The notes under the pieces are model-generated. The model was not told the DNA's origin. It was given only the letters and a program-made list of their open reading frames with translations, and searched no databases. This document shows positions 1-10,451 of a stretch of DNA of 10,451 nt, piece by piece. Source of the DNA: a virus. Its lineage: Duplodnaviria > Heunggongvirae > Uroviricota > Caudoviricetes. Made by a program: the position numbers and the translations under genes. The stretch lies in IMG/VR virus record IMGVR_UViG_3300026560_000023; one strand, given 5' to 3'. Numbering within the stretch: position 1 is the stretch's first letter; each line of letters starts with the position of its first letter.

Positions 1-8
1 TATGTCCA

Positions 9-20
9 AACAATTATATA
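9..20 (+). promoter_or_regulatory. Putative archaeal TATA box (AACAATTATATA; core TTATATA 14-20) for the ORF1-ORF2 unit
   Basis: TTATATA matches 7 of 8 positions of the archaeal TTTATATA-type box and has an A-rich (BRE-like) stretch upstream. A start site ~25-28 nt downstream would lie just before ATG 55. A similar motif occurs at 10425-10437. Confidence 0.5.
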
Positions 21-43
21 GTGACCATTACTAAGAGGAAGCA

Positions 44-48
44 GAGGT
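44..48 (+). promoter_or_regulatory. Shine-Dalgarno-like GAGGT upstream of ORF1
   Basis: GAGGT lies 6 nt before ATG 55. The same 11-mer context CAGAGGTAGTA (42-52) recurs at 1912-1922 before ORF5. Confidence 0.55.
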
Positions 49-54
49 AGTAAT

Positions 55-504
55 ATGGGTACACATCTTCACGACACTGGTGAGGAAGCAATGCTTCGTG
101 ATTTCTTCACGGAGGACCTCGCTAAGCCTGCATCGTTAACTATTGGGCTTTTTAGCGATTCCACTGCAGCACTCACAGACAGCGAAGACGTAGCTGACTT
201 GGCGAACGAACCAACCGGGACTTCCTATTCTCGGCAGACGGTTTCGTTCGGCACGACAGACTTCACAGTAGAGGATAACGCAAATAACAACTGGCAGGCG
301 GTCATTTCAGACGTTACATTCGACACGTCTGATAGTACCGAGGCAGTAGACGCTTATTTCGTCATTATCAACTTCCAAGCAAACGACAAGGGAGACACGT
401 CTGCTTCGGACCACCTGCTCTTCACGGGCAATCTCGACCAGGAGTACAACCTTAGTGGTATTGACAGCTTCACTCTGTCAGGCTCCGGTCTGTCCCTGAA
501 CTAA
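55..504 (+). CDS. Small acidic virion structural protein (149 aa), phage tail-fibre-associated type
   Basis: Clean ORF with SD and a consistent codon pattern. The motif 'IGLF..........E..G..YSRQ.V.F....VTF.....VDAYF......LLF.G.L...L....F.L....L.L' resembles, from memory, a widespread family of ~120-150-aa phage structural proteins encoded next to fibre genes. Not database-verified. Confidence 0.75.
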   Translation: MGTHLHDTGEEAMLRDFFTEDLAKPASLTIGLFSDSTAALTDSEDVADLANEPTGTSYSRQTVSFGTTDFTVEDNANNNWQAVISDVTFDTSDSTEAVDAYFVIINFQANDKGDTSASDHLLFTGNLDQEYNLSGIDSFTLSGSGLSLN

Positions 505-522
505 AGGGACAACGAATTCAAA

Positions 523-526
523 GGAG
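523..526 (+). promoter_or_regulatory. Shine-Dalgarno-like GGAG upstream of ORF2
   Basis: AAGGAG precedes ATG 532, with GGAG ending 5 nt before it. Confidence 0.5.
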
Positions 527-531
527 CAATA

Positions 532-1143
532 ATGGGAGTATTTGAAAACGCAGAAGCAATGGAAGCGACCGGGAAGATTGACCAAGACGACCGAGAAACC
601 CACGGGGGCGATGACGAGGAAGAAGCTCCATCTCTATCGGAGCAGCGTATTCCCTCGAACACCACTTGTCCGTATTGTGGAGCAGAGCCTACGGGTGATT
701 CCAAGGTAAAGCATCAGCTTTCTGCTGTAGGTTATCTCCACGACGACATTCATCTGGAATGCTCGGAGTGTGATGAAAAGTGGGCCTGCGGCGTTCCTAT
801 CGGACAGGTAGATGACGGATATAACGAAGACCTCTACTGCGATTCCTGTACAGACCGATATATGCAGATTCACCGTCTGCAGGTAGACTTCAAAGGGATG
901 GCAGAACGTCTACGTCAAATTGAGGAGGAGTCTGGCGTGGCCTCCATTAACCATATGGAGCGCGACGAACTTGCAGAGAAGATTAATCCCCTTCTTACAA
1001 TTCACCTCAAGTGCCCGAATTGTTACTACTTTAAGAAGATTAGTCGCACATTCGACGACCGCGGTGTTGCTCTTATGGGCTTCCCTGAAATCACGGGAAG
1101 TCGAGAAGGAGCATCCGAGTACGGCTGGAAGGTCGACGAATAG
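532..1143 (+). CDS. Hypothetical protein with four CxxC motifs (two zinc-ribbon-like repeats) and an acidic, probably disordered N-terminus (203 aa)
   Basis: CPYC, CSEC, CDSC and CPNC motifs; IHLECSEC / IHLKCPNC internal repeat; SD present. Confidence 0.85.
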   Translation: MGVFENAEAMEATGKIDQDDRETHGGDDEEEAPSLSEQRIPSNTTCPYCGAEPTGDSKVKHQLSAVGYLHDDIHLECSECDEKWACGVPIGQVDDGYNEDLYCDSCTDRYMQIHRLQVDFKGMAERLRQIEEESGVASINHMERDELAEKINPLLTIHLKCPNCYYFKKISRTFDDRGVALMGFPEITGSREGASEYGWKVDE

Positions 1144-1160
1144 GCGTCCTTAATTTTCTC

Positions 1161-1176
1161 CAAACGTTTATTTTTT
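1161..1176 (+). promoter_or_regulatory. Putative leaderless-type haloarchaeal promoter (CAAA + TTTATT) for ORF3-ORF7, overlapping a T-tract
   Basis: TTTATT at 1167-1172 is centred ~28 nt upstream of ATG 1198, and AAA sits at about -35. This is the geometry typical of leaderless haloarchaeal transcripts. Confidence 0.45.
1167..1176 (+). terminator. Putative archaeal oligo-T terminator after ORF2
   Basis: TTTATTTTTT lies 23 nt after the ORF2 stop (with TTTT at 1154-1157), in the longest internal intergenic gap (54 nt). Confidence 0.4.
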
Positions 1177-1197
1177 ACTAGCGATAAGCATAGGTAG

Positions 1198-1569
1198 ATG
1201 CACGCCTTCAAGGTAATATCTTATGTAAGGTCATCCTCCTCTGAAGAGCATAGTCTTTCTGCTCGGATGAATAACCATATTCTTTCACGGTTTCTCACCG
1301 TTAGTGATAGGAACGAGGATTTTCGATACGGTAGGTCTGAAGACGTCACATACAATCCAAACGTCGTAGAAGGAATGTTTTTATTCAATGAATTTGAAAA
1401 CAAAGACGAAATTCTACATCTGTTAATCAATGAGGTTTTACAAGACATAGACAATTATAAAATAGGTTATCATCTTTGTCAAAATAATGAATGTACTCTT
1501 GAATCTCCATGTAAAGAGTGGACGAAAGAAAAGGAAAGTGGAGATATGCCCCACACAATAGAATTATGA
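1198..1569 (+). CDS. Hypothetical protein with C-terminal YH-x-C...C motif (123 aa), paralogue of ORF4
   Basis: The ORF fills the gap and its stop overlaps the next start (ATGA at 1566-1569). C-terminus DNYKIGYHLC...C.EW.KE..GDMP aligns with ORF4 DWYIIRYHVC...C.W...KE.GNPP. Confidence 0.8.
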   Translation: MHAFKVISYVRSSSSEEHSLSARMNNHILSRFLTVSDRNEDFRYGRSEDVTYNPNVVEGMFLFNEFENKDEILHLLINEVLQDIDNYKIGYHLCQNNECTLESPCKEWTKEKESGDMPHTIEL

Positions 1570-1925
1570 AGTCTCACATGATTAGATTCCGATGTTCAAA
1601 CGTCCCAGAGGAAGCAGAGGATGCACTAAATAACAAGATTAAAACGTGGGCGGGAGGACATTCAGAGGTCTTAGAAGAACGTTCTACATCCTTCAAGAAA
1701 ATGGGAGAAACGTCTTTAGACCCAGTAGAATATTTTGTTATGACTAAGCGCTTCGATTCAGAAGACAATGAAGTCTCTCTAATAGCGGGCCTTGAAAATG
1801 CTCTCCGAGACTATGTAGACTGGTATATTATACGTTACCATGTCTGCAATCACGGGGAAAACAACAAAGATTCATGTTCGTGGGACATCGTTAAAGAGTA
1901 TGGAAATCCTCCAGAGGTAGTATAA
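1566..1925 (+). CDS. Hypothetical protein with C-terminal YH-x-C-x-H...C motif (119 aa), paralogue of ORF3
   Basis: Start reassigned from the track's GTG 1518 to ATG 1566 (ATGA coupling with the ORF3 stop; length then matches ORF3). The stop TAA abuts the ORF5 ATG. Confidence 0.8.
   Translation: MKSHMIRFRCSNVPEEAEDALNNKIKTWAGGHSEVLEERSTSFKKMGETSLDPVEYFVMTKRFDSEDNEVSLIAGLENALRDYVDWYIIRYHVCNHGENNKDSCSWDIVKEYGNPPEVV
1914..1918 (+). promoter_or_regulatory. Shine-Dalgarno-like GAGGT upstream of ORF5
   Basis: GAGGT lies 7 nt before ATG 1926, inside the end of ORF4. Confidence 0.5.
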
Positions 1926-4400
1926 ATGGGACTTAGGATATATTCAGACGTCACGCTGCATGGTCATAAGTTAAACGCTACCGTCTACGAAAATGTTGGC
2001 GGGGGTACTGGCAGCGAAGGGACTGATGACTATGGTAACAGTTACGATAACAAGAGAACCTGGAAAGTCCCAGATGGAGAGAAGACCTGGATTATGCCAG
2101 GAATCTCTGGAGACGCAGAGAGCGATTACTGGGTCGAACTGAGGCAACAATATCAAGGCTCTGGTCCCGAACCCGAAGTAGATAAATTCATGCTGGACGT
2201 TCCAGCAGCGAGTGAAATCGTTATTTTCTATGGGGAGGACCCGACACTCATAGAAGGAGAGCCCCGGACCGCAGAAGACAAGAGTCTTTTCTGGGATACA
2301 GACGTAGACTGGGGGCAGTCTCAAGCACAATCAAACGTCATGTATGGGGATGATGCTCAGTTCAATCCATGGACTGAGACACAAGACCTTTCCAGGGAGC
2401 GATGGTATTTCGGAGCGAGATATAACGGAACTTCGGACGAAATGAACTTTGAAGGAGACGTTGATGAAATTCGTCTCTTTGATGAACCTCTTTCAGACCT
2501 CGACATCTACGCTACCGAACAAACGTCTAAAGGCAGTAATGGAATTCCCCTCACAGATGAGACCATTGTTGATGATGGCGGAATACATCGTTATAGCATG
2601 GATAATGAGGACATTGATTCTGGAATCATTAAAGACACGTGGGGAGCGCAAGATGCTACGATGGGCACCGGGATAACCACTGGAGTCCAAGGAATTTCTA
2701 AGTCGGAGGCTATCAGCTTTGACGGGTCTGATAACATCACTACAAACTGGGTCCCATCATTTGGAACGGGGGACTTTTCTGTCTCTATGTGGGTCAAGCA
2801 AGATGGTTGGAGCGATGATACGTTCGCTGCTACATACAATACGAACAGTGAAAGTACTGGGTTTATCTGTGAATACTATTCAGGGAATCTAAGATTTTGG
2901 ATTGAAAGTTCCGATGACCTTCAAGTATCTGCGAATATTCCTACAGAACAATGGGTCCATCTCGCATTCGTTCGTCGGAATGGAACGCAATATATCTATA
3001 TGGATAACACACTTATAGGGTCTCAAAATTCTACTAATAGCGCGGATACTTCTTCAGACCCCTTTGAACTCGGTAGCCGGGGAGGAGCATCGCAAGGCAG
3101 AGTATTAACTGGGGAGATGGACGAAGTGAGGGTTTACGATAAAGGACTTACAGAAACCGAGGTAGAAAATCTTTATGTCTACGAAGGCCCGGTAGGCCTT
3201 GCCCGGTACGAAGTAGACAATGTTTCTGGTAGCACCCTCCCAGATTCCTGGAATAATTACGATGGTACCATAACAGGAGCAACCGTCGTTTCCGGTGGTG
3301 CTCCAGATACAACAGACTTCTTGAGTTTCGATGGAGATGACTATGTGGATATTGGCGACGGCCTGCCAATACAAAAGGATTTCACAATCTCTGCTAACAT
3401 CAGGTGGGATGGAACAGATAGAGGATACGTATTCAACGGAGAATTGAACGGGAGCGAGTCTGATTTCCAGCTGTTGGTTGATGGCAGTGGAGACGTTCAA
3501 TGGAAAATAAAAGAGAGGGATGGAGTCGGAGATATTACCACATCCTATTCCCTCGACTCAAACACGTGGTATCATATAACAGCTGTTTCAGACGCGTTCA
3601 GCCAAGAACTGAGATTATACATCGACGGGGTTAAGCAGAAAACCTCAAAGGTAATAGGGTCTTCGAGAAATTCCTATAACGGTCTCGAAGGGTCTGTGAG
3701 CCTCGGTTATCCAAGTGAAGATGAAAATGGAAGCAACCTCTGGGCATATTATCCTCTGGGCGAAGAATCGGGTTCCATCGCAGTAGACGTAACAAATAAT
3801 AAGTATGATGGAACGTACTTAGATGCTAACCTCGGTTCAAACGGGATATTAAGCCAACCATGTCCTACATTTGATGGGATAGATGACGGGATAGACCTTC
3901 CATCTGGATTGGATTTCACCGGAGAATCTGCCATTACTGTCTCTTGCTGGTTCAAAGTAGAGGCAGGCGTTCTTGGAGGGAGCAACACGTTCCATATGGT
4001 AGGAGACGAAGGAAATAAAACGTTCATTTTAAGATGGGAGAATGGGATGTTCGAGTTTATAATCCACGATGGCTCTACATGGCAACAAAACGTCGGATAT
4101 AACAACAATCCTACGACTGGAATATGGCATCATATAGCCGGAGTATATGACGGGTCTGACTTGATATTCTACTACGATGGAGAAGAAGTAGATAGACGTC
4201 AGGGGATAGACTCCAACCTCGGAGGGTTCGGGTCAGCAGCTCCAGCTATCGGTTATAGAAGACTTGAGGATGACCGGCATTGGGATGGAGAACTTGGACA
4301 CATCCGGTTGTATAATAGAGCCTTGTCATCTAATGAGGTATTCGAGGACCTCTATGATGTCACTAAGGGTTATATAACTACAGACTCACGACTATTATAG
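1926..4400 (+). CDS. LamG-like / concanavalin-A-like jelly-roll multi-domain protein (824 aa); putative viral adhesin or tail/fibre glycan-binding protein
   Basis: Repeated LamG signatures SFDG.D, F(S/T)VS.W.K, W.H.A.V, Y.DG and G..DEVR.Y...L...E...LY. Complete domains at ~2583-3176 and ~3738-4355, a C-truncated domain at ~3198-3674 and an orphan C-terminal fragment at ~2382-2510. Confidence 0.88.
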   Translation: MGLRIYSDVTLHGHKLNATVYENVGGGTGSEGTDDYGNSYDNKRTWKVPDGEKTWIMPGISGDAESDYWVELRQQYQGSGPEPEVDKFMLDVPAASEIVIFYGEDPTLIEGEPRTAEDKSLFWDTDVDWGQSQAQSNVMYGDDAQFNPWTETQDLSRERWYFGARYNGTSDEMNFEGDVDEIRLFDEPLSDLDIYATEQTSKGSNGIPLTDETIVDDGGIHRYSMDNEDIDSGIIKDTWGAQDATMGTGITTGVQGISKSEAISFDGSDNITTNWVPSFGTGDFSVSMWVKQDGWSDDTFAATYNTNSESTGFICEYYSGNLRFWIESSDDLQVSANIPTEQWVHLAFVRRNGTQYIYMDNTLIGSQNSTNSADTSSDPFELGSRGGASQGRVLTGEMDEVRVYDKGLTETEVENLYVYEGPVGLARYEVDNVSGSTLPDSWNNYDGTITGATVVSGGAPDTTDFLSFDGDDYVDIGDGLPIQKDFTISANIRWDGTDRGYVFNGELNGSESDFQLLVDGSGDVQWKIKERDGVGDITTSYSLDSNTWYHITAVSDAFSQELRLYIDGVKQKTSKVIGSSRNSYNGLEGSVSLGYPSEDENGSNLWAYYPLGEESGSIAVDVTNNKYDGTYLDANLGSNGILSQPCPTFDGIDDGIDLPSGLDFTGESAITVSCWFKVEAGVLGGSNTFHMVGDEGNKTFILRWENGMFEFIIHDGSTWQQNVGYNNNPTTGIWHHIAGVYDGSDLIFYYDGEEVDRRQGIDSNLGGFGSAAPAIGYRRLEDDRHWDGELGHIRLYNRALSSNEVFEDLYDVTKGYITTDSRLL

Positions 4401-5660
4401 ATGGTCGTAGCAAACGTTTCTGTTTATCAGGCTAATGCAAGCCCCCTCAACCCTGATATATACATAACCGCTTCGGCCGAGATTCGACGGGATAGAACTA
4501 CATCGTCGGGTTTTGAAGCCACATCCAGCGTTACGGTTTCAGGGGTCACTCTCCCGACTGGTTCCGGGAAGTCTCTGGTCTCTAACAGTACAGTATCCGT
4601 TGTTGGTTCTACAGATGTTTCTTCATCGACCTTTCAAGCGGAAAGAGCATACGGCGATTACGCCATAGCAGATAGAAGTACAGGTAGTAGTGGCTTTTCA
4701 GAACATGGAAATATAATCGAATCGTCGGTAGAACGGAAGAGAAAATTCGACGAGATAGAAGTAACGTGGATGGCAGACGTAGAGACACTTGAAAACTTAC
4801 TACGTCCTCTAAACAAATATCCTGGGAAATATGAAACAATCGAACAAGAAGACGGTGGGTATTCCAAAATAGATATCAGTCCATCTTCTTCTAACACGTA
4901 TACTCTTATTCCTCCAGATGATATGAGTCCTCCAATGAGAGAAAAGGAGGTTCTGATTAGCGGATATAAGGAGAAATTAGCGTCTGATACAACGTATGAA
5001 GTATCCATTAAATTCGCCCCCTCCACAGAAGACTCCTTAACTGGAAATGAGCTTCAAGAAAGTTATACAGGGAAGAATACAGAGTGGAAGTTCATTATGT
5101 CAGATTCTACCATCGTTACTGGTAAGGTTACATTAGATATCAAAGGAAAAATATCTAATTCCACATCGACATTCAAACTTACTATGATTCTGAATGCTGA
5201 CCAGACAGAAACCTTACAAAATAATGCTTCTAAGGCAGGAGCTGTAGATGTCTGGGATGTAGATGAGGGAGTAAATTACCTAGTCGATAATAACAATGAC
5301 AACCGAAACACCGTTTACATTCAACCGCCGGATACATCTTTCGTATCCAACGGATATTATGCAATATCTGATTGGAAATATACTTCCATAGGGCTTCGAC
5401 AACACGAAGTTCAAATAGACATCATAGCATTCCCCGATTCGGGGGAAATTACAAATGCAGTATCGGAAGCTGCCCAACCTCTATCGGTATCTACAACGAC
5501 AGAAAGTCTCATAGCAGATTCCGAAACAGCCACCGGCGATATTGAGACGTTGGTTGGAAACAGCCAATTCTTAAATAGTGAAATAATGAATATCGAAGCA
5601 GAGATTACAGATGCTGCAACCGTAATAAAGCGTCCAAATCTCATCATTAACGTAGACTGA
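4401..5660 (+). CDS. Putative tail/fibre structural protein (419 aa): Ser/Thr-rich repeats flanking an internally duplicated ~245-aa module shared with ORF7
   Basis: Long ORF abutting the ORF5 stop (TAG-ATG). aa ~103-345 align by eye with ORF7 aa ~1046-1291. Confidence 0.82.
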   Translation: MVVANVSVYQANASPLNPDIYITASAEIRRDRTTSSGFEATSSVTVSGVTLPTGSGKSLVSNSTVSVVGSTDVSSSTFQAERAYGDYAIADRSTGSSGFSEHGNIIESSVERKRKFDEIEVTWMADVETLENLLRPLNKYPGKYETIEQEDGGYSKIDISPSSSNTYTLIPPDDMSPPMREKEVLISGYKEKLASDTTYEVSIKFAPSTEDSLTGNELQESYTGKNTEWKFIMSDSTIVTGKVTLDIKGKISNSTSTFKLTMILNADQTETLQNNASKAGAVDVWDVDEGVNYLVDNNNDNRNTVYIQPPDTSFVSNGYYAISDWKYTSIGLRQHEVQIDIIAFPDSGEITNAVSEAAQPLSVSTTTESLIADSETATGDIETLVGNSQFLNSEIMNIEAEITDAATVIKRPNLIINVD

Positions 5661-5662
5661 CA

Positions 5663-8600
5663 ATGGTTAATCAGGCTCAAATAAGATACGATTGCTCCCT
5701 AAATGGGTGCGAGGCGTCTATGACCGTCTACGCGGATACAAATAACGACGGGCAGCCTGAAAACCAGGAAACGTTCCAGTTGAGAGATGGACAAAATACT
5801 ACTCAACTATACAAGATAGACTGGAACGTCGGGACGAGATATTATTCCGAGATAAATCTGGAAACAGACGACGTTACGAAGTCCCCGGTTATTCACGAGG
5901 TCGAAATAGAACGGGGAATCACAACGGATACCAGAGGAATAGAGATACGCACCAAGGCTCAACTAAACGATGGGAGTATCTCTCTGAACATATACGAGGA
6001 TTCCAAGACGTATGATAGAATAAAGAAAGACTCCTTCGACGTCCCCGAAGGAGAGGTCATTACCTATATTTACAACTACGACGTTGAGCCTGGTAATGAG
6101 TTCTGGGTAGAACCCGAGATAGAAGTAGATTCTCTTACATCTAAGCCTCCAGTCTTAGAATACGTTAGAATACTTCCATACCCAGATATTGGATTCGTCA
6201 GAGCAGATATAACTGAAGCGTCTGCCTCTACAAAATTCGGGTTCCCATCGAATCTTACAACGGCTGCCAATGCAATAACGAAGGATTCCGAAGGCAACAA
6301 AATAACTGCTGTAGGAAACGTCACCCTCCAGACAGCTACCGGGAGAAAGGTAGCGATAGGAGAAGCCGATATACTCGATAGGATAGCAGTTCCTCTCGGC
6401 GCTACGGCAGAGACTGCGAGATTCGCCCCCGGTTCATTGCTCGATGCGAGCGCTGCGCCGCAGACGGGTATCTTGCTCGCATTAGGGGATAAGCCTTTAG
6501 GAGATATTTCGCCTCTTGGAGCGAGAGCCAGCGGCCTTGGAGTTGCCTGTGATATACAATCAGGGGATGCTTCGGGACTGGAAGCTACGGTGACAAATCA
6601 AACGGTCCGGCCCGTCGGAATAACGGCGAAGCAAGCAGATGGTTCTCCGTTAGAAGGATTCCCGTCTGCTCTTGGCAGATTTGTACTCGGAGAGAAAACG
6701 TCTGTTGTAAGTACAACGACAGAAGGATTCCCGTCCGGGATTGCATCCCGTCCAGACCTACTACCAGCAGACGCCATACCCTTCAGAGGAGACGGGGATA
6801 CCTCGCAAACGGTCGAAATATCTCCAACGGTTGCCGAATCTACAGCTCTCGTTGGCGGGATAGATATAGAACTGGACAAGAAGGATGTCATTGCGATTCC
6901 CAAGACTCCAACAACCATAATCCAGTTGGGATTGGAGTCTAAACAAGCAACGGGTACGGGCGTTCAAGCTATAGGAACGGACGTTCTATATGAGTCGATA
7001 GAGGGAATCAAAGAGATAGTAGATGCAACGCCCCTTACAGGTGGGTCTCAAAACATAACCTCTGGAGCGGATATAACATCCGCTAACGCTGGTCCGTTTG
7101 ATGGGCTGCTCACAAGCTCTGTCCAAGCAGATATTTACAATGCAACTCAAGCTACCGTTACTCCGCTCCGGGTAAACAAAGGCAAGCTGACCTCCGTCAC
7201 CGGGACGGGCGTAGAAGTAGTTGGAGGAATAGGCCAGACCTCTGATAGCATAATCACGGAGGCAACAGCCTATACGACAATCACGGGCAAGAAGACTATC
7301 GTAGAGGCCAGTCCCCTCACTACAGTAATCAGAGCATACGCGGATGGGGAGGTAACATCTGCTAACGGTGATGCTCTGCCTCCTGTAGTTGGACGAGTCA
7401 AAGATTCCACGGCATCGCCAATCATCGGTGAGGGCAGAGGTGTAGCTGCGACTCAAGCTCTCATAACTCAAGCCAACGTACTTCTTGAAACTGGGTCTAA
7501 GAATATTCGGACAGCGGTAGTTGACGTTACAGAGGCTGATACAGATTCCATAGAAGGATTCCAGAGAACTGCGTTCCCTACTCAAGCAAACATAGTAGGG
7601 TTCTTAACTGCGACTACGAAGTTCAAAGCAGAAATCACTCAAGCGTATGGAAATACCGGACTTGCACGGTCGCCGAGCGAATCTTCAAGGGTTAGTGCAA
7701 ACGCCACTCCACTAACACCAGATGTTGAAACGACCACTTCTGCAGTTATTTCTGTCACAACCTCTAACGTTTCAACGGATGAAGCGTTTAGATTCCTCTC
7801 TGGAAAAATAACAGAAGCTACATCTCCTAACCAATTTGAGGCAAATGCTCCTACTATCGGAGTCATCGCCAATAAACAACAAGCGTCTGGAACTGGCGTA
7901 GTTCCTCGTAACTGCGTTGTTGACATGGCTCCTCTCGGAGACGATGATAGGACGGAGGTCATTGCTTCTAACCCTCCGATTCCACCACAGGGGAGAGATA
8001 CTGTAACCGCCGGAGATGTAAGCACCTTTGAGACCGGGCCAAGCCAAGTAACAGTCAATACAAAAGGATTCCATAGGGTATCTAATCTTTCAGACGATGA
8101 CCCTGATACCGCTCCTGAATACGAAGGAGAGCCTGTAAAATGTAAGATTTATCAGGGCTATGACGAGGATGATAATTACTACTATTACACGGACCTCGTC
8201 TACGCTGGAACTGATGAATCCGTAATGAATCCAGACATTGGTTGCGGTCCTCTGCAGGACGGGGAGTCTGGATACCTTAAAGAAGGACCTGTCGGGGATA
8301 GCTTTGGAGCCAATCCGAAGACGGCTCGCATGTCAGCGGTTACAGACGTTGTAGATGTAAAACAAGCATCCGCTAACCCCGTGGATGTAGAAGGAGAAAT
8401 CGGTCGGGTCTGGGGACCGAAAGCATTTGGAACAGCATTAGATGCTCGTGGTCTCTCCGTTAAGGTCCCTGGAAATGTATCTAAGCAGGTCGCTACAGGC
8501 TCGGCTCTCGAACCCGGAATAGACCTTTCAACCGCAGATAGTGTTACTGAGGCCAATGTTATTACTGGGGTTGAAGGAACAGACCTTCCGTGGGAATTGG

Positions 8601-10414
8601 AGCCTCCGATGCAAGGAGCAGTTGCTTTCCCATTAACGGCTAATCCCAAGAAAACAGCTGAAAAAGAAACGGCCGTTGCTAATACCTTAGACTGTGATGT
8701 TTTCACAGGAGCGGTATCCGAGGGAATTCAAGTAACCAAGTCTCCCAGTATCACCAGAGTAAACGCAACGCCTGTAGATGCCGCAGAGTTCCTTTACTGG
8801 GATATTGAAGGCATAGAACTTCGCAACGTTATAGAGCATGAGGCCTCCCACGATTATCTCAAACTCACAATCCTATGTGATAAGGACAAGGCAAAGGCTC
8901 TAAGGACACTCAAGAGAAACGCTGGAAGCATAAATAAAATCATACAAAGTACCGGGGATTTCACTTCCTGGTCTGAAAACAACACGCGGTGGGTGGAAGT
9001 GAGGCCTCCTTACAAGCTCCGGCCTCTTCGTATGGAAGACCGGTACCTCGTAGAGAACTTCGGCGAGAAGCCACTCGGAGCAAATGCAGATTCAAGAGAA
9101 ATCCAGCTCAAACTAATCCGGGACAAAAACAAAAGAGGTTTCCCACAAAGCACCAGAGATTATACTTCGACGCCAGAAGCAGAATCTTGGGAGTTCAGAT
9201 TCGATAAGTATAACATCGTCACAAATGCTGTAACTACAAACCTCTCTAAGAAAGGATACGGGATTAAGATGGACCTCATCTTAAGCAATGAAGAGGCTTG
9301 GATTTTAGAGACGAATCTAAGCCGGATGGACGCTGTTGAGAAAGTAGACGCTCTCGGAGCAAAAGAGACGATATATGATAACAACCCCGACAAGAAGAAC
9401 ACCATCAACATCAACACCCCTGATAGCGCCTATACTCCGTTCGTCAACGCAAATGGAAATTACGTTGCTACAGATTGGAAGACCAAGAATGTAACAGATA
9501 AAAGCTACGCTGTCACACTCCAAGTCCAGGAGCCAACAATACCTCCGATAGCGTATGGGTCCATCAAGGATGTAGATGCCAGTCCTCAGATTCCAGAGGT
9601 ATCGAGGAATGTAACTTCACCTGTCACTGTGAGTACAGCAGGTGTTAGTCCTAAGCGCTCCGAGAAAGCGAAAAAGTCCGAGGCCATTGCCTCGCCAATA
9701 GAAGTAGCGCCCACCATCATTGGTAGCGGTAGGACCACGTCCGCGTCTGTCAGCATTCTCCGGCCAACGGTGACCCCAGCAGAGGCAGAGACTCTAACCC
9801 CGGAGACATACATCCCTGCTGTAACCTCCATTGACAACATCAAGGAAGCAAACGCATCTACTTTTGAGGGCTCCCCCTCCTCCAGATACGACGTTACAAT
9901 AACAGACGGTGTAGATACAGAAGAAGGGAGAGTCCTCGCTGTTGAGGATAACCTCTCTGCTGAATCCTATTACAATTACAGTAATGGTTCTGCCTCTACA
10001 TTCGATATTAAAAGAAGAACCAATAATAATACAGCCACGGTATTCCTATACCTGGATACCTTCCACGACGAAATTTCCCTTATTCTAATTTACGGACGGC
10101 CAGGAGACAATAAGGGAGGTGGAAGTGCAAGCATGTCCTTCAGTGGACTTCCGGGAGATACCAGTATAATAGTGAAGGACGACCCCGGAGATACATATTC
10201 CATCAACCCTCCGAACGGAAGTGTGGAGCATAGCTGGGGAGGAAATGGGACCGATGGAGTCGTCCTCGGAACGTGGGACCTCGTAGATAACTTCAGCTGC
10301 ACTCTCTCAGTCGATAGCTTCACAGATATTGATACCATCCGAGTTCTCGGAGATAACTGGGACACGGTTCAAATGGATATGAGTACAGATATAACCCTCA
10401 CGATAGACCACTGA
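5663..10414 (+). CDS. Large modular fibre/adhesin-like protein (1583 aa)
   Basis: Uninterrupted 4.75-kb ORF. It has two N-terminal ~85-aa repeats, long Ala/Thr/Gly-rich degenerate repeats, a globular insert (aa ~750-890), the ORF6-like module (aa ~1046-1291) and a distinct Gly/Asp/aromatic-rich C-terminal domain (aa ~1408-1583). Confidence 0.88.
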   Translation: MVNQAQIRYDCSLNGCEASMTVYADTNNDGQPENQETFQLRDGQNTTQLYKIDWNVGTRYYSEINLETDDVTKSPVIHEVEIERGITTDTRGIEIRTKAQLNDGSISLNIYEDSKTYDRIKKDSFDVPEGEVITYIYNYDVEPGNEFWVEPEIEVDSLTSKPPVLEYVRILPYPDIGFVRADITEASASTKFGFPSNLTTAANAITKDSEGNKITAVGNVTLQTATGRKVAIGEADILDRIAVPLGATAETARFAPGSLLDASAAPQTGILLALGDKPLGDISPLGARASGLGVACDIQSGDASGLEATVTNQTVRPVGITAKQADGSPLEGFPSALGRFVLGEKTSVVSTTTEGFPSGIASRPDLLPADAIPFRGDGDTSQTVEISPTVAESTALVGGIDIELDKKDVIAIPKTPTTIIQLGLESKQATGTGVQAIGTDVLYESIEGIKEIVDATPLTGGSQNITSGADITSANAGPFDGLLTSSVQADIYNATQATVTPLRVNKGKLTSVTGTGVEVVGGIGQTSDSIITEATAYTTITGKKTIVEASPLTTVIRAYADGEVTSANGDALPPVVGRVKDSTASPIIGEGRGVAATQALITQANVLLETGSKNIRTAVVDVTEADTDSIEGFQRTAFPTQANIVGFLTATTKFKAEITQAYGNTGLARSPSESSRVSANATPLTPDVETTTSAVISVTTSNVSTDEAFRFLSGKITEATSPNQFEANAPTIGVIANKQQASGTGVVPRNCVVDMAPLGDDDRTEVIASNPPIPPQGRDTVTAGDVSTFETGPSQVTVNTKGFHRVSNLSDDDPDTAPEYEGEPVKCKIYQGYDEDDNYYYYTDLVYAGTDESVMNPDIGCGPLQDGESGYLKEGPVGDSFGANPKTARMSAVTDVVDVKQASANPVDVEGEIGRVWGPKAFGTALDARGLSVKVPGNVSKQVATGSALEPGIDLSTADSVTEANVITGVEGTDLPWELEPPMQGAVAFPLTANPKKTAEKETAVANTLDCDVFTGAVSEGIQVTKSPSITRVNATPVDAAEFLYWDIEGIELRNVIEHEASHDYLKLTILCDKDKAKALRTLKRNAGSINKIIQSTGDFTSWSENNTRWVEVRPPYKLRPLRMEDRYLVENFGEKPLGANADSREIQLKLIRDKNKRGFPQSTRDYTSTPEAESWEFRFDKYNIVTNAVTTNLSKKGYGIKMDLILSNEEAWILETNLSRMDAVEKVDALGAKETIYDNNPDKKNTININTPDSAYTPFVNANGNYVATDWKTKNVTDKSYAVTLQVQEPTIPPIAYGSIKDVDASPQIPEVSRNVTSPVTVSTAGVSPKRSEKAKKSEAIASPIEVAPTIIGSGRTTSASVSILRPTVTPAEAETLTPETYIPAVTSIDNIKEANASTFEGSPSSRYDVTITDGVDTEEGRVLAVEDNLSAESYYNYSNGSASTFDIKRRTNNNTATVFLYLDTFHDEISLILIYGRPGDNKGGGSASMSFSGLPGDTSIIVKDDPGDTYSINPPNGSVEHSWGGNGTDGVVLGTWDLVDNFSCTLSVDSFTDIDTIRVLGDNWDTVQMDMSTDITLTIDH
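6652..6735 (+). repeat. 15-bp exact direct repeat AGAAGGATTCCCGTC (6652-6666 and 6721-6735), encoding EGFPS twice
   Basis: Read directly from the sequence; spacing is 69 nt (23 codons). A partial third copy TAGAAGGATTCC lies at 7551-7562. Confidence 0.9.
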
Positions 10415-10422
10415 AGCAAACA

Positions 10423-10437
10423 CGAACATTTTATATA
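10423..10437 (+). promoter_or_regulatory. Putative archaeal promoter (CGAA BRE-like + TTTTATATA) for a gene beyond the window
   Basis: Exact TTTATATA box at 10430-10437 preceded by CGAAC, just after the ORF7 stop. Confidence 0.55.
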
Positions 10438-10451
10438 CCAATATCCCATAT

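Follow-up and report, generated by a model that had tools for sequence, protein, structure and literature searches.

Architecture and genomic context of ORF5

Within the window, i.e., the whole 10,451-nt stretch of DNA that was analyzed, ORF5 occupies positions 1926..4400 on the plus strand and codes for a LamG-rich protein of 824 aa. It is acidic (pI 4.1), as are all the ORFs of the window (pI 4.0 to 4.9). The following segments could be distinguished along its length, all on the plus strand:

1926..2255 (+), aa 1 to ~110: N-terminal domain, presumed to be virion docking, delimited by an exhaustive profile-free search
2274..2384 (+), aa 117-153 (EDKSLFWDTDVDWGQSQ...NPWTETQ): left half of an interrupted pre-LamG linker, from a linker HMM and BLAST
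2385..2525 (+), aa 154-200: orphan LamG C-terminal piece, from Pfam, our own HMM and alignment to the C-terminal ends of tandem LamG domains
2526..2573 (+), aa 201-216: inter-domain linker, with low pLDDT at residues 204-211
2574..3185 (+), aa 217-420: L1, a complete LamG (Pfam profile positions 2-150), nested between the two pieces of a domain that reads as permuted
3186..3689 (+), aa 421-588: L2, a LamG without its last two strands and helix, the profile match ending at aa 581-585
3690..3731 (+), aa 589-602 (GSVSLGYPSEDENG): right half of the interrupted linker, from the linker HMM
3732..4397 (+), aa 603-824: L3, a complete C-terminal LamG (Pfam profile positions 1-150)

No Pfam or PHROGs family was detected in aa 1-152. 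The exhaustive profile-free search matched aa 4 to ~110 at the N termini of other halovirus-like proteins (P0063, P0065, P0069, P0070, P0073, and P0077), and the N-terminal domain is also common to ORF7 of the same window, through a weak match to its residues 6-64 and 92-171.

The surroundings place ORF5 in a tail module. In a near-identical contig (L002), a 610-aa gene with a faint Prophage_tail match lies upstream, and in Haloarcula hispanica tailed virus 1 (HHTV-1) the ORF5-related gene product gp36 (AGM11291.1) comes directly after the annotated tape measure gene. A nucleotide search of phage records with the window gave no match, and the protein search of known phages retrieved distant LamG matches and HHTV-1 gp36 only. 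ORF5 is best explained as a putative tail fiber or receptor-binding-type protein, encoded by a salt-lake tailed virus that has not been cultured and the host of which is probably a haloarchaeon. Between the window and L002 there are 15 nonsynonymous and two synonymous codon differences, too few for significance (binomial estimate, p ~0.16).

Complementary LamG pieces

The initial annotation had described, at positions 2382 to 3674 (aa 153-583 of the 824-aa ORF), an orphan LamG C-terminal fragment followed by a full LamG and then by a LamG devoid of that very fragment. Pfam, run on pieces of ORF5, recovered the same order. With the Laminin_G_3 profile (PF13385, gathering score 27.6 bits), L1 (aa 266-413, positions 2-150, 86.9 bits) and L3 (aa 650-805, positions 1-150, 92.4 bits) were covered contiguously over the full profile. 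L2 (aa 469-581, 62.3 bits) matched positions 2-112 only, and the missing positions 113-150 were located 275 residues upstream, in aa 154-194, which matched nothing else of the profile and scored 17 bits (E value of 0.007), below the gathering score when taken alone. The whole ORF5 reached 227 bits. The C-terminal part is thus found before the N-terminal one, with complementary and nonoverlapping profile coordinates (113-150, then 2-112), and since L2 lacks contiguous coverage, L2 plus the fragment make up a permuted, not a canonical, LamG_3 member. The orphan piece contains the “IG” strand, the G-D-x-D-E-I-R-L-F strand and the closing helix. In the alignment with tandem-LamG relatives, L2 has a gap exactly at the expected F.G.IDEVRIYNRALS..EI..LY.

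An HMM of our own, with 210 positions and built from 121 complete LamG domains among the matches, had more power than Pfam. It assigned aa 155-198 to positions 164-204 (25.9 bits) and aa 426-585 of L2 to positions 6-167, so that both breakpoints coincide within ~3 of 210 profile positions; we estimate the chance of two independent breaks coinciding in this way at ~3%. When the fragment and L2 were joined in silico, a single unbroken match was obtained (HMM positions 6-203, 113.5 bits, compared with 122 and 136 for the intact domains), i.e., the re-joined sequence reads as one contiguous LamG, as had been proposed. The residue spacing given in support of that proposal (~19 aa across the joint versus ~17 in the intact domain) was not reproduced residue by residue, although the profile coordinates make the same point. 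Among the ~80 LamG proteins collected, a complementary pair around a whole LamG was found only in the clade of P0001, P0004, and P0005.

A linker interrupted in ORF5

Homologues without the cassette, which the initial annotation had suggested looking for, do exist. Four proteins of the collection (P0073, P0065, P0070, and P0081) and HHTV-1 gp36 carry an uninterrupted pre-LamG linker (“W.T..DW..QS...T(V/I)(E/Q).G(Y/F)...L.AY.PLDE.SG”) followed by a LamG. All five belong to a tailed-virus structural-module context and are devoid of the out-of-register cassette; P0073, P0065, and P0070 share the N-terminal domain of ORF5, whereas the N-terminal region of gp36 is different. An HMM made from these five linkers matched ORF5 twice and nowhere else. 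Linker HMM positions 39-68 corresponded to aa 589-619 (19.7 bits), and positions 4-31 to aa 117-144, a weak match of 6.1 bits; the left segment scored 12.1 bits versus a maximum of 8.9 for shuffled sequences (1,944 scored of 2,000 shuffles made). The break in the linker lies at HMM positions 32-38, a stretch in which indels also occur among the relatives. BLAST gave the same picture, with two HSPs flanking the insert (P0073 residues 15-139 against ORF5 13-153 and residues 140-293 against ORF5 590-743). Because the flanking linker is contiguous in five relatives and split in ORF5, the ~435 residues in between can be read as an insertion of exactly two LamG units in shifted register. This agrees with the earlier suggestion that the flanks are one interrupted linker and that an in-frame piece of ~430 aa, comprising two units of a LamG array, had been inserted there. 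The direction, insertion in the ORF5 lineage and not loss in all the relatives, rests on parsimony.

L3 is the positional counterpart of the single LamG that follows the linker in the uninterrupted relatives, and it was the best match of this post-linker LamG in three of four of them. The scores for L3, re-joined L2 and L1 were 67, 29, and 16 bits for P0065, 38.5, 30, and 36 bits for P0073, and 73, 65, and 53 bits for P0081. L1 and the re-joined L2 were each other’s best match (58.9 bits), with 35 to 47 bits versus L3. These similarities fit L3 being the resident domain and L1 and the re-joined L2 being immigrants.

Conservation of the arrangement and reality of the junctions

Two full-length homologues of ORF5 were found, P0004 (98% identical) and P0005 (64% identical). 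P0005, which comes from a different run, has the same domain order in a single open frame; the fragment, L2, and both halves of the linker align to it without indels, and its right linker half is 86% identical. The motif residues G163, G177, D178, D180, E181, R183, F185, L189, I194, and Y195 are invariant. The left junction is present in P0060 too. The stretch itself was present in 24 listed salt-lake and lake-water runs from 24 studies, one of which is possibly the source sample. In three of the four runs examined, both junctions were spanned by single Logan contigs, and neither a cassette-less form nor alternative joints were seen in the Logan contigs of these four runs.

These data bear on whether the arrangement could be an assembly chimera or a mis-joined contig, a natural suspicion for a sequence of metagenomic source, where assembly may go wrong at repeated domains. 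The three LamG units share only ~25% identity, far too little for an assembler to mix them up, the same order is found in one frame in a protein as distant as P0005, P0004 derives from yet another run, and independent assemblies cross both junctions with no alternative joints. We consider the probability of an artifact practically nil, and the mis-assembly that the initial annotation had warned about can be put aside.

Predicted structure

The structure of the putative permuted domain was approached by predicting the complex of L2 (aa 418-590) and the fragment (aa 150-215) as two chains. The prediction scored 0.72 (best control, 0.01), which speaks for compatibility only, as resemblance to solved LamG structures tends to be enough for the two parts of a split domain to pass. 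The same mark was attained for 58 of 80 complexes of solved structure, versus 2 of 110 mismatched pairs, counts that hold only roughly here because our own alignments were used. Three runs agreed in at least 88% of the contacts, with a partner pLDDT of at least 66. The contacts put residues 177-185 in L2 with strand aa 425-428 on one side and strand aa 486-493 on the other, which we take to be the canonical place of the last strand in the LamG fold. The fragment is thus predicted to dock into the truncated L2 in the canonical last-strand position, as envisaged from the sequence at the outset.

In the full-length AlphaFold model, the fragment forms strands at 158-162 and 176-185 with a pLDDT of 84 to 88. 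When L2 and L3 were removed, at equal alignment depth, these strands were gone and the pLDDT fell to 60 to 64. The full-length model is mediocre (mean pLDDT of 68, with residues 102-153 and 577-629 below 50), and its alignment was built from pieces cut in the register of the cassette; the N-terminal domain and L3 were modeled poorly because only three sequences each were available for them in the chosen alignment. MAFFT alignments for the full-length fold were rejected, since they piled the LamG pieces up on a single domain or spread them across the N-terminal domain. Folding of the fragment with its own upstream residues was not seen, aa 102-153 not being modeled as a domain with it, nor was completion of L2 by downstream residues, as aa 589-619 belong to the conserved pre-LamG linker. 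The L1 model has the two-sheet jelly-roll fold, according to its structural matches to domain 4 of the arabinanase AbnA (5ho2; Z score of 24.4, rmsd of 2.0 over 191 residues) and to the lectin-like HCN domains of clostridial neurotoxins (Z score of ~21). The structural search with the whole model returned matches of the L1 type only and was uninformative on the fragment.

The loss of the predicted fragment structure once L2 is removed is difficult to reconcile with two independent decays, by which the fragment would be the relic of a first LamG, its N-terminal part lost or diverged into aa 1-153, and L2 would have lost its C terminus separately, with no complementation between them. Such a history would fit the subthreshold score of the fragment alone (17 bits, below the Pfam gathering score) and the position of the break in an inter-strand loop, which is tolerant to deletions. 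Several observations go against it. The segment of aa 1 to ~110 is a distinct domain that also heads proteins in which no trace of a LamG follows it. A single linker, unbroken in five relatives, accounts for both aa 117-153 and aa 589-619. The breakpoints agree within ~3 of 210 profile positions, and both pieces have been conserved, free of indels, in a homologue that is 64% identical overall. We regard independent decay as very unlikely.

A different question is which copy of L2 the fragment completes. Same-chain and between-chain packing are not distinguishable in the two-chain prediction, in which a fragment supplied as its own chain was able to dock. The fibers of tailed viruses are usually oligomeric and often intertwined, and the fragment could complete the L2 of a neighboring subunit, as a strand-exchange clasp holding together an oligomeric (e.g., trimeric) fiber. 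The ~225 residues between the fragment and L2, together with the flexible linkers at aa 201-216 and 420-424, would allow it. The monomeric full-length model, however, already gives the fragment its strands with high confidence, and L1 begins and ends with neighboring strands, so that closure within one chain would take place without strain. Same-chain packing is what the pLDDT and secondary structure of the full-length model, combined with the two-chain prediction, point to, and we judge a clasp between subunits to be unlikely, if the most credible of the alternatives. Were it true, the nested L1 would be a swinging arm, and a donor-strand or domain-swap clasp would have been made in one out-of-register repeat insertion.

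A model for the origin of the cassette

We favor, with a probability of roughly 0.7, a scenario in which the cassette is an out-of-register excerpt of tandem LamG domains inserted in the linker, where it would form a self-closing permuted LamG with L1 nested within it. The sequence itself shows the complementary coordinates, the break in the linker and the conserved arrangement; that the fragment packs into L2 of the same chain is a prediction. The ancestral layout, kept in the relatives, would have consisted of an N-terminal docking domain, the conserved linker of ~45 residues and one LamG. In the ORF5 lineage, ~435 residues (aa ~154-588) would have been inserted into a variable loop of this linker. 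They would start with the C-terminal ~45 residues of one unit, continue with L1 as a complete unit, and end with the N-terminal ~165 residues of the following one (L2). The leading piece would provide L2 with its missing two strands and helix, giving rise to a circularly permuted LamG, and L1 would be looped out at the point where the N and C termini of a normal LamG meet. The two ends of the insert can meet because the excerpt starts at the very place in the LamG fold where it stops, and as the insert closes on itself, the host linker and the terminal L3 are left intact. The outcome would be a compact head of three LamGs.

We infer that the insert derives from a tandem array. Head-to-tail LamG arrays of three to nine units are common among the matches, and in-register excerpts of such arrays can be aligned colinearly with aa 161-583. 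The identity of L1 and L2 to anything outside the ORF5 clade is no more than 25 to 30%, and no donor array closer than ~30% identity to either was found among the homologues searched. Circularization of the donor piece, which had been considered possible in the initial annotation, is unnecessary, since a linear out-of-register excerpt leads to the same product. By analogy with LamG lectin-like domains, the added LamG domains would presumably bind receptors or glycans at the host surface, and the cassette may have a role in diversifying receptor binding.

Precedents

The cassette clearly exemplifies, in nature, a route of protein building that is already known, with precedents in swaposin, concanavalin A and other permuted or nested LamG domains, and it opens no new class. 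The closest one is the swaposin insert of plant aspartic proteinases, a circularly permuted saposin inside another protein that has been explained as an out-of-register excerpt of a prosaposin array, with the C-terminal part of one unit and the N-terminal part of the next (PMC3320104). ORF5 resembles it in having a permuted domain within a host protein, attributable to an out-of-register tandem excerpt, but the domain is a (predicted) LamG jelly-roll instead of a four-helix saposin, the excerpt spans two units with a complete one nested, and the host site is the linker of a virus fiber. Concanavalin A is another natural circular permutation, in comparison with favin and other legume lectins (PMC3320104), and falls in the same superfamily, as LamG_3 is included in the concanavalin A-like lectin/glucanase superfamily in its Pfam description. 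It is permuted posttranslationally, by cleavage and ligation, whereas in ORF5 it is the gene that is permuted, at another point of the fold and with a guest domain nested. In full-text literature searches, no paper describing viral laminin-G domains as circularly permuted turned up.

The out-of-register lift from a tandem array is still visible because a whole unit sits between the complementary pieces, and both the “before” (five relatives with an intact linker, one of them from a cultured halovirus) and the “after” (two diverged copies of the cassette) are preserved. If the proposed insertion is correct, it illustrates cleanly, in a natural protein, how a single recombination event can produce both circular permutation and domain nesting. 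By this event a virus fiber would have passed from a single lectin-like domain to three, its existing parts left undisturbed. Binding modules that are insertable and self-closing could also be modeled on this natural template.

A simpler permutation of LamG_3 is found in the large family of P0058, made up of bacterial membrane proteins of ~460 aa. As in ORF5, the gene is permuted, with the C-terminal part of the LamG (HMM positions 115-204) directly before the N-terminal one (positions 2 to ~100). Here, the break is located at HMM positions ~100-115, versus 164-167 in ORF5, and there is no nested domain; unlike the viral ORF5, these are cellular proteins with transmembrane flanks.

Gene context of ORF5

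The plus strand holds all the long ORFs of the window, and every product is strongly acidic (pI 4.0-4.9).

ORFs of the window
Four small ORFs, 5' of ORF5, plus strand
ORF5, 1926-4400, plus strand, 824 aa
ORF6, 3' of ORF5, plus strand, 419 aa
ORF7, 3' of ORF6, plus strand, 1583 aa

A nucleotide search gave no near DNA match to the window among deposited phage genomes. The stretch 2200-3900 was present (≥87% of sampled words) in 24 salt-lake or lake-water metagenome runs from 24 studies among the matches listed, one of the 24 being possibly the source sample. On a near-identical contig (L002), a gene of 610 aa upstream matches Prophage_tail faintly; by this tail-type context ORF5 is a tail-module protein, most likely a fibre or receptor-binding protein.

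Complementary LamG pieces

Pfam found Laminin_G_3 three times in the whole ORF5 protein (227 bits). Searched as pieces, the protein gave the following matches.

Laminin_G_3 matches of the ORF5 pieces
Fragment (orphan C-terminal piece), aa 154-194, profile 113-150, 17 bits
L1 (complete nested LamG), aa 266-413, profile 2-150
L2 (truncated LamG), aa 469-581, profile 2-112 only
L3 (C-terminal LamG), aa 650-805, profile 1-150

The initial annotation had described, at 2382-3674 (aa 153-583, in agreement with our coordinates), an orphan LamG C-terminal piece, a complete LamG and then a LamG lacking exactly the orphan segment, and all three elements were recovered. Aligned with tandem-LamG proteins, ORF5 has a clean gap exactly at the segment expected in L2, “F.G.IDEVRIYNRALS..EI..LY,” and it is to this segment of other LamG domains that the fragment aligns. 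With a custom HMM (210 positions, trained on 121 complete LamG domains taken from the database hits), the fragment (aa 155-198) matched positions 164-204 (25.9 bits) and L2 (aa 426-585) positions 6-167. Joined in silico, they read as the contiguous LamG that had been anticipated, a single unbroken match to positions 6-203 whose 113.5 bits are similar to the scores of L1 (122) and L3 (136). Among ca. 80 LamG proteins collected, only ORF5 and its full-length homologues P0004 and P0005 have such a complementary pair flanking a whole LamG.

Assembly artefact is scarcely credible as an explanation. P0005, from a different run and only 64% identical to ORF5, has the identical part order in one frame, with zero indels in the fragment, L2 and linker halves and with invariant motif residues. 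P0004 (98% identity) comes from a third run, and the partial sequence P0060 contains the left junction as well. Four runs were examined by their Logan contigs: in three of them single contigs cover the two junctions together, and neither alternative joints nor a form lacking the cassette turned up. The LamG units are pairwise only ca. 25% identical, too unlike for repeat-driven mis-joining, which makes mis-assembly of this kind implausible.

An interrupted tail-protein linker

An exhaustive search with ORF5 aa 1-215 gave two separate match sets. One covers aa 4-~110, found at the very N-termini of P0063, P0065, P0069, P0070, P0073 and P0077 and as repeated copies in P0061, P0064 and P0068; the other consists of LamG C-ends matching aa 153-200. 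Since the sets are separate, aa 1-~110 are an independent domain, not the missing LamG N-part. The start of ORF7 (5663-6180) has two weak copies of this N-domain (window 1926-2255), which many acidic metagenomic proteins also bear, N-terminally or in tandem. No Pfam or PHROG family covers its ca. 100 aa; it is probably a common virion-docking domain.

The flanks of the cassette had been read as one interrupted linker, and homologues lacking the cassette exist. In P0073, P0065 and P0070, what comes after the N-domain is unbroken: “W.T..DW..QS...T(V/L)E(K/Q)GY,” 8 to 12 residues, “L.AY.PLDE.SG” and then a LamG. P0081 has the same uninterrupted linker and LamG, as does a cultured virus, Haloarcula hispanica tailed virus 1 (HHTV-1), in its gp36 (AGM11291.1, L005:4528-7113), annotated as “hypothetical protein, Laminin G domain” and encoded directly after the tape measure gene. 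As the gp36 linker (“SWGEASDWDAATSEQG...TIQLGFP...GAYFPLDEDSG”) is that of the metagenomic relatives, linker plus LamG form a module conserved in the tail proteins of haloarchaeal viruses. By BLAST, P0073 15-139 aligns with ORF5 aa 13-153 and P0073 140-293 with aa 590-743. A linker HMM (70 positions, from five uninterrupted linkers) matches ORF5 exactly twice, on either side of the insert: at aa 117-144 with its positions 4-31 (12.1 bits; shuffled segments, 1,944 scored of 2,000 made, reached 8.9 at most) and at aa 589-619 with positions 39-68 (19.7 bits). The linker is split at positions 32-38, a stretch with small indels among the relatives, so the split point is a loop. The second match also assigns the “GSVSLGY” after L2 to the host linker, and completion of L2 by downstream residues was thus not seen. 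The post-linker LamG of P0065, P0073 and P0081 has L3 as its best match, and L1 and re-joined L2 are mutual best matches, a pattern that fits a resident L3 and immigrant L1 and L2, although the margins are modest. Judged from sequence, an out-of-register insert of two LamG units in a conserved linker is a very probable description of ORF5.

Predicted completion of L2 by the fragment

The fragment had been expected to pack with the truncated LamG, as is now predicted. In a full-length AlphaFold2 model (from an alignment of pieces cut in the same register as the cassette; mean pLDDT 68), it forms strands at 158-162 and 176-185 and a helix at 191-201 (pLDDT 84-88). Residues 102-153 and 577-629 have pLDDT <50, and with the former at such values the upstream residues form no confident domain with the fragment. 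When ORF5 was cut at aa 420, without L2 and L3 and at equal alignment depth, both fragment strands were lost and pLDDT of aa 161-190 dropped to 60-64, L1 being unaffected. Predicted as two chains, L2 (aa 418-590) and fragment (aa 150-215) scored 0.72, where the best control had 0.01. Solved complexes attained the mark in 58 of 80 cases and mismatched pairs in 2 of 110; these counts are rough, since own alignments were used, and split domains tend to pass because they resemble LamG structures already solved. Contacts agree to at least 88% among the three runs, with partner pLDDT of at least 66. The tightest contacts join aa 183-185 to aa 487-490 and 426-428, aa 177-179 to aa 466-468 and 491-493, and aa 161-162 to aa 474. 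The predicted strand G177-F185 is flanked by L2's first strand and “FTISANIRW” strand; in the intact LamG fold, the last strand sits between the equivalent two.

Same-chain and between-chain packing are indistinguishable in the two-chain prediction; we regard completion of L2 by the fragment of another chain as improbable, and fragment and L2 as relic pieces without any completion as less probable again. To the whole explanation, including completion of L2 within the same chain, we give a probability of roughly 0.7.

Proposed origin and precedents

The insert (aa ~154-588) amounts to exactly two LamG units, out of register by some three quarters of a unit, and head-to-tail arrays of 3 to 9 LamG units are common in the relatives. 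A piece excerpted from such an array out of register would have precisely the ORF5 arrangement; a circular intermediate is another route to the identical insert and is not required. Because both termini of the excerpt lie at one and the same fold position, they would meet when the fragment docks onto L2. The insert would then enter and exit the host linker at one place, with L1 looped out where LamG's own termini meet, presumably giving a compact head with three lectin-like domains rather than one. In a structural search, the L1 model resembled (Z 24.4) a carbohydrate-binding domain from an arabinanase, a likeness that would fit glycan binding. The contig of protein P0006 (L003:1515-17853) encodes three giant LamG-array proteins (1395, 1395 and 2447 aa), adjoining a 23S_rRNA_IVP-like gene and a Y1 transposase; they exemplify long tandem arrays and could be a donor type.

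The same excerpt logic has been proposed for the swaposin, a permuted saposin derived from the prosaposin repeat and inserted in plant aspartic proteinases, and ConA is the classic post-translational permutation of the concanavalin A-like superfamily (PMC3320104). The LamG hit P0058 represents a large family of ca. 460-aa bacterial membrane proteins, named in the sources only as “Concanavalin A-like lectin/glucanases superfamily,” with a simple permuted LamG_3 between transmembrane-rich flanks: HMM 115-204 (aa 114-203) directly precedes HMM 2-98 (aa 216-308). It has 928 relatives at E ≤ 1e-3 (P0085-P0202 among them), and the order is permuted in 89 of the best 119, so LamG permutation is recurrent. 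What distinguishes ORF5 is that the nested guest is another LamG, with the tandem-array footprint kept, that the host is a virus fibre linker, and that interrupted and uninterrupted linker forms are both available, one from a cultured virus.

Variation between ORF5 copies

ORF5 (1926-4400) and its copy in L002 (4563-7037) are 99.2% identical in nucleotides, with 17 differing codons, 15 of them non-synonymous. L3 contains nine of the differences and L1 four (plus one synonymous); L2 and the linker halves have none. ORF5 and P0005 differ most in L1 (45% identity versus 64-77% elsewhere). Such a pattern hints that L1 and L3 are undergoing diversifying change, though the numbers are too small for significance. 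The stretch 2176-2262 (aa ~84-112, the end of the N-domain) had many 46-66-base contigs with alternative letters and assembly breaks in three of the four runs examined, which suggests a hot spot of strain microdiversity. At position 3100, run X11 has an in-frame 3-base deletion within L1.
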